Of a stretch of 64,000 nucleotides of DNA, positions 1-64,000 are shown piece by piece. The DNA is from Thermoanaerobaculia bacterium. Its GTDB lineage: Bacteria > Acidobacteriota > Thermoanaerobaculia > Multivoradales > Multivoraceae. Every line of letters begins with the position of its first letter. Position 1 is the stretch's first letter. The stretch is from contig OZ220688.1 in NCBI GenBank assembly GCA_965116445.1, positions 1,675,789 to 1,739,788 on the forward strand, read 5' to 3'. The translations under genes were made by a program, and so were the position numbers. The notes under the pieces were generated by a model that was not told where the DNA came from, searched no databases, and saw only the letters and a program-made list of their open reading frames with translations.

Positions 1-571
1 GCCGGTTCTGGAGCAGGGTCTCCTTGTTCTCCACGATCCCCTCCCGAAGCAGGAACCCGGCCAGGCGGCCCAGACGCTCCTCGAGCTCGGCGCCTTCGTC
101 CTCGCCGCCGACCTGGGCGGCCAGCACGTCAGCGTGGCCTTCGTCGACTCGCAGGTTGCTGCCCTCCCGCAGCCGCCGCAGCCGTTCGGCGGCCACCTCC
201 TGCTCCTCCCCCTCGGTCGGGAGCTCGGCGGCATCGTCTCCCCCGCGCTCGATCTCGAAGAGGCGCCGGATCCGGTCCTCCATCCCGTTGGCCTGGGCGG
301 CGTCGAAGTCGTACAGAGGCCGGACGTCGGAACGGGCCTGCTCCTTCAGCTCCTCCGATCTCGCCTCGTCGGGGATCAGGATGTCGCGGGTCGCGTGATA
401 GTCGCGGTTCGCGATGTCGCCCTCACTGAGGTCCAGACCGAAGAAGAAGCCGGCCGGCGCCATGACCCAGGTGCCGGCCAGGATGAGGAGCACGACCCAG
501 ACGACGTCGAGTTCCAGTATGTAGTGCCACAGGCCGGCGACGGTCAACCGTTCGCCGTGGCGGCGGAACAT
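1..571 (-). CDS. 7TM-HD membrane phosphohydrolase (PgpH-like), N-terminal part only; the gene continues beyond the window start
   Basis: Minus-strand ATG at 571..569 with an open frame to position 1. It reads MFRRHGERLTVAGLWHYILELDVVWVVLLILAG...IANRDYHATRDILIPDEARSEELKEQARSDVRPLYDFD, with a hydrophobic N-terminus. It sits downstream of phoH as in phoH-pgpH-ybeY clusters. It is absent from the ORF track because no stop falls in the window. Confidence 0.5.
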   Translation of the reverse strand, partial: MFRRHGERLTVAGLWHYILELDVVWVVLLILAGTWVMAPAGFFFGLDLSEGDIANRDYHATRDILIPDEARSEELKEQARSDVRPLYDFDAAQANGMEDRIRRLFEIERGGDDAAELPTEGEEQEVAAERLRRLREGSNLRVDEGHADVLAAQVGGEDEGAELEERLGRLAGFLLREGIVENKETLLQNR

Positions 572-645
572 GCTGCGTCGCAACCGCTTGCGCGCTTCCC
601 GCCGTCGGTCGGCCCGTCGCCGCCGCGGCGTCTTCGCCGGCGGGC

Positions 646-1650
646 TCACCGCTCCTCCCGCCGCGCCGGGTCGGAGCCGAAACGAGCCTCCCAGCGGTCA
701 TAGGCGCCGACGATCCGCTGCACGAGTTCGTGGCGAACCACGTCGGACCGCCCGAAGCCCACGAAGGCCATTCCTTCCTCGCCCCGCAGCACCTCCAGTG
801 CATGCTTGAGGCCCGACTGCTGGCCAACCGGCAGGTCGACCTGCGTGATGTCCCCGTTGACCACGGCCTTCGAGTTGAAGCCGATGCGGGTCAGGAACAT
901 CTTCATCTGCTCGGGCGTCGTGTTCTGCGCCTCGTCGAGAATGATGAAGCTGTCGTTCAGGGAACGCCCCCGCATGAAGGCGAGCGGCGCCACCTCGATC
1001 ACCTCGCGTTCCATCATCCGCGCAACCTTGTCGAAGCCGATGATGTCGTAGAGGGCATCGTAGAGCGGTCGCAGGTAGGGATTCACCTTCTCCGCCAAGT
1101 CGCCGGGCAGGAATCCGAGCTTCTCGCCCGCTTCGACCGCCGGCCGGGCCAGCACGATGCGCTGCACCTTCTCCTGTTTAAGCGCGGAAGCCGCCACCGC
1201 GACCGCCAGGTAGGTCTTGCCCGTGCCCGCCGGCCCGGTCGAAATGACCAGATCGTGATCCAGCATAGCGCGCAGGTACCGCTTCTGGTTCAGGCTGCGC
1301 GGCGCGACCAGACGACGCGACGCCTGAATCAACGCGCCGGTCTTGAAGAAATCGACCAGCGAGGCGGCCGGTTCCTCGGCCACGACGCGCAGCGCGGTCG
1401 CCAGGTCGCCGCCGCTGAGCCTGCGGCCGCTCGCGGCCAGCGTGCCGAGGTCCGTGAGCAGGCGCTCCGCCTGACCCACGGCCTTCGCCGCGCCCTGGAT
1501 CTGAACCGCCGACCCACGCACGCCGAGGGTCACATGGAGCGCCTTCTCGACCCGCCGCAGGTTCTCGTCGTGCGCGCCGCAGATCGCCTGCACCGACCCT
1601 TCGGGCAGGACCAGTTGCGCCCTCGTCCGCGCTGGTTCAGCGGTAGTCAA
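646..1650 (-). CDS. phoH: PhoH family ATPase
   Basis: 334-aa ORF with a GPAGTGKTYLAVA Walker A motif and an ILDEAQN motif; PhoH-like over its length. Confidence 0.85.
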   Translation of the reverse strand: MTTAEPARTRAQLVLPEGSVQAICGAHDENLRRVEKALHVTLGVRGSAVQIQGAAKAVGQAERLLTDLGTLAASGRRLSGGDLATALRVVAEEPAASLVDFFKTGALIQASRRLVAPRSLNQKRYLRAMLDHDLVISTGPAGTGKTYLAVAVAASALKQEKVQRIVLARPAVEAGEKLGFLPGDLAEKVNPYLRPLYDALYDIIGFDKVARMMEREVIEVAPLAFMRGRSLNDSFIILDEAQNTTPEQMKMFLTRIGFNSKAVVNGDITQVDLPVGQQSGLKHALEVLRGEEGMAFVGFGRSDVVRHELVQRIVGAYDRWEARFGSDPARREER

Positions 1651-2488
1651 AGAACCCCTTGCCGGTCTTGCGTCCCAGGTGTCCCGCCTGGACCAACTGC
1701 TTCAGCAACGTCGGCGGTGCGAAGCGCGTTTCCCGGTACTCGTCAAACATGATGTTGGCGACCGAGTACATCGTGTCCAGTCCGATGAAATCGGAGAGCG
1801 TGAACGGCCCCATCGGGTAGCCGCAGCCCAGCTTCATCGCCGTGTCGATGTCCTCCATGCTGCCGATGCCGTTCTCGTAGGCGCGGACCGCATCCAGCAG
1901 GTACGGAATCAGCAGCCGGTTGACGATGAACCCGGAGTTGTCCTTGCAGGCAACCGGCGTCTTGCCGACCCGCTGGGCGAGATTCCAGCAGGCGTCGTAG
2001 GCCGCGTCCGACGTCATCAGCGTGCGGACGACCTCGACCAGCCGCATCACAGGCACCGGGTTGAAGAAGTGAAGCCCGACGAACCGGTCCGGCCGCGCCG
2101 TCGAAGCGGCGAGTTGGGTGAGGGTCAGCGAGGACGTGTTGCTGGCGAAGATCGTGTTCTCACCGACGATGTCGTCCAGCGAAACGAACAGCTCGCGCTT
2201 CGTCTCCAGGTCCTCGACGATCGCCTCGACGACCAGGTCGGAACCGGCGAGATCCGCGAGATCGACCGTACCGCTCAGGTTCGAGATCGCCCGGTCGTGC
2301 TCCTCGGCGTCGATACGCCGCTTCTCCAGACTCTTGGCCAGGGATCTGCGCACCGCGCCGAGCCCCGCATCGAGCGCTTCCTGGTTGATCTCCCTGACCG
2401 TGACCGGGATGCCGGCCCGTGAACAGATCTCCGCGATGCCCCGGCCCATGAGGCCGCAGCCGACGATGCCTACGCGTTCCACTTCCAT
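1637..2488 (-). CDS. 3-hydroxybutyryl-CoA / 3-hydroxyacyl-CoA dehydrogenase
   Basis: 283 aa; N-terminal NAD-binding GIVGCGLMGRGIA; FNPVPVMRLVEV and SGFIVNRLL motifs of the 3-hydroxyacyl-CoA dehydrogenase family. Confidence 0.8.
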   Translation of the reverse strand: MEVERVGIVGCGLMGRGIAEICSRAGIPVTVREINQEALDAGLGAVRRSLAKSLEKRRIDAEEHDRAISNLSGTVDLADLAGSDLVVEAIVEDLETKRELFVSLDDIVGENTIFASNTSSLTLTQLAASTARPDRFVGLHFFNPVPVMRLVEVVRTLMTSDAAYDACWNLAQRVGKTPVACKDNSGFIVNRLLIPYLLDAVRAYENGIGSMEDIDTAMKLGCGYPMGPFTLSDFIGLDTMYSVANIMFDEYRETRFAPPTLLKQLVQAGHLGRKTGKGFFDYR

Positions 2489-2509
2489 CGAACTCTCTCG
2501 CTTTCTCGT

Positions 2510-2971
2510 CTATGTACTCGACGAATCGACCGGTCCGGTTCCGGAGCGGGACTCTAGCAACGGTTCGAGCACCTCGATCGTCCGCTCCCCCGCTTCGCCG
2601 CCGACCTCCAACCGGACCTCCATCGCCGGCAAGCGGTACGGCAGGCGGTCCGCCCACTCCACGACCTTGACACCGTCCCCGGCCAACAGTTCCTCCAACC
2701 CGATTCCCTCGACCTCCTCCGGCTGAAGCCGGTAGAGGTCGACGTGCACCAGGCGCACCGGGCCGCGGTCGTACTCATGAACCAGTGTGTAGGTCGGCGA
2801 CTGGATCAGGGTCGCGTCAAGCCCCAGGCCCTCGGCGATGCCCTGGGTGAGAACCGTCTTGCCGGAGCCCAGGTCGCCGAACAGAAGCGCCGTACCGCCC
2901 GGCGTCAACCGCTCGGCGAGCTCGACTCCCAACCTGCGGGTCTCGCCGGCGCTCCCGGTCCTGACGATCAT
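2510..2971 (-). CDS. tsaE: tRNA threonylcarbamoyladenosine biosynthesis protein TsaE
   Basis: 153 aa with P-loop GDLGSGKTVLTQGIAEGLG; its start overlaps the nnr stop (ATGA), matching the usual yjeF-yjeE pairing. Confidence 0.8.
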   Translation of the reverse strand: MIVRTGSAGETRRLGVELAERLTPGGTALLFGDLGSGKTVLTQGIAEGLGLDATLIQSPTYTLVHEYDRGPVRLVHVDLYRLQPEEVEGIGLEELLAGDGVKVVEWADRLPYRLPAMEVRLEVGGEAGERTIEVLEPLLESRSGTGPVDSSST

Positions 2972-4494
2972 TCCGGCTCTAGCGACTTGAACGCCGGTCC
3001 CAGCTCGTCAACCAGGTCTGAAGCGGCCATCGATGTCTCGCCCCAGGTGGCGGCGGCCAGATCGCCCGCAAGTCCGTGGACGTAGACGCCCATCCTCGCC
3101 GCGGAAGGCGGCTCCAGTCCCTGGGCCAGCAGCGCCGCAATGACACCGGTCAGCACGTCGCCGCTGCCTCCCGAAGCCATTCCCGGATTGCCGGTCGGGT
3201 TCACCCAGGTGCCGAGAACGGGATCGGAGATCAGCGTCTGGCGGCCCTTGAGGACGACCACCGCTCCGGTCTCCTGAGCTGCCCGCCGCGCGTGCTCCCA
3301 TCGGGCCCTCACTACGGCATCCGTGGCGACACCCAGCAGACGGGCCAGTTCGCCGGGATGAGGCGTGATCACGAGGTCGGCGTGACGCACCCGAAGCGCC
3401 CGGGCATCACCGGCGAAAGCGGAGATGCCGTCCGCATCGAGGACGATCGGGGCCACACTTCGAGCCACGACCTGCCGGGCAAGAACGCGAGCACCGTCGC
3501 CCAGGCCGAGGCCCGGGCCCAGCGCCAACGCACCCGGCGATGCGCGCTCGCCGATCGCCTGCAGCAACGGTTCGGCGGCTTCCCGTGACCAACCGTCCCG
3601 ATCCGGGGGCAGGCCCAGAGTCATCGATTCGAGCGAGCCGGCGTCGACGACGAGGGCGAGATGTTCGGGCACCGCGGCCGTCACCAGCCCGGCGCCGCCC
3701 CGGACGGCGGCGCGCGTTGCCAGGACCACGGCCCCCGTGTAGCCGCTCCTGCCGCCGGCGACGACGACGTGACCGAACGTGCCCTTGTGCCCGTCGAGCG
3801 GACGCGCTCCGAGTCGACCGACCAGATCCCGCCGCCGCGACCGGTAGAGAGCCTCCGGCCCCGGCGGCGGTTCGGGCAACGGCACCCCAAGATCGCCGAT
3901 CCGAAGCCGTCCGCAGGCGTCCGACGAGGGCGCCAGCACGGTCGCGACCTTGGGGAAGCCCAGAGCCACCGTGAGGTCAGCGACGACGTGCGGCCCTGGA
4001 GGCACGGACGTGGAGGCGTCGAGCCCGGTCGGCAGATCGACCGAGACCAGCGGAACGTCTCCGCTCCGCTTGCCCAGCCAGTCGACCCACCGGGCCACCG
4101 GACCCTCCACCGGCCGATTGAGCCCCGTGCCGAGCAGCGCGTCGACCCACAGGTCGACCGGGGCGCCCACCGCGTCGCACTCGGCGGGCTCGGGAACCAC
4201 CGCCGTCGACAGGCCGAGCTGTTCGCAGGACACGAACTGCTGCGTCGCTTCGGGGCTGAGCCTGTCGAGCGATCCGGCGATGAAGGCGGTCGCCTCGTAC
4301 CCCCGGGTCGTCAGATCGCGCAGCAGGGCAAGTCCGTCGCCGCCGTTGTTGCCCCGGCCGCAGGCGATGGCGACACGGCGCGCACGCGGATAGCACTCCG
4401 CGATCGCGTCGGCGGTGGCGCGAGCCGCATTCTCCATCAGCACCAGCGCCGGCACGCTCAGGTCGTCGATCACCGCGGCTTCGGCCGACCGCAT
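2968..4494 (-). CDS. nnr: Bifunctional NAD(P)H-hydrate repair enzyme Nnr (epimerase + ADP-dependent dehydratase)
   Basis: YjeF-N and YjeF-C (carbohydrate kinase-like) domains: GRGNNGGDGLAL, GHKGTFGHVVVAGG, GGSGDVLTG. Start set at the internal ATG 4494 (MRSAEAAVIDD); the ORF upstream of it is low complexity. Confidence 0.8.
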   Translation of the reverse strand: MRSAEAAVIDDLSVPALVLMENAARATADAIAECYPRARRVAIACGRGNNGGDGLALLRDLTTRGYEATAFIAGSLDRLSPEATQQFVSCEQLGLSTAVVPEPAECDAVGAPVDLWVDALLGTGLNRPVEGPVARWVDWLGKRSGDVPLVSVDLPTGLDASTSVPPGPHVVADLTVALGFPKVATVLAPSSDACGRLRIGDLGVPLPEPPPGPEALYRSRRRDLVGRLGARPLDGHKGTFGHVVVAGGRSGYTGAVVLATRAAVRGGAGLVTAAVPEHLALVVDAGSLESMTLGLPPDRDGWSREAAEPLLQAIGERASPGALALGPGLGLGDGARVLARQVVARSVAPIVLDADGISAFAGDARALRVRHADLVITPHPGELARLLGVATDAVVRARWEHARRAAQETGAVVVLKGRQTLISDPVLGTWVNPTGNPGMASGGSGDVLTGVIAALLAQGLEPPSAARMGVYVHGLAGDLAAATWGETSMAASDLVDELGPAFKSLEPE

Positions 4495-4514
4495 CTCGTC
4501 TGTCGTGACGACTC

Positions 4515-5255
4515 TCAACGCCGGCCCTCCTTCTCCGATGGATGCTCCGACCACGACGCAACGACTTCGGCCGTACGCGGGCACATGGATCGCAAATCGG
4601 GCCGGCGTTCGAGGGCATCCCGGAATCGGACCAGATCCTCCACCGTGTCGAGATCCTCTTCTTCCGGAAGCAGGGCCACTTCCAGCCCCAGTTCGCGGCA
4701 GCGCAATTGCGTCTCGCGCAACACCGACGGCGTGCTCCACGCCAGTCCATCGAACAGGCGACGGTTCACAGCCTTCCGGCGCAGTGCGATCAGGTAGTAG
4801 CCGCCGTCCCGGGCCGGGCCGAGGACCGCGTCGTTCCCGCGCGCCAGAAGATCGAACGCCGTCTCCACCCGCGCCGTATCGAGGTCGGGCTGATCGCTGC
4901 CGACCGCCGCGACGTAGCCGGCACGCGACGCGGCCCATTCCAGCCCGCGGAAGAGCCGCTCGCCCAGGTCGCGACCGCGCTGCCGCCGCCAGGGCACGCC
5001 GGCAGGCGCCAGGTCGACCGGCGAATCACCGCCCCGCGACAGCAACCACATCAGAATCAGCTCCCAACGCCCGGCATCGAGCCGCCAACTCAGGTCCGCA
5101 ACCAGGGCGGCGTGCAGCGAAGCGGCCTGGCCGGCAGTCAACCCGTCCGGCGCGATCAGCCGGGTTTTCACCTGGCCAGGAACCGGCTCCTTGGCGAAGA
5201 GCAGCAGCCGCCGGACCGAAGCCTCGGCGGGCCGCGGACCCGGCGCTCCCCGGAC
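4515..5255 (-). CDS. TIGR04282/DUF2064-type glycosyltransferase-like protein (start uncertain; GTG near 5216-5255)
   Basis: RLLLFAKEPVPGQVKTRL ... VLGPARDGGYYLIAL motifs typical of the DUF2064/CofC-like family. The N-terminal extension of the ORF is low-complexity Arg/Gly and was not treated as coding. Confidence 0.5.
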   Translation of the reverse strand, partial: VRGAPGPRPAEASVRRLLLFAKEPVPGQVKTRLIAPDGLTAGQAASLHAALVADLSWRLDAGRWELILMWLLSRGGDSPVDLAPAGVPWRRQRGRDLGERLFRGLEWAASRAGYVAAVGSDQPDLDTARVETAFDLLARGNDAVLGPARDGGYYLIALRRKAVNRRLFDGLAWSTPSVLRETQLRCRELGLEVALLPEEEDLDTVEDLVRFRDALERRPDLRSMCPRTAEVVASWSEHPSEKEGRR

Positions 5256-5302
5256 ACCCGCGCCGTCGGCAGGGTGCGGACGACCGTCGGCCAAGTGGGT
5301 CC

Positions 5303-5521
5303 TCACCTCTTCCTGAGCCGTCGGAGCGACCACGCGATCGCGATCCCGACCGCGCCGGCAGCGACGGGCAGCACCCACGCCGCCCCCACACGGACTCTGC
5401 TCAAGTCGGTTCCGCCCACGTCGCCGAGGGCCCTGCGGACCTGCTCCACGGCCTCCTTCGTGTCGTCGCGCCGGCGCGCCAGCACAGCCGCCCGCCTGCG
5501 CTCCTCCGAACGGCGGCTCAC
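5303..5521 (-). CDS. Small hypothetical membrane protein (one C-terminal TM)
   Basis: 72-aa ORF immediately downstream of the holin-X-like gene (4-bp overlap). Charged N-terminus plus one hydrophobic helix; resembles the small partners in yqjD/yqjE/yqjK-type clusters. Confidence 0.3.
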   Translation of the reverse strand: MSRRSEERRRAAVLARRRDDTKEAVEQVRRALGDVGGTDLSRVRVGAAWVLPVAAGAVGIAIAWSLRRLRKR

Positions 5522-5988
5522 GATTCGCTACCCGACGACTCGTCGGGTTCCCGCTCCGAAGCCGCGACGCCGGCACGCGCGGCCTCGTCCAGGACGCCCT
5601 GCCAAAACGCCACATGACTGCCAACGCGGCGCTTCACGGTGCCCACGGGCGACTCGAGACGGCGCGCGCGAACGCGGACGATCCAGAGCAGAATCAGCGC
5701 CAACGCCAGCAGGCCCACTGCAACCACCAGCGCGGCTGCCCAGACCGGGAGCACCAGCGCCAGGCCGGCTCCGGCAGCGAAGAGGAGCGCGCCGAGGGCC
5801 CAGAAGACGATGCCGAACACCAGGGCGGCAAGCAGAACGAGGCCCAGAAAGCGGCGCCAGTTCCGGGCCAGGTCGAAACGCAGTTGATCCACTTCCGCTT
5901 CGAGCAGCGCCGCGGCGGAACGCGCCAGAGCGCCTCCGAGCCCGCTCAAGGCGCTCAACGACTCGACGATCTTCGTGGTCTTCACAAC
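5518..5988 (-). CDS. Putative holin-X / YqjE-like (Phage_holin_3_6-like) inner membrane protein; start approximate
   Basis: Two long hydrophobic helices (LGLVLLAALVFGIVFWALGALLFAAGAGLALVLPVWAAALVVAVGLLALALILLWIV) in a ~140-aa protein. Confidence 0.4.
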   Translation of the reverse strand, partial: VVKTTKIVESLSALSGLGGALARSAAALLEAEVDQLRFDLARNWRRFLGLVLLAALVFGIVFWALGALLFAAGAGLALVLPVWAAALVVAVGLLALALILLWIVRVRARRLESPVGTVKRRVGSHVAFWQGVLDEAARAGVAASEREPDESSGSES

Positions 5989-6070
5989 GGCTTCAGCCTC
6001 CAGGCAGACGCTAGCAGCCCAAATGTCGGCCTCGAAGCAGCCTACCCGCAACTCCCCGGTCAGACGTTCG

Positions 6071-7840
6071 TCAGGCGCCGACCCGCAGGTTCCGGGTGAT
6101 GAAGGACGTCTCGCCGGCCACCTCGTCCCGCACCGCGATCGTCAGGCGCTGATCGCCTTCCTTCATGATCAGGGGCAGCGTGTAGGTGTAGAAGCTCTCC
6201 CGCGCCCGCTCCAGGTCCTCGGCCGGGATGGTGAGCTCGAACGGCTCGACCTGGGGAGGCGAGATGTCCCCATTCGATGCCAGAGCCTGCACCCAGACAC
6301 GCGCCCGCAGCAAGTGCTCGCCCGCCGTGCCCACAGGCACCAGGGTCATCTCGCCGATCGGCACCCGCACGTCGAGGTGGACGGTGTAGAGCCCGCGCTC
6401 CTCACGGCGGATCTCGTCCGACTTGACCAGGGTGATGTCCAGGTCGTTCTTCTCGTAGCCGAGCTTGAGCGCCGCCAGGGTCCCCTCGGTCATCTCCGTA
6501 TCGATCGACTTGTCGCGGTAACTCAGGCGATGCCTCACGTTCCTGTCCCGCAAGCCAAGACGCCTCTTCGCCTCGTTCGTCAACTCGACGCGGAGCTTGT
6601 ACCTCCGGCCGGTACCCGCGTGACCGGGCTGGAAGCCGAGCGAGTAGAAGCTCGTGAAGTCGAGTGCGATGCGGTTCAGGCCGTCGCGGAAGTTGTTCGT
6701 GTTGACGATGTACTGGCCGCCGGTTTCTTCGGCCATGTACATGACGGACGAGTGCACGTTGTCCCTGGCGACGGAGTCGATGTTCGACGAGAACGCCATG
6801 CCCTGCATCGAGGCGTCCCGCGAGTTGATGCCCATCGGCCCGGCGGCGACGATCGTGTAGAAGGAGACTTCGTTCGCGTTCGCCGTGTCGACCAGGTCGC
6901 TAAAGCGCCGGCTCGAGTCGTACTGAAGCGAGTCGAGGAAGAAGTTCTGGTTGTAGCTCAGGGAGTCGACCGACCGGCCGCGCTCATCGAGCGCCTGCCA
7001 CATGTCCGCGCCCGCTCGCATCGGCAGACCGTCCGAGACGTACATGAAGGCCTTGCGGCCCGGCAGACCGGCCAGCGAGATCACGGTGTCCTTCAGACCG
7101 TCGATCGTGAACTGCATGTCGTTGAAGATCGACTGGGAGTAGATCCGGACCCGGCCCTGGACGTATTCGTAGTGGCGGTCCTCCTCGCTGATGTCACGGA
7201 TGATGTCGGCCCGGTCGGAGTCCCACTGCGTCCTGCCGCCAGTGTGCTTCTCGAGTTCGTAGAGAGCGTTCGCGATCATCTGCGGATCGCTGGTGAAGTC
7301 CCGCTCGACCTTGACCGAGCGGTTGTAGCTCAACAGCATGACCCGGTCGTCGCGAGTGACGTCCTTGCGCAGGAACTCGCGCACGTAGCGGAACACCCGA
7401 TTGCGGTTCTGGGGCCGGATGTTCATGTGATCGATGTAGATCACGAGGTTGAGGCGTTCGTCCTCCGGCACGACGACCCGTCGACGCTCCAGGCCCGGCC
7501 GGTCCACGAAACGGACTTCGGGTTCCTCCGGCACCAGGCCGGGTACGTCGCTCACCTTGACCCGATCCTGAACCTCGTAGAAGTTCGTGATCGTGACCGG
7601 GTCCTTCTCCTCTCTGAGAATGAAGTCCTTCCTGGTCAGGCCCTTCACCGGATTGCCGTCCTTGTCCCGGACGAAGACCTGGACGTTGACGACCTTGACG
7701 TGGACTGACTCAAGGAAGGTGGCGCGAGGCGGTTCGGAGGAGCCCTCCCGGACCTGACCGGCGACCGCCCCTGTCAGCAGCGATCCGAAGATCAGACAAC
7801 CGGCGCGCAGCACAAGCACTTGACGGAGTGGTCCAGCCAT
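6071..7840 (-). CDS. Secreted VWA domain protein with a TIGR03436-like 'VWFA-related Acidobacterial' N-terminal domain
   Basis: Start at ATG 7840 (MAGPLRQVLVLRAGCLIFGSLLTGAVAG, a signal peptide). FLESVHVKVVNVQVFVRDKDGNPVKGLTRKDFILREEKDPVTITNFYEV matches the TIGR03436 signature. A VWA-like core follows. Confidence 0.7.
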   Translation of the reverse strand: MAGPLRQVLVLRAGCLIFGSLLTGAVAGQVREGSSEPPRATFLESVHVKVVNVQVFVRDKDGNPVKGLTRKDFILREEKDPVTITNFYEVQDRVKVSDVPGLVPEEPEVRFVDRPGLERRRVVVPEDERLNLVIYIDHMNIRPQNRNRVFRYVREFLRKDVTRDDRVMLLSYNRSVKVERDFTSDPQMIANALYELEKHTGGRTQWDSDRADIIRDISEEDRHYEYVQGRVRIYSQSIFNDMQFTIDGLKDTVISLAGLPGRKAFMYVSDGLPMRAGADMWQALDERGRSVDSLSYNQNFFLDSLQYDSSRRFSDLVDTANANEVSFYTIVAAGPMGINSRDASMQGMAFSSNIDSVARDNVHSSVMYMAEETGGQYIVNTNNFRDGLNRIALDFTSFYSLGFQPGHAGTGRRYKLRVELTNEAKRRLGLRDRNVRHRLSYRDKSIDTEMTEGTLAALKLGYEKNDLDITLVKSDEIRREERGLYTVHLDVRVPIGEMTLVPVGTAGEHLLRARVWVQALASNGDISPPQVEPFELTIPAEDLERARESFYTYTLPLIMKEGDQRLTIAVRDEVAGETSFITRNLRVGA

Positions 7841-7935
7841 GAATTGTCGATTATAGGTGACGGTGCCGCTTCCGCCTCCAGCGGGGTTGCCTCGAACCGG
7901 GAACAAGGCGGGCGGCCCGACCATTCCGTGCGGCC

Positions 7936-8775
7936 TCACCTGTGCCCCCGACGGCCCGCCATCGGGTCGAGGGCGCCGTGGCGACCGTTCCGGCCCAGGG
8001 GATACGACCCGCGAAGAGCCCTCTCGACGAAGGCGACGGCCCGCCGCACAGCCCGCTCGAGCGGCAGGTGCCAGCCGAGACCCGCCGCGATCGCCGCCGA
8101 CAGGGTGCAGCCCGTGCCGCGCCGCCACGGGGTCCGGATTCTGGGGTGGACGAAGGCCTCGAAGCGATTGCCGTCGAACAGAAGATCGGTCAGTTCGCCG
8201 CTAGCGCCACAACCAGCCGACCCCGCCGCGGCCGAGTAGCCGTGGCCCCCGGTGATCAGGACGCCAGGCCCCAGCCGCTCGATGCGCCGCGCGGCAGTCC
8301 GGGCATCGTCCGGACCTCCAATCGCCATGCCGCTCAACCTCTCCGCCTCGAACAGATTCGGTGTCACCAGCAGCAACCTGGGCAGCAGCCGCTCCACGAC
8401 GAGGGGCAGGGCCTCGGCTTCCAGGAGTGCCGCGCCCGAGGTCGACCGGAACACGGGATCGAAGACCGCCGGCGTCGGCGGCAACGCCTCCAGCCAATCC
8501 GCGACCGCCTCGACCGTCGCGGCATCGGTAAGCATGCCGATCTTGATCGCGTCGAGGCCGATCTCGGCGGCCGCCTCCAACTGGCGGCGCAGCAGTTCGG
8601 TGCTTACCGGTTCGACTGCCTTGACTTCGCCGGCGGTCTGGGCGGTCACCGCGGTCAGGGCGCACAGGCCGTGAACCCCGTAGGCCGCAAAGGTCCGCAG
8701 ATCGGCCGGTACTCCCGAGCAGCCCCCGGAGTCGGAGCCGGCGATCGTCAGGACGCGCGGCGGCGGCGTAGCCAT
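7936..8775 (-). CDS. thiD: Hydroxymethylpyrimidine/phosphomethylpyrimidine kinase
   Basis: VLTIAGSDSGGCSGVPADLRTFAAYGVHG and LLVTPNLFEAERL motifs of the ThiD / PfkB-like kinase family. Confidence 0.8.
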   Translation of the reverse strand: MATPPPRVLTIAGSDSGGCSGVPADLRTFAAYGVHGLCALTAVTAQTAGEVKAVEPVSTELLRRQLEAAAEIGLDAIKIGMLTDAATVEAVADWLEALPPTPAVFDPVFRSTSGAALLEAEALPLVVERLLPRLLLVTPNLFEAERLSGMAIGGPDDARTAARRIERLGPGVLITGGHGYSAAAGSAGCGASGELTDLLFDGNRFEAFVHPRIRTPWRRGTGCTLSAAIAAGLGWHLPLERAVRRAVAFVERALRGSYPLGRNGRHGALDPMAGRRGHR

Positions 8776-9548
8776 AGCAGAGCGACCAGAAGCAGAAGAG
8801 CGGCCGCGATCAACTGCGCCACGGTCAACGCTCCGATTAAGCGATCGTCCTTGGCGCGCACGAACTCCACCAGGAAGCGCTCAACCGACAGCAGTCCGAC
8901 AACCGGCAGCACGACGCCGCCGGGCGCTGCGCCCCGCGCCAGGAGCCTGCGGCCGAACCAGAAGATCAGCAGCGCCGCCGAAGTTTCGTAGATCTGGGTG
9001 GGATGCACCGCGACGAGCGCGTCCGCCGCCAGGTCGGCCGGGAGGTCGACGCCGAACTCGCGCTGCAAGGCGCCCGCCGTGGTCGGGATCGGCCCCTCGG
9101 GAAACGTCATGCCCCAGGGAAGGTCCGTGGGCGAGCCGTAGTCGTCGCCGACGAGCAGGCACCCGATGCGGCCGATGCCGTAGCCGAGAGCCAGAGCGGG
9201 CGCCGTGGCGTCGGCCGTTCGCCATGCCGGCATCCGGCGACGGTGCATGACGAACAGAACCGCCGCGGCGCCGACCAGGAAGCCGCCGTACCAGACCAGA
9301 CCGGCGCGGCTGTACAGCAGACGCCAGTCGCCGTAGAGCAACGCGTAGTACGCCTTGCCGCCGGCGATACCGCCGAGGGCCGCCGCCAGCAGAATGGCCG
9401 CCGCATCGTCCGCGGCCCGCGCGGCGCTCGTGCCCACCCGACGGAGGCCCCAGCGCAACTGCAGGTTGCCGGCGAACAGGGCGACGACCAGCATCACGCC
9501 GAAGGGCGAAACCGAGAGCGGACCGATGCGGAAGAGTTCCGAGATCAT
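8748..9548 (-). CDS. lgt: Prolipoprotein diacylglyceryl transferase
   Basis: Polytopic membrane protein with Lgt signature motifs GYGIGRIGCLLVGDDYG and HPTQIYE. Confidence 0.85.
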   Translation of the reverse strand: MISELFRIGPLSVSPFGVMLVVALFAGNLQLRWGLRRVGTSAARAADDAAAILLAAALGGIAGGKAYYALLYGDWRLLYSRAGLVWYGGFLVGAAAVLFVMHRRRMPAWRTADATAPALALGYGIGRIGCLLVGDDYGSPTDLPWGMTFPEGPIPTTAGALQREFGVDLPADLAADALVAVHPTQIYETSAALLIFWFGRRLLARGAAPGGVVLPVVGLLSVERFLVEFVRAKDDRLIGALTVAQLIAAALLLLVALLWLRRRRAS

Positions 9549-9906
9549 GAACCCGCATCCTACGCCGCCCCGGTCCAGGAGCCGGCGCTAGCATGATCGG
9601 GATGCTGAGCGAGCTGGCCCAGAAGCGCTTCGACGCCTTCCGCAGCCACATGGAGGCGCCGATCCACGGGGGCGCTGGCTCGTCCTGACCCACGACAATC
9701 CGGATCCCGACGCGCTCACCGCGGCAACGACTTCGAGACGCTACGCGAGGCCCTGGCGAATCTTCGCGGAGTCGACACGTTGATCATGAGCCGGCTCGGC
9801 ACCGTGCCCCAACCCGACATCGTGCCCGAGATCGCCGATCTGCTGCTGCGAATGGAGGGGCGCTCTTGAGCCGGGTGCAGCCCAGGAGCGGCCCCTCCGG
9901 CCGTCC

Positions 9907-11487
9907 TCACTCCCACTCGATCGTGCCGGGCGGCTTGCTCGTCAGGTCATAGACCACGCGGTTGACGCCGGTGACCTCGTTCACGATCCGCCCCGCCACG
10001 GCGCCCAGGAACTCGTGCGGCAACTGGCTCCAGTCGGCGGTCATGAAGTCCTCCGTCTCGACCGCCCGCAGGGCGACGACGTTCTCGTAGCTACGGCCGT
10101 CCCCCATCACGCCCACGCTGTGGACCGGCAGGAGGACGGCGAGCGCCTGACTCACACGGTCATAGAACCCCGCGGCGCGCAACTCCTCGATGAAGATCGC
10201 GTCGGCTTCCTGCAGCACGGCCACCCGATCGGCCGTCACGTCGCCCAGGATCCGCACGCCGAGGCCGGGCCCCGGGAAAGGATGCCGGCCCAGGAACTCG
10301 GCGCCGAGACCGAGTTCCCGGCCGAGCTGGCGCACTTCGTCCTTGAACAGGTAGCGCAGCGGCTCGATCAGTTCGAAGCCCAGCCGCTCCGGCAGGCCGC
10401 CGACATTGTGGTGGCTCTTGATCATCGCGGACGGGCCGAAGGCGGAGACCGACTCGATCACGTCCGGATAGAGGGTGCCCTGGACCAGAAAGCGAAACGC
10501 GCCGTTCCCTTCGCCGGCACGCTCCAGCCTCGCCGCCTCGCGCTGAAACACCTCGATGAAGACGCGGCCGATCGTCCGTCGCTTCTCTTCGGGGTCGGAC
10601 ACCCCGGCGAGCGCGCCGAGGAACTCCTCGGCGGCGTCGACGACGACGAGCTTCAGGTCGAGCCCCTGGCGCAGGCTCCGCTCCACCTCGTCGCGTTCGT
10701 TCTTGCGCAGCAGCCCGTTGTCCACGAACACGGCGGTCAGGCGCTCCCCCACGGCACGCTGCACCAGGCTGGCCGCGACCGCTGAATCGACCCCGCCGGA
10801 GAGAGCGCAGAGAACTCGGTCGGAGCGACCGGCCTGGGCCTTGATCGCAGCCGTCGCCTCGTCGGCGTAGGAGGCCATGCGCCACTCTCCCGCGGCGCCG
10901 CAGGCGTCGTAGAGGAAGTTGCGAAGCATCGTCGAGCCGCTGTCCGTATGCGTGACTTCGGGATGAAACTGGATGCCGAAGAGGGACCGTTCGCCGTCCT
11001 CGGCAGCCACCACCGGCACCGTCGACGTCGACGCCGTCGCCTCGAACCCGGGCGGCAGTTGTTCCACCCGGTCGCCATGCGACATCCACACGTTCTGCTC
11101 CGGCTCCAGCCCGTTGAACAGATCGCCGTCCCTGGCCAGCAGCGTGATCCGGGCGCGACCGTACTCCCGCAGGCCCGATGCCGCGACCCGACCTCCGAGG
11201 ACCTGCGCCATCCACTGCATGCCGTAGCAGATCCCGAGCACCGGAATGCCCAGCCGGAGAACCTCCGGATCGGCCTGCGGCGCGTTCTGCTCGTAGACGC
11301 TGTCCGGGCCGCCCGAGAGGACGATGCCGATCGGCCGGCGGGCCCCGATCTCCTCGACGTCCAGGTCGAAGGGATGGATCTCGCAGTAGACCTGGAGTTC
11401 CCGGATCCGCCGGGCGATCAACTGCGTGTACTGGCCCCCGAAATCGAGCACCAGGACCGTCTCGTGCTCGCCTCTCCCCGCCGTCAC
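9907..11487 (-). CDS. guaA: GMP synthase (glutamine-hydrolysing)
   Basis: GATase1 domain (VLVLDFGGQYTQLIARRIRE, CYGMQ) plus an ATP-PPase domain (SGGVDSAV). GTG start at 11487 overlaps the gpsA stop (GTGA). Confidence 0.9.
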   Translation of the reverse strand: MTAGRGEHETVLVLDFGGQYTQLIARRIRELQVYCEIHPFDLDVEEIGARRPIGIVLSGGPDSVYEQNAPQADPEVLRLGIPVLGICYGMQWMAQVLGGRVAASGLREYGRARITLLARDGDLFNGLEPEQNVWMSHGDRVEQLPPGFEATASTSTVPVVAAEDGERSLFGIQFHPEVTHTDSGSTMLRNFLYDACGAAGEWRMASYADEATAAIKAQAGRSDRVLCALSGGVDSAVAASLVQRAVGERLTAVFVDNGLLRKNERDEVERSLRQGLDLKLVVVDAAEEFLGALAGVSDPEEKRRTIGRVFIEVFQREAARLERAGEGNGAFRFLVQGTLYPDVIESVSAFGPSAMIKSHHNVGGLPERLGFELIEPLRYLFKDEVRQLGRELGLGAEFLGRHPFPGPGLGVRILGDVTADRVAVLQEADAIFIEELRAAGFYDRVSQALAVLLPVHSVGVMGDGRSYENVVALRAVETEDFMTADWSQLPHEFLGAVAGRIVNEVTGVNRVVYDLTSKPPGTIEWE

Positions 11488-12545
11488 AGGGCGGACTCTA
11501 CCTTGAGCTCGCGCCGCATCAGATCCCGGATCGCGGCCGCCGGTTCCTTGCCCCTGTAAAGGATCTCGACCATCTGCTCCGTGATCGGCAACTCGACCTC
11601 CTTCCCGGTCGCCAGCTCGAGCAGGGCGAGTGAGTTGCGCACTCCTTCGGCGACACCGGCCCGGTCCGCCTCGATCTCCTCGAGGGAACGGCCCCGGGCC
11701 AGCTCGAGACCCGTGCTCCGGTTGCGCGAGAGGCCGCCGGTACACGTGAGCACGAGATCACCGAGACCACCGAGGCCGGCAAAGGTCGCCGGCCGGCCGC
11801 CGCAGGCCAGACCGAGACGCATCATCTCGTGCAGGCCGCGGGTGATCAGCGCCGCCCGCGTGTTCGATCCGTAGCGCAGACCGTCGAGGACCCCGGCAGC
11901 GATCGCGATCACGTTCTTGGCCGCGGCGGCGATCTCCACCCCGATCACGTCGGTCGAGGTGTAGAGCCGCAGCGCCCCGCCTGAGAGCAGTGACTGCAGT
12001 CGCTCGGCCGCCACCTCGGACTCCGACGCGACGACGCAGGCCGTCGGCAGCTCGGCGGCGAGTTCGGCGGCGAACGAGGGTCCGCTGATCGTGGCGAACA
12101 GGGCGTCCGTGCCGGCCGAGACCGCCTCTTCCCGGCAGATGTCGCTCATGCAACGGAAGCCACCGCGATGGTCGGACTCGATGCCCTTCGCACCGGAAAC
12201 GAAGGTCACCCGCTCCGGCAACGGAGCACCGTCGCCGAGACCGTTCCGCGCCTCGAGAAACGACCGCACGACGGCACGGAAGCCGTGCGACGGCACAACG
12301 ACGAGGACAGGATCGCACACCGCGGCCTGCCGCAGGTCCCAGGTCACGCGAAGCTCCGCCGGCAACTCGACGCCCGGCAGGTAACGCTCGTTCACCCGCT
12401 CCTCCGCCAGAACCGCGCCGTACTCCGGAGAACGGGCCCAGAGGGTGACCGGTGAACCCGCCCGAGCGGCATGGACCGCGAGCGCCGTGCCCCAGGCGCC
12501 CGCACCCAGCACGGCGACGCCGCTGGCTGCGGCCCCGTTCGTCAC
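11484..12545 (-). CDS. gpsA: NAD(P)H-dependent glycerol-3-phosphate dehydrogenase
   Basis: VAVLGAGAWGTALA Rossmann motif and the GpsA C-terminal domain. GTG start at 12545 overlaps the plsY stop (GTGA). The long upstream ORF extension is Arg/Gly-rich and non-coding. Confidence 0.85.
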   Translation of the reverse strand: MTNGAAASGVAVLGAGAWGTALAVHAARAGSPVTLWARSPEYGAVLAEERVNERYLPGVELPAELRVTWDLRQAAVCDPVLVVVPSHGFRAVVRSFLEARNGLGDGAPLPERVTFVSGAKGIESDHRGGFRCMSDICREEAVSAGTDALFATISGPSFAAELAAELPTACVVASESEVAAERLQSLLSGGALRLYTSTDVIGVEIAAAAKNVIAIAAGVLDGLRYGSNTRAALITRGLHEMMRLGLACGGRPATFAGLGGLGDLVLTCTGGLSRNRSTGLELARGRSLEEIEADRAGVAEGVRNSLALLELATGKEVELPITEQMVEILYRGKEPAAAIRDLMRRELKVESAL

Positions 12546-13225
12546 TCGGCAGCCTCGGACGCCGGCCGCTTCTGCCCCAGCCGAGACTCCGTGCCCGCAA
12601 GCAACCGGACCAGGTTCGCCCGGTGCTTGACGATCACCAGGACCGCGATCGCGGACACGGCAGCCAGCAGTGCCGGTCCGTAGTCCAGGCCGTCCGCATC
12701 CTTGAAGGCGCCGCTCCACCAACGGGCGCCGACCAGAACCGGCAGCGAAGCCGCCGCCGAAATCGAACCAAGCGAGACATAGCGTTTCCAGGCCACGAGC
12801 AGGATGAACACCGCCAGCACGCCGAGCCCGGCCCAGGGCACCAGCACCGCCAGCACACCCGCGGCCGTGGCCACGCCCTTGCCGCCACGAAAGACGAGGA
12901 ACAGGGGAAACACATGCCCCGCCACCGCCGCGACCGCGGCCGCCGCGAGCCACCAGCTCCCGACGTCGAGCGTTCCCGCCAGGACGACCGCCGCCGCGCC
13001 CTTCGCCACATCGAGCAGCAGCGCGAGCAGGGCCGCCCACTTGCCTGACGCGCGCAGCACGTTCGTCGCGCCGGCGCTTCGGCTGCCGATCGTCCGCACG
13101 TCGAACCCCCGGTGGATCCGCACGATCAGGTAGCTGAACGGGATGGACCCGAGGAGGTACGCCACCAAGACAGCGATGGGACCGGTCGAGGTCACGCGGC
13201 CCCCTCTCCGCGCGGCGCTGCCCAT
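12542..13225 (-). CDS. plsY: Glycerol-3-phosphate acyltransferase PlsY
   Basis: Membrane protein with PlsY motifs LLGSIPFSYL, GSRSAGATNVLR and FRGGKGVAT; followed by gpsA as usual. Confidence 0.8.
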   Translation of the reverse strand: MGSAARRGGRVTSTGPIAVLVAYLLGSIPFSYLIVRIHRGFDVRTIGSRSAGATNVLRASGKWAALLALLLDVAKGAAAVVLAGTLDVGSWWLAAAAVAAVAGHVFPLFLVFRGGKGVATAAGVLAVLVPWAGLGVLAVFILLVAWKRYVSLGSISAAASLPVLVGARWWSGAFKDADGLDYGPALLAAVSAIAVLVIVKHRANLVRLLAGTESRLGQKRPASEAAE

Positions 13226-14514
13226 GGCAACAGGTCCCTTCCAGCCTCACGCGGCCGCAGCATCCGCCGCAGCAGTTCGAGGGCGAACTGGGTCGAGAGT
13301 TGCCGCACCCGCGCCCGGTCGCCCGGGAATCGCGCCTCGAAGTGCGAACGAGCGGCCGCCGGGCCGGCGACCGCGATGTGAACGGTCCCCACGGGAAGCT
13401 TCTCCGTGCCGCCGCCGGGGCCCGCAACGCCCGTGATCCCGATGCCGTAGTCGCTGCCGCAGCGTTCCCGGGCGCCCGCGGCCATCGCCAGCGCCGTCCG
13501 TTTCGACACCGCGCCGTACTCCACCAGGGTTTCGCGCGGCACGCCGAGAAGGCGCATCTTCAGTTTGTTCGAGTAGGTCAGAAGGCCACCCACGAAGTAG
13601 GCGCTGCTGCCCGCGGTGGCCGTGAACCGCTGGCCGAGCAGGCCGCCCGTGCAGGACTCGGCGACCGCCACCGTCTCGCCGCGGTCCGCCAGCAGGTCGC
13701 CGACCGCGGCCTCGAACTCGATGCCGTCCTCGATCGCGCCGACGTAGAAGACCGCCTCGCCCAACGCCTTCCGGACCGCCGCTTCCATCTCCGCGAGACG
13801 CGGTGCCCTGCCCGCCACCGACCCTCCGGCCCGCAACCGCAGCCGGATCTCGCCCGGTCGGGCCAGCACGGACACGTCCTCATCGCCGAAACGCTCGTAG
13901 ACCCGCACGATCCGCTCCTCGACGACCGACTCCGGCAAACAGGCGACCCGCACCTCGACCTGATCGAAGCCCGCGCCGTCCTCGGACCGCGCCGCCAGCC
14001 AGGGGTCGAGCGCGTCGTCCACGAGAGCCTTCAGTTCCCGCGGCACGCCGGGGAACAGAAAGTACGTCGTGCCCCGAGGCGAGGGCGCGGCATCCTCGAT
14101 CCGCTGACCCGGCGCGACACCGGCCCGGTTCGGCAGCATCTCCGCTCCGTCGACCCGCTCCGCCTGCTTGCGGTTGACCCGCGGAATGCGCCGGCCGAGC
14201 TTGCGAAACCCGCGCTCGATCTGATCCCACAACGCCTCGTCCACCGCGACCGACCGGCCCAGCAGCCGAGCCAGCCCCTCCCGCGTCAGATCGTCCCGCG
14301 TCGGGCCCAGGCCGCCGGTCACCAGCAGCAGCTCCGCGCGCTCCCGAAGCGCATCCAGGGTCTCCGCGATCCGGACGACATCGTCGCCGACGACCGCCTT
14401 GGAGACCAGATCGACTCCCCGCCGTCTCAGCACCTCCGTCAGGACCAGGGAATTCGTATCGAGCCGGTCCGTACCGAGCAGCTCACCGCCCACCGCGAGA
14501 ATCGAAGCCTTCAC
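13192..14514 (-). CDS. cinA: CinA family nicotinamide mononucleotide deamidase / competence-damage protein
   Basis: N-terminal MoCF-biosynthesis-like domain (ILAVGGELLGTD) and C-terminal CinA domain (AVAESCTGGLLG ... GTVHIAVAG). Start approximate (GTG near 14514). Confidence 0.75.
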   Translation of the reverse strand: MKASILAVGGELLGTDRLDTNSLVLTEVLRRRGVDLVSKAVVGDDVVRIAETLDALRERAELLLVTGGLGPTRDDLTREGLARLLGRSVAVDEALWDQIERGFRKLGRRIPRVNRKQAERVDGAEMLPNRAGVAPGQRIEDAAPSPRGTTYFLFPGVPRELKALVDDALDPWLAARSEDGAGFDQVEVRVACLPESVVEERIVRVYERFGDEDVSVLARPGEIRLRLRAGGSVAGRAPRLAEMEAAVRKALGEAVFYVGAIEDGIEFEAAVGDLLADRGETVAVAESCTGGLLGQRFTATAGSSAYFVGGLLTYSNKLKMRLLGVPRETLVEYGAVSKRTALAMAAGARERCGSDYGIGITGVAGPGGGTEKLPVGTVHIAVAGPAAARSHFEARFPGDRARVRQLSTQFALELLRRMLRPREAGRDLLPWAAPRGEGAA

Positions 14515-14576
14515 CGGCCGCAGTGTAACGAGGCGGCGTTCGACGCGGCCATGCACCGGCCGCTGTAAGATTCGAG

Positions 14577-15350
14577 GTGGTCAGCAGCGGCCAGATCGAA
14601 GAGCCCTCCGACCGATCCACAGCAACCCGCCCCCCGGCATTCCCTGCCGCGACCGAGGACGACGAGATGGCAGCGAACACAGAAGCCCACACCCTCGATC
14701 CCGAGACGAGGCTCGACAGGATCGAGGCAAACCTGGAACACGCATCCCGACTGATGATGGAGTACCGAAAGGACCAGCGGGAGACCGATCGGCAACTGAA
14801 GGAGACCGATCGGCAACTGAAGGAGGATGCCCGGCGGGCGCAGGAGGACACCCGGCGGATGCAGGAGGACACCCGACGGTTGAAGAAGGAAGGGAAGAAG
14901 ACCGATAGACGACTCCGGAGAGCCGAGAACCTGTTCACCACGCAGTGGGGCAAGCTGATGGAGAGCCTGGTCAGGGGCGACCTCATCCGGCTGCTCAAAG
15001 AACGCCGAATCGAAGTCGAAGGCACCGCGAGGGAAACCGAGAAGGCCCGAAACGGGGAGCACTTCGAGATCGACATCATCGCGATCAACGGCAGTGAGCT
15101 CGTCGCCGTCGAGGTCAAGACCACGCTTCGCTCGGAGGGAGTCACTCACTTCCTCGGGAAACTCGAGCGCTTCCTGGAGTGGTGGCCCGAGTTCCAGGGC
15201 CGCAGGATCTACGGGGCAGTTGCGTATCTCCAGAGCAGCGACTCAGTGGTCAAGTATGCCCAGCGGAGGGGCCTCTTCGTCATTCGAGCCACCGGCAGCA
15301 GCGCCAGCATCGTGAACCCCGACGACTTCGAGCCGCGCATCTTCTCCTGA
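14577..15350 (+). CDS. Hypothetical coiled-coil protein with a C-terminal PD-(D/E)xK (restriction-endonuclease-like) fold; alternative start at ATG 14667
   Basis: N-terminal heptad-rich coiled coil with tandem peptide repeats (ETDRQLK x2, QEDTRRM/L x2). The C-terminus carries E...D...E-V-K spacing (GEHFEIDIIAINGSELVAVEVKT). Lower GC than its neighbours. Confidence 0.55.
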   Translation: MVSSGQIEEPSDRSTATRPPAFPAATEDDEMAANTEAHTLDPETRLDRIEANLEHASRLMMEYRKDQRETDRQLKETDRQLKEDARRAQEDTRRMQEDTRRLKKEGKKTDRRLRRAENLFTTQWGKLMESLVRGDLIRLLKERRIEVEGTARETEKARNGEHFEIDIIAINGSELVAVEVKTTLRSEGVTHFLGKLERFLEWWPEFQGRRIYGAVAYLQSSDSVVKYAQRRGLFVIRATGSSASIVNPDDFEPRIFS

Positions 15351-15425
15351 AGGCCTGCGGGATTCGGCCGCCGACCAGGACCGCCACGCGGGCCGACGCG
15401 GCCAAGTCGTCCTCTTGCTGTCCCT

Positions 15426-16514
15426 TCAGGCTGCCGGGCGCACCCTGGTGCCGGTCACCTCGGCCAGCTCGTCGGCGAATCGGAGAAGGTCGCGACGAAG
15501 GTCCGGCCAGCCTTGGCCCAGGTCGAGCGAACGAACCTCGATCGAGTGGCCGGGAAAGTCGTAGGCGTGGCGGAACGACTGACCGTCCGTGGCGTAGAGC
15601 AGCAGGCCGGCGGGTGAACGATCCGCGGGGTTGGCGCGAGAGTAGTTCGTGAGGTAGGCCCAAAGCTGGTAGAGGTGGCGGCTCTTCAGCGTCTTTCCGC
15701 CGCGGTCGAAGGGCTTCTTCTCGCACTTGGCCTCCACGATCACGGCGCGGTCGCCACGGGCCGGAACGAAGACGTCCGTCTCCATGACGGGAAGCTGCGG
15801 CGAGTCCGGCGCGGCGGTCGCGTCATGCCAGCGGATCTGCCGGTGGCCCCGATGAACCCCGAGCTCCGGCCGCTCCCGCCGAAGAAAGCCGCGGACGAAG
15901 GCCTCGAACAGGTGCCCCATCTCCCTGTCGTCGGCATCGAACGCGCGGAACCGGTAGCGGCCGGACCGGCCCTCCGGAACCAGCCGGCCGGCAATCAGTC
16001 GGCTGACGCTGAGGAGGAAACCGTAGTCCGAGTTGTTGCGGTGGAGCTGCACGCCGTGGAAGAACTCGCCTCGCAGCTCGATTTCATCGACTTCGGGGAG
16101 AAGACGCGCCAGGCGAAGCAGGTCGCGGCGCAACCCGTCGTCCAGGTCGTTCGCTGGCAGCGACGCCAACCGCAGCATCGTCGACTTGACCAGGCGGTTG
16201 GGCAGCACGTTCCGGGTCAGCTCCTCGTAGCGCACCGCCACGCGAGCGCGGGAACGAAGCGCTCGAGCCACCGTTCGCGTCAGATCGATCTTCCCTCGAG
16301 GCCGCCGTGCGTCCTCGGCCCGCTCCAGGTAGCCGCGATCGAGTCCGCGCCGCCACAGCCGCCGGAAGCTGTCGCGGAGCAGCCGGGCCATGAGGTTCTG
16401 CGGCAGATCGTCCGGGGCCGAAGCGTGTTCTCTTGCCGCCACCGAGTCCAGATGCTCGAACCGCTCCCATGCGTAGCAGAGCACGACGTAGAGAGTGTGA
16501 GACGGGATCTTCAT
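15426..16514 (-). CDS. mcrC: 5-methylcytosine-specific restriction enzyme subunit McrC
   Basis: 362 aa located immediately downstream of mcrB. McrC-family length, with a C-terminal PD-D/ExK-like VIVEAKCEKKPF motif. Confidence 0.75.
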   Translation of the reverse strand: MKIPSHTLYVVLCYAWERFEHLDSVAAREHASAPDDLPQNLMARLLRDSFRRLWRRGLDRGYLERAEDARRPRGKIDLTRTVARALRSRARVAVRYEELTRNVLPNRLVKSTMLRLASLPANDLDDGLRRDLLRLARLLPEVDEIELRGEFFHGVQLHRNNSDYGFLLSVSRLIAGRLVPEGRSGRYRFRAFDADDREMGHLFEAFVRGFLRRERPELGVHRGHRQIRWHDATAAPDSPQLPVMETDVFVPARGDRAVIVEAKCEKKPFDRGGKTLKSRHLYQLWAYLTNYSRANPADRSPAGLLLYATDGQSFRHAYDFPGHSIEVRSLDLGQGWPDLRRDLLRFADELAEVTGTRVRPAA

Positions 16515-16526
16515 CGCGGACGCGGA

Positions 16527-17864
16527 TCAATCGCCGGCCTGCAGGTTCGCCACTGCCTCCGAAGCTGTCTCCGGCCTGTCGAACCAGTACTCATCGAGCA
16601 GCGGCGCGATATCGAAGCTGACGATCTCCTGGAACCACTCGTCGTAGTCGGGCGACCCTCCGGAGGGCGGGTCGCAGAAATAGCTGTGGCCAATGCGGAA
16701 ACCGGCTCCAAGATCCGAGTCTCCGGCGATCGCCTCGTTTAAAGCACTGAGCCGCTCGCGAATGCGCCCGCGGACTGGCGCCGGGACCCCTTGGCCCTCC
16801 AGGTGACGCTGGAACTGAGGTTGCCTGAACGCCGGCTCCACCGTGAAGAACGCGAATCGCCGGCGCAGCGCGTAGTCGACCAGCGCCAACGAGCGGTCCG
16901 CCGTGTTCATCGTGCCGATCAGGTGGAGGTTCTCCGGCACATGGAACCGCTCGGCACCGTCTCGCGGGTAGGCGAGCCGCACCGCCCACTCCTCCGACCG
17001 CTTGTCCGCCTCGATCAGCATCAGCAACTCGCCGAAGATGCGGCTCAGGTTGCCTCGGTTGATCTCGTCGATCAACAGAACATGGGGCCGGTCGCCGTCC
17101 TCCCGCGCCCGCTCGCAGAAGTCGAGAAAAGGCCCATCGCGGAGCACGAAGCCGCCTTCTTCCGTGGGTCGGTAGCCGCGGACGAAATCCTCGTAGCCGT
17201 AGGACTGATGGAACTGCACCGCCTCGATGCGCTCCATCGACCGCTCTGCCGCCAGGACCCATGCCAGCCGCTGCGCGATGAACGTCTTCCCGGTGCCCGG
17301 GGGACCTTGGAGGACGAGGTTCTTCTTGCGCTTGAGCTGGGAGAGGAGCCGCTCGATGTCGGCGCGATCGAGAAAGACCTGACGTGCCGCATCCTCAAGG
17401 GTGAACAGACCCGACTCCAGATACAGCGGGCTCGGAACCGACGCCGCTGCGAGTTGAGGGGTTGACACCTCTCCGTCTGATTCGGCCCTCGGTTTCGCAG
17501 ATCGAACCAGTCTTCGCGTTGGTCGCGCTTCTACGTTGGCAGCGCTCCTGTAGGTACTGAGGAGTTCGGTGTCAATCTGTCCGGGATCTCGATCCAGAAG
17601 ATCCAAGCCTTCCTGGGTGATTCGATACACCTCCTTCCTTACCTTCCGTAGTAGGCCGGCACCTCCTAAATCGACTAGCGCCCAGGCCACGGTGTTGTGG
17701 AACACCGGCGTTGGTCCGCGAGCCGGCATCTCACTCAGGTCCTGAGTTGACAGGCCCATCGCCGAAGCGACGCTGCTTCGAATCTCCGAACTCGATACCT
17801 CAACGCCATCCCCCAGGGCCTGAAGGACTGGCAGCCTCACACTGGGGCGATCAGGTACCGTCAT
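16527..17864 (-). CDS. mcrB: McrB-type GTPase/AAA+ restriction subunit with an N-terminal Mrr_N-like winged-helix DNA-binding domain
   Basis: AAA+ motifs LQGPPGTGKTF and LLIDEINRGNLSRIFGELLMLIE (McrB signature). The N-terminal 90 aa (LPVLQAL...GLSTQDL...PVFHNTVAWALVDLGGAGLL) match the Mrr_N wHTH that is also present in the Mrr gene at 44743. Confidence 0.85.
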   Translation of the reverse strand: MTVPDRPSVRLPVLQALGDGVEVSSSEIRSSVASAMGLSTQDLSEMPARGPTPVFHNTVAWALVDLGGAGLLRKVRKEVYRITQEGLDLLDRDPGQIDTELLSTYRSAANVEARPTRRLVRSAKPRAESDGEVSTPQLAAASVPSPLYLESGLFTLEDAARQVFLDRADIERLLSQLKRKKNLVLQGPPGTGKTFIAQRLAWVLAAERSMERIEAVQFHQSYGYEDFVRGYRPTEEGGFVLRDGPFLDFCERAREDGDRPHVLLIDEINRGNLSRIFGELLMLIEADKRSEEWAVRLAYPRDGAERFHVPENLHLIGTMNTADRSLALVDYALRRRFAFFTVEPAFRQPQFQRHLEGQGVPAPVRGRIRERLSALNEAIAGDSDLGAGFRIGHSYFCDPPSGGSPDYDEWFQEIVSFDIAPLLDEYWFDRPETASEAVANLQAGD

Positions 17865-18037
17865 CTAGCGGCTCCTCACTCACGCCGCGTCGATGTCGGT
17901 TTGGGCACTGTCCTCGCCCTTGAACAACAGAAGCTCATCGCTCGTCCCGCCCTGGGCGAGGCGAAGCAATCGCCGAGGTTCAACCGGGCGTCTGCCCTTC
18001 CTGGAGCGACGCCTCACGAGGCTGCGCAACTCTACGA

Positions 18038-18235
18038 TCACCTCGGCAAACCGCAGTGGTCGTAGAGGAGGTCGCCATGCTCGATGGCCGAAGGTCCCGG
18101 CTGCAGAGACTCGGCACAGCGCCGGCCGATGGCGAGTAACTCCTCGACGCGGGCATCCAGGTCACGCTGGCGCTCTTCGCGTACGAGGCGGCAAGTCTCC
18201 TCGTTCTTGATGTTCAGGGTCATCGCTATCTCCAC
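18038..18235 (-). CDS. VapB-like (Rv0623/PSK_trans_fac-type) type II antitoxin, orphan
   Basis: MTLNIKNEETCRLVRE N-terminus and a C-terminal SAIEHGDLLYDHCGLP motif typical of this antitoxin family. The true start is probably the second ATG (18223). No PIN/VapC partner is nearby. Confidence 0.6.
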   Translation of the reverse strand: MEIAMTLNIKNEETCRLVREERQRDLDARVEELLAIGRRCAESLQPGPSAIEHGDLLYDHCGLPR

Positions 18236-18357
18236 GGTAGAACGCTGGGCTGAGCGTCTACCCTACGACCGACCGACTGACCGCGCAAACGTCCCGTTCT
18301 CACTCCAGGCTTCGAAGTACCTCCGCATCCCGTCCTGCTCGCCCACGTTCTTCGCCT

Positions 18358-19626
18358 TCAGCCCTCCGCCACGGCCGGCGGCCCCTCGATCTGCTCTCCG
18401 ATCACGAGCGCGGCCGCGACCTCGCGTTGCAGGGCTTCCGGGTCGCGCCGCACGTAGAGCCGTGCGAGTTCCTGGCCTCGTTCGACCTTCTGGCCCAGGC
18501 GAACGTCGTAGCGGATCGCCACCGCGTGGTCGATCTGGTTCGGGTCGCGGTCCGGGCGGCAGGCGTCGGCTAAGGCGTTGCCGATTCGCCGACAGTCGAC
18601 GGCCTCCAGGAAACCCGACTCGGAGGCGGTGACGACGGCTTCGACCGGCGCCAGGTCGAGGCCGTTCGTCCAGCCGGGCTCGGCGCCCTGTGCGTCGGCC
18701 CAACGGGTGAGGTTCTCCCGGGCGGCGCCGGAGGCGACCGCCGCGTCGAGGTCTCCCGGCGAGATGTCCCGCCCGACCAGGCGACCCGCCTTGCGGCAGA
18801 CGGCGATCACCACCTCGCGCAGGCGGGAGTCTCCGTCCCCGGCCAGGAAATCCAGCGCCTCGCGCACTTCCGCGGCGTGGCCGACCCAGCGGCCGAGAGG
18901 CTGGCTCATGTCGCTCAGGACGCAGTCCGCCGGCGTGCCGCAGGCGGCGCTGATCGAAACGAGGCCGGATGCGAGCTTGCGGGTCTCCTCGGGGTCGGGG
19001 AAGAAGCCGCCGTTGCCCGTCTTCACGTCGAACACGATTCCGGATGCGCCCAGGGCGAGTTTCTTGGACAGGATGCTGCCGACGACGAGCGGGATCGAGC
19101 TCACGGTCGACGTGCGATCCCGCAGGCCGTAGAGGCGCCTGTCGGCCGGCGCGATGCTCCCCGTGGCGATGCCGATTGCCATGCCGAAGCGGTCCAGCAG
19201 GTCGAGGGCGCCGGCCCGGTCCAGCTCCAGACGCAGGCCGGGGATGCTCTCCAGCTTGTCCGCGGTGCCGCCGCTGTGGCCGAGGGCGCGGCCCGTCAGC
19301 TTGGCCGCCGGCACGCCGCAGGACGCAAGCAGGGGCAAGGCGATCAGGCTGACCGTGTCGCCGACGCCGCCAGTCGAGTGCTTGTCCACCAGCGGGCCGA
19401 AGTCCTCCGCCAGGGTCCAACGGTCTCCGGACTCGAGCATCGCCAGGGTCAGTTCCCGCGTCTCGTCGGGATCGAGGCCCCGCATCGCGGCGGCCATCAG
19501 GAAAGCGGCAAGGTGCACGTCCGTCCAGCTCCCGTCGGCCGCTCCCGCGGCGACGGACCACACCTCGTCGCGGGTCAGTTTCCGCCCCTGACGCATCCGG
19601 TTCAGAATGCCGTAGGGCGTAGCCAT
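18358..19626 (-). CDS. deoA: Thymidine / pyrimidine-nucleoside phosphorylase
   Basis: DKHSTGGVGD and GRALGHSGGTADKLE motifs; full-length glycosyltransferase family 3 fold. Confidence 0.85.
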   Translation of the reverse strand: MATPYGILNRMRQGRKLTRDEVWSVAAGAADGSWTDVHLAAFLMAAAMRGLDPDETRELTLAMLESGDRWTLAEDFGPLVDKHSTGGVGDTVSLIALPLLASCGVPAAKLTGRALGHSGGTADKLESIPGLRLELDRAGALDLLDRFGMAIGIATGSIAPADRRLYGLRDRTSTVSSIPLVVGSILSKKLALGASGIVFDVKTGNGGFFPDPEETRKLASGLVSISAACGTPADCVLSDMSQPLGRWVGHAAEVREALDFLAGDGDSRLREVVIAVCRKAGRLVGRDISPGDLDAAVASGAARENLTRWADAQGAEPGWTNGLDLAPVEAVVTASESGFLEAVDCRRIGNALADACRPDRDPNQIDHAVAIRYDVRLGQKVERGQELARLYVRRDPEALQREVAAALVIGEQIEGPPAVAEG

Positions 19627-19703
19627 GGGGCGGGATACCGGCCGCGCCCTGTCAGCGTGCGCCGCGGAACATTGGGCCCGCAGTCTTCCTGCCGCGCACG
19701 CTG

Positions 19704-20555
19704 CTAGCCGCCGAAACTGAACGGGCTCGCGGCGGCGGGTTCCGGCCCGAGCTGCTGCCGGGCCCTGATCGCGTAGCCGCTGTCCGGGTACTCGTCGACG
19801 ATGCGCCGGAAGGTCTCCCGAGCGCCCTCCTCGTCGCCGAGCTGCTCCAGGGTCGAGGCGAGCTCGAACAGAAGTACATCCTTCGGCAGGTTGGACGTTT
19901 CCGTCGCCACCGCGCCACGGAGCTCGGCCGCAACTTCCTCTCCCCGACCCTCGGCGCGGTCGAGGCTGTACAGGTTCAACTGCAGGCTCACACCCAGCGC
20001 ATGGTCTCCGCCGCTCGTCTCGAGATAGCCGGTCCAGAGCTCACGCGCCGTCGCGGTGTCGCCCTCGTCCGCGGCGATCTGGCCCAGATAGACGGAAGCC
20101 AGTCGACCGGAAGCGGTTGAACCGTAGCTTTCCCGCACCGCCTCGAGCGCGGCGCGCGCCGCGACCCGCCGCTCCGCCTCGGAAGCAAAGCTGAGGACGT
20201 CGTCGTCGCCATCCTCTTGCGCAACGGGTTCCTCCGGTTCCGCCTCGCCGCTCTCGTCCCGTTCCTCGCCCGGCGCGCTGTCCGGCGGCGTACCGAAGAG
20301 ATCGTCGATGGCGTCCGTCTCCGGCTCGTCGATCTCTGCCCGGTAGACCTTGAGGGCTTCACTGAGCTGGAAGCTCGCGTCGGCCTCCCGGCGATCCTGG
20401 TAGTTGAGGAACAGCACGACGCCCAGGACAACGGCGATCACTGCCGCGATCCCGATCAGAATCTGCCGAACGTGCTCGGCGAACCACGCGGAAGCTGAGA
20501 AAACCGCTTCGCGCACCTCGTCGCGCCGAATCTCCTCTCGTGTCAGACGGCTCAT
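19704..20555 (-). CDS. Membrane-anchored tetratricopeptide-repeat protein (YfgM-like)
   Basis: Start at ATG 20555 (MSRLTREEIRRDEV). One TM helix (ILIGIAAVIAVVLGVVLFL), an acidic linker and C-terminal TPR-like helices. Confidence 0.6.
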   Translation of the reverse strand: MSRLTREEIRRDEVREAVFSASAWFAEHVRQILIGIAAVIAVVLGVVLFLNYQDRREADASFQLSEALKVYRAEIDEPETDAIDDLFGTPPDSAPGEERDESGEAEPEEPVAQEDGDDDVLSFASEAERRVAARAALEAVRESYGSTASGRLASVYLGQIAADEGDTATARELWTGYLETSGGDHALGVSLQLNLYSLDRAEGRGEEVAAELRGAVATETSNLPKDVLLFELASTLEQLGDEEGARETFRRIVDEYPDSGYAIRARQQLGPEPAAASPFSFGG

Positions 20556-20717
20556 TGCAAGACCCTCCTCAGGCGGCGCAAACCTTAGCAGCCCTTGACT
20601 CCCCGCAAACCGGGAAACGGGCGCAAAGTCCGCCGCTGTGGCAGACTTGAACTCAGGCGTTCTCGTCGGAGGACCCGGTCGTCCGGCAACGCCACTCAAC
20701 CACCTGGAGCACCCAAG

Positions 20718-20903
20718 ATGCCGACCCTGGGAATTGGCGAACTGCTGATCGTCTTCGCGATCATCGTCCTGATCTTCGGAGCCAGCCGCATTCCCAAGCT
20801 GGCGGGAGGCCTCGGCGCTGGTATCCGGAACTTCAAGCGCGGCCTGAACGAGCCCGGCGAAGACGAGGCCGAGGACAAGCCGAAGCGCGAGATCGAAGAG
20901 TAG
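20718..20903 (+). CDS. tatA: Twin-arginine translocase subunit TatA/E
   Basis: MPTLGIGELLIVFAIIVLIFGASRIPKLAGGLGAGIRNFKRG is a canonical TatA sequence. GGAG lies 8 nt upstream of the ATG. Confidence 0.85.
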   Translation: MPTLGIGELLIVFAIIVLIFGASRIPKLAGGLGAGIRNFKRGLNEPGEDEAEDKPKREIEE

Positions 20904-20920
20904 TAGCGCGCCTGGGAGGC

Positions 20921-20996
20921 TGGTGCGCCTGGAGGGACTCGAACCCCCTTGCTTCTTGACTAGGAATCCACCGCGCCATTCACCTGACCTGCGGGC
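20921..20996 (-). pseudogene. Degenerate tRNA-Arg(CCT)-like copy (tRNA pseudogene or att-site remnant)
   Basis: The 3' 28 nt (T-arm, acceptor 3' strand and CCA) are identical to the adjacent tRNA-Arg, and the anticodon loop TTCCTAG is retained. However, the 5' acceptor strand (GCCCGCA) cannot pair with CAGGCGC, and the D-arm is absent. Confidence 0.5.
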
Positions 20997-20998
20997 TG

Positions 20999-21075
20999 TG
21001 GTGCGCCTGGAGGGACTCGAACCCCCGACTTCTGGATTAGGAATCCAGCGCTCTATCCCGCTGAGCTACAGGCGC
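20999..21075 (-). tRNA. tRNA-Arg (anticodon CCT), CCA encoded
   Basis: Minus-strand sequence GCGCCTG-TA-GCTC-AGCGGGATA-GAGC-G-CTGGA-TTCCTAA-TCCAG-AAGTC-GGGGG-TTCGAGT-CCCTC-CAGGCGC-A-CCA folds into a canonical cloverleaf. Confidence 0.85.
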
Positions 21076-21115
21076 TGACCCGTCAGGCCGGCCCGGCGGC
21101 CGGCCGCCAAGGATC

Positions 21116-21670
21116 TCAGTATCGGACCAGGGATTCAACCACGTCGTAGCCTTCGAGTCGTCTCCTGCCTTCCAGGTACGTCAGCTCGACGACGAATCCG
21201 ACGGCCTCGACCCGGGCGCCGACCGACTCGACGAGTTCGGCCGCGGCCTTCGCCGTGCCGCCGGTAGCGAGCAGGTCGTCGACCAGAACCACCCGGTCGC
21301 CGGCGGCGAGAGCGTCCATGTGGATCTCGAGCGTGTCCTTGCCGTACTCGAGTTCGTAGGTACGGGACGCCGTCCGGGCCGGCAGCTTGCCGGGCTTCCT
21401 GACCGGTACGAAACCGGCGTTCAGTCGACACGCCACCAGGGGCGCGAAGATGAAGCCGCGCGCTTCGATGCCGACGACCTGATCGACGCGCCGGTCGGCG
21501 AACCGTTCGGCGAGGAGGTCGGCGGTCTCGCAAAGCGCCGCCGGTTCCTTGAGCAGCGTCGTGATGTCCTTGAACAGGATGCCGGGCTTCGGGAAGTCGG
21601 GCACCTCGCGGATCCGGTCCTTCAGCCGGTTCGCGTTGTCCGGGTCCGGTCCTCTTACGTCTGGTTCCAT
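21116..21670 (-). CDS. apt: Adenine phosphoribosyltransferase
   Basis: PRTase motif [13 protein letters not shown] and the Apt N-terminus [12 protein letters not shown]. Confidence 0.85.
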
Positions 21671-21688
21671 CTCAGGTCTCCTCCCGGT

Positions 21689-22321
21689 TCAGGGCATGGC
21701 CTCCTTCGTCTTCCAGCCGTGCCGGCCGATCAGCGGCACGAAGCGAACCGGTTCGCCCACGTCCCGCGTGACGACACCGTTCTGGTGCTTCCGATAGCTG
21801 ATCAGACGCTGTTCGTGCTGGTCTCCCTCCGGAATGACCAGACGGCCGCCCGGCGCCAGTTGATCGAGGAGCGCCTCGGGAACCCGGGGCGCCGCCGCGG
21901 CGACCAGGATGCGGTTGAACGGCGAGGCGCTGCTCCAGCCGACCGTGCCGTCGAAGACCTGGATCTTCACGTTCGGCAGCCCGAGCAACTGGATCCGGCC
22001 GATCGCCTCCCGGGCCAACTGCCCCACCCTCTCGATGCTGTAGACCCGTTGCGCCAGCCTCGCCAGGATTGCCGTCTGGTAGCCCGATCCGGTGCCGATC
22101 TCGAGCACCGAGTCCTCGTCCCGCACGTCGAGTTCCGCCGTCATGTGCGCGACGATGTAGGGCTGCGAAATCGTCTGCTCGCAACCGATCGGCAAGGCGC
22201 GATCACTGTAGGCATCGTTGACCAGGTGCTCCGGCACGAACAGGTGCCGGGGAACCCTCTCCATCGCCGCGAGCACACGCTCGTCCCTGAGTCCATACTG
22301 CTTGACCAGCTTCGCGATCAT
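21689..22321 (-). CDS. pcm: Protein-L-isoaspartate O-methyltransferase
   Basis: SAM-binding VLEIGTGSGYQTAILA and the TISQPYIVA motif. Start set at the internal ATG (MIAKLVKQYG). Confidence 0.8.
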   Translation of the reverse strand: MIAKLVKQYGLRDERVLAAMERVPRHLFVPEHLVNDAYSDRALPIGCEQTISQPYIVAHMTAELDVRDEDSVLEIGTGSGYQTAILARLAQRVYSIERVGQLAREAIGRIQLLGLPNVKIQVFDGTVGWSSASPFNRILVAAAAPRVPEALLDQLAPGGRLVIPEGDQHEQRLISYRKHQNGVVTRDVGEPVRFVPLIGRHGWKTKEAMP

Positions 22322-22371
22322 GCGCCCGCGGGGAAAACGGTAGGCGCCGTCCGCCCTCACTCCGACCGTCT

Positions 22372-23148
22372 TCAACGGAGCGCTCCAACGAGGCCCGGCA
22401 GCACGCCATCTCCTTCGGCGATTGCATCCCGGTCCGTCAGGTCCGAGGTGAGTGGGGTGATCGAGGTGTAGCCGTCGCGAACCGCCGCGGCGTCCGTGTC
22501 CTGGAGACGTTCCGGTTCCGGCTTCCCCACGAGCCAGTACATCGATCCGCCTCGCGGATCCTCCTGCTTCACGACCGAGTTTCGGTACGGACGGCGACCG
22601 AGCCTCGCAATCCTGACGCCGCGCGGCGGATCGAACGGGAAGTTCACGTTGAGCAGCATCCGGTCGGGAATCCCCTGCTCGAGCAGGGACACGATCGCGC
22701 GCGCGGCCAGATCCGCGGCGCGTTCCATGTCCGCAGGCTGAGCCTTGCGGTACTCCTGCGAAAAGGCAATCGACGGGATGCCGAGCAGTCGGCCCTCGAG
22801 CGCGGCGCCGACCGTGCCGCTGTGGGTCACGTCGTCCCCCAGGTTCACCCCGTAGTTGATCCCCGACACGAGCAGGTCGGGGCGCCGGTCCAGCAACGCA
22901 TGAACGCCCAGATTGACGCAGTCCGACGGCGTGCCGTCGACCGAGAACCAGCCCTCCCGCACGGACTTCGCACGCAGCGGCCGGAACAGCGTCAGGGCCT
23001 GTCCGGTTCCGCTCTGCTCATGAAGCGGCGCGACGACCCGGTACTCGATCGGGCCCTTCGAGGTCACGGCAAGGTCGAGCGCCGCCGCCAGGCAGGTCAG
23101 GCCGGCGGCGCCCACGCCGTCGTCATTCGTCAGCAGCAGTCGCGTCAC
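22372..23148 (-). CDS. surE: 5'/3'-nucleotidase SurE
   Basis: LLLTNDDGV N-terminal motif and INYGVNLG. GTG start at 23148 overlaps the mtnP stop. Confidence 0.85.
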   Translation of the reverse strand: MTRLLLTNDDGVGAAGLTCLAAALDLAVTSKGPIEYRVVAPLHEQSGTGQALTLFRPLRAKSVREGWFSVDGTPSDCVNLGVHALLDRRPDLLVSGINYGVNLGDDVTHSGTVGAALEGRLLGIPSIAFSQEYRKAQPADMERAADLAARAIVSLLEQGIPDRMLLNVNFPFDPPRGVRIARLGRRPYRNSVVKQEDPRGGSMYWLVGKPEPERLQDTDAAAVRDGYTSITPLTSDLTDRDAIAEGDGVLPGLVGALR

Positions 23149-24065
23149 GCCCGTCTCCGCTCTTCGTCGTTCAACTGTCGCCGCCTCAGGCGAAGTCGCC
23201 TGCCGACGATCGGTTCCAGGTCGCGCAAGACGGAGGCCGGAATGACCGACGGATCCGTGATCAGGGCGTGTTCCAGCGCATTCGCGCAAGGGCAGGTTCG
23301 CTCCGGGCGTTCCTCCGGCAGCGCCTCAACGATCCGGGCCACCGCGGCCTGGGCCATGCGCGCATTCTGTTGCAGCACGGCAAGCACGGCGTCCACGGTG
23401 ACGTCTTCCTCCTCCTCGTGCCAGCAGTCGTAGTCCGTGATCAGGGCGAGCGTGGAGTAACAGATCTCCGCCTCGCGCGCGAGCTTCGCCTCCTGGAGGT
23501 TCGTCATGCCGATCACGTCCGCGCCCCAGCCGCGGTGCATGAAGGACTCGGCGCGGGTCGAGAACTGGGGTCCCTCCATGCACACGTACGTGCCGCCGCG
23601 GTGAACGACGGCTCCGGCCGCTTCCGCCTCGTCGGCGCAGATCTCCATCAGCTCCGGACAGATCGGATCGGCGAACGCGACGTGAGCGGCCAGTCCGTTG
23701 CCAAAGAACGTGTCCGGCCGGTGCCGCGTCCGGTCGATGAACTGGTCCGGGACGACGATGTGCGTGGGCCGGTAGCGACGACGAAGCGAGCCGACGGCGG
23801 ACAGCGAAATCAACCTCTCGGCGCCCAGCGTCTTGAAGGCATAGATGTTCGCGCGAAAGTTCAGCTCGCTGGGCAGGATGCGGTGGCCGCGGCCGTGGCG
23901 GGCCAGGAACGCGACCCGCCGCCCGCTCAACTCGCCGAGCACGAAGACCTCGGAGGGACTGCCGAACGGTGTCGTGATCGCGCGTTCCTCGTGCACCTCG
24001 AGCTCCGCCATGCCGTAGAGACCCGAGCCGCCGATGATGCCTGTGCGGTATGCCTCCGCGCTCAT
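23145..24065 (-). CDS. mtnP: S-methyl-5'-thioadenosine phosphorylase
   Basis: PNP/MTAP family: GIIGGSGLY, HGRGHRI, GMTNLQEAKLAREAEICY. Confidence 0.8.
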   Translation of the reverse strand: MSAEAYRTGIIGGSGLYGMAELEVHEERAITTPFGSPSEVFVLGELSGRRVAFLARHGRGHRILPSELNFRANIYAFKTLGAERLISLSAVGSLRRRYRPTHIVVPDQFIDRTRHRPDTFFGNGLAAHVAFADPICPELMEICADEAEAAGAVVHRGGTYVCMEGPQFSTRAESFMHRGWGADVIGMTNLQEAKLAREAEICYSTLALITDYDCWHEEEEDVTVDAVLAVLQQNARMAQAAVARIVEALPEERPERTCPCANALEHALITDPSVIPASVLRDLEPIVGRRLRLRRRQLNDEERRRA

Positions 24066-25042
24066 CCTTCACCTCCCGCGATTGCCTCGTTCACCCGCAG
24101 GGCCGTCTGGAGCGCCCGCCGCCCGGCCTCGCCGTCGACGAACGGCGCCGGACGACCGGCGCAGCGAGCGAGAAACGCCTCGAGTTCTCCGCGCAGCGGT
24201 TCACCGCGCTCCACATCGAGGTCCGCCGGCACGATGCGGCCGGCCGGTCCGCCAGCCGCGGCCGCCGAGAGCGCGGCCGGCGTGCCGGGAGCTTCGCCAC
24301 CCACTCTGCGGAACCCCCGCACCGTCTGCTCCTGGTAGTCCAGCGAGCAGTACCGGTCCTCGAAGAACACGCGCAACTGCCGGACCCGCTCGGCCGACAC
24401 CCGCGACGCGGTCAGGTTCGCGACGCACCCCGACTCGAGTTCGATCCGGGCGTCCGCGATGTCGACCCGGTCCGAAAGGACGTCGATCCCGACCGCCCGC
24501 ACTTCGCGAACCGGACTCGGATCGAGGGCATGGAGGATCTGCAGGTCGTGAATCATCAGGTCCAGCACCACGTCGACATCCAGGCTGCGGGGACTGAAGG
24601 GCGACAGCCGTTCGACCTCGACGAAGCGCGGCCTGCGACCCGAAGCCAGCAGCTCCTGAACGGCCGGATTGTAGAACTCGACATGGCCTACCGCCAGAAC
24701 GACTCCCCGCGCCGCCGCGGTCGCGACAAGCGCGTCGGCCTGGGCGAGGTCGACGGCAATCGGTTTCTCCACGAGAACGTGGACTCCCGTCTCGATCAGC
24801 CGCTTCGCCACATCCAGGTGATCGACCGTCGGCACCGCGACGACCGCCGCGTCGACCGTCCGCGCCAGCTCGTCGAGTCCCCCGGCCACCGACGCTCCGT
24901 GCTCGCCCGCGACGCGTCCGGCCCGGGCTCCATCCGCGTCGAGCACGAAGACCGACTCGGGGGCCAGCAGGTCCGCAAGAAGACGCACGTGATGGCGACC
25001 CATCACACCGGCGCCGACCACGCCCGCCAAAAGACCCGTCAT
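24062..25042 (-). CDS. Gfo/Idh/MocA family NAD(P)-dependent oxidoreductase (possible UDP-GlcNAc 3-dehydrogenase GnnA-like)
   Basis: N-terminal Rossmann GVVGAGVMGRHHV and the EKP motif (VLVEKPIA). Positioned immediately downstream of lpxA in the lpxD-fabZ-lpxA operon. Confidence 0.65.
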   Translation of the reverse strand: MTGLLAGVVGAGVMGRHHVRLLADLLAPESVFVLDADGARAGRVAGEHGASVAGGLDELARTVDAAVVAVPTVDHLDVAKRLIETGVHVLVEKPIAVDLAQADALVATAAARGVVLAVGHVEFYNPAVQELLASGRRPRFVEVERLSPFSPRSLDVDVVLDLMIHDLQILHALDPSPVREVRAVGIDVLSDRVDIADARIELESGCVANLTASRVSAERVRQLRVFFEDRYCSLDYQEQTVRGFRRVGGEAPGTPAALSAAAAGGPAGRIVPADLDVERGEPLRGELEAFLARCAGRPAPFVDGEAGRRALQTALRVNEAIAGGEG

Positions 25043-25054
25043 CGCCCGACCCGG

Positions 25055-25867
25055 TTAGTCGCCCGCGCCCCGCGAGCCGCGGCGCGCCGAGCGGATGAAG
25101 CCTCTCGCGGAATCGCGCACGAACGCGATCAGCGCGTCCACGTCGACGTGTCCGGCATGCCCGGCGTCGAGTTCCTCCAGGGCCTGGGTCCTGTTCCGCC
25201 TGGAACGCGTGACGACTCTCACCGCACGCTCGATCGCCCGGATGTCCTCCGGCGACTTCCCCTTGCGTTCCAGGCCGATCCGGTTCACGCCCATGCACGC
25301 CGGCTTGATCCCGACCGTGATGCAGAACGGCAGCGCGTCCATCGTGATCACGGAGTAGCCGCCGATGTAGGCGTGCCGGCCAACCCGGCAGAACTGGTGA
25401 ACGGCCGAGAAGGCGCCGATTGTCGCGTCGTCCTCGACGACGACGTGCCCGGCCAGGGTGCCGGCGTTCGTGAACACGGTGCGACTGCCAACGTGACTGT
25501 CGTGGCCGACATGGCTCTGGGTCATGAACAGGTTGTCGTCGCCGATCCGGGTCTCGCCGCCGCCGAACGCCGTTCCCCGGTTGACCGTGCAGAACTCCCG
25601 GAACTGGTTCCGGTCGCCGATCACCAGGCGGCTGCTCTCTCCCTCGTACTTGAGATCCTGCGGATCGAAGCCGATCGCCGCATGGGGGAAAACCCTGTTC
25701 TCCCGTCCGAGGACCGTCTCGCCGCAGATCGTCGCGTGGGCGCCGACCGTCGTGCCGTCGCCTACTTGTACGCCGGCGCCAATCACGGCATAGGGGCCCA
25801 CGACGACCTCCTCGCCCAGCTCGGCGCTCCGGTCGACGATCGCCGTCGGGTGAAGTTCGGCGGTCAT
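25055..25867 (-). CDS. lpxA: Acyl-ACP--UDP-N-acetylglucosamine O-acyltransferase
   Basis: Left-handed beta-helix hexapeptide repeats and the LpxA C-terminal helical domain. Start at the internal ATG 25867 (MTAELHPTAIVD). Confidence 0.85.
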   Translation of the reverse strand: MTAELHPTAIVDRSAELGEEVVVGPYAVIGAGVQVGDGTTVGAHATICGETVLGRENRVFPHAAIGFDPQDLKYEGESSRLVIGDRNQFREFCTVNRGTAFGGGETRIGDDNLFMTQSHVGHDSHVGSRTVFTNAGTLAGHVVVEDDATIGAFSAVHQFCRVGRHAYIGGYSVITMDALPFCITVGIKPACMGVNRIGLERKGKSPEDIRAIERAVRVVTRSRRNRTQALEELDAGHAGHVDVDALIAFVRDSARGFIRSARRGSRGAGD

Positions 25868-25901
25868 GGTCGACGTCCCGGTAAAGGTGACCGACGGCCG
25901 T

Positions 25902-26372
25902 TCAAGTCGTTGCCATCGCGGACGTGCAGATCGCCTCCACCGCCAGTTCGCCGTCAACGGTCGCCACGCCCCGGAAGCGGGAATGCCAGGTCCGCAGACG
26001 CAGCGACTCCACCTCCATCCGCAGTCGATCGCCGGGAAGAACGGGCCTGCGAAAGCGAGCCTTCTCGATGCCGGAGAAGAAGAGCACCTTCTGATCCCGG
26101 TCCTCCATTTCGTGCAGCAGGAGCAGCGCCGCCGTCTGCGCCATCGCCTCGATCACCAGGACTCCGGGCATGATCGGATTGCCCGGAAAGTGACCGTCGA
26201 AGAAGGGCTCGTTCCGGGTCACGTTCTTGACCGCCACAACCCGCTGGCCCGGTACCAGCTCCAGCACCCGATCGACCAGCAGCAAGGGATAGCGGTGCGG
26301 CAGCACGGCCGCGATCCAGCGCGAGTCGAAGGGGCCCAGGGGCGTGCCGTTTCCGCTCTGCTCTTCGCTCAC
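25902..26372 (-). CDS. fabZ: 3-hydroxyacyl-ACP dehydratase
   Basis: Hot-dog fold with the FabZ motif [16 protein letters not shown]. Confidence 0.85.
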
Positions 26373-27478
26373 TTCTCGTCTCCCGCGTCCGTCTCCGGCT
26401 CCAATGCCGCTGCCGATCCAGCCGCCGACTCGATGCCCGCCGCTTCCAGCTCCTGCACGCGGCGTTCAAGCCCGCGCAGGGCCCTGCGCATCGCCGGCAG
26501 GCGAGACTGTAACGCGATCCGGCGCCGCCAGGCGGCGATCGGCGTCGCCGGAATCCCGGCAACCTGCTGCCCCGGAGGCACCTCCTGGAACACGGCCGAC
26601 TTCGCCGCGACCTGAACGCCGTTTCCGATCTCGAAATGGCCCGCGACGCCGGCCTGGCCTGCAAGCAGGACGCGGTCACCGATGCGGCTGCTGCCGGACA
26701 CCCCTGCCTGTCCACAGAGGATGCATCCCTGGCCGATCTGCGCGTTGTGACCGACCTGCACCAGGTTGTCGATCTTCGTGCCGCGGCCTACGCGGGTCGT
26801 GTCGAACGTCGCCCGGTCGACGGCCGAGTTGGCTCCGATCTCGACATCGTCCTCGATCACGACGACCCCGACCTGGGGCAGCTTGACCTGCGACGCCGAC
26901 GCCTCCCCTTCGGCGAAACCGAATCCGTCCGCTCCGAGCACGACGCCCGAATGGACGATCACCCGATCGCCGATCCGGCTTCCGTCATAGACCACGACGT
27001 GCGGGTGAAGCACCGTACCGGCGCCGACCCGGCAGCCGCGGCCGACCACGCTGTGGGCGCCGACAGTCGCTCCCGGCGCGACCGTCGACCCGGCGCCGAC
27101 AACGGCGAACGCATCGATCCGGGCACCCGGATGGACCTGGGCCGTCGCATCGACGCACGCCGTCTCGTGGACTCCCGACTCGACCTCGGGCACCGGGAAC
27201 AACGCCGTCACCAGGTCGGCCAGCGCACGATAGGCATCGTCGCAGACCACCAGATCGACGCCCAGGCCACCCAACGTGTCGGGCGAGATGGCCCTGGATA
27301 CCAGGATCGCGCCGGCCTCCGAAGACCGCGCCTGCTCCCGGTACCGAGTGTTCGTCAGAAAGGAGAGATCGCGCTCACCGGCGGCCTCCAGCGTCGCGAC
27401 GCCGTCGATGAGCCGATCCGGATCGCCCACAAGCTCGGCGCCGACCATCGCGGCAAGATCGGCCAGACGGTGGGTCAC
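26369..27478 (-). CDS. lpxD: UDP-3-O-(3-hydroxyacyl)glucosamine N-acyltransferase
   Basis: LpxD N-terminal domain followed by extended hexapeptide repeats; operon context with fabZ and lpxA. Confidence 0.85.
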
Positions 27479-27676
27479 GCAGCGAGCCTAGGAGCTTGCG
27501 CCAAAGAACGCAATGGAGTGAGTTCTGCGGGCGCAAGCTCCTGGGAAGGTGGGGGCTGGGGCCAAACACGGAGCCTGCGACGGGTTTGGCGGCGCTACCG
27601 GAATCGCCGGGGCCTCCCGGAGCCGGTCGGCGATACGATGCCCGGACTCCCTTCGATGACTCTGGAGGTTCCCTCA

Positions 27677-29077
27677 ATGGATGCACAGACCACTTGTCGC
27701 CCCCTTCGCGAGCTCCACGCCTCGCCAACCTGCCGTGCAGCGACCGTTCTCGCGGTCCTCGCGTGCGTCGCTCTCGGCGTCGCCGCACCGGCCCAGGCCT
27801 CGGACAACTGGCCCCAGTTCCGCGGCCCCGGCGCGAACCCGGCGGTCGACGACAATCCGAACCTGCCGGACCGCTGGAGCCAGACGGAGAACGTCGAATG
27901 GGTGACCGAGATCGCGGGTCTCGGCTGGTCGAGTCCGATCGTCTGGGGCAACCGGGTGTTCCTCACCGCGGCCGTCGCCGAAGGCGACTTCGAGCGCCCG
28001 CAGGCCGGGCTCTACGCCGCTCGCGGGCGCAGCGAACCACCAGAGGCCGTCCACGACTGGCGGGTCTACTGCCTGGACCTTGCGACCGGTGAGATCGTCT
28101 GGCACCGCTCCGTCAAGACGGGGCTTCCCGAGTTTCCGCGTCACCAGAAGCAGACCTACGCCTCGGAGACCCCCGCCACCGACGGCGAGCGGGTCTACGT
28201 CCGCTTCGGCGATCTCGGCGTCTACGCCTTCACGATGGACGGGACCCCGGTGTGGAGCTTCGACACGCCGTACCGGGAGACGATGTGGGACTACGGTTCC
28301 GCCTCCTCGCCGGTCGTGCACGACGATCAGGTGATCATCCTCTACGACAACGAGGAAGAGTCCTGGATCGCCGCTCTCGACAAGGTCACCGGCGAACAGC
28401 GCTGGCGCACCGACCGCGAAGAGGTCTCGAGCTGGGCGACGCCGCTCGTGTGGACCAACGAGGCACGTACCGAGATCGTGACCAACGGCAAGAACCGCAT
28501 CCGCTCCTACAGTCTCGACGGCGAACTGCTGTGGGAGATGGACGGCCGCATGTCGTGGGCAGCGATCGCGACTCCCTTTGCCGCCCACGACATGGTCTAC
28601 GTGAACTCCGGCTACTTCCAGGACCAGCGCCGACCGGTGTTCGCCATCCGGCCGGGCGCCCTGGGCGACATCACCCTCGAGGGGGACGCGACCGAGAGCG
28701 AGTTCGTCGCCTGGCACCAACCCAAGGCCGGCAACTACAACACGTCGCCGCTGGTCTACAAGGGCATCTACTACAGCCTGCTCGACCGTGGCTTCTTCGA
28801 AGCGTACGACGCGTTGACGGGTGAGCCGGTGTACGGCCGCCAGCGGGTCGCTCCGCGCGGCGGCGCCAGTTTCACCTCATCGCCGTGGGCCTACAACGAC
28901 CGCGTGTTCGCGCTGAGCGAGCAGGGCGACACCTACGTCATCCGGGCCGGCGCCGAGTACGAGGTCCTGCACATGAACAGCCTCGACGAGATGGTCATGG
29001 CGTCTCCCGCGGTCGCGGGCGACCGGCTGCTGATCCGCACCCGGTCGAAGCTCTACAGCATCAAGAACCCTGACTAG
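27677..29077 (+). CDS. Secreted PQQ-like beta-propeller repeat protein
   Basis: Signal peptide (TVLAVLACVALGVAAPAQA) followed by NWPQFRGPGANPAVDD and repeated W-x-hydrophobic beta-propeller blades (BamB/PQQ-like). Confidence 0.7.
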   Translation: MDAQTTCRPLRELHASPTCRAATVLAVLACVALGVAAPAQASDNWPQFRGPGANPAVDDNPNLPDRWSQTENVEWVTEIAGLGWSSPIVWGNRVFLTAAVAEGDFERPQAGLYAARGRSEPPEAVHDWRVYCLDLATGEIVWHRSVKTGLPEFPRHQKQTYASETPATDGERVYVRFGDLGVYAFTMDGTPVWSFDTPYRETMWDYGSASSPVVHDDQVIILYDNEEESWIAALDKVTGEQRWRTDREEVSSWATPLVWTNEARTEIVTNGKNRIRSYSLDGELLWEMDGRMSWAAIATPFAAHDMVYVNSGYFQDQRRPVFAIRPGALGDITLEGDATESEFVAWHQPKAGNYNTSPLVYKGIYYSLLDRGFFEAYDALTGEPVYGRQRVAPRGGASFTSSPWAYNDRVFALSEQGDTYVIRAGAEYEVLHMNSLDEMVMASPAVAGDRLLIRTRSKLYSIKNPD

Positions 29078-29132
29078 ATTCTTGAACAGGCCTGACCTTT
29101 ACAGTTGAGGCAAGTTCCAACCCACTGGGTGC

Positions 29133-29150
29133 GCCGGCCTTCTGGCCGGC
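29133..29150. terminator. GC-rich palindromic hairpin (GCCGGCC-TTCT-GGCCGGC) between the convergent PQQ-propeller and skp genes; possible bidirectional terminator lacking a U-tract
   Basis: A perfect 7-bp stem with a 4-nt loop in a 124-bp convergent intergenic region. No T-run on either strand. Confidence 0.25.
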
Positions 29151-29200
29151 ATCCGCTCCGGCCTGCACGCTCGTCGGTGTGAGGCGAACCCTCGCCAGAG

Positions 29201-29752
29201 CTACTCGCCGGGCGTCGCGGGATGGGCCGCGTTGTAGCGCTCGATGATCAGGTTCGTGATGTCGGCGGCATCGGCCGAGTACAGCAATCCCCCCTGGAAC
29301 TTGTTGAAGATCGCCGTGTAGCCGAACTCCCGGCCCACCTGGGAGATGATCGGCAGGACGGCCTGTTCGATCTCGCCGAATCTCTCCGCCTGCATCTTCT
29401 GCATCTCGCGGTTCGCGTCGTCCTGGGAACGTTGCAGCCCGATCGTCATGTCCTCGAGCTGCTTCTCCATCTCCGCCAGGCGATCCTCCGCCAGGGTCAG
29501 CCGGCCGTCGTTGTACTGCTTCTGCAGCGCCGCCAACTGTTCCTGCCGACCCTGGAGTTCCGTCTGCTTCTGGTCTCTGAGCCTGGTCAGTTCCTGGACC
29601 GCGATCTGGCCACGGCCCGACTCCTGCAACAGTCGCTCGACCTCGATCACCGCGATCTTGCTCTGGGCGAGGACCGGTCCCGAGGCCAGAGCCCCCAGGA
29701 GGACGGCCCCCGCGACGAATGCGGCGCGAGTACTGGGTGTCTTGGCTTTCAT
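29201..29752 (-). CDS. skp: OmpH/Skp family periplasmic chaperone
   Basis: Signal peptide plus a long Gln/Glu/Lys-rich coiled-coil body typical of Skp. Located downstream of bamA as in many Gram-negatives. Confidence 0.75.
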   Translation of the reverse strand: MKAKTPSTRAAFVAGAVLLGALASGPVLAQSKIAVIEVERLLQESGRGQIAVQELTRLRDQKQTELQGRQEQLAALQKQYNDGRLTLAEDRLAEMEKQLEDMTIGLQRSQDDANREMQKMQAERFGEIEQAVLPIISQVGREFGYTAIFNKFQGGLLYSADAADITNLIIERYNAAHPATPGE

Positions 29753-29798
29753 GCGGTGTTCTCCGTTGAGGCGGTGTCTCTGATGAAACTTGGGGACC

Positions 29799-32216
29799 CT
29801 AGAAGCTGGTCCCGATGCTGAAGTCGAAGCTGTCGAAGCGCTCGCGGTCGAAACCGCCGAGGTCGTCGAGGGGATTCAGGTTCGTAGCGTAGATGAACCG
29901 GAGCGGCGCGCCAAGAATCGGCACGTTCACCCGCAGCTCGATTCCGGCGGACATCCTCATGTGGCTGAAGTCGACATCCTGATCGTCGCCGTACACGTTG
30001 CCGGCGTCGAGGAAGGCGACCACCCGGAAGGGACCGTTGACCAGGGTGTGGTGCTCGAGGTTGATCACGACGCTCTTGTTGCCGCCCTGGGGAAAGCCGT
30101 TCTGGTCGAGCAGCGTCCGCCCGGTTTCCGGATCACGCACCCAGATCGACCGGAAGGCGTAGCCCCGAAGGCTGTTCTCCCCGCCGAGCAGATACCGGTC
30201 GAGGAAGAACAACTGACGGAGGTTGCCCGCACCGTCCGTACCGAACGGCTTGATGTAGCCGAGCTGGATGTTGGCCCGGCCTACCGTGCGCCAGGCCCCC
30301 CGCGTAAGCGGCGTTGTAAAGGCCGCCGTCAGCGACGGCCTGATGAAGAACGACTCGCCGCCCAAGGGTCCGCCCGCGTACTCGAGCGAAGCGATCAGGC
30401 GTCGGCCACGGGTCGGTTCGAGTCGGTGGTCGTGGCTGTCGTACTGGTATGTCGCGGTGACCGATCGCCGGTTGAACTGAAACGCCTGCTCGATCGTGTC
30501 GCTCATCGTTTCGTCCCGTTCCACCGGGTCCTCGAAGAAGAAGAACGTCTGCGACTGGAAACTCTCGATGTCCATGTTGCTGTACGCCAACTGGACGAGT
30601 TCCCATCGCCGGAACGACCGGCCGAAGGAGACGACACCGCCCGCCTCCTTGCTGCGATAGCGCTGGTCGACGAGCAGGTCGAAGTCCGTGTCGCGGTTGA
30701 ACAACTGGATGCCGATGTTCTGCGGCCGGTCCTTGACCCAGGGCATGTAGTAGGAGACGTCGAAGATGTCGCGGTAGCGACCGGTCTGAATCGACACGCC
30801 GACGGTCTCGCCGCGGCCGAGGAAGTTGCGCGTACGCAGAGCCGACTGGACGAAGAACCCGTCCAGTTCGCTGTAGCCGCCGCCGAACTGGACCTCGGTC
30901 TGCCCCGTCTCCGTCCCCTTGACGACCAGATCGACCTGCTGGTCGTCGGTGTCGTAGTTCACCTCGACCGGATCGTCCTCGTTCACCACGTAGTACTCGA
31001 GCTGACTGAGCCGCAGCAGGCTGGTGCGCAGCATCCCCGAGTTGAAGACATCGCCCTCCTTCATCAGCATCTGGCGCCGGAGCACGCGATCCCGCGTGCG
31101 GTCGTTGCCGGTGAACTCGAGCCGACCCACCCGAAACTGATCGTTCTCCTCGACCATCACCAACAGGTCCGCGACCAGATCGTCCCGTTCGATGATCTCC
31201 ATCTTCACGTCCGCGAAGATGTAGCCGCTGTTGCGGTAGAGCTCGCCGATCTGCTCGACCCCCTCGTCGATCACGTCCGAGCGCAGCCAGCCGCCCTGGG
31301 GATCCTTGAACATCTGGCGCAACAGCCCTTCCGGCAACACCTCGGCGCCTTCGATCTCGATCTCACCGAGCTTCCAGCGCGGCCCTTCCTCGATCGGCAC
31401 GACCAGGCCGAGCTGCCTCTTGCGGTCCTCGAGCCGGTCCGCGTTCGGCTTGCGTTCGATCACGTCGAGCTCCGGCTCGCCGACCTCGACATCCTTGTAG
31501 CCGAAGCGGCGATAGATGTCCTTGACCTTGTCGAGGTCCTCCTCGACAGTGGCCGAGTTGAAGACATCGCGCTTGCGAATCCGGGTCAGCAGGTTCGACT
31601 TCTTCGTCTTCTCCATCTGGCGGCGCAGCTTCCCGGCGGAGAAGACCTCGTTGCCTTCGAAGTCGACCTGGCCGATCTTGACCCGGCCGCCCTCGTCGAC
31701 CGTGATGAGAACGCGCTTCTCGCCCAGGCCCGCGTCCTGCACCTCGACATGTACTCCGGCGAAGCGGAAGCCCCGCTCTTCGTAGAGCTTCCTGATCGCC
31801 TGCTCGAGGCGAGCCAGTTCGCCGAGGTCGAGCGGCAAATCCTCGTACACCGAGATGCGCTCCCGATCCGTCATGTCGCCGATGTCGCTGCGCTTGAGCT
31901 TCTTCAGCCCGTCGTACTCGAGCGAGGTCAGAAGGGGCCGCTCGGTGATCGTCACCGTCACCCCCACGCCCTCGCCCGCCGCCTCGGACTCGACCTGGAT
32001 GTCGTCGATCAGTTCACGCTCCCAGAGATCCTTGATCCGGTCGTTCAGACGGCCCGGATCCCAGGGCTTTCCCGGCTCGAGATCGAGGTAGTAGCTCAGG
32101 CTCTCTTCGCTCAGCGTCTCCACGCCGGTGTACTCGACCGACACGATCGGCCGACCGACCAGGAGCTGCGCCGCCGCGGGGGACGCGACCAGAAGCACGG
32201 TCAGCAGAGCACCCAT
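29799..32216 (-). CDS. bamA: Outer membrane protein assembly factor BamA
   Basis: Start at ATG 32216 (MGALLTVLLVASPAAAQ signal peptide). POTRA repeats followed by a C-terminal Omp85 beta-barrel that ends in ...GTSF. Confidence 0.85.
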   Translation of the reverse strand: MGALLTVLLVASPAAAQLLVGRPIVSVEYTGVETLSEESLSYYLDLEPGKPWDPGRLNDRIKDLWERELIDDIQVESEAAGEGVGVTVTITERPLLTSLEYDGLKKLKRSDIGDMTDRERISVYEDLPLDLGELARLEQAIRKLYEERGFRFAGVHVEVQDAGLGEKRVLITVDEGGRVKIGQVDFEGNEVFSAGKLRRQMEKTKKSNLLTRIRKRDVFNSATVEEDLDKVKDIYRRFGYKDVEVGEPELDVIERKPNADRLEDRKRQLGLVVPIEEGPRWKLGEIEIEGAEVLPEGLLRQMFKDPQGGWLRSDVIDEGVEQIGELYRNSGYIFADVKMEIIERDDLVADLLVMVEENDQFRVGRLEFTGNDRTRDRVLRRQMLMKEGDVFNSGMLRTSLLRLSQLEYYVVNEDDPVEVNYDTDDQQVDLVVKGTETGQTEVQFGGGYSELDGFFVQSALRTRNFLGRGETVGVSIQTGRYRDIFDVSYYMPWVKDRPQNIGIQLFNRDTDFDLLVDQRYRSKEAGGVVSFGRSFRRWELVQLAYSNMDIESFQSQTFFFFEDPVERDETMSDTIEQAFQFNRRSVTATYQYDSHDHRLEPTRGRRLIASLEYAGGPLGGESFFIRPSLTAAFTTPLTRGAWRTVGRANIQLGYIKPFGTDGAGNLRQLFFLDRYLLGGENSLRGYAFRSIWVRDPETGRTLLDQNGFPQGGNKSVVINLEHHTLVNGPFRVVAFLDAGNVYGDDQDVDFSHMRMSAGIELRVNVPILGAPLRFIYATNLNPLDDLGGFDRERFDSFDFSIGTSF

Positions 32217-32250
32217 CGTCCGCACCGCGAGGGAGAGACGGCGTAACTCC

Positions 32251-32310
32251 GGTTTCCGCACGAATCGATCGGAACTCCGCGAGATCGGCTCGGGTTTCCG
32301 CAAGACTTGA

Positions 32311-32326
<16 letters not shown>
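32251..32326. promoter_or_regulatory. Three direct copies of GGTTTCCGCA(A/C)GA at 32251, 32293 and 32314 (spacing 42 and 21 bp) in the clpC-bamA intergenic region (the third overlaps the last clpC codons)
   Basis: Exact 10-mer GGTTTCCGCA repeated three times on the plus strand. The 21-bp phasing sits upstream of the bamA start at 32216. Confidence 0.4.
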
Positions 32327-34827
<2,501 letters not shown>

Positions 34828-34907
34828 GGAGTTACCTGCTTTCGACGCTACGCGCCCGCTCGGGCCGCAGTCTATCGACGCAACCGGTTCAGCGGGCGCC
34901 CCGGCAC

Positions 34908-35576
34908 TCAGTGGCGCGCCAACCGCCCTCCGTCGAGCACCAGGGTCCTGCCGCATCTACTCGCCACCTCCGGGTTGTGCGTGACCAGCACCAACGTCGT
35001 TGCACGCCGCTGCCTGAGGTCACTCAACAGCTCCAGCACGCGCGCTCCGCTGGTCGCGTCCAGGTTGCCGGTCGGTTCGTCGGCGAGCAGAACCGGCGGT
35101 TCCAGCACCAGCGCCCGGCAGATCGCCACGCGCTGCCGCTCGCCGCCGGAGAGCTGCTGGGGAAAGTCGCCCGCACGGTCCCTGAGCCCGACCTGCTCAA
35201 GCAGTTCCAGCCCCTCGGTCTCCAGCGACACTCCCGAGCGACCCGCAATCCGCCCCGGCATGATCACGTTCTCAAGCGCGGTGAAGTCGGGTAGCAACTG
35301 GTGAAACTGAAACACGAAGCCGAGGGAGCGGTTGCGAAACCCGGCCAGCGCTGCTGGTCTCGAGGCCGAGAGCTCGACCCCGTCTATCCGCACGGTACCT
35401 GCATCCGGGGTGTCGAGCGCCCCGAGGATGTTCAGCAATGTCGACTTCCCCGAACCCGAGGGGCCGACGATGGCGACCGTCTCGCCGCGGCCGACCTCGA
35501 GGTCGACACCGCGCAGCACTTCACGCCGGGCCGCCCCGTCCCGGTAGGCCTTGGTGACTCCGGCGACGAAGATCAC
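34908..35576 (-). CDS. lolD: ABC transporter ATP-binding protein (LolD/MacB-type)
   Basis: GPSGSGKST Walker A, LSGGERQRVAICRAL ABC signature and LLADEPTGNLD Walker B. Confidence 0.75.
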   Translation of the reverse strand: MIFVAGVTKAYRDGAARREVLRGVDLEVGRGETVAIVGPSGSGKSTLLNILGALDTPDAGTVRIDGVELSASRPAALAGFRNRSLGFVFQFHQLLPDFTALENVIMPGRIAGRSGVSLETEGLELLEQVGLRDRAGDFPQQLSGGERQRVAICRALVLEPPVLLADEPTGNLDATSGARVLELLSDLRQRRATTLVLVTHNPEVASRCGRTLVLDGGRLARH

Positions 35577-36763
35577 GTGCGGGCGCTCCGCATCGCCTCG
35601 ACCGGGTCCAGCCGGCTCGCCTTGCGCGCGCTCAGCAGCGAGGCCGCGCCCGTGAACAGAATCGTGGAGAAAGCCACGACGAACAGGTCCTCTTCCCTGA
35701 CCACAAACGGCACGTAGTCGACGATGTACACGTCCGACGGCAGCGAGAGCACGCGGAAGGAGTCCAGGAACAACGCTACGCCGGCCCCGATCAGGACGCC
35801 GACTCCCGCGCCGCCGACGGAGAGCAGCACGCCGAGCGTCAGGAAGATGCCCCGCAAGCGCGCGGGAGGTACGCCCATCGCCGCGAGCACGCCAACTTCG
35901 GAACGCTTGCTGGAAAGCACCAGGGAAAGAGAAGCGAGCAGCGCAAAGGCCGCCACCGCGACGATCAGCGCCACCGCCGAGAACACCAGGCCCTTCTCCA
36001 GCCGCAGGACGAAAAGCAACGCCCGATTGGCCTGCCGCCAGGTCGCCACCGAGCCCTCGGTCGGGGCGATCGCCGCGCGCAGGTCGGCGGCCACTTCTTC
36101 GGGGTCGGCGGCCGGGGCCAGGGTGAGATCAAGCCGCCGGTCACCGCCCGCGAAGAGCGCGGCCGCCTGCTCCAGCGGCAGCAGCACCGGCAGGTCCTCG
36201 TACCCGGCACGTTCGGCGTCGTAGATCGCGGCCACCGGGAGCGTCCGAACGCGCGGCCGAGGCCCGACCGGAGTCAGCGAAGACCGGGGTGACGCCACCC
36301 GAACCGAACCGCCGACCGTCAGCCCCATCCGCAGGGCGACCTGAAGCGGCACGATCAGACCTGGAGCCGCCGCGGCCTCCACCGGAGTCCACGCGGGCGG
36401 CGCCTTCTCGTAGCCCACCACCTCGACCGCCACCACACCCCTCCTGTCGACCAGCCAACCGCGGGCGTAGAGCAACTCCTGGACCGTCATTACGCCTTGT
36501 GTAGCCGTCACACGGTCGACGATCGAGGCGGCCGACCCGGTCGCGGAGTCCACTCGACCTCCCAGTTCCACCTGCAGGGTCGGTGTGTGCTGCGCGAGAT
36601 CCCGGAGCAGGTGGTTCTGGAAGCCCGAGAGCGCCGCCAGGGCGAGGACCAGGGCCGCCGTGCCGACTGCCAGACCGCCGGCGGTCAGCGATGACAGCAC
36701 ACGGATGTGCGCATCCGCGCGGGTCGAACGGAAGTACCTCAGCGCGACATGCCAGACGAAACC
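35573..36763 (-). CDS. ABC transporter permease, FtsX-like (LolC/E family); start approximate
   Basis: Four TM helices with the FtsX C-terminal domain (SSKRSEVGVLAAMG ... LSARKASRLDPVEAMR). Overlaps the lolD start. Confidence 0.65.
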   Translation of the reverse strand, partial: GFVWHVALRYFRSTRADAHIRVLSSLTAGGLAVGTAALVLALAALSGFQNHLLRDLAQHTPTLQVELGGRVDSATGSAASIVDRVTATQGVMTVQELLYARGWLVDRRGVVAVEVVGYEKAPPAWTPVEAAAAPGLIVPLQVALRMGLTVGGSVRVASPRSSLTPVGPRPRVRTLPVAAIYDAERAGYEDLPVLLPLEQAAALFAGGDRRLDLTLAPAADPEEVAADLRAAIAPTEGSVATWRQANRALLFVLRLEKGLVFSAVALIVAVAAFALLASLSLVLSSKRSEVGVLAAMGVPPARLRGIFLTLGVLLSVGGAGVGVLIGAGVALFLDSFRVLSLPSDVYIVDYVPFVVREEDLFVVAFSTILFTGAASLLSARKASRLDPVEAMRSART

Positions 36764-36848
36764 CACGGCACGCGAGGCTATCCGCAGCACTTGACCTGAG
36801 CCCAATGCCCCGGAGGCCAGGGACGGACGCCGGGCCGGCCGACCGGCG

Positions 36849-37397
36849 CTACTCCTCCTCCACCTCCACTTCGTCCAGCACACCGACGTAGGGCAGGTTG
36901 CGGTAGCGATCGTTGTAGTCGAGGCCGTAGCCGACGACGAAGACGTCGTCCACTTCGAAGCCGCGGTAGTGGATATCGACAGCCGTCTCCCGCTTGCACG
37001 CCTTGTCCAGCAGGACGCAGAGGCGAACCGAACGGGCGCCGCGGAAACCCATCAGCGCCATGATCGTGCGCATCGTGTAGCCCGTGTCGACGATGTCCTC
37101 GATCAGCAGCACGTCGCGCCCGGCCAGGGAGTGGTCCAGGTCGCGCCGGATCCGCACCTCGCCGGGTGAGGTTGTCTCACCCCGATAGCTCGAGGTCTGA
37201 AAGAAATCGACGACCAGGGGCCGTGACAGGCGCTGCACCAGATCGGCGAGGAAGAAGACCGAGCCCTTGAGCACGCCCACACAGAGGAGGTCTCTGCTGT
37301 CGGCGTAGTCACGCTCGATCTCGGCCGCGAGTTCGTCGATCCGGCGCTGCAGCATCTCCGCCGAAATGAGCTCCCTGGGCTTTCCGTTCTCGGTCAT
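36849..37397 (-). CDS. hpt: Hypoxanthine phosphoribosyltransferase
   Basis: Start at ATG 37397 (MTENGKPREL). PRTase motif VLLIEDIVDTGYT. Confidence 0.85.
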   Translation of the reverse strand: MTENGKPRELISAEMLQRRIDELAAEIERDYADSRDLLCVGVLKGSVFFLADLVQRLSRPLVVDFFQTSSYRGETTSPGEVRIRRDLDHSLAGRDVLLIEDIVDTGYTMRTIMALMGFRGARSVRLCVLLDKACKRETAVDIHYRGFEVDDVFVVGYGLDYNDRYRNLPYVGVLDEVEVEEE

Positions 37398-37475
37398 GGT
37401 CACCTCAAGCGCCGGCGCCTGACGACGCTCCGGTCGTGTATCGTCCACCCCACTCCGCGGCGGGGGATCAAGGCG

Positions 37476-38348
37476 GTGAATCTGCGCAAGAATACAGGGC
37501 CGGACACGGGTCTCGCCGACGAGCTTGAGGAGAGCGGAAAACGCTGGCTCGACGCCGGCCGGCCCCGGCCTGAGGCCCTTCTCGTCACCGGTTCCGGGCT
37601 GAGCCTCGACCTTGGCGTCCCGGCGGCCGGCCCATGGCCGTTCCAGGACCTGCTTCCGTTCGCTGTCGAGGCGGTCGAAGGGCATGAGGCAACGATCGAA
37701 CTCGTCGAAACGCCCGACGGCCGGTTCCTGCTCTACTGCCGCGGCCGGCTCCACGCCTACCAGGGCTACACGCCGGCGCAGGTCGTCTACCTGGTGCGCC
37801 TGGCGGCTCTGCTCGGCGCCGGTTCGCTCGTCGTCACGAACGCCGCCGGCTCACTGCGGCGCAACTCCCCGCCGGGGTCGATCGTGGCACTCTCCGATCA
37901 CGTCAACCTGACCGGTCTGAACCCGCTTCGCGGCCGCATGCCGGCAAGCTGGGGCCCCCGGTTCCCGGACCTGGCCGGCGCCTACGACCCCGCCCTCCGC
38001 CGCCGGTTCGTCGAACTCGGCCGCAGTGCCGGGATCAGCGTGGGTGAAGGGGTGTACCTGGGCCTGCTCGGGCCCTCCTACGAGACGCCGGCCGAGATCC
38101 GGGCCTACCAGGCGCTCGGCGTCGACCTGGTCGGCATGTCGACGGTGCTGGAAGTCATCGCCGCCCGCCACATGGGCCTGCGCGTGCTCGGTTTCTCTCT
38201 GGTCACGAACATGGGCGTTGGACTCGAGGAGGGGCCGGTCGATCACGAGGACGTGCTCCGCGTCGGCAGCAGCGCGGCGGCCGACGTCGCACGCCTGACC
38301 TCCGATCTGATCGCCGATGGCGTTCTCTGGCGCGCTACGTCAAACTGA
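37476..38348 (+). CDS. Purine nucleoside phosphorylase (PNP/MTAP family, PunA-like)
   Basis: YLGLLGPSYETPAEIRAYQALGVDLVGMSTVLEVIAARHMG phosphate- and ribose-binding motifs. Confidence 0.8.
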   Translation: MNLRKNTGPDTGLADELEESGKRWLDAGRPRPEALLVTGSGLSLDLGVPAAGPWPFQDLLPFAVEAVEGHEATIELVETPDGRFLLYCRGRLHAYQGYTPAQVVYLVRLAALLGAGSLVVTNAAGSLRRNSPPGSIVALSDHVNLTGLNPLRGRMPASWGPRFPDLAGAYDPALRRRFVELGRSAGISVGEGVYLGLLGPSYETPAEIRAYQALGVDLVGMSTVLEVIAARHMGLRVLGFSLVTNMGVGLEEGPVDHEDVLRVGSSAAADVARLTSDLIADGVLWRATSN

Positions 38349-38351
38349 ACC

Positions 38352-39836
<1,485 letters not shown>

Positions 39837-39849
39837 AGACGGAGGACGC

Positions 39850-39857
39850 TTAGCAAT
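39850..39857. repeat. Target-site duplication, left copy (TTAGCAAT)
   Basis: An 8-bp direct repeat identical to 43289..43296; it abuts the left terminal inverted repeat. Confidence 0.7.
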
Positions 39858-39891
39858 GGGGATTATATACGAGAGTGCCGAAGCCGAACGG

Positions 39892-40089
39892 CTACCGGCG
39901 CACGCTCTTCGGTGACTTGACGTAGTTGACCTTCACCTCTCCGGCCAGCGCATCGGCGAGCACGTCAAAGCTGGCGTTGATCCGCAGGTCTTCCCGCAAC
40001 TCCGCTGCGGACGGCTGGTAGCTGGGGTGAACGATGTCTACGACAGGGCGTGTCGGCCGCTTGTCTCTCTCTACTTGCTTTCTAGCCAC
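39892..40089 (-). CDS. Small hypothetical protein (65 aa) overlapping the 3' end of the methyltransferase-HNH gene
   Basis: ORF MARKQVERDKRPTRPVVDIVHPSYQPSAAELREDLRINASFDVLADALAGEVKVNYV; no recognisable motif. Lies inside the element next to IRL. Confidence 0.3.
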   Translation of the reverse strand: MARKQVERDKRPTRPVVDIVHPSYQPSAAELREDLRINASFDVLADALAGEVKVNYVKSPKSVRR

Positions 40090-41333
40090 GCTAGCTTCTC
40101 CCTCAGTTCCGAGATCATGTTTGCCTTGGCGATGCTGTCTTCACTGGTGCCCTTCGTGAGGTTGCACGGACGGCAGAGCAGTTGAAGATTGTCGGGTTCG
40201 TCTCCGCCACCTTCGGCTTGCGGCACGATGTGGTCAACGTCCATCAGCCGAATATCCGTGAGCGTGGAGCACATCGCGCACCGGCCTTCTTGCTCGCCGA
40301 AGAGCAGGTGCTTGTGGCTGGTCGGCTTCGGCGGCGCTTGCGACTCCGTGACGCTCTCTGTGGTCCAATACTGGATGTCGTGAAGTACGGTGCCCATGAA
40401 CGAGACTTCGTTCGTCAGCCGCTCCCTCACGAGCTTGTAGGCCATGTCCGATATGTCCATGCCGATCCACTGGCGGTTCAGTCTCTCCGCTGCTACACAG
40501 GCGGTCGCGCAGCCACAGAAGGGGTCTAGCACGATGTCGCCCTCGTTCGAGGATGCCCGGATGATCCGTTCCAAGAGCGCTAGCGGCTTCTGGGTCGGAT
40601 AGCCAACGTTCTCGGCAGCCTGCGAGTTCAGGAAGTTGATATCGAACACGTCTGTATGTCGGTTGCCCTGGGTCGTGTCCACAGGTTTCACGATGTCGAA
40701 GTCGTTGCGGTCGATCTTCCCGTCGGCTTCCTTGCGGGCAAGAACCGCCTCGTCGTAGATGTACAGGTAGCGCTGGCCACCCATCCGCTTCGTGTTGTAC
40801 CCCGCTCGGACGAGTTGCTGTTTCCGTGGCGACAACTCGGAATCGTAGGTCGCGTGGTAGTGGAACTTCGTAGAGCGCGAGTAGAACAGGAGCGTGTCGT
40901 GCGCCCGCAGGAACTTCTTGGCCCGCGAGTTCGCCACTTTCTTGTACGACCACACGATCTCGTTGCGGAACTGAATCCGGCCGAAGATCACGTCCATCAG
41001 CGTCTTGAGGTAATGGCTGGCGGTCGGATCGCAGTGGAGGTACACGCTCGCCGTGGGCTTCATCACGCGCCGCAGTTCGAGCAGCCGCACCGCCATGTAG
41101 ATCAGGTACGCCTTCATGCCCTTGGAGTGCGCGGTGCCGGCCGCGTCGATGGTCTGGTACAGCGCCGGGTGATGCTCCGCGAGTTCGCCGTGCCACGCGA
41201 GGTCTACGTCGTCCAGCGTCCAAGTGTCCTTGAACGCCGCGCCCGCAGCCTTGCTGCCTATCGGAGCGGCGAAGTTCCGGTCCTTGTTGAACGGCGGATC
41301 GAGGTAGACGAGATCTACGCATCCGTCCGCCAT
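40071..41333 (-). CDS. DNA methyltransferase (N6-adenine/N4-cytosine, beta-class) fused to a C-terminal HNH endonuclease domain; the annotated ATG is internal. The conserved N-terminus continues upstream through the repeat tract.
   Basis: DPPF (motif IV) at the N-terminus and VLDPFCGCATACVAA (motif I, FxGxG). C-terminal HNH motif CAMC...DVDHIVPQAEGGGDEPDNLQLLCRPCN. The in-frame sequence 5' of ATG 41333 encodes ...YGPQDWVRAIHTGDNLNILRG, the conserved MTase N-terminal segment. Confidence 0.75.
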   Translation of the reverse strand: MADGCVDLVYLDPPFNKDRNFAAPIGSKAAGAAFKDTWTLDDVDLAWHGELAEHHPALYQTIDAAGTAHSKGMKAYLIYMAVRLLELRRVMKPTASVYLHCDPTASHYLKTLMDVIFGRIQFRNEIVWSYKKVANSRAKKFLRAHDTLLFYSRSTKFHYHATYDSELSPRKQQLVRAGYNTKRMGGQRYLYIYDEAVLARKEADGKIDRNDFDIVKPVDTTQGNRHTDVFDINFLNSQAAENVGYPTQKPLALLERIIRASSNEGDIVLDPFCGCATACVAAERLNRQWIGMDISDMAYKLVRERLTNEVSFMGTVLHDIQYWTTESVTESQAPPKPTSHKHLLFGEQEGRCAMCSTLTDIRLMDVDHIVPQAEGGGDEPDNLQLLCRPCNLTKGTSEDSIAKANMISELREKLAWLESK

Positions 41334-41488
41334 CCCGCGCAGGATATTGAGGTTGTCGCCGGTGTGGATCGCCCGAACCCAATCCTGCGGTCCGTATCTT
41401 GCAGGTGTAATTCCGCCCCCGGCCCCCGGCCCCCGGCCCCCGGCCCCCGGCCCCCGGCCCCCGGCCCCCGGCCCCCGGCCCCCGTCAT
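41315..41488 (-). other. Repeat-containing leader ORF (58 codons, MTGAGGRGPGAGGRGPGAGGRGPGAELHLQ...), out of frame with the methyltransferase
   Basis: ATG 41488..41486 overlaps the transposase TGA (ATGA), with GAGG upstream. It reads through the heptamer tract and stops at 41315, in a different frame (+2) from the MTase. Confidence 0.4.
41414..41483. repeat. Heptanucleotide simple-sequence repeat: (GGCCCCC)x9 perfect (41421..41483) plus one imperfect unit (41414..41420); (GGGGGCC)n on the coding strand
   Basis: Directly visible in the sequence. The 63-bp perfect tract is open in all three frames as Gly/Arg/Pro/Ala. Confidence 0.9.
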
Positions 41489-42519
41489 GCCGTCGCCTCG
41501 CGCGCGCCTGACGCCAAGCCGTTGTCGGCGATCAGGTCGCGGTAGCGGAGGCGCTTGCCCTCCATGTCTTCGGCGAAGCGGTCCAGTTGCTCCGCAGTGT
41601 CGAACTCGCGGACGTTCTGCCGCCAGCCGAACTCGTCCACATACCGCTGCAACTGCTTCGGGCTGAGCTTGTGGAACGTCCCCTTGTGCGCCCGCTTGAG
41701 CATCGACCACAGGGACTCTATGCCGTTCGTGTGGATCCTGCCGTCAACGTACTCGCCGACCGAGTGCTTGACCGTGCCCCGCTCGTAGTCCGTCAGGCCC
41801 CCGTAGGCGCCGGCGTCGTCCGTGTAGACGGTGGAGCCGGGTTCGACGTGCTCGCGGACGAAGGACTGTAGCGTCTCGCCGTCCGTGGAGTGAACGACCT
41901 TGGCGGCTACCTGCTTGGTCTTCCGGTCCTTGACGCCGACGACGGCGGTCTTGCCAGCCGTGCCTCGTCCGGTGAGCTGCTTGCGCTTCTTGGCGTGCAT
42001 GTTCTTCCGCTTCCCGCCGAAGTACGTCTCGTCCGCTTCTACCGGGCCGGGGAACAGGACGGTCGGCCCGTTTGCCTCAAACGCGGCGCGGAGACGCTGC
42101 GCCATGAACCACGCGGTCTTCTGGGTAACGCCCAGGTCGCGGTGCAGCTTCATGCTCGACACACTCTTGAGGCTGGTCGTGAGCAGGAACGTGGCGAGCA
42201 TCCATTTCTGGAAGCCGATCTTCGAGCCTTCCATGACGGTGCCGGTCTTCGCGCTGAACCGCTGGTAGCAGCCCTTCTCGCGGCAGCGGAACGGCATCGT
42301 CTTGTGCTTCGCGCCGGTCTGGACGTTGTGCGATCCACAGGCCGGGCAGGTCGGCCCGTCGGGCCAGCGCCGCTTGACGTACCACGCCTCGGCTGCCGCG
42401 TCGTCCGGGAACATCCGCATCACCTCTACCAGAGTGATGCCCTCCCGGTGCGCCTTGCCCGGTGCCTTGTGCATCGTCGCCATGCACAGAACCTTACAGG
42501 AGAGTGCCGGTGAAGTCAA
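41485..42519 (-). CDS. IS1595 family transposase
   Basis: MHKAPGKAHREGITLVEVMRMFPDDAAAEAWYVKRRWPDGPTCPACGSHNV is the N-terminal zinc-ribbon/HTH typical of IS1595/ISXO2-like transposases, followed by a DDE-type core. The start may be the ATG at 42483. Confidence 0.8.
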   Translation of the reverse strand: MTSPALSCKVLCMATMHKAPGKAHREGITLVEVMRMFPDDAAAEAWYVKRRWPDGPTCPACGSHNVQTGAKHKTMPFRCREKGCYQRFSAKTGTVMEGSKIGFQKWMLATFLLTTSLKSVSSMKLHRDLGVTQKTAWFMAQRLRAAFEANGPTVLFPGPVEADETYFGGKRKNMHAKKRKQLTGRGTAGKTAVVGVKDRKTKQVAAKVVHSTDGETLQSFVREHVEPGSTVYTDDAGAYGGLTDYERGTVKHSVGEYVDGRIHTNGIESLWSMLKRAHKGTFHKLSPKQLQRYVDEFGWRQNVREFDTAEQLDRFAEDMEGKRLRYRDLIADNGLASGAREATA

Positions 42520-42597
42520 GCGACCCAGGGTGGCCGCGAGTACAATGGCTACGAATCGGGGGTCGAGACAGCCCCCACGACAAGGGAGACAAGAAGA

Positions 42598-42887
42598 TGA
42601 CTGAACCGCTGAACGGAGAGCCGCGAAAGTCAGGCACTCAGCCCGGCAACAAGGAGCCTCTGCCGAGACTCAAATCCTCAGTTCGGATCGCCGTCACCTA
42701 CTTCGCGGCTGGCTACCTGTTCGGAGGAAGTCTGTGGTTGGTCTACCTCGAACATACCGGCACAGTCGAGACCGCCACAAAGGATCTGTTCCTCTACACC
42801 GCACCTGTCGCTACGGGTATCCTCACCTACTGGTTCGGGACACGGACTGCGCAGAAGAGCCACGAGCAGGAAGGCGGGAACGGTTAG
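42598..42887 (+). CDS. Small hypothetical membrane protein (2 TM) carried by the element
   Basis: MTEPLNGEPRKSG... with two hydrophobic helices (IAVTYFAAGYLFGGSLWLVYL; LFLYTAPVATGILTYWFG). Low GC. Confidence 0.35.
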
Positions 42888-42953
42888 TACGCCACCGCCA
42901 ATCATGACGGCTGACCCGATCTCATCCACCCAGTCACGTTTCGCGGGCATCGC

Positions 42954-43157
42954 TCACCGCCGCTCCGCTGCCCTGGCCGGTTCCTTGTCGTGTAGGAACC
43001 CCGGCTCGAAGCGCTGGCGTTCCTGCATCAGGTCTTCGAGGTCTTGTTCGATCTCGTCGAGGACGTGCAGCGCTCGGCGCCGGTCGTGTCGGGCTTCGGC
43101 GATCTCCTGGTCCAGCGCGTGCTGGCGTTCACGGTCTCGGCTTCTCAAGCGTCGCAT
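42954..43157 (-). CDS. Small hypothetical charged/coiled protein (67 aa) carried by the element
   Basis: ORF MRRLRSRDRERQHALDQEIAEARHDRRRALHVLDEIEQDLEDLMQERQRFEPGF; vaguely DUF465-like. Weak evidence. Confidence 0.25.
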   Translation of the reverse strand: MRRLRSRDRERQHALDQEIAEARHDRRRALHVLDEIEQDLEDLMQERQRFEPGFLHDKEPARAAERR

Positions 43158-43288
43158 CGGGGATTCTCCCAGAGGTTGTGGTTCTAGCCGTCAATCATAC
43201 CACCGCTTGTAGAGTCAGGTGGGAAGTAGCACGTCCCGCAAAGAGTTGTCTAGCCCTGTTAGGTTCGGCACTCTCGTATATAATCCCC

Positions 43289-43296
43289 TTAGCAAT
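43289..43296. repeat. Target-site duplication, right copy (TTAGCAAT); its last two bases plus the following G form the ATG of the downstream gene
   Basis: Identical to 39850..39857. Confidence 0.7.
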
Positions 43297-44626
43297 GTCC
43301 AACCCTGGCACCCGGACGCAAGCACCGGAAACAGAGCGGGCCTACATCGTGCAACGCGAAGACAATCGAATCTTCTTCACGGAGCGCGTCGATCCCAAGG
43401 CACACGGGCAGTTCATGTGGTGTCTGCACGACTGCCTCGAGAAGGGCTACGAGGACGTCTTTCTGGACCTGTCGCAATGTGAAGCGGCATTTCCGAACGG
43501 TGTGCTGCCGCTGATCGCCAGCATCGACAACCTTCGGCGCGAACACAAGGAGGTGTCGGTGACCCTTCCTGCAAGCGAGTACATTCAACGGCTTTTCCTC
43601 AACACGAATTGGGCCCACCTCCTGGAGCCCGATCGCTATGCGCCAAGCGAAACGTCCCACCCACGTCACGTTCCGGCGAGACGGTTCAACACTGCCGAAC
43701 ACCAACACCGGCTTGTCGGAAAGACACTCAACGTCCTCTTGGGCGGGCTCCCGTCCCTCCAGCGAGACGACCTCTCTGCTCTCGAGTGGTCCATCAACGA
43801 AATCACCGACAACGTTCTGACTCACGCCGACTGCGACCTCGGCGGGATCCTGCAGGTCAGCACTTTCGAGAATGCCGGCAAGGTGGCCGTGGGCGTCACG
43901 GACTCAGGCCGTGGCATCCGCGAATCCCTCCGGGAGAGCCACCGGGAACTGACGGACGACGCCGACGCGATCTACAAGGCTCTCGAGGCGGGCGTTACCC
44001 GGCATTCCGATATCGGCCAAGGCAATGGTATGGCCGGCGCGCTCCGGATCGCCATGATGTCGGGCGGCTCAATCGAGATCACGTCTGGTCGAGCCCAGGT
44101 CAGTTACCGGGACGGGCGGTCGACCACCTTCAGGCGCAGCCGGCGGCAGACCTTCCACGGCACCTTCGTCTACTTCGACATCGATCTAGCCACCCGCTTC
44201 GACCTCTCCGAGGCCCTCGACTTCGGAGGCGGACCTCACCGCCCAGTAGACATAGTGGAGGCACTCTACGAAACAGACGACGGAAGAGCCCTCGCCCTTC
44301 ACCTTCGGGACGAGGAGGTAGGATTCGGGTCCCGAATGGCCGGAAGACAGATACGTACCAAGGCTCTGAACCTGCTGGCCGCAGAGCCGCACAAGCCTCT
44401 TCTCCTGGACTGGGACGGCGTGCCCCTGGTCTCAAGCAGTTTCGCCGACGAGCTTGTCGGCAAACTGTTCGCAACACTCGGCCCACTTACCTTCAGTCTT
44501 CGAGTGCGGAACACCGGAATGCGTCCCGTCGTCCACGGGTTGATCGACAAGGCCATCATGCAACGCGCGGGCCAAACGCTCGCCCGAGCCCGGGAGGAGA
44601 GCGATGCCCCATCCAAGAGTGACTGA
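43295..44626 (+). CDS. GHKL/HATPase_c-family ATP-binding protein with STAS-like flanking domains (C-terminal DUF4325-like)
   Basis: N-box EITDNVLTHA, G1 VTDSGRGI and G2 GQGNGMAGALR motifs of Bergerat-fold ATPases (RsbW/SpoIIAB-like). C-terminal LLLDWDGVPLVSSSFADELVGKL resembles STAS/DUF4325. Lower GC than the flanks. Confidence 0.6.
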   Translation: MSNPGTRTQAPETERAYIVQREDNRIFFTERVDPKAHGQFMWCLHDCLEKGYEDVFLDLSQCEAAFPNGVLPLIASIDNLRREHKEVSVTLPASEYIQRLFLNTNWAHLLEPDRYAPSETSHPRHVPARRFNTAEHQHRLVGKTLNVLLGGLPSLQRDDLSALEWSINEITDNVLTHADCDLGGILQVSTFENAGKVAVGVTDSGRGIRESLRESHRELTDDADAIYKALEAGVTRHSDIGQGNGMAGALRIAMMSGGSIEITSGRAQVSYRDGRSTTFRRSRRQTFHGTFVYFDIDLATRFDLSEALDFGGGPHRPVDIVEALYETDDGRALALHLRDEEVGFGSRMAGRQIRTKALNLLAAEPHKPLLLDWDGVPLVSSSFADELVGKLFATLGPLTFSLRVRNTGMRPVVHGLIDKAIMQRAGQTLARAREESDAPSKSD

Positions 44627-44742
44627 GCAAGGCTGTCCGTAGACGCTTCCTCAACGCTTATGCTGAACGAGAACGATGTGATTCAGGCCTCCGCCTGCTC
44701 CTTGAGGAACAAGGTTGGAAGATCCTCCGGTGTGCTGACACG

Positions 44743-45615
44743 TCACAACGAGGCCCTGACATCGAAGCGGAGAGTGTCTCGTCGGGAGTCCGCTTGGTGG
44801 TCGAAGCCAAGGGAGCAACCACCTCGAGTGAAGCTGGCCGTCGTAACAAAGACACCCTTAGTGGTTCCGGCCGCATCGATTGCGCCTCCGAAGTTGCGCA
44901 GGTCAGACCCGCCCACCGACTTCCCTTCGGCAAACTTCTTGGCTTGGACATACACCGCGTCCAGCCCCAGAGCGTCTTCACGAATCTTGCCGTCGATGCC
45001 GCCGTCGCCCGAGCCCCCGGTAACCTCACCACGGTCCGGGTTTCCGCCTCCATAGCCCAAGGCGATCAGGAGGTCCACGACTACGCGCTCGAAGAAGGCC
45101 GGGTCCTCCTGACGGAGCCGATCGAGGATCTCCACCTCGAGCGCTCCGCTCAACTCAGCCACAGCCGCCTCGAGTCTCTCCTCGGGCGGCTCCTCCACTG
45201 GGGAACGAGTCCCTGCTGCGGCCTCATCGCCGCCGTCGTCTGTCGGGACCGTTGCCTTGGCTCCTCGCCGCGAACTCTGAGCCTTCCAGTCCTTGTACTG
45301 CTGGTCCGCGTTGAGAAAGACAACGTCAACCCGTGAGCCGGCAACCAGGATTCCTCGCCCCTTCTCCGTCAGGCCGTGGTAGCCGCGGCGACTGCCAGCT
45401 ACGAGTCCCGCTCCCTTGAGGTGAGACAGGCTCCAGCTCAGGCGATTGTGGAAGACGGGCTGCCGTCCATTGGCCATCATGACGCTTCGGTCCTTCGTGC
45501 TCAGGCCAGTCGCCGCGGCGACCCGCTCCCGGATCTTGGCCAAGGGAAGTTCCTCGCAGTCAACCAGCGACTCCAGTACCGGCTGCATCAAGTTCGAGTA
45601 ATCCGGAACGGTCAT
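44743..45615 (-). CDS. mrr: Mrr-like Type IV restriction endonuclease (Mrr_N wHTH + Mrr_cat PD-(D/E)xK), possibly C-terminally shortened
   Basis: N-terminus: QPVLESL...GLSTKD...PVFHNRLSWSLSHLKGAGL. Catalytic core: GGSGDGGIDGKIREDALGLDAVYVQAKKF...KGVFVTTASFT, very close to E. coli Mrr. The ORF ends about 20 aa earlier than typical Mrr proteins. Confidence 0.75.
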   Translation of the reverse strand: MTVPDYSNLMQPVLESLVDCEELPLAKIRERVAAATGLSTKDRSVMMANGRQPVFHNRLSWSLSHLKGAGLVAGSRRGYHGLTEKGRGILVAGSRVDVVFLNADQQYKDWKAQSSRRGAKATVPTDDGGDEAAAGTRSPVEEPPEERLEAAVAELSGALEVEILDRLRQEDPAFFERVVVDLLIALGYGGGNPDRGEVTGGSGDGGIDGKIREDALGLDAVYVQAKKFAEGKSVGGSDLRNFGGAIDAAGTTKGVFVTTASFTRGGCSLGFDHQADSRRDTLRFDVRASL

Positions 45616-45671
45616 GGAGTCCTCCGCGAAACCGGGGCAAGCTCACACCTGCGCCGGCGAATCTCGGCACT

Positions 45672-46724
45672 CTACTCCCGCCGCCGCGCCGCCAGCCACT
45701 CCTCCGTCGCCTCCCTGGCCGGGGCCTCCAGCCACGGCAACACACCGAGGTTCCCCTCGCGGGCGGCGGCTTCGATGTCGACGTCGCCGCCGTCGAGGAA
45801 GCGGGCGGCGCGGTAGTAGGCGTCGCCGCCGGTCATAGCGGCGTCGCCGAGTTCGATCAGGTGGCCGGCGAGTTCCCGGGCGCGGCGAAGCCGTGGCGGC
45901 AGCGGGCGGGCGGGCAGAGGTCGCGGCAGACGGTGTTCGAGGCCCGCGGCGGCGGCGGCGGTCCGGAACGCCTCCGTGTCCGGGGGCGAATCGTCGCCGT
46001 GAAACAGCGCGTCGAAGGCCTCCGGCCACGTCGACTGCAGGCGCTCGGCGAGCAGGCGGCGGCTACGGGCGTCCAGGTCAAGAGTCCGCGGAACGACGCG
46101 ACGCGCCCCCGTTGCGGCGAGGCGGGCCATCGCCGGACGGAGGATCGCAGGCTGATCGGTCCAACCGACCACGAGCGGCCAGACAAGGGTCGCGAGCCGG
46201 GCGGGGGCGGTCTCGAATGGCAGGCCGTGCTGGCGACGCTCCCCGGGTTCCTCCAGCAGGACAAGGGCCTGGCGCAGCACGCAGTCCAGCAGGTCGACCG
46301 CGACGACGGCGTTCGCGGGAAGCCAGTCGGCGGCCGCGGCAGGGCCCCGCAGGAACCGCAAACCGCAGGTGGACGCGGTCAGGACGTCCTCCGCCACGAC
46401 CTGGACCACAAGGGGCGCACCGACGGCAGCCGCGGCCCGGACGATCCGTTCGCGAAGCGGCCCGTAGTCCGCCGCCAGGGGCGGAACGTAGACGACGTCG
46501 GTCACCGTCCGCACGCTCAAGGCGGCCTTCTCGGGGTCGAGCAGCGGCCCGGCCGGCGGCGACGACGACAGGCCGCCTGTTGCGAGGTCGCACCAGAGTT
46601 CGTCGCTGTCGCCGGTGGGCCAACAAGAGAAACTGTGACGGATCCAGAGATTTGCCGGCTCAGGGATCTGCTCCCGGAGGCTGACTGGGTTCACGGAGCG
46701 GTTCCAGTTCGAGAGGGCCGTCAA
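45672..46724 (-). CDS. Hypothetical protein (350 aa) with no recognised motif, co-oriented and overlapping the ribE stop
   Basis: Long ORF with an ATGA overlap to ribE, which suggests co-transcription. Ala/Leu/Arg-rich with no motif I can assign. Confidence 0.4.
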   Translation of the reverse strand: MTALSNWNRSVNPVSLREQIPEPANLWIRHSFSCWPTGDSDELWCDLATGGLSSSPPAGPLLDPEKAALSVRTVTDVVYVPPLAADYGPLRERIVRAAAAVGAPLVVQVVAEDVLTASTCGLRFLRGPAAAADWLPANAVVAVDLLDCVLRQALVLLEEPGERRQHGLPFETAPARLATLVWPLVVGWTDQPAILRPAMARLAATGARRVVPRTLDLDARSRRLLAERLQSTWPEAFDALFHGDDSPPDTEAFRTAAAAAGLEHRLPRPLPARPLPPRLRRARELAGHLIELGDAAMTGGDAYYRAARFLDGGDVDIEAAAREGNLGVLPWLEAPAREATEEWLAARRRE

Positions 46725-47392
46725 CGCTTGTTCGAGCCAAGCGCGGCCGCGACCGCGGCCTCGACGGACTTCCGGACGTACCTGGCCAGGACGTCGCCCT
46801 CGACGTTCACGCGGTCTCCGGGCCTGAGCTCCGAGAGGGTCGTCACCTCGAGCGTGTGGGGAATGAGGGCCACATCGAAGGTCTCTTCATCCAGCGCGGC
46901 GATCGTCAGACTGACGCCGTCGATCGTCACACTGCCCTTCTCGACCATCCCCGACGCCAGTTCCCGTGGCGCCTCGAACGTGATGACCCGGTTCTCCCCC
47001 AGCGCCTCGACCTTCGCCACCCGGGTCGTCGTGTCGACGTGTCCCTGCACCCAGTGACCGCCAAGAGGGTCGCCGGCGGCCAGCGGCGGCTCCAGGTTGA
47101 CCCGGTCGCCGGCAGCAAGTGCGCCCAGCGTCGTTCGGCTCAGGGTTTCCGGAGACAGGTCGAAGGCCGACCAGGCCGGAAACGCGCTCTCCGCGCCGGT
47201 ACCTGAAATGCCGCTCGTACCGCCCTGCGTCACCACGGTCAGGCAAACGCCGGCAACCGAGAGGCTGGCGCCCGAACCGAGTCGCGACCCGAGCTCGTCC
47301 GAGTGCCCGACCACCACGCGGGCACCGTGGCTTCGCGAAGCTCCGGGGCCCTCGACTACCCGGCCACGCTCTTGGACAATCCCGGTAAACAT
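46721..47392 (-). CDS. ribE: Riboflavin synthase (alpha chain)
   Basis: MFTGIV N-terminus and two lumazine-binding repeats (GDRVNLE...). Confidence 0.85.
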   Translation of the reverse strand: MFTGIVQERGRVVEGPGASRSHGARVVVGHSDELGSRLGSGASLSVAGVCLTVVTQGGTSGISGTGAESAFPAWSAFDLSPETLSRTTLGALAAGDRVNLEPPLAAGDPLGGHWVQGHVDTTTRVAKVEALGENRVITFEAPRELASGMVEKGSVTIDGVSLTIAALDEETFDVALIPHTLEVTTLSELRPGDRVNVEGDVLARYVRKSVEAAVAAALGSNKR

Positions 47393-48531
47393 CCCTGCCT
47401 GTAGCCTACGAGAATCACGTCCGGGCCGCGCCGGCGCACGCGCAGCCGGTCAAGGCGCCATCCATCCACCAGGTTCTCCGCGCCCGTACCGCCGAGCGGA
47501 CCCGGGGCCTCCGCACCGCCGATCAGGATCGGCGCGCAGCATACGGCGGCACGATCCCAGACGCCGGAGGACGCGAACGCCTCCAGCACCTCGGCGCCTC
47601 CCTCGACGAGAACATTCGCCACTCCTCGGCTCGCCAGGTCTTCCAGCACCGCCGCCGGCTCCACGACCTCGAGCACGACGACCTCGGCGCCCGCCTCGCG
47701 CAGACGGTCACGTCGATCGACCCATTTCGACGCCGCATCCGTCTGGGCGCCCCGCGGCTTCTCCGTATAGACGACGACCGGCCCCTCGACTTCGAACATC
47801 CGCGCCCGTGCGGACAGCCGCAACCGACGATCGAGCACGACCCGCAGGATCGGCCCCTCCGCCCGGTCGAGCCGGCGATTGAGACGCGGATCGTCGGCCA
47901 GGGCGGTGCCGCTGCCCACGACGATCGCCTGGTGATCCTCGCGCAGCTCCAGAGCCCACTCCCTGCCGCGCGGCGACGAGATCCACTGGCTGTCTCCGCT
48001 TGCCGTCGCGATCCGGCCGTCCAGGCTCATCGCCCACTTCAGCGTGACGGCCGGACGCCCATGCGCGAGACGGGTCAGGAAGGGCACGTTCATCTCGATC
48101 GCCCGCTCCGCCAGGAGCCCGCTCTCGACGCGGAGGCCAGCGGCCCGCAGGCGGTCGGCGCCGCCTCCGGTCACCTCCGGGTTCGGATCGCGGTGCGCGA
48201 ACACCACGCGCTCCACGCCGGCTTCCAGGACCGCCCGCGCACAGGGTGGCGTGCGCCCGTGGTGGTTGCAAGGCTCAAGCGTCACGTAGACGGTCGCGCC
48301 GACTGCGAGGTCGCCCGCCTCGGACAGCGCGATCGCCTCCGCGTGCTTTCCCCCGGCACGGCGGTGCCAGCCCGACCCGACAATCTCGCCGTCGCGCACG
48401 ACCACCGCACCGACCATGGGGTTCGGTGCCGTGGTGAAGCGGCCGCGGCGCGCCAGGGCCAGCGCACGGGCCATCGCCGTTCGGTCCGCCTCGTCGAAAC
48501 GATCGACCGCCCCGGCGGCTCCATCGGCCAT
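47356..48531 (-). CDS. ribD: Bifunctional diaminohydroxyphosphoribosylaminopyrimidine deaminase / 5-amino-6-(5-phosphoribosylamino)uracil reductase
   Basis: Start at ATG 48531 (MADGAAGAVD). CMP/dCMP deaminase zinc motifs HAEAIAL and PCNHHGRTPPC, plus a C-terminal RibD reductase domain. Confidence 0.85.
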   Translation of the reverse strand: MADGAAGAVDRFDEADRTAMARALALARRGRFTTAPNPMVGAVVVRDGEIVGSGWHRRAGGKHAEAIALSEAGDLAVGATVYVTLEPCNHHGRTPPCARAVLEAGVERVVFAHRDPNPEVTGGGADRLRAAGLRVESGLLAERAIEMNVPFLTRLAHGRPAVTLKWAMSLDGRIATASGDSQWISSPRGREWALELREDHQAIVVGSGTALADDPRLNRRLDRAEGPILRVVLDRRLRLSARARMFEVEGPVVVYTEKPRGAQTDAASKWVDRRDRLREAGAEVVVLEVVEPAAVLEDLASRGVANVLVEGGAEVLEAFASSGVWDRAAVCCAPILIGGAEAPGPLGGTGAENLVDGWRLDRLRVRRRGPDVILVGYRQGCLPGLSKSVAG

Positions 48532-48536
48532 CGCGC

Positions 48537-49505
48537 TCACCCGAACAGGGCGGCCGCGAAGGGGCGCGGCTTGTAGTCGAGGAGGTCCTCCGCTCCCTCG
48601 CCAACGCCCAGCCAGGCGACCGGCAGGCGCAGATCGCGGGCGATCGCCACCGCCATGCCGCCCTTCGCCGTGCCGTCGAGCTTGGCCAGGAAGACGGCGT
48701 CGATCGGGACCGTCGCCCCGAACTCGCGCGCCTGCACCAGCGCGTTGTGGCCGTTGCCGGCATCGACCACGAGGAGGGTAAACACGTTCCAGGTGTCGCC
48801 GGCCGCCCGCCGGGCGACGCGATGCACCTTCGACAGTTCGTCCATCAGTTGACCGCGGGTGTGGAGGCGACCCGCCGTGTCGACGATCAGGTGATCCGTG
48901 CCCCGCGCCCCGGCCGCCTGGACGGCGTCGAACACGAGCGCCGCCGGGTCGCCGCCCGACGGGCGACGGACGACCTCGATCCCCAGCCGCTCGCCCCACA
49001 CTTCGAGCTGTTCCGCGGCGGCGGCGCGAAACGTGTCGCCGGCCGCGAAGAGGACCTTCTCGCCCCGGTCCAGGGATGCCCGCGCCAGCTTGGCGGCGGA
49101 GGTCGTCTTGCCCGAGCCGTTAACGCCCACCATCAGGGTGATGCGCGGGGTCGCCGGCAGCGCCGCGGGCGGCGCGTCGAGCAGCAGCACGGCCACCTCA
49201 TCGACCAGCATTTGCCGCAGGGCGAACTCGTCGCCGGCGGCGATCGGCCCCGAATCTCCCGCCTGACGCAACCGCTCGACGAGTTCGAGCGAGGTCTCGA
49301 CGCCCAGGTCCGATTCGATCAGGGTTTCCTCGAGCCGCTCCAGCACGTCTTCATCGATCCGCGCGGCGCCTCCGAGTGCGGCGCTGATCCGGCCGACCAG
49401 TCCCTTCCGGGTGCGGCCAAGACCCCGCCGCAGTCGGTTCAACAAGCCCCGCCGTCCTGCTTCCCGAGGGTCGCGCGACTCGTCCTCGACCGGCGGCGCG
49501 GCCAT
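48537..49505 (-). CDS. ftsY: Signal recognition particle receptor FtsY
   Basis: SRP54-type GTPase with GVNGSGKTTSAAKLA, DTAGR and AKLDGTAKGG. Start at ATG 49505. Confidence 0.85.
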   Translation of the reverse strand: MAAPPVEDESRDPREAGRRGLLNRLRRGLGRTRKGLVGRISAALGGAARIDEDVLERLEETLIESDLGVETSLELVERLRQAGDSGPIAAGDEFALRQMLVDEVAVLLLDAPPAALPATPRITLMVGVNGSGKTTSAAKLARASLDRGEKVLFAAGDTFRAAAAEQLEVWGERLGIEVVRRPSGGDPAALVFDAVQAAGARGTDHLIVDTAGRLHTRGQLMDELSKVHRVARRAAGDTWNVFTLLVVDAGNGHNALVQAREFGATVPIDAVFLAKLDGTAKGGMAVAIARDLRLPVAWLGVGEGAEDLLDYKPRPFAAALFG

Positions 49506-49528
49506 GCCGACACCTCCCGTCTCCACGG

Positions 49529-50704
49529 TCACCGCGCGCCCCCGGACGACGCGGCTCGGGAGTCTTCGAGAAAGGCCTGGAGTTCGGTCCGCACGACCGC
49601 CGGATCGAGGTCGGCGACGATCTCGCCCCGGCCCGGCGCCGCCGGCAGAATCCACACCAACCCGCTTTCTCGCGCCTTCTTGTCCCGCCCCATCGCGGCA
49701 AACAGCCGGTCGACCTGGAGGTGGACACCCATGTCGCGCTCCACGGGGCCAAGATCGGGCGGCCCCATTCGATCGATCAGCCGACTGAAGCGTTCCGCGA
49801 ACTCCGGATCCAGACCTCGCCCGAGGGCCAGGCGCAACACGAACCTCATGCCGTGCGCCACCGCGTCGCCGTGGCGCAGGCCCCGGTAACCGAACTCCGC
49901 TTCGATCGCGTGCCCCAGGGTGTGGCCGAAGTTGAGCAGCCGGCGGCGGTCGCCCTCTTCCAGGTCCGCTTCGACGACGTCCAGCTTGGCCTGGATCGAC
50001 GCCGCGACGACCGGCGTCAGCGCGTCCGCGTCGCCCGCGAGCAGCCGTTCGAGCGACTCCTCCGCCCGATCCAAAAGATCGAGATCAAGCAACGCCGCCA
50101 TCTTGACCACCTCGAACAGCCCGGCCCTCAGTTCGCCGACCGGCAGCGTGCGCAAGCTGTCGATGTCGGCAAGCACGAAGCGCGGATGGTGGAAGGCGCC
50201 GACCGTGTTCTTGCCGCCGGGCAGGTCGACCCCGGTCTTGCCGCCGACCGAGGCGTCGACCTGGGCGAGCAGCGTCGTCGGAATCTGGACGTACTCGATG
50301 CCGCGCAGGAAACAGGCCGCGACGAAGCCGCCGAGATCGCCCACCGACCCGCCGCCGAGCGTGACCATCCGACTGTCACGCTTGCCGCCGCGATCGAGCA
50401 TCTCCCGCCAGACCGAGGCGGCGCACTCGACCGTCTTCGCCGCCTCGCCGTCAGGCGCCTCGATCGTCTCGATCCGGGCCGCGCCCGCGCTCTCGAGCAA
50501 GTGCCGTGCCGCGGCGCCGCAGTGACGATCGGGCACCTCGCTCGTAAGCAGGAACACGACCCGGCCCCGGCACCACGCCGCCACGCCAGCGAGCGCGCCC
50601 TGGGCGCCCGCGGCCAACAGACCCGGGCCGACGAAGATCTCGCTCACGCCCCGCGGATGGGCGAGATTCAGACGGTACGGCTCGTCCGCGCCGTGCCCCG
50701 CCAA
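49529..50704 (-). CDS. aroB: 3-dehydroquinate synthase
   Basis: GGGSVGDLGGFVAA and VGGKTGVDL motifs with metal-binding His residues. Confidence 0.85.
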   Translation of the reverse strand: MAGHGADEPYRLNLAHPRGVSEIFVGPGLLAAGAQGALAGVAAWCRGRVVFLLTSEVPDRHCGAAARHLLESAGAARIETIEAPDGEAAKTVECAASVWREMLDRGGKRDSRMVTLGGGSVGDLGGFVAACFLRGIEYVQIPTTLLAQVDASVGGKTGVDLPGGKNTVGAFHHPRFVLADIDSLRTLPVGELRAGLFEVVKMAALLDLDLLDRAEESLERLLAGDADALTPVVAASIQAKLDVVEADLEEGDRRRLLNFGHTLGHAIEAEFGYRGLRHGDAVAHGMRFVLRLALGRGLDPEFAERFSRLIDRMGPPDLGPVERDMGVHLQVDRLFAAMGRDKKARESGLVWILPAAPGRGEIVADLDPAVVRTELQAFLEDSRAASSGGAR

Positions 50705-50711
50705 GGCTGCC

Positions 50712-52517
50712 TCACCCTCCGGCCCGAGGGCGCATGCGTAGCCCCAAGTCGAGCAACTGCTCCTGGTCGACCGTCGAAGGCGCCTCGGTCATCAGGCACA
50801 ACGCCGACGCCGTCTTCGGGAAGGCGATCACGTCGCGCAGCGAGCCGGCCCCGGCCATCAGCATGACGATCCGGTCGACGCCGAGGGCGATGCCGCCGTG
50901 CGGCGGTGCTCCGTAGCTGAGCGCCTCGAACAGGAACCCGAAACGCCGCTGCGCCTCCTCGGCGTCGATCCCGAGCAGCGCAAGCACCCGCTTCTGCAGT
51001 TCCCGCTCGTGAATCCGGATCGAGCCGCCCCCGATCTCATTGCCGTTGAGCACAACATCGTAGGCGCGCGAGCGAACCGAGCCCGGATCACTCTCCAGAC
51101 TGTCGAGGTCGGCCATGCGGGGCGACGTGAACGGATGATGCGTCGCGTTCCAGCGCCCCTCGTCGCCGTTCCAGTCGACCAGGGGAAAGTCGTGTACCCA
51201 CAGGAACTCGTGGGCATCCTCGCGCATCTGGCCGAAGCGCCGGCCGACTTCCTCCCGCAACGCACCGAGTGCGGCCGCCGCGGTCGGCGCCGGGCCGGCG
51301 ACCAGGAGGCCCATCCCGCCCTCCTCGACGCCGAGTCGGTCGGCGAGCGTCTCGACCTGCGCCGGAGTCAGCGCGTTCTTGACCAGGAACGACGGCGCGC
51401 CGTTCTCGCGCTTGACCCAGAGCACGCCCTGGGCGCCGTAGCGCCGGGCGATGTCGGCGTATTCGTCGACCTGCCGCCGGCTCGACCCGGCGGCCCCCGG
51501 TATGTGCACGCCACGCACCACTCCGCCGGCGCCGATCGCCGCCTGGAAGGCGCGGAACTCCGTCTCCCGCAGACAGTCCGTCACGTCCGCGATCTCGAGG
51601 TCTACCCGCAGGTCAGGACGGTCCGAGCCGTAGCGCGACATCGCGTCGTCGTACGAAAGACGCGGGTAGGAGGCCGGCGGCGTGATCCCGGCGAGCGGGA
51701 AAACACGCGAGAACAGGCCCTCGACGAGGCTGTAGACATCCTCCTCGTCCACGAAGGACATCTCCACGTCGATCTGGGTGAACTCGGGCTGACGGTCGGC
51801 CCGCAGGTCCTCGTCGCGGAAGCAGCGGGCGAACTGGACGTAGCGCTCGAGGCCGCTGACCATCAGGATCTGCTTGAACAACTGCGGCGACTGCGGCAGG
51901 GCGTAGAAGTTGCCGTGGTTCAGGCGACTCGGGACCAGGTAGTCGCGGGCCCCTTCCGGGGTCGAACGGGTGAGCATCGGCGTCTCCACGTTGACGAAGC
52001 CCTGCTCCCGGAAGTAGGCGAGCGACTCGATCGTGAAGTCGGACCGCAGCCGCAGGTTGCGCTGCAGGCCTTCCCGCCGCAGATCGAGGAAGCGGTACTT
52101 GAGGCGCGTCTCCTCGCTCGCGTCCTGCGCACCCTCCATCGCGAAGGGCATCGGCTCGGAACGCGCCAGGATCCGGCCCTCCCGGACCTGCACCTCGATC
52201 TCGCCGGTCGCCATCTTCGGGTTGACCTTGTCCGGGTCGCGCCGTACCACGTCGCCCTCGACCTCGACGACGTACTCGAGACGTGCGGGCTGCAGAACCT
52301 CGGCCGCATCCGGCGTGCTCTCCGGATGGACGACGGCCTGGACGACACCGCTCCGGTCACGCACGTCGAGGAAGATCACGCCGCCGTGATCGCGGCGGCG
52401 GTGGACCCACCCCTGGACCTTCGCCTGTTCGCCGACCTGGTCGGTCGTCAGGGTTCCTGCCTTGGTTCTCTTCACGTGCTTGCCCGATGTGTTGTGTTGT
52501 TGGCCGCGGGCGCTCAC
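50712..52517 (-). CDS. aspS: Aspartate--tRNA ligase
   Basis: N-terminal OB fold (VQGWVHRRRDHGGVIFLDVRD) and class II core with the GAD insertion domain. Confidence 0.85.
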   Translation of the reverse strand: MSARGQQHNTSGKHVKRTKAGTLTTDQVGEQAKVQGWVHRRRDHGGVIFLDVRDRSGVVQAVVHPESTPDAAEVLQPARLEYVVEVEGDVVRRDPDKVNPKMATGEIEVQVREGRILARSEPMPFAMEGAQDASEETRLKYRFLDLRREGLQRNLRLRSDFTIESLAYFREQGFVNVETPMLTRSTPEGARDYLVPSRLNHGNFYALPQSPQLFKQILMVSGLERYVQFARCFRDEDLRADRQPEFTQIDVEMSFVDEEDVYSLVEGLFSRVFPLAGITPPASYPRLSYDDAMSRYGSDRPDLRVDLEIADVTDCLRETEFRAFQAAIGAGGVVRGVHIPGAAGSSRRQVDEYADIARRYGAQGVLWVKRENGAPSFLVKNALTPAQVETLADRLGVEEGGMGLLVAGPAPTAAAALGALREEVGRRFGQMREDAHEFLWVHDFPLVDWNGDEGRWNATHHPFTSPRMADLDSLESDPGSVRSRAYDVVLNGNEIGGGSIRIHERELQKRVLALLGIDAEEAQRRFGFLFEALSYGAPPHGGIALGVDRIVMLMAGAGSLRDVIAFPKTASALCLMTEAPSTVDQEQLLDLGLRMRPRAGG

Positions 52518-52565
52518 CCTCGGACGGCCACCGCGTCGAAGTCCCGGATACTCGCACAGTCGAGG

Positions 52566-53840
52566 CTACTCGCGGGAGAACATCCTCTCTTGTACCGCTT
52601 TGGCAAAACCGTTGCGCGGGACCGTCTCTTGGAAGCCGCCGCTCAGGCTCTTCAACACCGCAGTCCCCGCCGCCTGTTCGTTTTCGCCGATGAGCACAAT
52701 CCAGTCATAGCCGCTGCGGTCGGCCTTCCTCAAGGCAGCCTTGAGTGCCTTGGGCGGAGCAAGTTCAGCAACCGCCATCTGTCCTGCGTCGCGGAGCTCC
52801 TCTGCCAAATCCAACGCGTCCCGCAGGCAGGAAGCTCCGAGCGGAATCACACACACCGGTGGCACGACGATACTGAGGCCAGAGGAAAGCAGTTCCACCA
52901 GTCGATCCTGACCGATCGCGAAGCCGATACCGGGCACCGCGGGACCACCGAGCTCGCCGATCAGCCCGTCGTAGCGACCGCCACCCAAGATTGCATTCTG
53001 CGCCCCCAGCCCCGCTGAGCTGATCTCGAACACGGTCCGCGTGTAGTAGTCGAGACCTCGCACCAGCTTGTCGTCGACCTTGTAAGTGATAGCAAGCCGT
53101 TCGAGCAGCTCGCATACAACAGCAAAATGCTCCCGGGCTGCCCGGCCCAGCGAATCGCGCAACCGGGGTGCCCCTTCGAGTATCTTCCGCTCCTTTGGCA
53201 CCTTCGTATCCAGGATTCGGAGAGGATTCGTCTCCAGGCGACGCCGGCTGTCCGCGCCGAGCTCGCCACGATACGGTTCAAGATACTCCCGCAAACGCTG
53301 TGCGTAGTGCTGCCGGCACTCCGGGTCGCCAACTGAGTTGAGTCCCACCTCCAGGTCGTCGAAGTTCAACTCGGACAGGAAGCGCAACAGCATGGCCAGC
53401 AACTCGGCGTCGCTGTAGGGGCCCGGATCGCCGATCAACTCCGCGCCGATCTGGTGGAACTGCCGGTAGCGCCCCGCCTGCGGTCGCTCGTACCGGAAGT
53501 GCGGCCCCATGTAGAAGACCTTGACTGGCTGAGGCCCAGACGCCATGTTGTGCTGCAGGTAGGCCCGCGCCACCGCAGCCGTGCTCTCGGGCCGAAGTGT
53601 CAGGCTGCGGCCCTTCTTGTCGTCGAAGGTGTACATCTGCTTGCCGACGATCTCGCTGCCCTCGCCCACACTGCGCACGAACAGTTCCGTGTCCTCGACC
53701 ACCGGCGTCCGCAACTCCTCGTAGCCATACAGTCGGAAGACCGAGCGCGCTGTCTCCTCAACCATCGCGAAGAGGCGTACTTCGCGCGACAGCAGGTCCC
53801 GCATCCCCTTGACGGTCTGGAATCGTCGCTTCGCAGCCAT
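52566..53840 (-). CDS. hisS: Histidine--tRNA ligase
   Basis: Class II motifs and HisS-specific sequences (GGRYDGL, AIGQDRL); C-terminal anticodon-binding domain. Start at the internal ATG (MAAKRRFQTVKGMRD). Confidence 0.85.
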   Translation of the reverse strand: MAAKRRFQTVKGMRDLLSREVRLFAMVEETARSVFRLYGYEELRTPVVEDTELFVRSVGEGSEIVGKQMYTFDDKKGRSLTLRPESTAAVARAYLQHNMASGPQPVKVFYMGPHFRYERPQAGRYRQFHQIGAELIGDPGPYSDAELLAMLLRFLSELNFDDLEVGLNSVGDPECRQHYAQRLREYLEPYRGELGADSRRRLETNPLRILDTKVPKERKILEGAPRLRDSLGRAAREHFAVVCELLERLAITYKVDDKLVRGLDYYTRTVFEISSAGLGAQNAILGGGRYDGLIGELGGPAVPGIGFAIGQDRLVELLSSGLSIVVPPVCVIPLGASCLRDALDLAEELRDAGQMAVAELAPPKALKAALRKADRSGYDWIVLIGENEQAAGTAVLKSLSGGFQETVPRNGFAKAVQERMFSRE

Positions 53841-53971
53841 GGGGCCGATCGTATCCATCCTGGGATCAGACCCTGCTGTGGAGCCGGCAGTCAAGGCGGA
53901 GCCGGCCTCGCGGCCGGCGCGTCTTCAGGCCGCCTTCGGCGGCAGGTGGCGCGACCCCGCTCTCCAGTCGG

Positions 53972-54568
53972 TCAGCCCTTTGCGAACACCCGGTCCACGG
54001 TCGCCCAGAGCGCGTCCATTTCGAGTTCGATCTCGGGAACCGCGACGGACCGGTAGCGCGACCCGTCCGGCGTCCGCTCGACGAACTCCTCGTCCTCGCG
54101 AACCAGGAAGCTGATCCGGCGCTGTTTCGGATCGACCACCCAGTACTCGCCGACCCCGTGCTCGCGGTAGAGGTTCAGCTTGTAGACCCGATCGCGTGAG
54201 GCGGTGCCGGGGGAGAGCACCTCGACGAGCAGATCGGGCGGCCCCTCCACCCAGCTCTGGATGAAGTCGCGCCGTCGGCGCGAAATGAAGATCACGTCCG
54301 GCTGCACCACGGAGTGATCGACGAGGTGGACGTCCATCGGCGCCACCATGGCCACACCGTCGGTGCGATCCGCCACATCGGCGAAAAGTCGGAACAGTTG
54401 ACCCACGATGATCTGGTGGACGGCTAGCGGGCTCGCACTCAGGTAGAACCTCCCGTAGAGGAGTTCGCAACGCGGTTCGTCGGGCAGGGCCATGTAGTCG
54501 CGGCGGCGGTACGGACCCAGACTGCGCGGCAAGGCCCGCGGCGGCTGGTCGAGCAACGTCACGGTCAT
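53972..54568 (-). CDS. Uma2 family (DUF820) putative restriction-endonuclease-like protein
   Basis: Conserved Uma2 segments (PELLYGRFY, PDVIFISRRR, PDLLVEVLSPGT..D). Start at the internal ATG (MTVTLLDQP). Confidence 0.7.
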   Translation of the reverse strand: MTVTLLDQPPRALPRSLGPYRRRDYMALPDEPRCELLYGRFYLSASPLAVHQIIVGQLFRLFADVADRTDGVAMVAPMDVHLVDHSVVQPDVIFISRRRRDFIQSWVEGPPDLLVEVLSPGTASRDRVYKLNLYREHGVGEYWVVDPKQRRISFLVREDEEFVERTPDGSRYRSVAVPEIELEMDALWATVDRVFAKG

Positions 54569-54730
54569 GCAGAGAAGTATACGGAGCGGTGTCGGCGGCC
54601 GCCCAAGTAGCGGCGAAACGGACAAGAACCGTTGACAGAATGACCCCATCGCGACCGTGTCTGCCGTTCGCCTGGCCGGGGTAGACGTCATCCGGTTCGG
54701 TGGTAGCGTCCCTGCAGGGACGAGCCACAG

Positions 54731-55861
54731 GTGCAGATCGAACTCTCCGAACGCCAGCGCGCCACCGTCGCCGCCGCGGCAACGATCGCCGCGGCCGCCG
54801 TCATCCTCGCCGCAGTCGTTGCGCTGTTCTGGGCCATCGGCGGTTTCTTCGCCGCCTTCTCGAACGTCTTCCTGCCGCTGGCGATCGCGGCAGTTCTGGC
54901 GTTCGTGTTGCGGCCCTACTACGAGCTGCTGAACGAGCGGTTGCGGTTCCCGAGAATCCTCGCGGTGGCAACCGTGCTGCTGTCCCTGCTCCTCCCGATC
55001 GTCGGTTTCGCCTGGTTCTTCGGCTCGATGGCGGCGTCACAGATCGACGAGCTGTTCGAGGCGCTCCCTGATGCGTGGGACCGCCTCGTCGCCTGGACGG
55101 CCGACATCTCGCCCGTCGTGACCGACTTCCTGGAAACGAACCCGGTCGCGATCAGGGTCCAGGAGGCATTCGAGGGCGGGGATTCGAACTTGCTCGCGAG
55201 CTTCGGCATCGTCGGCGACACGGCACTGGACGTTCTCCAGAGCATCGGCGCCGGCCTCGCTTCGCTCTTCGCCTGGGCGGTCCTGCCGGTCTACCTCTGC
55301 TTCTTCCTGATCGTCGAACCCGACCGGTTCCGCAAGCTGGACCACCTCTTCCCCTTCCTCAAGCCGAGGACCCGGGAGGACGTGATCTACCTGATCCAGG
55401 AGTTCATCGACATCCTGGTCGCCTTCTTCCGCGGCCAGCTCGTCATCGCCTTTCTCCAGGGCGCGCTCTTCGCGATCGGCTTCCAGGTCGCCGGTCTGCG
55501 CTACGGCCTGGTCCTGGGCCTGATGCTCGGCTTCCTGAACATCATTCCCTACCTCGGGAGCATCGTCGGCCTGGCCGTGGCGCTGCCGATCGGCTACTTG
55601 CAAGAGGGTGGCGGGCTCGATCTCGTGATCTGGGTCGTCGTCGTCTTCGCGCTCGTCCAGCTCATCGAGGCCTACGTGCTGACGCCCCGGATCATGGGCG
55701 ACCGCACCGGATTACACCCGATGGCGATCATCGTCGCCGTGTTCTTCTGGGGCTCGGCCCTCAACGGCATCGCCGGCATGATCCTCGCGATCCCCTTGAC
55801 CGCGTTCCTCGTCGTCTTCTGGCGCCTGGCGCGGGAGCGCTACATCGGCGAGGTGCTGTAG
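54731..55861 (+). CDS. AI-2E family transporter (PerM/UPF0118)
   Basis: Eight predicted TM helices and family motifs (LNIIPYLGSIVG, LTPRIMGDRTGLHPMAII). Confidence 0.8.
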   Translation: MQIELSERQRATVAAAATIAAAAVILAAVVALFWAIGGFFAAFSNVFLPLAIAAVLAFVLRPYYELLNERLRFPRILAVATVLLSLLLPIVGFAWFFGSMAASQIDELFEALPDAWDRLVAWTADISPVVTDFLETNPVAIRVQEAFEGGDSNLLASFGIVGDTALDVLQSIGAGLASLFAWAVLPVYLCFFLIVEPDRFRKLDHLFPFLKPRTREDVIYLIQEFIDILVAFFRGQLVIAFLQGALFAIGFQVAGLRYGLVLGLMLGFLNIIPYLGSIVGLAVALPIGYLQEGGGLDLVIWVVVVFALVQLIEAYVLTPRIMGDRTGLHPMAIIVAVFFWGSALNGIAGMILAIPLTAFLVVFWRLARERYIGEVL

Positions 55862-56007
55862 GCGACTCCAAGGACCGCGAAAGCAGAGGCGGCTTGGCGT
55901 CCGGCTCGCCATCGGTTGCAGCGGAGTTCGACGACGACAGCGGGGCCGTGTTACGCTACGCAACACCGTTACGTTCCGTCACGCATTGACGGAGGGCAAC
56001 TGAGACC

Positions 56008-56739
56008 ATGGCCGGGGCGGTTCTTCTATCGATCAAGCTCACCGCGCGGCTAGCCGAGGTGACGGTGGCCGCGGTCAGGGCTGCCATTCGTCGTGGCCGC
56101 CTGAAGGCAGTGACGCTCGCAAAGGCCGAGCGCACGGCGGTCCGGTTCGTCGACCTGCGGGAGGCTGCTCGCTACTACGGGTGGCCCCCGGCACTCGTGA
56201 ACCGCCTGGAGGACGAAATGAGGACCGGGGTTCCCGAGGGCCAGACGGTCTACAAGATGGACGAGCGGCCGGACAGGCTCTCCGGCGAAAGCCAAAGTAG
56301 CTCTTTGCAGGACGTCGCTTCTTCTGTCGTGGCCGATCCGGCAGGCCCCGAATCCGAGAGCGGCGTGTCAACAGCACCGCTCGCCGGATCCGCTGGTCCG
56401 GCTTCTCAAGCTCACGATGCCGCACCTGAACCGGACCTGACCACCGATCCGAGATCGGCGCATGGCGCCTGGCAGCGCGCAGCGACGGAGCTGGCCGGCG
56501 TCGACCACATGCCGGCCGAAGCTCCTGCGGGTTTCCGGCTCATCCTTCCCCGCGAGACCGCCGCGCTCCAGCCGCGAGAGGTGTACGACCTCGTCGTGGA
56601 CGGCGAGGTCGTGGGAACGATCGCGGACAAAGGACTCGCAACCTACGTCAGGGAGAAGTGCTTCCGGGGCGAGGTCTTCGTCGACGGCAGAGGGGCGGTC
56701 AAGTGGCGGCCGCGGGTACCTCTGAAGGCCGAGGCGTGA
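56008..56739 (+). CDS. Hypothetical protein with an N-terminal excisionase/MerR-like helix-turn-helix
   Basis: The N-terminus LSIKLTARLAEVTVAAVRAAIRRGRLKAV resembles HTH_17 DNA-binding modules. The remainder is Ala/Pro/Ser-rich and unassigned. Confidence 0.4.
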   Translation: MAGAVLLSIKLTARLAEVTVAAVRAAIRRGRLKAVTLAKAERTAVRFVDLREAARYYGWPPALVNRLEDEMRTGVPEGQTVYKMDERPDRLSGESQSSSLQDVASSVVADPAGPESESGVSTAPLAGSAGPASQAHDAAPEPDLTTDPRSAHGAWQRAATELAGVDHMPAEAPAGFRLILPRETAALQPREVYDLVVDGEVVGTIADKGLATYVREKCFRGEVFVDGRGAVKWRPRVPLKAEA

Positions 56740-56779
56740 CACCGATCTCTCCTCCTGGAAAGGAGAGAACAGAGCCCAC

Positions 56780-58150
56780 ATGACCCGAGATCTGGAACTT
56801 CTCCGACTCGCCTTCGACGCGCAGCTTGCAGACGGGCTGGAAAGTGCCGGCCCGTCCTTCACTCCGCGACGCGTCTTCGGTCGTGTCCGCATGCCGGGCA
56901 AGGTCACCTCGGTAATCGGCATGCGGCGTGCGGGAAAGACGACATTCCTGCACCAGTTGAGGGCCGAGAGAATCGCGCACGGCGCGGCGCCCTGGCAGGT
57001 TCCCTTCCTGCGCCTCGAGGACGAACGTTTCGCGGAACTGGACGCAGTCACTCTCGGCGTCCTGATGGACGAGTACCCGAGCCGCTACCTGGAGAGTGCC
57101 AGCGTGGCGCCCGAAGCCTGGTTCCTCGACGAAATCCAGGTCGTTCCCGGGTGGGAGCGGCTTGTGAGACGGCTGTTGGACTCCAGCCCCGGCGACCTGC
57201 ACATCTCAGGCTCCTCCGCCGCTCTTCTCTCTCACGAGATCGCCACCGAGCTGCGAGGGCGCGGATGGAAGGTGCTCATCCATCCGTTCAGCTTCGAAGA
57301 GGCTCTTCGGCACGGCGGAACACCTCCGCCTTCCGATCCGCAAGCCGCGACGATGGAAGAAGAGGACCGACTGGAATCGGGCCTCCGGCGCTGGCTGCAG
57401 ACCGGAGGATTCCCGGAAGTTCAGGGCCTGCCCCTGGCGCCACGGCTGCAACTGCTCCGTGACTACGTTGACGTGGCCATCCTGCGGGATGTCGTTGACC
57501 GCCACGCGGTCCGCAACGTGACGGGCCTGCGCTGGCTGGCCCGCCATCTGCTGGCGAACGCAGCGTCCTCCTTCAGCGTCGAGAAGTTCCACGCCAGGCT
57601 GAGGTCGCAGGGGATCGCCATCGCCAAGGACACCGTGCACGACTACCTTGCCTACCTGGAGGACTGCTTCCTCGTGCGGACCGTGTGGATGGAGGCGAAC
57701 TCGGAGCGCCAGCGCATGGCGAATCCACGCAAAGCCTACCCCGTGGACGCCGGCCTGATCCCGGCCTTCGATCGCACGGGCAAAGCCAACCTGGGACACG
57801 CGCTGGAAACTGCGATCCTGATCGAGTTGGAGCGTCGGCAATGCGACGTGACGTACGTGCGGACGCCGGGAGGCTACGAAGTGGACTTTCTCGCCCGGTC
57901 GCCGAGCGGCGGAGCAGAGTTGATTCAGGTCTGCGCCGATGCTTCGGACGCCAAGACCGCGACCAGAGAACTTCGGGCGCTCACCGCCGCGGGGGACAGC
58001 TTCCCCAGCGCACGCAAACGGCTGCTGACGCTCACGAGATCGGGCTTCCCCGCCGAACTTGACGGAGACATCGAGGCGCAACCGGCCTACGAGTGGCTAC
58101 TCGGCGACTCACCGGTCGAGGCAGAGCCGCCGGCTGCAGGCTGGCGTTAG
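56780..58150 (+). CDS. AAA-family ATP-binding protein with a DUF4143 domain (COG1373-type)
   Basis: P-loop VIGMRRAGKTT, Walker B FLDEIQ and a C-terminal DUF4143-like region with acidic/His residues (VDFLARS...). Confidence 0.7.
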   Translation: MTRDLELLRLAFDAQLADGLESAGPSFTPRRVFGRVRMPGKVTSVIGMRRAGKTTFLHQLRAERIAHGAAPWQVPFLRLEDERFAELDAVTLGVLMDEYPSRYLESASVAPEAWFLDEIQVVPGWERLVRRLLDSSPGDLHISGSSAALLSHEIATELRGRGWKVLIHPFSFEEALRHGGTPPPSDPQAATMEEEDRLESGLRRWLQTGGFPEVQGLPLAPRLQLLRDYVDVAILRDVVDRHAVRNVTGLRWLARHLLANAASSFSVEKFHARLRSQGIAIAKDTVHDYLAYLEDCFLVRTVWMEANSERQRMANPRKAYPVDAGLIPAFDRTGKANLGHALETAILIELERRQCDVTYVRTPGGYEVDFLARSPSGGAELIQVCADASDAKTATRELRALTAAGDSFPSARKRLLTLTRSGFPAELDGDIEAQPAYEWLLGDSPVEAEPPAAGWR

Positions 58151-58171
58151 GCCCACCCGGACAGGCACGGG

Positions 58172-61100
58172 CTACAACAACACCAGCCGGCCGGACGCCG
58201 GCACACCGGTCAACTGCTCCAGGGCATGGCAATACCAGCGGATCTGCCGGCGATAGCGGTCGCCACGAGTCATGCCGTTCGCGCTGGAATCGCCTCCTGA
58301 CGGCGTGTCGAGATTGCCCAGATCCGTCTTCCAGTCGACGACGATCCACTTGCCGTCGTCGTCCAGGTAGGCGAGGTCGATCGCGCCCTCGACGATCCGG
58401 TGTTCCTCATCGCCGGCCAGGGGGAGGAGGAAGGGCGTCTCGCGCAGGACCCGCTGCGAGGCTCGGGCCGCTTCCGCCGCGGGGCTCGCGAGGGCCGCGG
58501 CCACCACGGTTTCGGCCGCTTCGATCTCCGGCCCCGTCGCGCCCAGCAGGGAGCCGTGGAGGCGGACCAGTTCGCGGATTCGCTGCCGCTCGCCGTCGAG
58601 CGGCGCGTCGCGAAGCACAGTGTGGACCAGACTGCCGAAGCGCCTGCCTCCTGGGCGATCGCGGACACGCTCCAGTTCTTCGACCCTCACCTCGGCGGCC
58701 GCACCGGGCGGTTCGAAGTCCAGGTCGGTCACCGCCCCGGGACTGACCGTTGGCCGGCTGCCCCGCTCGAGCAGTTCCCCGGTCCGCTCACGCCAGCGCT
58801 CGAAGCGTTCGCGGCTCTCCTCGGCGATGGCGCCTCCACCGGCGACCAGAAGATCCTCTCCCAACAGCCCGTACTTTGAGGGGGGCTGCTGGTCCACGAG
58901 CGCGGCGTCCCACCAGACGACATCGTAAGCTGGCCCCTCGTCGCCCGCCCCGTCGGTGCCGGCCGCTGCGGGAAACCGGTAGCGACCAGGCCTGACCGAC
59001 TTCTCAGGCCCGCGGTCGTCGTCCGACGGTCGCGCCGCCACCGATCGATCGCCGAACTCGGGGCACCCCTCGGCGGGCTCGGAGCGCCGCCAGTTCTCCG
59101 ACGCCGGGTACACGGCGTCGTTCAGGCACTCGATCCAGCCCGGGCGCTTCACGTCGCCGACCGCCGGCACGACGAGCAGGTCGCGGGCCCGCGTCGCCGC
59201 CACGTAGGCGACGCGGACGCCCTCCGCTTCCTCCCGCCTGTCCTCGACCTCCGCCGCGTCGACCAGCTCCTGCGGCGCCAGCCCGAGCAGTTTCGCCGCG
59301 CACAGGCCTTCCTCGCTCCGCAACGTCCGCTCGGCCCCGCGCGACAGCTTGGCGGTCATGTCCGCCAGGATGACGACCGGGAACTCCAGACCCTTCGCCG
59401 TGTGGACGGTCATCACGCGGACGCCGTCCGCGTCCTCCTCGACCACCGGCGCCTGCGTGCTTCCTATCCGTTCGGCCTCCTCGTCCAACTGCTCCACGAA
59501 GCCGCGGAACGAGCGGCCGCCGGCCACCTCGTAGCGGCGCGCGAGATCGCAGACGCGCTGCGCGTTGCCCAATACCTGGTTGCCCGCGGGCCGGAGCGCC
59601 ATCGCCGCCTGCGCGCGCGGTTTGGCGAGGATCTCCTGCACGGTCTGGACGATCGGCCGATAGTTCCGTCGGCGGTGAAGCGTGCCGAGGAAGTCGAGAA
59701 CGTCGACCAGGGAAGCGAACTCGGGCGGCGGTTCGCCCTCCTCCCGGGCCTTGCGCGGCGAGTAGAGGGGATGCAAGTTCCCGTAGCGCGTCCTGAACCG
59801 CAGCAGCAGATCGTCGTCGAAGGCGAAGAGGGAGCCGCGCAGCGTCGCGTACACGGAGAGGCGATCGTCGGGCCACTCGACCGCCGTGAGCGCGGACCGA
59901 AGCGCCTCGACTTCCTCCCGTTCGTGAAAGGACCGGGCGCCGATCAGAAGATGCGGTATGCCGAAGGCCTCCAGGCCGCGGACATAGTCGCGGGCCGTGT
60001 CCTGGTTCCAGCTCAGGAAGCGCCTGAACAGGAGGCATACGTGCCGCGCCTCGACCGGTATCCGCTTCAGCCGGCCCGGATTCGCCGGATCGGGGACCTC
60101 GACCTTCCAGCCGCTCTCCTCGATCAGCCAGCGCACGAACTCGACCGTCGCGTATGGCTGGCACGCCTCGATGTTCTTCTGGCTCACGTTGCGGTACCCG
60201 TAGGGCCTGGGCGGCGGCAGCACGACAACCTGGGGCTGAGCTGCAATGGCCTCGCGGTGCTCTCCCAACGGTATGTAGTCGGCGCTTCCGGCCGTCTTGT
60301 CACCGGTCATCAGCGGCGCGAAGGCCGCGTTGACCACCCGCTGAATGGGCGCCGCGGAACGGAAGCTGGTCGCAAGCTGCAGGACCACGACGCCGCGTTC
60401 CGCGAGTCTTCCCTTGACCTCCTGATAGAGCACGACATCCGCGCGGCGGAAGCGATAGATCGACTGCTTCGGATCGCCGACCAGGAAGAGCTTGCCCGGA
60501 GCCGGCGTCACCCGCCGCCAATCGTCCTGGTCAGGGTCGTCGGCCGCCAGCAGGAGCAGAATCTCCGCTTGCAGAGGGTCCGTATCCTGGAACTCGTCGA
60601 CGAACAGGTGGGTGTAGCGTGCCTGCAGATGGCGCCGCACGTCCCGGTCGCGCCGCAGAAGGTCGCGAGCCTTGATCAGCAGGTCGTGGAAGTCGAGCTT
60701 CCCGAGCAGGGTCTTCGCTTCCTCGTAGCGCTCGACGGCGCCCGACAGTTCGTCCTTCAGGAGCGCCGCCAGGTCGGCGTTCGCGTCGCGCTCGAACTCG
60801 CGCAGGCGATCCGCCAGCCGGCGCCAGAGTTCAAAGACCTGGTCGCGCCCCACGCCTTCCGCGAAGCCGCCCCGTCCCTTGCGCGGACTCCGGAAGCCGC
60901 TCAGGTCGCGCAGCAACAGGGCCAGCCGCGCTTCCAACTGGTCATCGAACGCCTCCCGATCGCCGTCCGGGTCCCCGGTGTCCGACCCGGTTGGCACACC
61001 ACCGAGTTGCCTGCTGCGGACGATCCAGTTCGACAGTTCGACCACGGGCGCCAGACCCCGTCGCAGCAGGTCACTCTTCCGGCCGTGCTGAACCAGCGCG

Positions 61101-61786
61101 GCCAGCCGCTCGACACGGTCGGAGAGCTCGTCAAGCGCCGCCTCCCGATCGAAGTCCGGGCGCCGCCAGCCCGCAGCGAAGTCACGCCAGTCGACGAGGC
61201 GCCAGGCGGCCTCACGCAGCCGGTCGAGCGCCGACTGATTCGGCGACCATCGTCCGACCACAAGACGCGCCAGTTCCCGTCGCAGTCCCGGCCGCATCGC
61301 CTCGAGCTGCTCCTCGATCCAGCGCCGGAAGCTGCGGGTGAACAGGCGAGGCGCCTCGTCCTCCGCCAGTTCGCCAAACCCCGGATCGACTCCCGCTTCC
61401 ACCGGCCGCTCGCGCAGGATGTCGGCGCACAGGGAGTGGATGGTGCCGATCGCCGCCTGCTCCAGCCGCGAAATCGCGTTCTCCAGCCGTTCCTGCCGGT
61501 CGACCGTGGCGCCGGTGCTTCGCAGCTCGAGCAGACGCGCATCGAGGGCCTGCCGCAGCCGCAGCTTGAGTTCGCCCGCCGCCTTGCGGGTGAACGTCAC
61601 CGCCGCCAGCCCGTCGACCGTGCCGCGGCCCTCCTCCAGGATCGCCACCAGGCGCTCCACGAGCACGGTCGTCTTGCCGGTGCCGGCAGCCGCCTCGACC
61701 AACTGGCTCTCGTCGAGCGCTTCGCGGATCCGCGCGCGGGCGGCTTCGTCGGCCAGCGGCGTCCGCCGCACATCGGCAGCGCTCAT
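58172..61786 (-). CDS. addA: UvrD-family helicase with a C-terminal RecB-like PD-(D/E)xK nuclease (AddA-like subunit)
   Basis: Start at ATG 61786 (MSAADVRRTPL). Helicase motif I AAGTGKTT, and a C-terminal nuclease motif AIDLAYLDDDGKWIVVDWKTD. An ATGA overlap couples it to the upstream addB-like gene. Confidence 0.8.
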   Translation of the reverse strand: MSAADVRRTPLADEAARARIREALDESQLVEAAAGTGKTTVLVERLVAILEEGRGTVDGLAAVTFTRKAAGELKLRLRQALDARLLELRSTGATVDRQERLENAISRLEQAAIGTIHSLCADILRERPVEAGVDPGFGELAEDEAPRLFTRSFRRWIEEQLEAMRPGLRRELARLVVGRWSPNQSALDRLREAAWRLVDWRDFAAGWRRPDFDREAALDELSDRVERLAALVQHGRKSDLLRRGLAPVVELSNWIVRSRQLGGVPTGSDTGDPDGDREAFDDQLEARLALLLRDLSGFRSPRKGRGGFAEGVGRDQVFELWRRLADRLREFERDANADLAALLKDELSGAVERYEEAKTLLGKLDFHDLLIKARDLLRRDRDVRRHLQARYTHLFVDEFQDTDPLQAEILLLLAADDPDQDDWRRVTPAPGKLFLVGDPKQSIYRFRRADVVLYQEVKGRLAERGVVVLQLATSFRSAAPIQRVVNAAFAPLMTGDKTAGSADYIPLGEHREAIAAQPQVVVLPPPRPYGYRNVSQKNIEACQPYATVEFVRWLIEESGWKVEVPDPANPGRLKRIPVEARHVCLLFRRFLSWNQDTARDYVRGLEAFGIPHLLIGARSFHEREEVEALRSALTAVEWPDDRLSVYATLRGSLFAFDDDLLLRFRTRYGNLHPLYSPRKAREEGEPPPEFASLVDVLDFLGTLHRRRNYRPIVQTVQEILAKPRAQAAMALRPAGNQVLGNAQRVCDLARRYEVAGGRSFRGFVEQLDEEAERIGSTQAPVVEEDADGVRVMTVHTAKGLEFPVVILADMTAKLSRGAERTLRSEEGLCAAKLLGLAPQELVDAAEVEDRREEAEGVRVAYVAATRARDLLVVPAVGDVKRPGWIECLNDAVYPASENWRRSEPAEGCPEFGDRSVAARPSDDDRGPEKSVRPGRYRFPAAAGTDGAGDEGPAYDVVWWDAALVDQQPPSKYGLLGEDLLVAGGGAIAEESRERFERWRERTGELLERGSRPTVSPGAVTDLDFEPPGAAAEVRVEELERVRDRPGGRRFGSLVHTVLRDAPLDGERQRIRELVRLHGSLLGATGPEIEAAETVVAAALASPAAEAARASQRVLRETPFLLPLAGDEEHRIVEGAIDLAYLDDDGKWIVVDWKTDLGNLDTPSGGDSSANGMTRGDRYRRQIRWYCHALEQLTGVPASGRLVLL

Positions 61787-64000
61787 CGTTCGCTCCGCAG
61801 CGCGTTCAGTTCTTCGAGCCGGGTCCGGTCCTTGCGCTTGACCCGCAGCTCCTCGTACGGACCGCACACCCGCCGATAGTCGCAGTAGCGGCATGCGTCC
61901 TTCGCGGGCGCCGCGGGCAGGAAGCCTGACTCCAGCGCTTCGTCCACCTTCTGCAGCAACCGGCGCGCGGCGCCGCGGCTCCGTTCGTCGAGCGGCACGG
62001 AGACGGTGCTGTAGTCGCCACGTTGAGTGCAGTAGAAGAGCCGGCCCGAAACGACTTCCCGCTCGAGCACACGCTCCGCGGCCAGGCTGTAGAGAACCGG
62101 CTGCAGAACCTTGCCGCCGCCGATCACGAGACCGCCGCCCGCGTGGACCGCGCGTCCCGTCTTGTGGTCCGTCACCCGGAGCCGGCCGTTCACGTCCTCC
62201 TCGACGAGGTCGATCGATCCGCGCAATCGCGCAATGTCGAGCACTTCCGCCGGCTCCCGGCAACTGTGCGGATCCCGGTCCCCCGAGCGTCTCAAGCCGA
62301 AGGAAAGTTCGGCATGGATCGGCTTCCACTGGCCACCCTCATCCGCCACCTGTCGCAACCAGCCCCGAAGGTCGGCCCTCAGTCCGTCGAACTCTGCCTT
62401 CCACACCCGTTCGATCGGCGGCGCGAGTTGCTCGCGGTAATCGCGCTCGCTCGAGGCCAGCACCTTGTCGAGCCGCTCGAAGACCGCCTCCAGGTTGTCC
62501 GCCGCGACCGGCAGGAGGTCGGCCTCCTTCAGCGCGCCGAACAGGCGGAACTGGATTTCATGGAAAATGCTGCCGCGGGTCATCGGGTCCAACTGCTCCA
62601 GTTGGACGAGTTCGTTTCGCGGGTACAGGCGCAGCACGGCCTGCAGGAAGAACCGGTAGGGACAGGCGGCATAGTGCTGAAGCGCCGTCGGCGAGTAGGA
62701 GCGGGCACCGGTGCGCTGGGCGACCAACGCCTCGAGAGCCTCGGGACTCGCGTCCACGAGACCGTCGACCGGAAACCAGGGCCGCCGCCACCGACGACCG
62801 CGCGCCTCGAGCGCCCGCTTCAGGTGCTCGTTCGACTCGAGGAGGAAGCGTGCCCGGCCGCGGCGCTGCGCGACCGGAGCTCCAGCGCCGAGGTACGGCC
62901 GCAGAAGAGCCAGGTCGAACTCGGACTCGTCGACCGCGTCCTCGGGCTCTTCGGGCGCCGGCCAGCCAACGACCGCCGCACCGCCCGCCTCCGCCCGGCG
63001 GCCGAGCTCATCCAGGTCCGGCAACCTTCCCTCGGCGCCGCGGAGCACGTCGAGCGCGTACAGCGACGGCACGCGGGCACGCCCCTGCACCAGGTCGACC
63101 CGAGGATAGGACACGACCAGCCGACGACTCGCCGCGCCAATCGCGAGACGGAGCAGCAGTTGCTCTCTCCACGTGCGCCGCTCGTTTCCGGCCAACAGGT
63201 AGCCGGCGTGCCGGAGCGCTTCGCGGCGCTCGTCGAGCAGCAGCGGATCTTCGCCCGCGCGCCGTGGGAACACCCCCTCCGCCAGACCCGGAACGAACAC
63301 CAGATCGAAGCTCCGCCCCGCCGCTTCCTCGACGCCGCCCACGAAAACGCGGCCGAATCGCCGCTTCGGCGGCTGATGGCGGCTGAAACGCAGACGCTCA
63401 GCGAGGATCCGCTCCACCTCGGCGAGTCCGACCTCGTCGACCTGCGACAGGGGTCTGAGCTCGGCCAACACTTCGAGCACGCTCTCCGGGCGCCGCAGCG
63501 CCATCGTCGCGAGTTCGCCCAGGCGTTCGAGCCACAGGGCCCAGTCGGCCCGCTCCGGCAGCTCGTCCAGGAACCGGATCAGGGGCAGCGCGAAGGCCTG
63601 GAGCGTCTCCAGGCGGTCGATCTGACGCTCCAGGTAGGACCGGTGTCCGTCGTCCTCATCTCCCGCCTCACGCAACCGCAACCGGAACTCCGCGTCCAGA
63701 CCCGCGAGACGCTCCCTCCAGCGCTCGGCGCCGCCGACCACGGCGGCATCGACCAGGAGGCGCTCCCACTGGGCGGGGACGCGGAGCGCGCCGGCCGGAG
63801 CGGCTTCTTCCCCGGCGCCGGCGTCGGCCTCGGCAGGCCGTGCGCCGCCGGCGCCGGAGTCCCCGCGATCTTCGGCGCCGGCGCCATCTTCGGATCCGGA
63901 AGGCTCGTCGAATGACTTGAGCACGAGTTGCTCGCCGGCCGGCTCGACCCACGGCACCTCGCGCCGCGGCGGCGCGCCGCCGGCAGCCGGCTCCGGAGTC
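61783..64000 (-). CDS. addB: AddB-like helicase-nuclease subunit (RecB-family nuclease with Cys cluster), 5' end beyond the window
   Basis: C-terminal nuclease motif RLRVTDHKTG and cysteines (C...CRYCDYRRVC) consistent with the AddB Fe-S cluster. No N-terminal ATP-binding motif is seen within the window, so the gene is N-terminally truncated by the window edge. Confidence 0.6.
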   Translation of the reverse strand, partial: TPEPAAGGAPPRREVPWVEPAGEQLVLKSFDEPSGSEDGAGAEDRGDSGAGGARPAEADAGAGEEAAPAGALRVPAQWERLLVDAAVVGGAERWRERLAGLDAEFRLRLREAGDEDDGHRSYLERQIDRLETLQAFALPLIRFLDELPERADWALWLERLGELATMALRRPESVLEVLAELRPLSQVDEVGLAEVERILAERLRFSRHQPPKRRFGRVFVGGVEEAAGRSFDLVFVPGLAEGVFPRRAGEDPLLLDERREALRHAGYLLAGNERRTWREQLLLRLAIGAASRRLVVSYPRVDLVQGRARVPSLYALDVLRGAEGRLPDLDELGRRAEAGGAAVVGWPAPEEPEDAVDESEFDLALLRPYLGAGAPVAQRRGRARFLLESNEHLKRALEARGRRWRRPWFPVDGLVDASPEALEALVAQRTGARSYSPTALQHYAACPYRFFLQAVLRLYPRNELVQLEQLDPMTRGSIFHEIQFRLFGALKEADLLPVAADNLEAVFERLDKVLASSERDYREQLAPPIERVWKAEFDGLRADLRGWLRQVADEGGQWKPIHAELSFGLRRSGDRDPHSCREPAEVLDIARLRGSIDLVEEDVNGRLRVTDHKTGRAVHAGGGLVIGGGKVLQPVLYSLAAERVLEREVVSGRLFYCTQRGDYSTVSVPLDERSRGAARRLLQKVDEALESGFLPAAPAKDACRYCDYRRVCGPYEELRVKRKDRTRLEELNALRSER

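Follow-up and report, generated by a model that had tools for sequence, protein, structure and literature searches.

A putative McrBC restriction system with an exchangeable reader domain, and a neighbouring predicted nuclease of the DUF8196 family, in a variable spacer between cinA and deoA

Background

Between cinA and deoA of a Thermoanaerobaculia bacterium lie four genes, encoding a coiled-coil protein with a nuclease-like C-terminus, McrC, McrB and a VapB-like antitoxin, and the question that they raise is whether they arrived and work together or are separate modules that share a site. All four were confirmed at the positions assigned by the initial annotation of the window (the whole 64,000-nucleotide stretch of DNA analysed), which read them as a defence islet and considered the coiled-coil protein either an accessory component of the McrBC system or an independent effector. 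The analysis described here favours a recombination hotspot in which three independent modules (McrBC, a decayed vapBC pair and the coiled-coil nuclease, a member of the DUF8196 family) probably came to occupy the deoA-cinA spacer. All parts of the locus are of known kinds except the uncharacterised DUF8196 family.

A predicted McrBC system with an exchangeable reader

The mcrC gene (15426..16514, minus strand) encodes a protein of 362 aa with a PD-(D/E)xK motif (D247...E261-A-K263), which matches the Pfam McrBC model (1.2e-25, 90.5 bits, cut-off 23.9) and, over its full length, the NCBIfam McrC model (1.3e-73). A 12-bp gap separates it from the co-directional mcrB gene (ORF 16527-17864, minus strand), of which the AAA+ GTPase part (residues ~163-445; 16527..17377, minus strand) contains Walker A (GPPGTGKT, residues 187-194), Walker B (LLIDEINR, residues 263-270) and NxxD (residues 320-323, within MNTAD 319-323) motifs and matches AAA_5 of Pfam (residues 182-337, 1.1e-25) as well as the NCBIfam McrB model (2.5e-94, covering residues 152-434 only). 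The remainder of mcrB (17378..17864, minus strand) encodes a linker and the N-terminal reader, which is an Mrr_N winged helix (residues 10-91; Pfam, 1.3e-19, 70.5 bits, cut-off 29.5) instead of the DUF3578 domain of E. coli, as had been proposed. With a GTPase that has Walker A, Walker B and NxxD motifs, an adjacent McrC with a catalytic motif, and an N-terminal reader domain, the pair looks like a functional, canonical type IV restriction system of the NxxD type, in which the Mrr_N head of McrB would bind modified DNA, the AAA+ ring would hydrolyse GTP, and McrC would cut the DNA.

The McrBC system of E. coli K-12 (EcoKMcrBC) is likewise a two-gene mcrB-mcrC operon, encoding an AAA+ GTPase with Walker A, Walker B and NxxD motifs and a PD-(D/E)xK McrC, but its reader is of the DUF3578/ADAM type, and neither window protein reaches its NCBIfam equivalog cut-off (316.6 versus 637 for McrB, 248.2 versus 338 for McrC). 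In the census of Bell et al. (2024, PMC11090510) Mrr_N is listed as one of the frequent fusion partners of McrB GTPases, and pairs of a winged-helix NTPase with an McrC-like nuclease (NTD-wH-NTPase) have been described and are uncharacterised (PMC11037411). Other Mrr_N-McrB proteins exist (P0127, P0230, P0233, P0235, P0237 and P0239); what sets the window locus apart is that the exchange of its reader is visible between strains. The same kind of N-terminal winged helix occurs in E. coli-type Mrr (Mrr_N + Mrr_cat), where it is fused to a PD-QxK nuclease effector rather than to a GTPase motor with a separate McrC; a canonical Mrr encoded elsewhere in the window (44743-45615, minus strand) is 33% identical to the McrB head.

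The exchange is evident in comparison with L087, a strain ~92% identical in its backbone. The alignment runs to 17377 and resumes at 18036, with unrelated sequence between, and the low-GC cassette thus delimited (17377..18036, minus strand), consisting of the reader domain, the 5' region of mcrB and a vapC remnant, is replaced in L087 by 1,242 bp that encode an unrelated DUF8426 N-terminus. The AAA+ part of mcrB is 92-97.5% identical between the two strains per 200-nt interval, and near-identical AAA+ domains are shared by the McrB of the window, P0122, P0124 and P0152, of which the N-termini are of three unrelated kinds. Judging by these alignments and by the low GC3 (0.605) of the reader part, the reader head and the mcrB 5' region constitute an exchangeable cassette that was swapped recently. 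Its exchange may have used the conserved sequence for the AAA+ domain and what is left of vapB as homology arms, so that strains would differ in their readers but hardly in motor and nuclease. The locus illustrates cleanly, in nature, how type IV restriction can change its target, with the head swapped as a cassette and the motor and nuclease almost unchanged; the reader exchange is caught here between strains at one locus (Mrr_N versus DUF8426, with a near-identical motor), and the two alleles are a ready pair for testing what each head recognises. Identity to L087 is 97-100% over positions 14000-16400, a tract that involves both the DUF8196 gene and mcrC, as against roughly 87-96% in the backbone, with dS of 0.013 for the DUF8196 gene and 0.029 for mcrC compared to 0.16-0.19 for cinA and deoA; this tract has probably recombined recently with the L087 lineage.

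The DUF8196 family of predicted nucleases

The coiled-coil protein is encoded by an ORF (14577-15350, plus strand) in which the true start is likely ATG 14667, because the resulting product (14667..15350, 227 aa) has the length of its homologues and of the genes called in relatives. Its AF2 model (pLDDT 84) has one long N-terminal helix (residues 12-112), read as a coiled coil, and a nuclease core in the C-terminal PD-(D/E)xK domain. The restriction-endonuclease-like E..D..EVK C-terminus that had been noticed earlier is borne out: E134 (codon at 15066), D136 (15072), E149 (15111) and K151 (15117), the last two forming E149-V-K151 in the numbering of the 227-aa protein, are invariant in the 24 sequences of the family alignment, and the protein matches the Pfam Hjc model (22.4 bits, cut-off 21.1). 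The best structural matches found by Foldseek are the nuclease domains of NucS/EndoMS, AF1548, Cdn1, Can2 and Card1 (E 1e-4 to 1e-3 for 2vld, 1y88 and Can2); PADLOC gave no system match for DUF8196 itself, just matches to CARF-nuclease domains, and a profile search of the PDB with the family alignment yielded coiled-coil noise only. The core fold of the model and the E/D/E-x-K residues being present, the protein is assigned to the PD-(D/E)xK nuclease superfamily as an Hjc/NucS-like member.

The combination of an N-terminal coiled coil with a C-terminal restriction-endonuclease-like domain of Hjc/NucS-like core is shared with the DUF1626/PDDEXK_10 (COG5493) and DUF3782 proteins (Knizewski et al. 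2007, PMC1913061), a family that is also uncharacterised. Among 24 DUF8196 members, four match PDDEXK_10 (best E 0.0021) and two match DUF3782 (best E 1.9e-4), all weakly, but the window protein matches neither model, keeps the classical lysine of EVK, and is assigned to a Pfam entry of its own, DUF8196 (PF26618): many of its 2,524 homologues carry a precomputed PF26618 match, and the window gene itself is listed as DUF8196 (weak). No literature on DUF8196 or on Candidatus Multivorans was found in the library searched.

With at least 2,500 relatives, 854 clusters (50% identity, E <= 1e-10) and more than 575 stretches in species-representative genomes, DUF8196 is a large family, whose matches are mostly in Acidobacteriota and also in Gammaproteobacteria, Spirochaetia and Bacteriovoracaceae MAGs. 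Genomes carry multiple copies, often in recent tandem arrays, which reach eight copies, and paralogues of the same genome sit among housekeeping genes. In the window gene, TRF detected 21-nt tandem repeats (7-aa, ETDRQLK-type; 14780..14890, plus strand) in the variable part of the coiled coil; tandem copies with 93-100% nucleotide identity elsewhere differ in how many of these 7-aa repeats they have, and so do homologues. The long heptad-repeat helix may drive oligomerisation, by which at least two Hjc/NucS-like PD-(D/E)xK active sites would be brought onto DNA; the protein would work alone, probably against foreign DNA, rather than as part of the McrBC complex. By its residues catalytically intact and highly amplified, this predicted nuclease family is itself worth testing.

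A competitor of a defence role is that DUF8196 proteins are selfish or toxin-like stand-alone nucleases, either self-amplifying or restrained by some RNA or protein antidote that has escaped recognition. The many copies, their recent amplification in tandem (the 93-100% identical copies), scatter among housekeeping genes, the absence of a conserved partner gene across loci, and a distribution over several phyla, mostly in MAGs with names suggestive of a shared habitat and hence of horizontal spread, all accord with it. It is nevertheless unlikely, since the window copy is not flanked by terminal or att-like repeats, and the antidote RNA that might be expected as a conserved antisense or upstream structure did not appear: positions 14000-18600 have no Rfam match at E <= 1, 11 of 12 leaders of DUF8196 genes fold no better than shuffles (z +0.7 to -1.2; L030 is the sole outlier), and a complement of at least 5 nt that could sequester the Shine-Dalgarno sequence is present in 33 of 53 leaders, compared to 34.3 +/- 3.1 in shuffles. 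A phage origin was likewise rejected, DUF8196, McrC and VapB having no PHROGs match, and dN/dS of the DUF8196 gene is mixed on very few substitutions (0.15 versus L087, 0.60 versus L001). The invariance of the catalytic residues points to maintained activity, which fits selfishness and defence alike. More doubtful than the selfish reading is a bold extension of the defence role, by which DUF8196 would be a novel type of nuclease that acts alone in immunity or conflict, the number of heptads setting how far apart paired active sites stand or how far they reach and the arrays serving as graded "rulers" against foreign DNA, with horizontal spread among co-habiting symbionts of several phyla.

Insertion site, composition and decayed vapBC

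The variable islet (14535..18357, no strand assigned, ~3.8 kb) is bounded by cinA (ORF 13192-14556, or 13192..14514 with the likely start GTG 14514, minus strand) and by the pyrimidine-nucleoside phosphorylase gene deoA (18358..19626, minus strand). In two more distant relatives the site is empty, deoA and cinA being 16 bp apart in L090 and 43 bp apart in L091, and homology of the L091 spacer with the window resumes ~20 nt upstream of GTG 14514. Because of these empty sites the islet is counted as an insertion into the housekeeping run, a reading that they support. The distant outgroup L092 has a different defence-like pair (SLFN_AlbA_2/HATPase_c_4 and AAA_21) in the same spacer, and all of the closer relatives examined have the islet, in rearranged, degraded or deleted forms. 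The initial annotation was right that the islet is inserted between cinA and deoA, though the four genes did not arrive in one recent event; the insertion is old and mosaic. Only short matches at chance level were found in a search for flanking repeats or att sites around the islet, tRNA-linked integration was discarded because the sole tRNA gene of the window (tRNA-Arg, 20999-21075) lies at a distance of 2.6 kb, past deoA and two further genes, and consensus scans for promoters and terminators gave nothing exceeding the shuffle expectation.

The composition dip that had been pointed out is real, with GC of 0.649 in the islet versus 0.679 in the window and 0.71-0.72 in cinA and deoA, and so is the deeper dip in the N-terminal part of mcrB, which is compositionally foreign (GC 0.602 and GC3 0.605, versus GC3 of 0.82-0.90 in backbone genes). 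In the coiled-coil gene, amino-acid content accounts for most of the reduction in overall GC. The backbone-like GC3 of the coiled-coil gene (0.825) and mcrC (0.837), together with the presence of islet genes in every relative in which deoA is at least 84% identical and synteny is preserved, could be taken to mean that the ancestor of the clade already had the islet and that L090 and L091 underwent clean secondary deletions; this is improbable given gaps of so few base pairs in two independent, more distant lineages, an L091 spacer that aligns directly with the sequence immediately upstream of the window cinA, different genes in the outgroup spacer, and the foreign composition of mcrB.

The VapB-like antitoxin, regarded earlier as an orphan, is VapB-like indeed but is better described as part of a vapBC remnant. 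The 65-aa ORF (18038..18235, minus strand; likely start ATG 18223) matches the Rv0623-like PSK_trans_fac model of Pfam (31.5 bits, cut-off 28.3), as expected of the antitoxin in a VapBC pair with a PIN toxin, but differs from such pairs in lacking 24 internal residues by an in-frame deletion, and the adjacent vapC (17880..18041, minus strand) is a pseudogene remnant that retains the first four codons and fragments of the last ~45 codons, spread over two reading frames, when compared with the intact 128-aa VapC of L001. Relatives L001 and L002 possess an intact pair (85 and 128 aa), whereas the window has neither an intact antitoxin nor a PIN toxin next to it; the pair is evidently decayed and, as a pair, presumably no longer functional.

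Relationship of DUF8196 to McrBC

The DUF8196 gene converges on mcrC across a 75-bp spacer, and wherever a closer relative has kept the islet, both systems are present in its deoA-cinA spacer. The arrangement recalls CoCoNuT (coiled-coil nuclease tandems), an NxD branch of McrBC, in that a coiled-coil nuclease protein adjoins the McrBC pair. CoCoNuT is defined by a McrB homologue that has the NxD type of GTPase motif and a fused coiled coil (PMC11090510), and membership was rejected on motif and architecture: the window McrB has an NxxD motif (N-T-A-D) and only Mrr_N and AAA-type Pfam domains with no coiled coil, a CnuH helicase or HEPN effector is absent, and the coiled-coil nuclease, from an unrelated multi-copy family, has a gene of its own on the other strand.

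Co-occurrence of homologues with McrBC, a check that had been suggested, was assessed at 78 loci from other genomes, which are the best-scoring of the more than 575 DUF8196 stretches and not a random sample. McrBC lies within 10 kb at four of these, as detected with profiles seeded from the window system that very divergent McrBC could escape; three are at the orthologous site (L009-L011), leaving one of ~74 non-orthologous loci (L063), which is roughly chance level. The largest non-self cluster of neighbouring genes, present at 16 loci, is apparently the DUF8196 gene itself read in another frame, and all others comprise at most eight loci. In L009, from which mcrBC is deleted, and in L001 and L002, in which it is degraded, the DUF8196 gene is intact. 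Since its association with McrBC is all but confined to the orthologous site and the gene persists intact where mcrBC is lost, DUF8196 is judged to be, in all likelihood, an independent module, in keeping with the second of the two roles first considered for it, although co-occurrence by itself leaves room for a functional link specific to this lineage. That DUF8196 is instead a third, accessory component of McrBC, such as a second effector recruited through its coiled coil, is highly improbable: the shared spacer (window, L087, L005/L010/L011, L001/L002), the convergence with mcrC, the McrBC 1.4 kb away at the unrelated locus L063, and the inclusion of both genes in the one recombination tract with L087 are outweighed by the near absence of McrBC at non-orthologous loci, the arrays and scattered paralogues of the family that have no McrBC, the intact genes in L009, L001 and L002, and a position that varies by lineage relative to the mcrBC block. 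The independence of DUF8196 removes a tempting but wrong annotation. In L005 and L010 the gene is found on the other side of the mcrBC-vapB block, and in all relatives compared it is on the strand opposite to that block.

Organization and origin of the islet between cinA and deoA

The gene map proposed in the initial annotation is borne out by ORF listing and profile searches. Between cinA (13192-14556, minus strand, its start placed at GTG 14514 by comparison with relatives) and deoA (18358-19626, minus strand) lie a gene for a coiled-coil PD-(D/E)xK nuclease of the DUF8196 family (14577-15350, plus strand), mcrC (15426-16514, minus), mcrB (16527-17864, minus) and an Rv0623-like vapB (18038-18235, minus). 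The likely start of the DUF8196 gene is ATG 14667, giving a product of 227 amino acids that matches the length of its homologues and of the genes called in relatives. With a GC content of 0.649, the islet falls below both the window as a whole (0.679) and the flanking genes (0.71-0.72). GC3 values of the DUF8196 gene (0.825), mcrC (0.837) and vapB (0.788) may be set beside those of backbone genes (0.82-0.90); that of the GTPase part of mcrB is 0.689, and the N-terminal part, at 0.605, has the lowest GC3 among the parts compared, which bears out the earlier observation that the head of McrB is the most deviant stretch in composition.

The proposal that the islet interrupts a run of housekeeping genes holds, since in two more distant relatives deoA is followed directly by cinA, with spacers of only 16 bp (L090, deoA 81% identical to that of the window) and 43 bp (L091, deoA 75%), and the sequence immediately upstream of the window's cinA start aligns with the latter spacer. 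In a distant Thermoanaerobaculia genome (L092, deoA 55%), the deoA-cinA spacer is filled by two other defence-like genes (10299-13818), encoding an SLFN_AlbA_2/HATPase_c_4 protein and an AAA_21/SMC_N ATPase. Together, the empty sites and the different defence-like pair make the spacer look like a recurrent insertion site, or hotspot. The insertion of the islet itself is not recent, because some version of it is present in every closer relative with preserved synteny. The islet of L088 is identical to that of the window; the sister strain L087 has the same gene set with a different McrB head; L009 has lost mcrBC except for ~100 bp of mcrC and retained DUF8196 and vapB; L001 and L002 have an intact vapBC and an mcrBC decayed to a fusion ORF; and L005, L010 and L011 have a McrB with a DUF8426 head, a McrC joined to an N6_N4 DNA methyltransferase domain, two extra ORFs, and DUF8196 on the deoA side. 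The islet is a mosaic defence hotspot assembled from known kinds of parts, so that the initial annotation is confirmed in what it observed and upheld in part in how it was interpreted.

Nearby, the sister strain has an IS110-family transposase (DEDD_Tnp_IS110/Transposase_20; L087 16031-17302, plus strand) between deoA and a TPR gene, which is absent from the window (~19650-19700). The tRNA-Arg(CCT) region of the window (20915-20996) aligns with two or three neighbouring positions in L002, L005, L010 and L087, so that these relatives may possess tandem copies where the window has one.

The McrBC system

McrB consists of an Mrr_N domain (residues 10-91) and a McrB-type AAA+ GTPase that starts at about residue 152, in which Walker A lies at 187-194, Walker B at 263-270 and the NxxD signature at N320-D323; the catalytic motif of McrC is D247...E261-A-K263. 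Both proteins score far over the Pfam thresholds and under the NCBI equivalog cut-offs set for their E. coli counterparts. PADLOC returned no match whatever for McrC, and for McrB only the generic REase_II and mREase_IV models along with weaker P-loop matches. The system is a canonical, NxxD-type McrBC with a reader of a kind that is already known, though uncharacterised: Mrr_N is among the McrB fusion partners in a census of McrBC systems (Bell et al., PMC11090510), pairs of a winged-helix-NTPase and a McrC-like protein have been mentioned without characterisation (PMC11037411), and further Mrr_N-McrB proteins exist. The architecture is therefore not new. Identification as a CoCoNuT system was rejected because the signature is NxxD instead of NxD, McrB has no coiled coil, and there is no CnuH.

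Elsewhere in the window is a gene for a canonical Mrr, a type IV restriction enzyme (44743-45615, minus strand; Mrr_N 8.5e-21, Mrr_cat 1.8e-21), whose N-terminal region shares 33% identity with residues 1-167 of McrB; one kind of reader is thus found on two effectors of this genome. Another stretch (32944-33354) weakly matches the AAA+ domain of McrB (27% identity, E 3e-6), and probably encodes another AAA-family ATPase. The McrC-methyltransferase fusion of L005 (4678-7044, minus strand; McrBC domain 24-307, methyltransferase 471-773), which also occurs in L006-L008 and L011, has a DUF8426-McrB as its partner, again between cinA and deoA; an association of McrBC with methyltransferases has been called surprising and deferred to future work (PMC11090510).

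Exchange of the McrB reader

The alignment of the window with its sister strain L087 is unbroken from the backbone to position 17377, which corresponds to about residue 163 of McrB, the start of the GTPase, and resumes at 18036, the stop codon of vapB. Between these breakpoints, the window has 660 bp, comprising the Mrr_N head, the 5' region of mcrB and what remains of vapC, where L087 has 1,242 bp of unrelated sequence that encodes a DUF8426 head of ~385 amino acids. Protein alignment likewise revealed near-identical GTPase domains in the McrB of the window and three homologues (P0122, P0124 and P0152), with three unrelated kinds of N-terminus. From 14000 to 16400, a stretch that covers the end of cinA, the DUF8196 gene and the greater part of mcrC, the window and L087 are 97-100% identical, versus roughly 87-96% in the backbone, and dS is 0.013 for DUF8196 and 0.029 for mcrC, versus 0.16-0.19 for cinA and deoA; parts of the islet were therefore recently exchanged by homologous recombination. 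To judge from the breakpoints, the conserved GTPase sequence and vapB may have served as homology arms. This strain-level exchange of a McrB reader cassette is one of two points that merit follow-up. A 92-bp patch of the GTPase sequence (17131-17222) matches the degraded mcrBC fusion ORF of L001/L002 at 96.7% identity, amid sequence that is only ~73% identical or unalignable, and looks like a small recombination tract.

The vapB gene had been annotated as an orphan antitoxin gene. It is indeed present, but comparison with the intact pair of L001 (VapB, 85 amino acids; PIN-domain VapC, 128 amino acids) identifies it as part of a decaying vapBC remnant and not a stand-alone antitoxin gene: 24 amino acids are deleted in frame between two RLAR motifs, a deletion shared with L087, and all that is left of vapC is codons 1-4 and, in two different reading frames, fragments of its final ~45 codons.

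The DUF8196 nuclease family

Precomputed PF26618 matches on the coiled-coil nuclease and its homologues place it in the Pfam family DUF8196, which is large, amplified and functionally uncharacterised, and is the second point that merits follow-up. The nuclease has 2,524 homologues (E <= 1e-3), and more than 575 confirmed stretches are present in species-representative genomes; with the nuclease domain alone as phmmer query, the 50%-identity clusters number 2,122 (E <= 1e-3), 854 (1e-10) and 102 (1e-30). In almost all of the 150 best phmmer matches listed, the nuclease domain is at or near the C-terminus, and none of these proteins is long enough for a further large domain. The AF2 model (pLDDT 84) has a single helix (12-112) followed by a PD-(D/E)xK core, in which E134, D136, E149 and K151 are invariant across 24 sequences, and structure comparison places it closest to the nuclease domains of NucS/EndoMS, AF1548, Cdn1, Can2 and Card1. 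The helix contains seven-residue repeats of the ETDRQLK type, which differ in number among homologues and correspond to 21-nt tandem repeats in the gene (14780-14890). The nearest described relatives in architecture, the DUF1626/PDDEXK_10 (COG5493) and DUF3782 proteins, are likewise uncharacterised, and the window protein does not match their models. Most matches are from Thermoanaerobaculia/'Candidatus Multivorans' and other Acidobacteriota MAGs, and the remainder from Gammaproteobacteria, Spirochaetia and Bacteriovoracaceae MAGs; many of the hosts are presumably sponge or coral symbionts, as isolate names suggest.

Whether this protein is an accessory of McrBC or an independent effector had been left undecided. 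In profile searches within 10 kb on either side of DUF8196 at the 78 best-scoring genome loci, McrB or McrC was found only in L009, L010 and L011, which represent the same cinA-deoA site as the window, and in L063, a different site where McrB is encoded on the opposite strand at a distance of 1.4 kb. One match in ~74 independent loci is expected by chance, assuming an estimated rate of one to three McrBC systems per 5-Mb genome. No neighbouring gene family is conserved across the loci; paralogues in the same or sister genome are located amid transporter and metabolic genes; genomes that have lost mcrBC or carry it in decayed form retain an intact DUF8196 gene; and the side of the mcrBC block that it occupies differs between lineages. 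From this we conclude that DUF8196 is an independent module rather than part of McrBC. It is a catalytically intact, presumably oligomerising nuclease that probably takes part in conflicts with foreign or selfish DNA, a serious alternative being that it is itself toxin-like or selfish.

Amplification of DUF8196

Genomes may contain many copies of DUF8196: at least 11 in one Gammaproteobacteria assembly and at least eight in OX638294.1. More than one copy is present in 17 of the 86 loci L001-L086, with up to eight in succession. In most arrays examined, the nuclease parts of the copies are 93-100% identical and the main difference is heptad number, so such arrays are recent amplifications; that of L072 is more diverged (79-89%). 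Tandem arrays of eight genes (L043, 5581-13176) and four genes (L028, 5542-10642) consist of copies 93-100% identical in the nuclease part, with gene length varying according to the number of heptad repeats, and the 120 nt that precede each gene of the L028 array are likewise 93-98% identical between copies. By eye, a CCCTTGCC/CCCTTGTC-type motif can be recognized at many loci ~90-110 nt upstream of acidobacterial copies (e.g., in L026, L028, L064 and L076), and a clear TTGACA...TATTAT-type promoter and AGGAGG site upstream of gammaproteobacterial copies (L072); these motifs suggest that each copy may be its own transcription unit.

Follow-up and report, generated by a model that had tools for sequence, protein, structure and literature searches.

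Background

Modification and restriction genes can travel in mobile or IS-linked restriction-modification units, and classical insertions of IS1, IS2 and IS10 either part genes from their expression signals or supply them with an outward promoter. Insertion sequences that transport cargo (so-called 'transporter ISs') are an established idea, attributed, where PMC3129680 cites it, to the IS1595-family paper of Siguier, Gagnevin & Chandler (2009). Published members of that family, such as ISApl4 (PMC12561309), have terminal inverted repeats (IRs) starting with GGGG and A/T-rich 8-bp target-site duplications (TSDs). Published phase-variable mod alleles, as in the Type III phasevarions modA of Haemophilus influenzae and modP of Actinobacillus pleuropneumoniae, combine a repeat just after the ATG with a variable central recognition domain (PMC10123105).

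Here a locus is described that shares features with each of these systems. Within the window (the whole 64-kb stretch of DNA analysed), positions 39858-43288 are interpreted, with a probability of about 0.8, as an IS1595-family transporter IS that inserted recently, is structurally intact and carries a cargo methylase gene that is repeat-driven, phase-variable and now OFF.

Results

Boundaries and core of the element

The element measures 3431 bp from IR to IR. An earlier reading of the letters alone (termed here the sequence-only reading) had described perfect 25-bp IRs flanked by an 8-bp direct repeat, and both are present exactly: GGGGATTATATACGAGAGTGCCGAA lies at 39858..39882 (+), the end farther from the transposase start, and its reverse complement, without a single mismatch, at 43264..43288 (-), the transposase-proximal end, while TTAGCAAT occurs at 39850..39857 and again at 43289..43296, where it ends in the AT of the downstream ATG. 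The IR matches only these two places in the 64 kb, even when three mismatches are allowed, and 100 shuffles yielded none; the window holds one copy of the element. Base composition sets the element off less than had been proposed (about 55% GC against about 70% in the flanks): the contrast is a modest one of 63% against 68%, the element having 63.0%, the window a mean of 67.9%, the 10 kb on the left 67.1%, and the two genes on the right (GHKL and Mrr) 62.7%.

The 332-aa DDE transposase (41485..42483, minus strand) is full length and matches both DDE_Tnp_IS1595 of Pfam (3.5e-43) and transpos_IS1595 of NCBIfam (1e-57; 195.5 bits against a cut-off of 75), in agreement with the family first proposed for it; a match to Zn_ribbon_IS1595 (25.2 bits) falls slightly below its 25.4-bit cut-off. 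Relatives of this transposase were confirmed in GTDB genomes (588 of them), and no plasmid-borne IS1595 transposase in PLSDB exceeds 43% identity to it; exact-match look-ups located it on only three contigs, and its clade was met in metagenome assemblies only. Upstream of the gene is a conserved region (42484..42520, minus strand) that reads TTGACT, 17 nt, TAAGGT, 7 nt, ATG and that may, from this arrangement, be a promoter. Part of its spacer (42495-42509) repeats the inner IR sequence in inverted orientation, and this copy co-varies with the IR in two related elements (L008 and L010).

At the far end, always adjoining the distal IR, is a gene for a small protein of 65 aa (39892..40089, minus strand) with an invariant HPSYQPSAAELREDLR motif. 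Its product has no match in Pfam, NCBIfam or PADLOC, and its AlphaFold2 model is weak (pLDDT 67.6); nevertheless, 24 homologues could be aligned (GC3 0.76), and tblastn finds it in 13 of 80 related loci, among them cargo-free minimal elements of 1.4-1.5 kb. Because it is present across related loci, including these minimal ones, it is classed with the conserved genes of the element rather than with cargo. The core of the element thus comprises this conserved protein at one end and, at the other, the transposase together with an IR-proximal upstream region of its own.

Mobility of the clade

In public metagenomes the same 25-bp IR (with at most two mismatches) bounds closely related units of transposase and methyltransferase-HNH genes at three other insertion sites, each with a perfect 8-bp duplication of its own: TTTGCGTC for L083, TTGTCAAT for L084-L087 (an insertion inside a TonB-dependent receptor gene) and CTTGATTG for L088. 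Among 80 more distant relatives, whose transposases are 51-68% identical, 46 have paired GGG(G/A)ATTATATAC termini together with a perfect 8-bp duplication, at sizes from 1342 to 9898 bp. Given these paired termini, duplications and sizes, the clade is mobile and its cargo variable. Its termini are GGGGATTATATAC, which presumably places them close to the ISNwi1 subgroup consensus (ggnnatTAT) of ISfinder, and a TATAAT motif is kept at both ends throughout. The elements prefer A/T-rich 8-mers: the TSDs have 77% A+T, versus 41% in their flanks, and positions 2 and 7 are A or T in 51 and 49 of 52 cases, a pattern that the TSD in the window fits.

The clade thus resembles the described transporter ISs in its DDE_Tnp_IS1595 transposase with an N-terminal zinc ribbon, its GGGG IRs, its A/T-rich 8-bp duplications and its passengers inside the IRs; it differs in that genes for DNA methyltransferases and restriction, sited at the stop codon of the transposase gene, make up most of its cargo. 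A methyltransferase directly follows the transposase in 26 of the 80 loci, often with an ATGA or TGATG overlap, and the 83 cargo ORFs of 48 clean elements include N6_N4_Mtase (13), N6_Mtase (3), C5 methylase (2), MT-A70 (1), HNH (6), BglII (2) and EcoO109I (1) types.

The cargo

In the window, the cargo slot directly at the transposase stop codon is occupied by the gene for a beta-class N6/N4 DNA methyltransferase with an HNH nuclease fused at its C-terminus; the frame of this gene is open from the repeat tract described below to its stop (40071..41414, minus strand), and the ORF from 40071 to 41333 matches the Pfam domains N6_N4_Mtase (8.6e-46) and HNH (1.8e-11). PADLOC labels it as a Type II methyltransferase only, and its best folds in the PDB are M.BceJIV, CcrM and M.RsrI, with EcoP15I Mod and Mbo45V Mod also among the matches. 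The enzyme is probably an m6A methyltransferase. Its body is intact in all copies (no internal stops, GC3 0.83). Across the homologues P0003-P0009, identity per 20-column block is 65-100% in the N-terminal (1-125) and C-terminal (241-420) parts and 0-42% in the centre; in other words, close homologues combine conserved ends with swapped central recognition domains.

A second slot separates the IR from the transposase upstream region and holds a 743-bp module (42521..43263) that is specific to this copy: L083, L084-88 and L089 have about 4 nt there instead. It encodes a 96-aa protein with two transmembrane segments (42597-42887, plus strand), for which there are 164 representative homologues at E<=1e-3 (the best 81% identical), and a putative charged ORF of 67 aa (42954-43157, minus strand), for which no homologue was found among the fetched loci. 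Of the five passenger ORFs first counted, then, the methyltransferase-HNH gene is indeed cargo, the 65-aa ORF belongs to the element proper, and a supposed 'repeat leader' gene was rejected, being a perfect simple-sequence tract between the start codon and the methyltransferase-HNH frame.

As in mobile or IS-linked restriction-modification units, the genes travel between IRs and target duplications; here, however, they do so in a single bona fide IS that encodes its own transposase, and domains of the restriction and modification types are joined in one polypeptide, apparently under a repeat switch.

A repeat tract at the start of the methyltransferase frame

The tract, (CGGGGGC)x10 on the coding strand (41415..41484, minus strand), is 100% perfect according to TRF and is the sole short-period perfect array in the 64 kb. 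Immediately before it is an ATGA overlap (41485..41488, minus strand), in which the methyltransferase start (41488-41486) overlaps the transposase stop TGA (41487-41485); L006, L083 and L084-89 likewise have an ATGA or GTGA there. Given this overlap, the methyltransferase-HNH gene probably shares a transcript and translational coupling with the transposase gene. Translation would begin at this ATG and run straight into the repeat, such that gain or loss of 7-nt units by slipped-strand events would shift the frame. From ATG 41488 to a conserved GGAATT are 74 nt, that is, 2 modulo 3, and therefore the methyltransferase is OFF: with 10 units the frame closes 57 codons on, and 8 or 11 units, which restore it, would give the full-length enzyme (ON). 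The earliest in-frame start, ATG 41333, would yield a product without about 27 conserved N-terminal residues. The Pfam domain starts only after this Met; the usual N-terminus of the family is about 30 residues ahead of DPPF, and calls that start 11 residues ahead cluster in repeat-bearing relatives. In the AlphaFold2 model (pLDDT 83.5) a strand and two helices precede Met28. The product of ATG 41333 could nevertheless be partly active.

At the corresponding position relatives have units of 7 or 8 nt, which differ from one another and whose length is never a multiple of 3. In frame (ON) are (GACGCGG)x9 in L006 and (AGCGCGA)x6.6 in L083, whose called protein P0003 begins MSAKREARSAKREARS; out of frame are (GCGGGAC)x8.6 in L088, (CGACCGGG)x4 in L084, x5 in L086 and L087 and x2 in L089, and (CCGACCG)x32 in L091. 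The encoded peptides are mutually unrelated, and therefore the tract is conserved as DNA and not as protein. L084 and L087, which represent the same insertion in two samples, have 0 substitutions over 2817 bp and differ by exactly one 8-nt unit, as judged, like all unit numbers here, from consensus assemblies. Switching within a population would be a plausible extension of such differences.

The arrangement parallels that of Type III mod genes: a repeat with a unit length that is not a multiple of 3 right after the start, ON and OFF alleles that differ only in unit number, conserved 5' and 3' parts around a swapped central recognition domain, and a related methyltransferase fold. The differences are that the present enzyme is not a Type III Mod and has no res gene, being shorter, beta-class, Type II-like and HNH-fused; that its units are GC-rich hepta- and octanucleotides which vary between close relatives; that its host is not a small-genome pathogen, having a high-GC genome of about 4.9 Mb found only in metagenomes; and that the gene is transposon cargo, its start overlapping the transposase stop.

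The insertion site

To the left of the element, lysS (class II lysyl-tRNA synthetase; 38352..39836, plus strand; Pfam tRNA-synt_2, 1.8e-90; stop TAG at 39834-39836) is unaltered by the insertion. After it comes a GGAGGA Shine-Dalgarno sequence (39841..39846, plus strand), which served the next gene before the insertion and now precedes an ATG formed at the junction (39856-39858), from which a 19-codon ORF (39856-39915) extends into the element. That next gene (43295..44626, plus strand; Pfam HATPase_c and DUF4325), for a GHKL-ATPase/STAS-like protein, has an intact coding sequence whose homologues (435-453 aa) align from Met1, and it is now separated from its Shine-Dalgarno sequence and lysS by 3439 bp, that is, by the element plus one copy of the duplication. 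The empty site that the sequence-only reading had reconstructed (lysS stop, GGAGGA, ATG) reads as proposed and has natural counterparts: two related genomes (L092 and L093), with the same gene order and flanks mostly 75-85% identical in DNA, have the lysS stop, then 19 nt with AGGAG or AGAGGA, then the GHKL/STAS ATG and no element, which is the architecture of the window with 39858-43296 deleted. The interpretation of the locus as a transposon insertion is hence upheld, with the ends and fresh duplications reproduced at other copies of the transposase and with relatives free of the cargo at this position.

In a 68%-GC genome A/T-rich targets are rare, and the element hit one in the spacer between Shine-Dalgarno sequence and ATG. 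The GHKL/STAS gene would originally have been co-transcribed with lysS; the insertion keeps its coding sequence but takes away its ribosome-binding site and shifts lysS 3.4 kb off, so that expression of the GHKL/STAS gene may well be lost or strongly reduced. As claimed, TATATAAT occupies 43277..43284 in the right IR and includes an outward-facing TATAAT (43279-43284), which is 4 nt away from the IR tip and precedes the ATG by 10 nt. A consensus scan of 39700-43500 found no -35/-10 pair and 0 promoter-like sites, only this lone TATAAT, and RNA structure at the junction is not special (z = 0.89). The site thus shares with classical IS effects an element lodged in the 5' control region of a gene left intact and an outward -10-like hexamer in the IR, and departs from them in lacking a detectable -35 partner and in its unusually exact position, where the start codon is made up of the AT that ends the TSD and the G after it.

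Discussion

It is unlikely that the cargo gene is decaying and the repeat in it is neutral DNA prone to slippage, with the methyltransferase-HNH gene a pseudogene, or expressed constitutively from ATG 41333, and unit-number differences devoid of regulatory meaning. Decay would explain why 7 of the 9 scorable copies are OFF, although that proportion fits equally a three-state switch, for which two thirds are expected; L089, with two units, may be locked OFF. Also in its favor, more distant elements have several methyltransferase cargoes that appear to be split, and the Pfam domain boundary spares the product of ATG 41333. Yet a decaying gene should hardly be intact in every copy, with N- and C-terminal blocks that remain 65-100% identical, nor should the tract lie always exactly between start codon and GGAATT, with in-frame alleles in existence (L006, L083) and a unit length never divisible by 3; moreover, the family conserves the segment that a start at ATG 41333 would omit, and the model shows it as structured. 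Rather improbable is a role of the element chiefly as a mobile promoter, whose outward TATAAT would drive a leaderless GHKL/STAS transcript, so that the effect on a re-wired rather than silenced neighbor would be the important one. The hexamer is perfect, near the ATG and kept at both ends throughout the clade; however, it has no acceptable -35, it is part of a conserved transposase-end sequence that makes a promoter role superfluous, the preference for A/T-rich targets accounts for the insertion site, and the junction RNA is unremarkable.

Dam methylation plays a transposition-timing role for IS10 and Tn5, and the methyltransferase might similarly serve the transposon by methylating its ends or upstream region. 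This very improbable alternative would explain the coupling to the transposase through the ATGA overlap and the recurrence of a methyltransferase right after the transposase across the clade. But the window, L083 and L088, with identical 25-bp IRs, carry unrelated central recognition domains (P0001, P0003 and P0004), and therefore the enzymes cannot all recognise one same site in the ends; furthermore, minimal elements of 1.3-1.5 kb dispense with any methyltransferase, and other members carry complete restriction-modification gene types (BglII, EcoO109I). A chance of practically nil attaches to an island gained by another route (phage, integrase or recombination) with coincidental IR and TSD: a GC content slightly below that of the surroundings would suit it, but it is already contradicted by the shuffles (25/25 IR and 8/8 TSD positions, zero expected by chance), by the same ends with new TSDs elsewhere and by uninterrupted sites in relatives that coincide exactly with the boundaries, and there is no integrase, no adjacent tRNA and no match in viral contigs.

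The reading as a transporter IS with a phase-variable methylase, now OFF, is thus preferred. The insertion itself is ordinary; the notable part is the methylase-nuclease gene that it carries behind a slippery 7-base repeat. At somewhat less than even odds, the enzyme may tentatively be seen as a restriction-modification or epigenetic module that is self-contained and switchable.

A mobile IS1595-family element

The 3431-bp element lying between lysS and the GHKL/STAS gene (positions 39858-43288) is bounded by perfect terminal inverted repeats (IRs), as the sequence-only reading had claimed: GGGGATTATATACGAGAGTGCCGAA at 39858-39882 has its exact reverse complement at 43264-43288 (25/25), and the same 8-bp target-site duplication (TSD), TTAGCAAT, stands at both 39850-39857 and 43289-43296 (8/8). 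At up to 3 mismatches these are the only two IR copies within the 64-kb window, and none arose in 100 dinucleotide-preserving shuffles. The element encodes a 332-aa transposase (41485-42483, minus strand), whose proposed IS1595 type is borne out by two profiles, both above cut-off: Pfam PF12762 DDE_Tnp_IS1595 (3.5e-43; 147.7 bits, cut-off 27) and NCBIfam NF033547 transpos_IS1595 (195.5 bits, cut-off 75). The N-terminal zinc ribbon PF12760 scores 25.2 bits, 0.2 below its cut-off of 25.4, and a CPAC...CREKGC motif is visible in the sequence. (The zinc-ribbon match of the transposase homologue in L089/L090, two further copies described below, was recorded unmarked.) Identity to plasmid-borne IS1595 transposases is at most 43%. 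The base-composition contrast suggested earlier, about 55% GC against about 70% in the flanks, did not survive measurement: the element has 63.0% GC, the window 67.9% and the two right-hand genes 62.7%.

When one genome for each GTDB species was scanned with the transposase, 588 relatives were confirmed, the best 80 of which (51-68% identity) all come from metagenome-assembled genomes, mostly of Acidobacteriota, Alphaproteobacteria and Gammaproteobacteria. Within these 80 loci, termini of the form GGG(G/A)ATTATATAC recur on either side of the transposase, and in 46 of them perfect 8-bp direct repeats flank the paired ends, delimiting elements of 1342-9898 bp (median 2796). The termini of the window element presumably resemble those of the ISNwi1 subgroup. 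Across 52 TSDs, the window's included, A+T content is 77%, versus 41% in the 2-kb flanks, with A or T at position 2 in 51/52 and at position 7 in 49/52; the window TSD TTAGCAAT matches this A/T-rich pattern of the clade.

Nearer copies (L083-L090) were reached through homologues of the cargo methyltransferase. The window's 25-bp IR recurs with at most 2 mismatches at three other sites: identically in L083 (2371-5018; TSD TTTGCGTC), which has an RNase T gene on one side and type I-E CRISPR cas3/cse2 on the other; in L084-L087, a single insertion seen in four samples (3863-6522 in L084; TSD TTGTCAAT), where it interrupts a TonB-dependent receptor gene; and in L088 (TSD CTTGATTG). Two further copies, L089 and L090, differ from the window in the IR interior and have TSDs AAGATTTA and TTCACATG. 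Because the separate insertions among L083-L090 have TSDs of their own, the possibility that IR and TSD would not be reproduced elsewhere is set aside; in other words, the window element is, as judged from these sequences, a mobile unit. For transposition by this particular copy the signs are indirect: its transposase is intact, and its IR and TSD are perfect. The cargo methyltransferase of the L084-L087 sister element is 95% identical in protein, and in L084 the gene caller merged the Plug domain of the receptor and the transposase into a 508-aa product. Viral contigs searched both with the IR and with the methyltransferase yielded no match and thus no sign of phage carriage. A scan of JGI metagenome proteins with the methyltransferase gave full-length matches of at most 40% identity and one 75-residue fragment at 61%.

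Core genes and cargo positions

Comparison with compact relatives (2.6-2.7 kb) reveals a core and two cargo positions. At the transposase-proximal end, compact copies read IR, about 4 nt, TTGACT, 17 nt, TAAGGT, 7 nt, ATG. This upstream block is kept in the window copy (42484-42520), and likewise in the left ends of L083, L084 and L088 and of two relatives, L008 and L010; it is possibly a promoter with a second binding site for the transposase lying across it. The 17-nt spacer holds CGGCACTCTC, which repeats the inner IR sequence in inverse orientation, co-varies with the IR in L008 and L010 and may serve as an autoregulatory transposase-binding site or form a hairpin.

Adjoining the IR at the other end is a 65-aa ORF (39892-40089). 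The sequence-only reading had counted five passenger ORFs; the methyltransferase-HNH gene stands as cargo, and the 65-aa ORF is instead a conserved gene of the element, since tblastn finds it in 13 of 80 loci, cargo-free minimal elements included, and since 24 database homologues share an invariant HPSYQPSAAELREDLR. Its AlphaFold2 model is weak (pLDDT 67.6, pTM 0.37). Minimal relatives of 1342-1536 bp consist of the transposase alone, joined in most by a homologue of this small ORF; relative to these, the window copy has gained the methyltransferase-HNH gene and a 743-bp module. It thus carries, as a transporter IS does, passenger genes that lie inside the IRs and that are absent from minimal relatives.

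The first cargo position (slot A) starts from the transposase stop codon and holds a methyltransferase in 26 of 80 loci, frequently with an ATGA or TGATG overlap. In three relatives (L014, L017 and L027) the methyltransferase lies in the transposase frame with a GTG two codons past the TGA, and in L086, L087 and L089 the two frames are likewise the same, with a single TGA between. A Pfam census of 83 cargo ORFs in 48 clean elements counted N6_N4_Mtase 13 times, N6_Mtase 3, C5 methylase 2 and MT-A70 1, together with HNH (6), BglII (2), EcoO109I (1), GIY-YIG (2), nested transposases and a few others. The cargo of one related element (L057, 11728-11847) includes an apparently intergenic (CGCCTTCCCT)x12 tandem repeat. 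The second position (slot B) separates the IR from the upstream region of the transposase; in the window it is taken up by the 743-bp module (42521-43263), which the closest relatives are without. The module encodes a two-transmembrane protein of 96 aa, which follows a good Shine-Dalgarno sequence and has 164 representative homologues, and holds a putative 67-aa charged ORF. Pfam, NCBIfam and PADLOC returned no family match for the 65-aa, 67-aa and two-transmembrane proteins.

The insertion site and the displaced GHKL/STAS gene

Exact look-up of the LysS and 420-aa methyltransferase proteins returned no record, that of the GHKL/STAS protein returned only L081, a contig 100% identical to the window, and the reconstructed empty-site 37-mer was absent from JGI metagenome contigs. 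Uninterrupted sites were found through GHKL/STAS homologues in two relatives, L092 and L093 (77% and 74% protein identity to the downstream protein), both with the gene order phosphoribosyltransferase, purine-nucleoside phosphorylase, lysS, GHKL/STAS and with flanking DNA mostly 75-85% identical to the window. In both, 19 nt separate the lysS stop from the ATG (TAG-TCAAGGAGAACCCCGAGCA-ATG and TAG-GGCCAAGAGGACCTGAACC-ATG), and deleting 39858-43296 from the window gives TAG-AGACGGAGGACGCTTAGCA-ATG. Because these empty sites agree with the reconstruction and because ten GHKL/STAS homologues align from Met1, the insertion can be placed precisely in the gap from Shine-Dalgarno sequence to start codon, as had been proposed. 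Nor is the cargo native to this site without IRs in these two relatives, which would have spoken against mobility: L092 and L093 have no element. The intact GHKL/STAS frame and the perfect IR and TSD suggest that the insertion is recent.

At the left junction the orphaned Shine-Dalgarno sequence and a junction ATG form a new 19-codon ORF (39856-39915, plus strand; MGIIYESAEAERLPAHALR, then a stop), which enters the element antisense to its genes. At the right junction TTAGCA-ATG is kept, and what lies upstream is IR sequence without a purine-rich stretch. An outward-facing TATAAT lies within the IR, 10 nt ahead of the GHKL/STAS ATG; a consensus promoter scan of 39700-43500 found no -35/-10 pair, with terminator-like matches at background level, and the RNA fold at this junction is unremarkable. 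That the gene might still be read from a leaderless, IR-derived transcript is a guess; that it is silenced or strongly reduced seems somewhat more likely than not.

The GHKL/STAS gene itself (43295-44626, plus strand) shows synteny with lysS in related genomes, and the protein that it encodes matches the PADLOC model of DrmA (3.6e-36); a DISARM reading of this match was rejected, as only positions 138-396 of the 1750-position model, an N-terminal part, are covered. Directly after it comes a gene for an Mrr-type (Type IV, methyl-directed) restriction enzyme (44743-45615, minus strand; PADLOC mREase_IV, 6.5e-57), and a second gene of this type is found at about 17364-17864 (minus strand). The former is missing from the syntenic interval of L092, which marks the stretch from GHKL/STAS to the riboflavin genes as a variable spot. 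It is a matter of speculation that an m6A methylase turning on beside Mrr could be self-toxic and that this may favour the OFF state described below.

The methyltransferase-HNH gene and its repeat tract

By its Pfam matches, the main cargo gene (40071-41333, minus strand) codes for an N6_N4 methyltransferase joined to an HNH domain at the C-terminus. The protein is 420 aa long from ATG 41333 or 447 aa from the repeat end, and belongs to a family of more than 8000 members at E<=1e-20. DPPF occupies residues 39-42 of the 447-aa frame (12-15 of the 420-aa product) and DPFCGCAT lies near residue 297, so that motif IV precedes motif I; together with a matching predicted fold, this is the arrangement of a beta-class N6-adenine/N4-cytosine enzyme. 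Top Foldseek matches of the modelled protein are M.BceJIV, CcrM, M.RsrI and MboIIA (E near 1e-15, with target TM reaching 0.82); the first three are beta-class m6A enzymes. The HNH motifs (CxxC, DH, N, CxxC) are intact.

Family members normally start about 30 residues ahead of DPPF, including a conserved NRT-WTGDNL-LRGM segment; gene calls that start 11 residues ahead of it cluster among the closest, repeat-bearing relatives. When the full frame is modelled with AlphaFold2 (pLDDT 83.5, pTM 0.81), a helix (9-12), a strand (15-18) and a second helix (21-27) precede Met28. A product truncated at Met28, that is, starting at ATG 41333, is probably defective, since it would lose both these modelled structures and the conserved family N-terminus. 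Comparison of the window protein with seven homologues (P0001 and P0003-P0009) shows conserved ends, the first ~125 and last ~180 residues being 65-100% identical per 20-column alignment block, and a central region (residues ~125-240) that is only 0-42% identical. Copies sharing one IR have differing central domains, which speaks against the ends of the element as the site at which the enzyme acts.

Between the transposase stop and this gene lies a perfect (GCCCCCG)x10 array of 7-nt units (41415-41484; 100% perfect), the sole short-period perfect array within the window; what had been listed as a passenger ORF, a "repeat leader", proves to be this simple-sequence array. (Imperfect tandem repeats occur elsewhere in the window, with periods of 21 nt at 14780-14890 and of 42 nt at 32247-32326.) The coding strand reads ATGA(CGGGGGC)10GGAATT, where the ATG (41488) overlaps the transposase TGA and the tract follows directly. 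From this ATG the frame closes at 41315, 57 codons on; the methyltransferase frame is open across the entire tract and has ATG 41333 as its first start codon. The distance from ATG to GGAATT is 74 nt, so that 10 units leave the gene out of frame (OFF) in the window copy, and 8 or 11 would place it in frame (ON).

Related copies occupy both states. In frame are L006, a relative with ATGA and (GACGCGG)x9, and L083, with GTGA and (AGCGCGA)x6.6, whose called protein P0003 starts MSAKREARSAKREARS; out of frame are L088 with (GCGGGAC)x8.6, encoding P0004, L084 with (CGACCGGG)x4, L086 and L087 with (CGACCGGG)x5, and L089 with (CGACCGGG)x2. L090 has at least 15 units of GCGGGAC, interrupted by a scaffold gap. 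In L091, which encodes P0009, a methyltransferase-HNH of the same clade, ATG is followed by (CCGACCG)x32 (3666-3920; 227 nt), again out of frame. The neighbourhood of this gene has neither an IS1595 transposase nor an IR, and a TIR-domain gene lies upstream; hence the repeat switch accompanies the methylase gene and is not tied to the IS alone. Within the single insertion represented by L084-L087, L084 and L087 are free of substitutions over 2817 bp and are set apart by just one 8-nt unit, and L084 and L086 differ over 6215 bp by 2 substitutions and the same unit. Since these copies differ almost solely by one unit, the tract is evidently far more mutable than its surroundings. This polymorphism is seen in the sister element; at the window copy, L081, the only other assembly spanning the tract, is identical, and the short-read contig L082 stops where the tract begins, about 30 nt beyond the transposase gene.

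Two other explanations of the arrangement were considered. The tract keeps its position but neither its sequence nor its encoded peptide, and its unit length is never a multiple of three. That the repeat encodes a functional Gly/Arg/Pro-rich linker was rejected, because the peptides specified by the various units bear no relation to one another and the majority of copies are out of frame. The transposase and the methyltransferase might instead be joined as a fusion protein; this too was rejected, because it takes certain repeat states to bring the two into one frame, and in every case a TGA stands between them. What is found is a perfect repeat of non-triplet unit length at the 5' end of the frame, variation in unit number within the sister element, and both ON and OFF alleles, which are the features by which a phase-variable gene is recognized. 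We consider it likely, at roughly 75-80%, that the methyltransferase-HNH gene is a repeat-gated contingency gene, now OFF, and probably co-transcribed and translationally coupled with the transposase. That the enzyme also constitutes a self-contained, switchable restriction-modification or epigenetic module is a more tentative proposal, which we hold to be possible though somewhat less likely than not.

Relation to known systems

The IS1595 member ISApl4 has IRs starting GGGG and A/T-rich 8-bp duplications (PMC12561309), and the window element likewise has GGGG-type ends and an A/T-rich 8-bp TSD. The notion of a "transporter IS", an IS with passenger genes, is established; PMC3129680 credits it to an article from 2009 about the IS1595 family. 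The insertion event is ordinary: it adds a new member to a known IS family with passenger genes, and almost certainly came about through the preference of such a transporter IS for an A/T-rich target, here the spacer between Shine-Dalgarno sequence and ATG.

In its layout the window methyltransferase-HNH corresponds to phase-variable Type III mod genes, whose repeat comes just past the ATG and whose conserved ends enclose a recognition domain that varies (PMC10123105), and its modelled fold also resembles Type III Mod subunits. Unlike these, it carries an HNH domain, and no res gene was found in the element; moreover, its best PADLOC models are those of Type II methyltransferases, with Type III models scoring lower. 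For these reasons the enzyme is not a Type III Mod: its proposed switch resembles that of a phasevarion methylase, yet it lacks the features that define Type III. A full-text literature search of partial coverage did not find combined the features seen here (transposon cargo, an overlap of start codon and transposase stop, GC-rich units of 7-8 nt that vary between sister elements, a methyltransferase fused to HNH and a host genome both large and high in GC), nor a transposase-coupled start, a hypervariable repeat switch and a methyltransferase-HNH with swappable recognition described together.

Implications

As an insertion, the element provides a clean and well-documented example: relatives preserve the empty site, and a conserved GHKL/STAS gene is probably silenced. 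The wider interest lies in the cargo, which unites a start codon coupled to the transposase, a hypervariable repeat as its switch and a methyltransferase-HNH with swappable recognition domains. This IS1595 lineage is known so far from metagenome-assembled genomes alone, many of them labelled as Acidobacteriota, Alphaproteobacteria and Gammaproteobacteria of marine or host-associated origin, and there is perhaps an even chance that it spreads a portable, phase-variable epigenetic or defence module, namely a single-chain, transposase-coupled, recognition-domain-swapping methyltransferase-HNH gated by fast-evolving, GC-rich 7-8-nt repeats. Repeat-driven phase variation of methylases is known mainly from small-genome pathogens; if the proposal is true, it would also occur in large-genome, high-GC environmental or symbiotic bacteria and could be passed on horizontally as transposon cargo. 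The near-identical scaffolds with differing recognition domains would form a natural set for mapping specificity determinants. If the switch works, "frameshifted" methylase genes in assemblies could be read as regulated instead of broken, with a bearing on phage defence and on methylation-based metagenome binning, and phase variation of DNA methylation would not be limited to host-adapted pathogens, but would be a transferable trait of uncultured bacteria.

Follow-up and report, generated by a model that had tools for sequence, protein, structure and literature searches.

The window analysed here, a 64,000-nt stretch of DNA from a Thermoanaerobaculia bacterium, carries on its minus strand an IS1595-family DDE transposase gene (41485..42483), a repeat tract and a gene for a methyltransferase (MTase) fused to an HNH nuclease domain. 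Together with a small third ORF these form a single IS1595-family transporter IS (tIS) spanning 39858..43288. The transposase comprises 332 aa from an ATG at 42483, has an N-terminal zinc ribbon, and matches PF12762 (3.5e-43), PF12760 (1.6e-05) and the NCBIfam model transpos_IS1595 (195 bits, cutoff 75). The element is bounded by terminal inverted repeats of 25 nt, the left one (GGGGATTATATACGAGAGTGCCGAA) at 43264..43288 on the minus strand and the right one, an identical 25-mer, at 39858..39882 on the plus strand. An 8-bp target duplication lies just outside them, as ATTGCTAA at 43296..43289 and as TTAGCAAT, which is ATTGCTAA reversed, at 39850..39857. The third ORF (39892..40089, minus strand) encodes a conserved 65-aa product with no family match and shares 19 nt with the 3' end of the MTase-HNH gene. 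In all eight related element copies examined, a 61–66-aa ORF, of one of two sequence variants, likewise follows the MTase. The window copy also contains an extra 743 bp (42521..43263) with two small ORFs, located between the left inverted repeat and the region upstream of the transposase; related elements lack this segment. That the transposase and MTase belong to one element had been missed in the initial annotation.

The element is found in Thermoanaerobaculia (Acidobacteriota) MAGs, with different genomic neighbours at every locus. One copy (L004) sits inside a TonB-dependent receptor gene, and two copies (L010 and L011) occur in one genome. Target duplications of 8 bp were likewise found at L004 (TTGTCAAT), L001 (TTTGCGTC), L002 (CTTGATTG), L014 (ATCCTGAA) and L015 (TTCGACTT). 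The variety of genomic sites is evidence that the element is mobile. A scan of JGI metagenomes gave no match for the MTase-leader pattern and one 1.2-kb fragment for the inverted-repeat pattern, and two scans of viral contigs gave no match. BLAST of the element against plasmids returned just short 70–73% matches, mostly under annotated methyltransferase genes. The literature searches turned up no paper dealing with Candidatus Multivorans or with an MTase-HNH gene as IS1595 cargo. Within the element, no minus-strand terminator-like site was found between the transposase and the MTase, and a sigma-70 consensus scan found no promoter. Read by eye, the sequence upstream of the transposase contains TTGACT-17-TAAGGT.

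The annotated MTase-HNH ORF (40071..41333, minus strand) encodes 420 aa and combines a PF01555 beta-class N6A/N4C MTase domain (1e-45, with PDB sequence matches as well) with a C-terminal HNH domain (1.9e-11) in which the CxxC...DH...N...CxxC residues are intact. DPPF lies close to the N-terminus and DPFxGxxT further on. The order of motif IV (DPPF) before motif I (FxGxG-like) and a fold like that of M.RsrI and CcrM place the enzyme in the beta class; Foldseek matched CcrM, M.RsrI, M.BceJIV and M.MboIIA with E near 1e-15. Nuclease and MTase domains are joined in one polypeptide, and both activities are predicted; a Type IIC/IIG-like single-chain restriction-modification enzyme would in addition cut a specific sequence unless protected by its own methylation. 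The N- and C-termini are conserved, and the central target-recognition region is highly variable and occurs in at least seven swapped versions. Both domains are present in all of the top 120 homologue matches. Looking up the exact 420-aa protein gave no recorded contig. With the N-terminal 155 aa as query, protein matches were limited to fragments of 144–271 aa at 65–75% identity, with no new subfamily members.

The simple-sequence repeat occupies 41415..41484 on the minus strand, its first base lying directly 3' of the transposase TGA. TRF reports period 7, 10.0 copies, 100% matches and a score of 140, and regular expressions find GGCCCCC nine times at 41421..41483 and GCCCCCG ten times at 41415..41484. 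On the coding strand the tract reads (CGGGGGC)x10, equivalent to (GGGGGCC)x9 followed by GGGGGC. The initial annotation had described nine perfect units and an imperfect one; the nine GGCCCCC units stand, and together with the supposed imperfect one they amount to ten perfect units in another register. The tract is a perfect run of 70 nt, against 17 nt for the runner-up in the window and a maximum of 21 nt over 100 simulated first-order Markov sequences. No second such array occurs in the window, and a chance origin is excluded. Unusual hairpin stability is unsupported, as the window tract DNA folds no more stably than shuffles (z = +1.9 and +1.0), the one exception among the tracts being the 8-mer repeat of L006 (z = -2.8).

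All three minus-strand frames are open through the tract, as had been reported, and the earlier description of the start region also held up on the minus strand. An ATG at 41486..41488 overlaps the transposase stop as ATGA (TGA at 41487..41485), and a putative Shine-Dalgarno motif, GAGG, lies 7 nt 5' of it at 41496..41499, within the last transposase codons. The distance from this ATG to the first post-tract codon (GGA at 41414) is 74 nt, which is out of frame with the MTase, and the distance to ATG 41333 is 155 nt. The predicted product of the present allele (41315..41488, minus strand) is MTGAGGRGPG...WRTDA, 57 aa and a stop, matching the 58 codons given previously once the stop is counted. 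In silico, the MTase frame of the window allele is restored by gaining one unit (81 nt) or losing two (60 nt), just as the initial annotation predicted. On the 3' side of the tract the MTase frame reads ...GGGITPARYGPQDWVRAIHTGDNLNILRGMADGCVDLVYLDPPFN, and it contains no ATG, GTG or TTG between its upstream stop and ATG 41333. The ATG, or in some relatives GTG, that overlaps the transposase stop is the sole start available for a full-length MTase.

The 27 codons between the tract and ATG 41333 (41334..41414, minus strand; GITPARYGPQDWVRAIHTGDNLNILRG) form a conserved N-terminal MTase leader that, in the present frame, offers no start codon. Outside the IS-borne subfamily, 105 of ~108 homologues have 23 or more residues ahead of DPPF. 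An alignment of 64 sequences shows D20 and N21 as invariant, with conservation of 90% or more at T15, L22, R26 and G27. These positions all lie upstream of M28, the ATG 41333 codon, which is itself a conserved internal Met within an RGM motif. AlphaFold predicts a strand at residues 15–18 and a helix at 21–27 of the leader. Across the 27 codons of 10 distinct loci, substitutions at codon positions 1/2/3 number 102/44/229; the leader therefore evolves as coding sequence and is translated in the MTase frame. Homologue lengths, the invariant residues, the predicted structure and the third-position bias all bear out the earlier view that ATG 41333 is internal and that a start there truncates a conserved region. 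This serves as a warning for annotation, as gene callers cut these MTase-HNH genes short at the internal Met.

A repeat of 7 or 8 nt occupies the same position in 13 of 13 related loci, where an ATG or GTG is followed by the tract and then by the conserved MTase leader. In each of the twelve loci where a transposase reading frame lies upstream, the start codon overlaps its TGA. The units comprise six 7-nt types and a single 8-nt type, in copy numbers from 2 to 32. Besides the CGGGGGC x10 of the window, these are GCGCGAA (six units in L001, four in L020), GCGGGAC (eight in L002, nine in L014, three in L015, and a tract in L008 too long to assemble, with a scaffold gap), the 8-nt CGACCGGG (four and five in L004, L006 and L007, two in L010 and L011), CGACCGG (five in L012), GACGGCG (two in L013) and CCGACCG (32 in L009). 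Unit length is never a multiple of 3, and the seven unit types are free of stop codons in every frame. A tie between repeat unit and MTase specificity is contradicted in both directions: the window and P0002 have central regions that are 92% identical and different units (CGGGGGC vs. the 8-nt CGACCGGG), and L002 and L008 share GCGGGAC with different central regions. Dependence of the tract on the transposase is also rejected, as L009 has its 32 units before the same leader without a transposase or inverted repeat.

The comparison of tract lengths with relatives, which the initial annotation had put forward as a check, found that unit number differs and that in-frame and out-of-frame alleles both occur. 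One insertion, present in four metagenome assemblies, is identical over 2658–2675 bp at all columns outside the tract; the tract itself has 4, 5, 5 or an irregular ~6 units. In one sample, two element copies carry GCGGGAC x8 (out of frame) and x9 (in frame). Of the 14 copies resolved, 11, the window copy among them, are out of frame and three are in frame and called full length (P0003/L001, P0125/L014 and P0123/L015). In these three the called start is the ATG or GTG overlapping the transposase stop (ATGA/GTGA), and the called proteins of 446–468 aa have translated repeats as their N-termini (MSAKREARSAKREARS..., MSGTRDAGRGTRDAGR...). A share of three in 14 fits the random expectation of 1/3, and fits decay too.

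A perfect 70-base repeat right after the start codon, in a set of relatives that differ almost only in repeat number, makes it very likely that the locus is a random ON/OFF switch, here in the OFF state. The tract is best read, at a probability of roughly 0.78, as a hypermutable translational switch (contingency locus) for an MTase-HNH gene carried as cargo by an IS1595-family transporter IS. A phase-variable switch in the OFF state had been proposed from the window alone, and the 13 related loci, their copy-number differences and the three in-frame full-length alleles now lend it support. The overlap of the cargo start with the transposase stop makes it probable that the MTase is co-transcribed with, and translationally coupled to, the transposase. 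With the repeat directly after the cargo start codon, slipped-strand mispairing at replication would add or remove units; with a unit length of 7 nt, or 8 nt in some relatives, this would shift the start codon into or out of the MTase frame. In frame, translation would yield the full-length MTase-HNH, headed by a short low-complexity peptide that in the window is (GAGGRGP)n. Out of frame, as with the ten units of the window, translation would stop after 57 aa, and any product from the internal Met 41333 would lack the conserved strand and helix. We infer the slippage, the coupling and the consequences of switching from this arrangement.

Alternatively, the tract may be a neutral microsatellite in a decaying element, a functionless and unstable linker whose out-of-frame copies reflect pseudogenisation of unneeded cargo. 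The 11 out-of-frame copies are compatible with this, as are two degenerate elements, L012 with an internally deleted transposase and L013 with a frameshifted MTase (P0121), and the tracts of just 2 units in L010, L011 and L013, which are effectively locked out of frame. However, decay of this kind would not be expected to leave purifying selection on the leader (the codon-position bias given above) and on the rest of the gene, or full-length in-frame alleles at three loci. The same applies to seven unit types that all avoid multiples of 3 and stop codons, to a tract kept at the exact site in L009 even with the transposase lost, and to a window MTase ORF that is intact over 447 codons apart from the tract. 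Decay is therefore considered an unlikely explanation of the locus.

The relatives are mostly metagenome assemblies, many of them low-coverage long-read MAGs (some at 4–9x), in which repeat counts are open to mis-assembly; the tract of L005, at 4.4x, is irregular and that of L008 has a scaffold gap. It could be argued that the tract is real and its unit number, and with it the OFF call, a consensus error in a GC-rich repeat. This is very unlikely given same-site tracts in 14 independent assemblies from different assemblers, the exact agreement of L006 and L007 from different samples, and the perfect window tract. Moreover, a miscount would bear on the present state alone and would leave the frame-setting repeat in place.

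Tract-independent expression, either from a start at internal ATG 41333 or through ribosomal frameshifting or transcriptional slippage across the G-rich repeat, would make the tract part of a leader that does not gate the gene. This can be set aside as highly improbable: ATG 41333 exists, is used by gene callers in out-of-frame loci and lies only 16 nt before the out-of-frame stop (41315 vs. 41333), making termination-reinitiation conceivable, but a start at this conserved Met forfeits D20, N21 and the predicted strand and helix, the 27 upstream codons evolve as coding sequence, no Shine-Dalgarno-like purine run precedes 41333, and the G5 runs are shorter than tracts known for transcriptional slippage.

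Taking the tract as a switch, a broader and tentative possibility is that the element is a mobile contingency locus. It would then be a transposon with its own phase-variable single-chain MTase-HNH, restriction-modification-like or homing-like, with swappable target-recognition cassettes, its translation coupled to that of the transposase and under the control of a fast-evolving repeat. By switching, the element could survive on reaching unmethylated genomes or hosts that have methyl-dependent nucleases (e.g. the adjacent Mrr), and later provide stochastic defence or addiction. If true, free-living Acidobacteriota and transposable elements would join the known settings of phase-variable epigenetic switching.

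Repeat-driven ON/OFF switching of MTases is well established, with nearly all known cases in the Type I, Type III and Type IIG systems that host-adapted pathogens carry. The candidate switch described here lies in environmental Thermoanaerobaculia (Acidobacteriota), is joined directly to a transposase reading frame, and would control an uncharacterised MTase-HNH fusion with at least seven alternative specificity regions. Being inside a transposable element, switch and enzyme would travel together between genomes. If confirmed, the switch would offer a tractable handle on the role of a large MTase-HNH family and would illustrate epigenetic bet-hedging in free-living bacteria that have large genomes.

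Among the closest known systems are stand-alone MTase-HNH proteins (PF01555 + PF01844), a large uncharacterised family with the same domain architecture and 50–65% identity. Two distant members examined, P0007 and P0017, differ in having ordinary N-termini, no repeat and no transposase-tract-MTase order. An IS1595-type transposase gene lies ~1 kb downstream of P0007 on the opposite strand. As a mobile element, the window locus resembles transporter IS of the IS1595 family such as tISCpe8 and MTnSag1 (PMC5704250; TnCentral preprint 10.1101/2021.05.26.445724) in its IS1595-type DDE transposase, 25-bp inverted repeats, flanking target duplication (8 bp here) and internal passenger genes. It differs in that the cargo is an MTase-HNH gene and a 65-aa ORF rather than a resistance or mobilisation gene, and in that the cargo start is joined to the transposase stop via a hypermutable repeat.

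Among phase-variable enzymes, Cj0031 of Campylobacter jejuni is a Type IIG restriction-modification enzyme (PMC4889913) that likewise combines nuclease and MTase in one polypeptide, with ON/OFF control by a repeat tract within the ORF (activity in the window being predicted). Its tract is polyG, its Type IIG architecture is different and much larger than the 420–447-aa window protein, and its gene is chromosomal rather than transposon-borne, whereas the window protein has its predicted HNH nuclease C-terminal to a beta-class MTase.

The initial annotation had likened the locus to the mod-type switches of phasevarions. The repeat-driven switch in that comparison is retained and membership in Type III mod is ruled out, as the element holds only the transposase, MTase-HNH and 65-aa ORF, with no res, and the best PADLOC matches are Type II MTase models, Type III models scoring lower. 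For a gene outside the Type III mod group, the term phasevarion is offered only as an analogy. The likeness to modA of Haemophilus/Neisseria and to the E. coli mod gene, which has a 7-nt CAGCGAC[n] tract shortly after its start codon (PMC5909438), lies in a repeat of non-multiple-of-3 units after the start of a beta-class N6-adenine-type MTase ORF. It extends to a copy number that varies among isolates and sets the frame, and to conserved termini around a variable central target-recognition region with multiple alleles. Conversely, the window element has no res partner and its protein lacks Mod architecture, carrying instead a C-terminal HNH nuclease domain. The gene is transposable-element cargo whose start overlaps the transposase stop, the units are GC-rich 7- or 8-mers that differ between near-identical elements, and the hosts are free-living Acidobacteriota rather than host-adapted pathogens.

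Phase-variable methyltransferases have been defined operationally by at least three units, for units of at least 3 nt, together with copy-number variation between isolates (PMC5909438). The window tract, at the 5' end of the ORF, has ten units whose length is not divisible by 3. Repeat number varies among relatives, and in silico the unit number switches the product between full-length and truncated forms. The locus would thus add a new variant to the methyltransferases whose phase variation is driven by simple-sequence repeats.

A perfect period-7 repeat occupies 41415..41484 (10.0 copies, 100% matches), and its score of 140 is the highest of the 49 Tandem Repeats Finder rows for the window. 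Its 70 nt compare with 17 nt for the runner-up perfect array of the window (periods 4, 5, 7 and 8) and with a peak of 21 nt in 100 first-order Markov simulations of it. The initial annotation had located the tract exactly, as nine perfect units and an imperfect tenth; a regex search recovers the nine (GGCCCCC x9, 41421..41483), while the imperfection is a register effect, GCCCCCG x10 being perfect across 41415..41484. On the minus (coding) strand, the TGA stop of an IS1595 transposase ORF (41487..41485) shares bases with an ATG (41488..41486) as ATGA, GAGG lies 7 nt 5' of this ATG, and the tract starts at the base right after the overlap, 41484. The frame from ATG 41488 reads MTGAGGRGPG...WRTDA and stops at 41315; overlap, GAGG and stop are all as originally described. 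The methyltransferase (MTase) frame is open through the tract into GITPARYGPQDWVRAIHTGDNLNILRG-MADGCVDLVYLDPPFN, and from its upstream stop down to ATG 41333 it contains no ATG, GTG or TTG. As 74 nt separate ATG 41488 from the first codon 3' of the tract, this frame is regained by gaining one unit or losing two, and the earlier arithmetic holds. Other tandem repeats of the window, at 14780..14890 and 32247..32326, have 21-nt units (2.2 to 3.4 copies, up to 100% matches) or a 42-nt unit (1.9 copies) and are probably coding, as both 21 and 42 are divisible by 3.

The ORF downstream encodes a beta-class MTase (PF01555) with an HNH domain fused to it and is annotated from ATG 41333. The tested features of beta-class MTases were found in the protein, and its predicted fold matches CcrM, M.RsrI, M.BceJIV and M.MboIIA. 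Domain identity, homologue N-termini, alignment and an AlphaFold model bear out the earlier proposal that ATG 41333 is internal. The top 120 homologues are without exception MTase-HNH fusions, and nearly all proteins outside the close subfamily carry ~30 residues before DPPF, in the motif xNRTxWTGDNLxxxRGMNSxSVDLIYLDPPF, and only 3 of ~108 begin at the RGM Met. An alignment of 64 sequences shows D20 and N21 as invariant and T15, L22, R26 and G27 as conserved to at least 90%, all 5' of M28, the codon of ATG 41333. The model (pLDDT 84) folds this leader into a helix (9-12), a strand (15-18) and a second helix (21-27). Across ten distinct related loci, the 27 leader codons (41334..41414) show 102, 44 and 229 substitutions at codon positions 1, 2 and 3, a pattern that, at the sequence level, marks the segment as translated in the MTase frame; since the leader evolves as coding sequence in that frame, translation must enter from the tract. 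A query with the N-terminal 155 aa also returned >100 short proteins (144-271 aa, 65-75% identity) covering only the first half of PF01555, which may mean that assemblies split or truncate many relatives of the family.

P0001-P0009 with their cluster members make up a small close subfamily, and the contigs of its members yielded 13 loci beyond the window. An IS1595 transposase frame lies directly 5' in 12 of the 13, its stop overlapping an ATG or GTG (ATGA/GTGA) and followed by a repeat tract and then the conserved GGAATTGT.CCT... leader. The transposase is intact or nearly so in 11; in L020 the contig end cuts it. L012 (OZ243982.1) is a degenerate copy whose transposase is internally deleted, although the ATGA junction is retained along with a tract of five units. 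L013 (OZ245033.1) is also degenerate, with a frameshifted MTase (P0121) and a tract of only two units. L009 alone lacks the transposase; it also lacks inverted repeats, has a TIR-domain gene upstream, and at 3666..3920 carries a perfect (CCGACCG) x32 array of 224 nt between its ATG and the same leader. The more distant MTase-HNH proteins P0007 and P0017 have no repeat and do not lie directly downstream of a transposase; at the P0007 locus an IS1595-type transposase gene is found ~1 kb downstream on the opposite strand.

By the distance between start codon and the GGA codon that follows the tract, three copies are in frame: L001 (GTG, GCGCGAA x6, 51 nt), L014 (ATG, GCGGGAC x9, 72 nt) and L015 (GTG, GCGGGAC x3, 30 nt). 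The source pipelines called all three full length, with translated repeats as N-termini (MSAKREARSAKREARS..., MSGTRDAGRGTRDAGRGTRDAGRG... and MSGTRDAGRAG...). Out of frame are the window (ATG, CGGGGGC x10, 74 nt), L020 (GTG, GCGCGAA x4, 37 nt), L002 (ATG, GCGGGAC x8, 65 nt), L012 (ATG, CGACCGG x5, 55 nt), L013 (ATG, GACGGCG x2, 17 nt), L009 (ATG, CCGACCG x32, 254 nt) and several GTG-started copies: L010 and L011, two copies in one genome, with 8-nt ACCGGGCG x2 (19 nt; L003 is a repeat fetch of one of them), L004 with 8-nt CGACCGGG x4 (38 nt), L006 and L007 with five of these units (46 nt), and L005 with ~6 irregular units (55 nt). The L008 tract (GCGGGAC) is interrupted by a scaffold gap, and this copy enters neither group. 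The relatives' counts come mostly from metagenome assemblies of uneven quality, and the 3 of 14 resolved copies in frame are compatible with the 1/3 expected of randomly sampled frames.

The unit-number differences sought in relatives were found. L004-L007 represent one insertion with identical flanks in a TonB-dependent receptor gene, recovered from four different metagenome samples, and across the element from one inverted repeat to the other (2658-2675 bp) every aligned column is identical except in the tract. Judged from these assemblies, changes in tract length therefore far outpace point substitution, the behaviour that defines a contingency repeat. One sample yielded both L002 and L014, which are 97.7% identical; a one-unit difference between them flips the frame. 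The seven unit types are all 7 or 8 nt and stop-free in every frame, and their resemblance to one-step derivatives of one another (GACGCGG, GACCGGC, GACCGGGC, GACGGCG, CGACCGC...) suggests turnover by mutation and then expansion.

Within the subfamily, identity is 85-97% over the N-terminal 128 residues of the MTase and 80-95% over the C-terminal 177, and the central part, of 90-171 residues, comes in seven classes dissimilar to one another (19-35% identity). Unit sequence is not tied to MTase specificity: the window and P0002 have a common central region with different units, and L002 and L008 the same unit with different central regions.

Homology between the window and related loci spans 42520 to 39858 by BLAST, and short matches at 43288..43264 and 39885..39848 are the element ends, terminal inverted repeats of 25 nt (GGGGATTATATACGAGAGTGCCGAA) that each occur exactly once in the window, and 8-base target duplications surround every complete copy examined (window, ATTGCTAA; L004, TTGTCAAT; L001, TTTGCGTC; L002, CTTGATTG; L014, ATCCTGAA; L015, TTCGACTT). 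As these repeats and duplications enclose transposase, tract, MTase-HNH and a conserved 61-66-aa ORF, the four form a single IS1595-family transporter IS, and the tested defining features of that category were present. Transporter ISs are so far known only from the IS1595 and IS66 families (10.1101/2021.05.26.445724; PMC5704250). Matches in species-representative genomes were MAGs of Candidatus Multivorans and another Thermoanaerobaculia bacterium (Acidobacteriota).

The element measures 3.43 kb in the window versus ~2.66 kb in relatives because of 743 additional bp (42521..43263), present in no related element, that separate the left inverted repeat from the region upstream of the transposase. 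This segment parts the two arms, GAGAGTGCCG...CGGCACTCTC, of a conserved inverted repeat that flanks a TTGACT box in relatives. Two ORFs of the region, one of 67 aa (43157..42954, minus) and one at 42462..42887 (plus) with a hydrophobic C-terminal half, gave no family match. The small ORF 3' of the MTase, present in 8/8 related copies checked and in two sequence variants, is a 65-aa frame in the window (39892..40089, minus) that overlaps the MTase-HNH stop by 19 nt; it has no match in Pfam, NCBIfam or PADLOC and could be a controller or inhibitor of MTase-HNH. In L004 (2404..7720) the element splits the receptor gene into an upstream Plug domain and a downstream barrel, and the Plug domain and transposase are consequently called as a 508-aa chimeric ORF. 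The L015 copy lies on a 102.7-kb contig (ena:ERZ25068633 ctg159028_7x_c; the suffix '_c' perhaps meaning circular), which may be a plasmid or phage-plasmid vehicle, as it is full of small unannotated ORFs.

GC between 39.8 and 45.6 kb is 57-67%, mostly 58-65%, below the window's overall 68%, suggesting an acquired island. Directly beside the element are a gene for a 482-aa HATPase_c and DUF4325 (STAS-like) protein (43178..44626, plus) and a Type IV, methyl-dependent restriction gene of the Mrr family (44743..45615, minus). An active MTase beside Mrr could be self-toxic, and the OFF state might thereby be favoured.

The best-supported reading of these comparisons is a slipped-strand ON/OFF switch of a putative MTase-HNH. 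Comparative evidence supports the phase-variable switch first proposed, and extends it in that the switch belongs to a mobile element. Slipped-strand mispairing would change tract length between the stop-overlapping start codon and the conserved N-terminus, giving stochastic translation of MTase-HNH. The four-base overlap fits co-transcription of transposase and MTase-HNH and coupling of their translation, and so does the lack of any coding-strand terminator-like site between the two genes, but neither observation demonstrates them. Switching might avoid self-restriction on arrival in a new genome, evade the neighbouring Mrr-type nuclease, or serve bet-hedged defence or epigenetic regulation. 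No published account of an MTase-HNH cargo, of the transposase-tract-MTase arrangement or of these hosts was found.

The gene is not itself a Type III mod gene, having no res partner and Type II MTase models as its best PADLOC matches. It would work like phase-variable Type III mod genes through its frame-setting repeat, and shares their allelic recognition-domain pattern, here with conserved ends and a variable centre. An E. coli mod gene carries a 7-nt CAGCGAC[n] tract just 3' of its start codon (PMC5909438), and the Type IIG enzyme Cj0031 (PMC4889913) is a further parallel.
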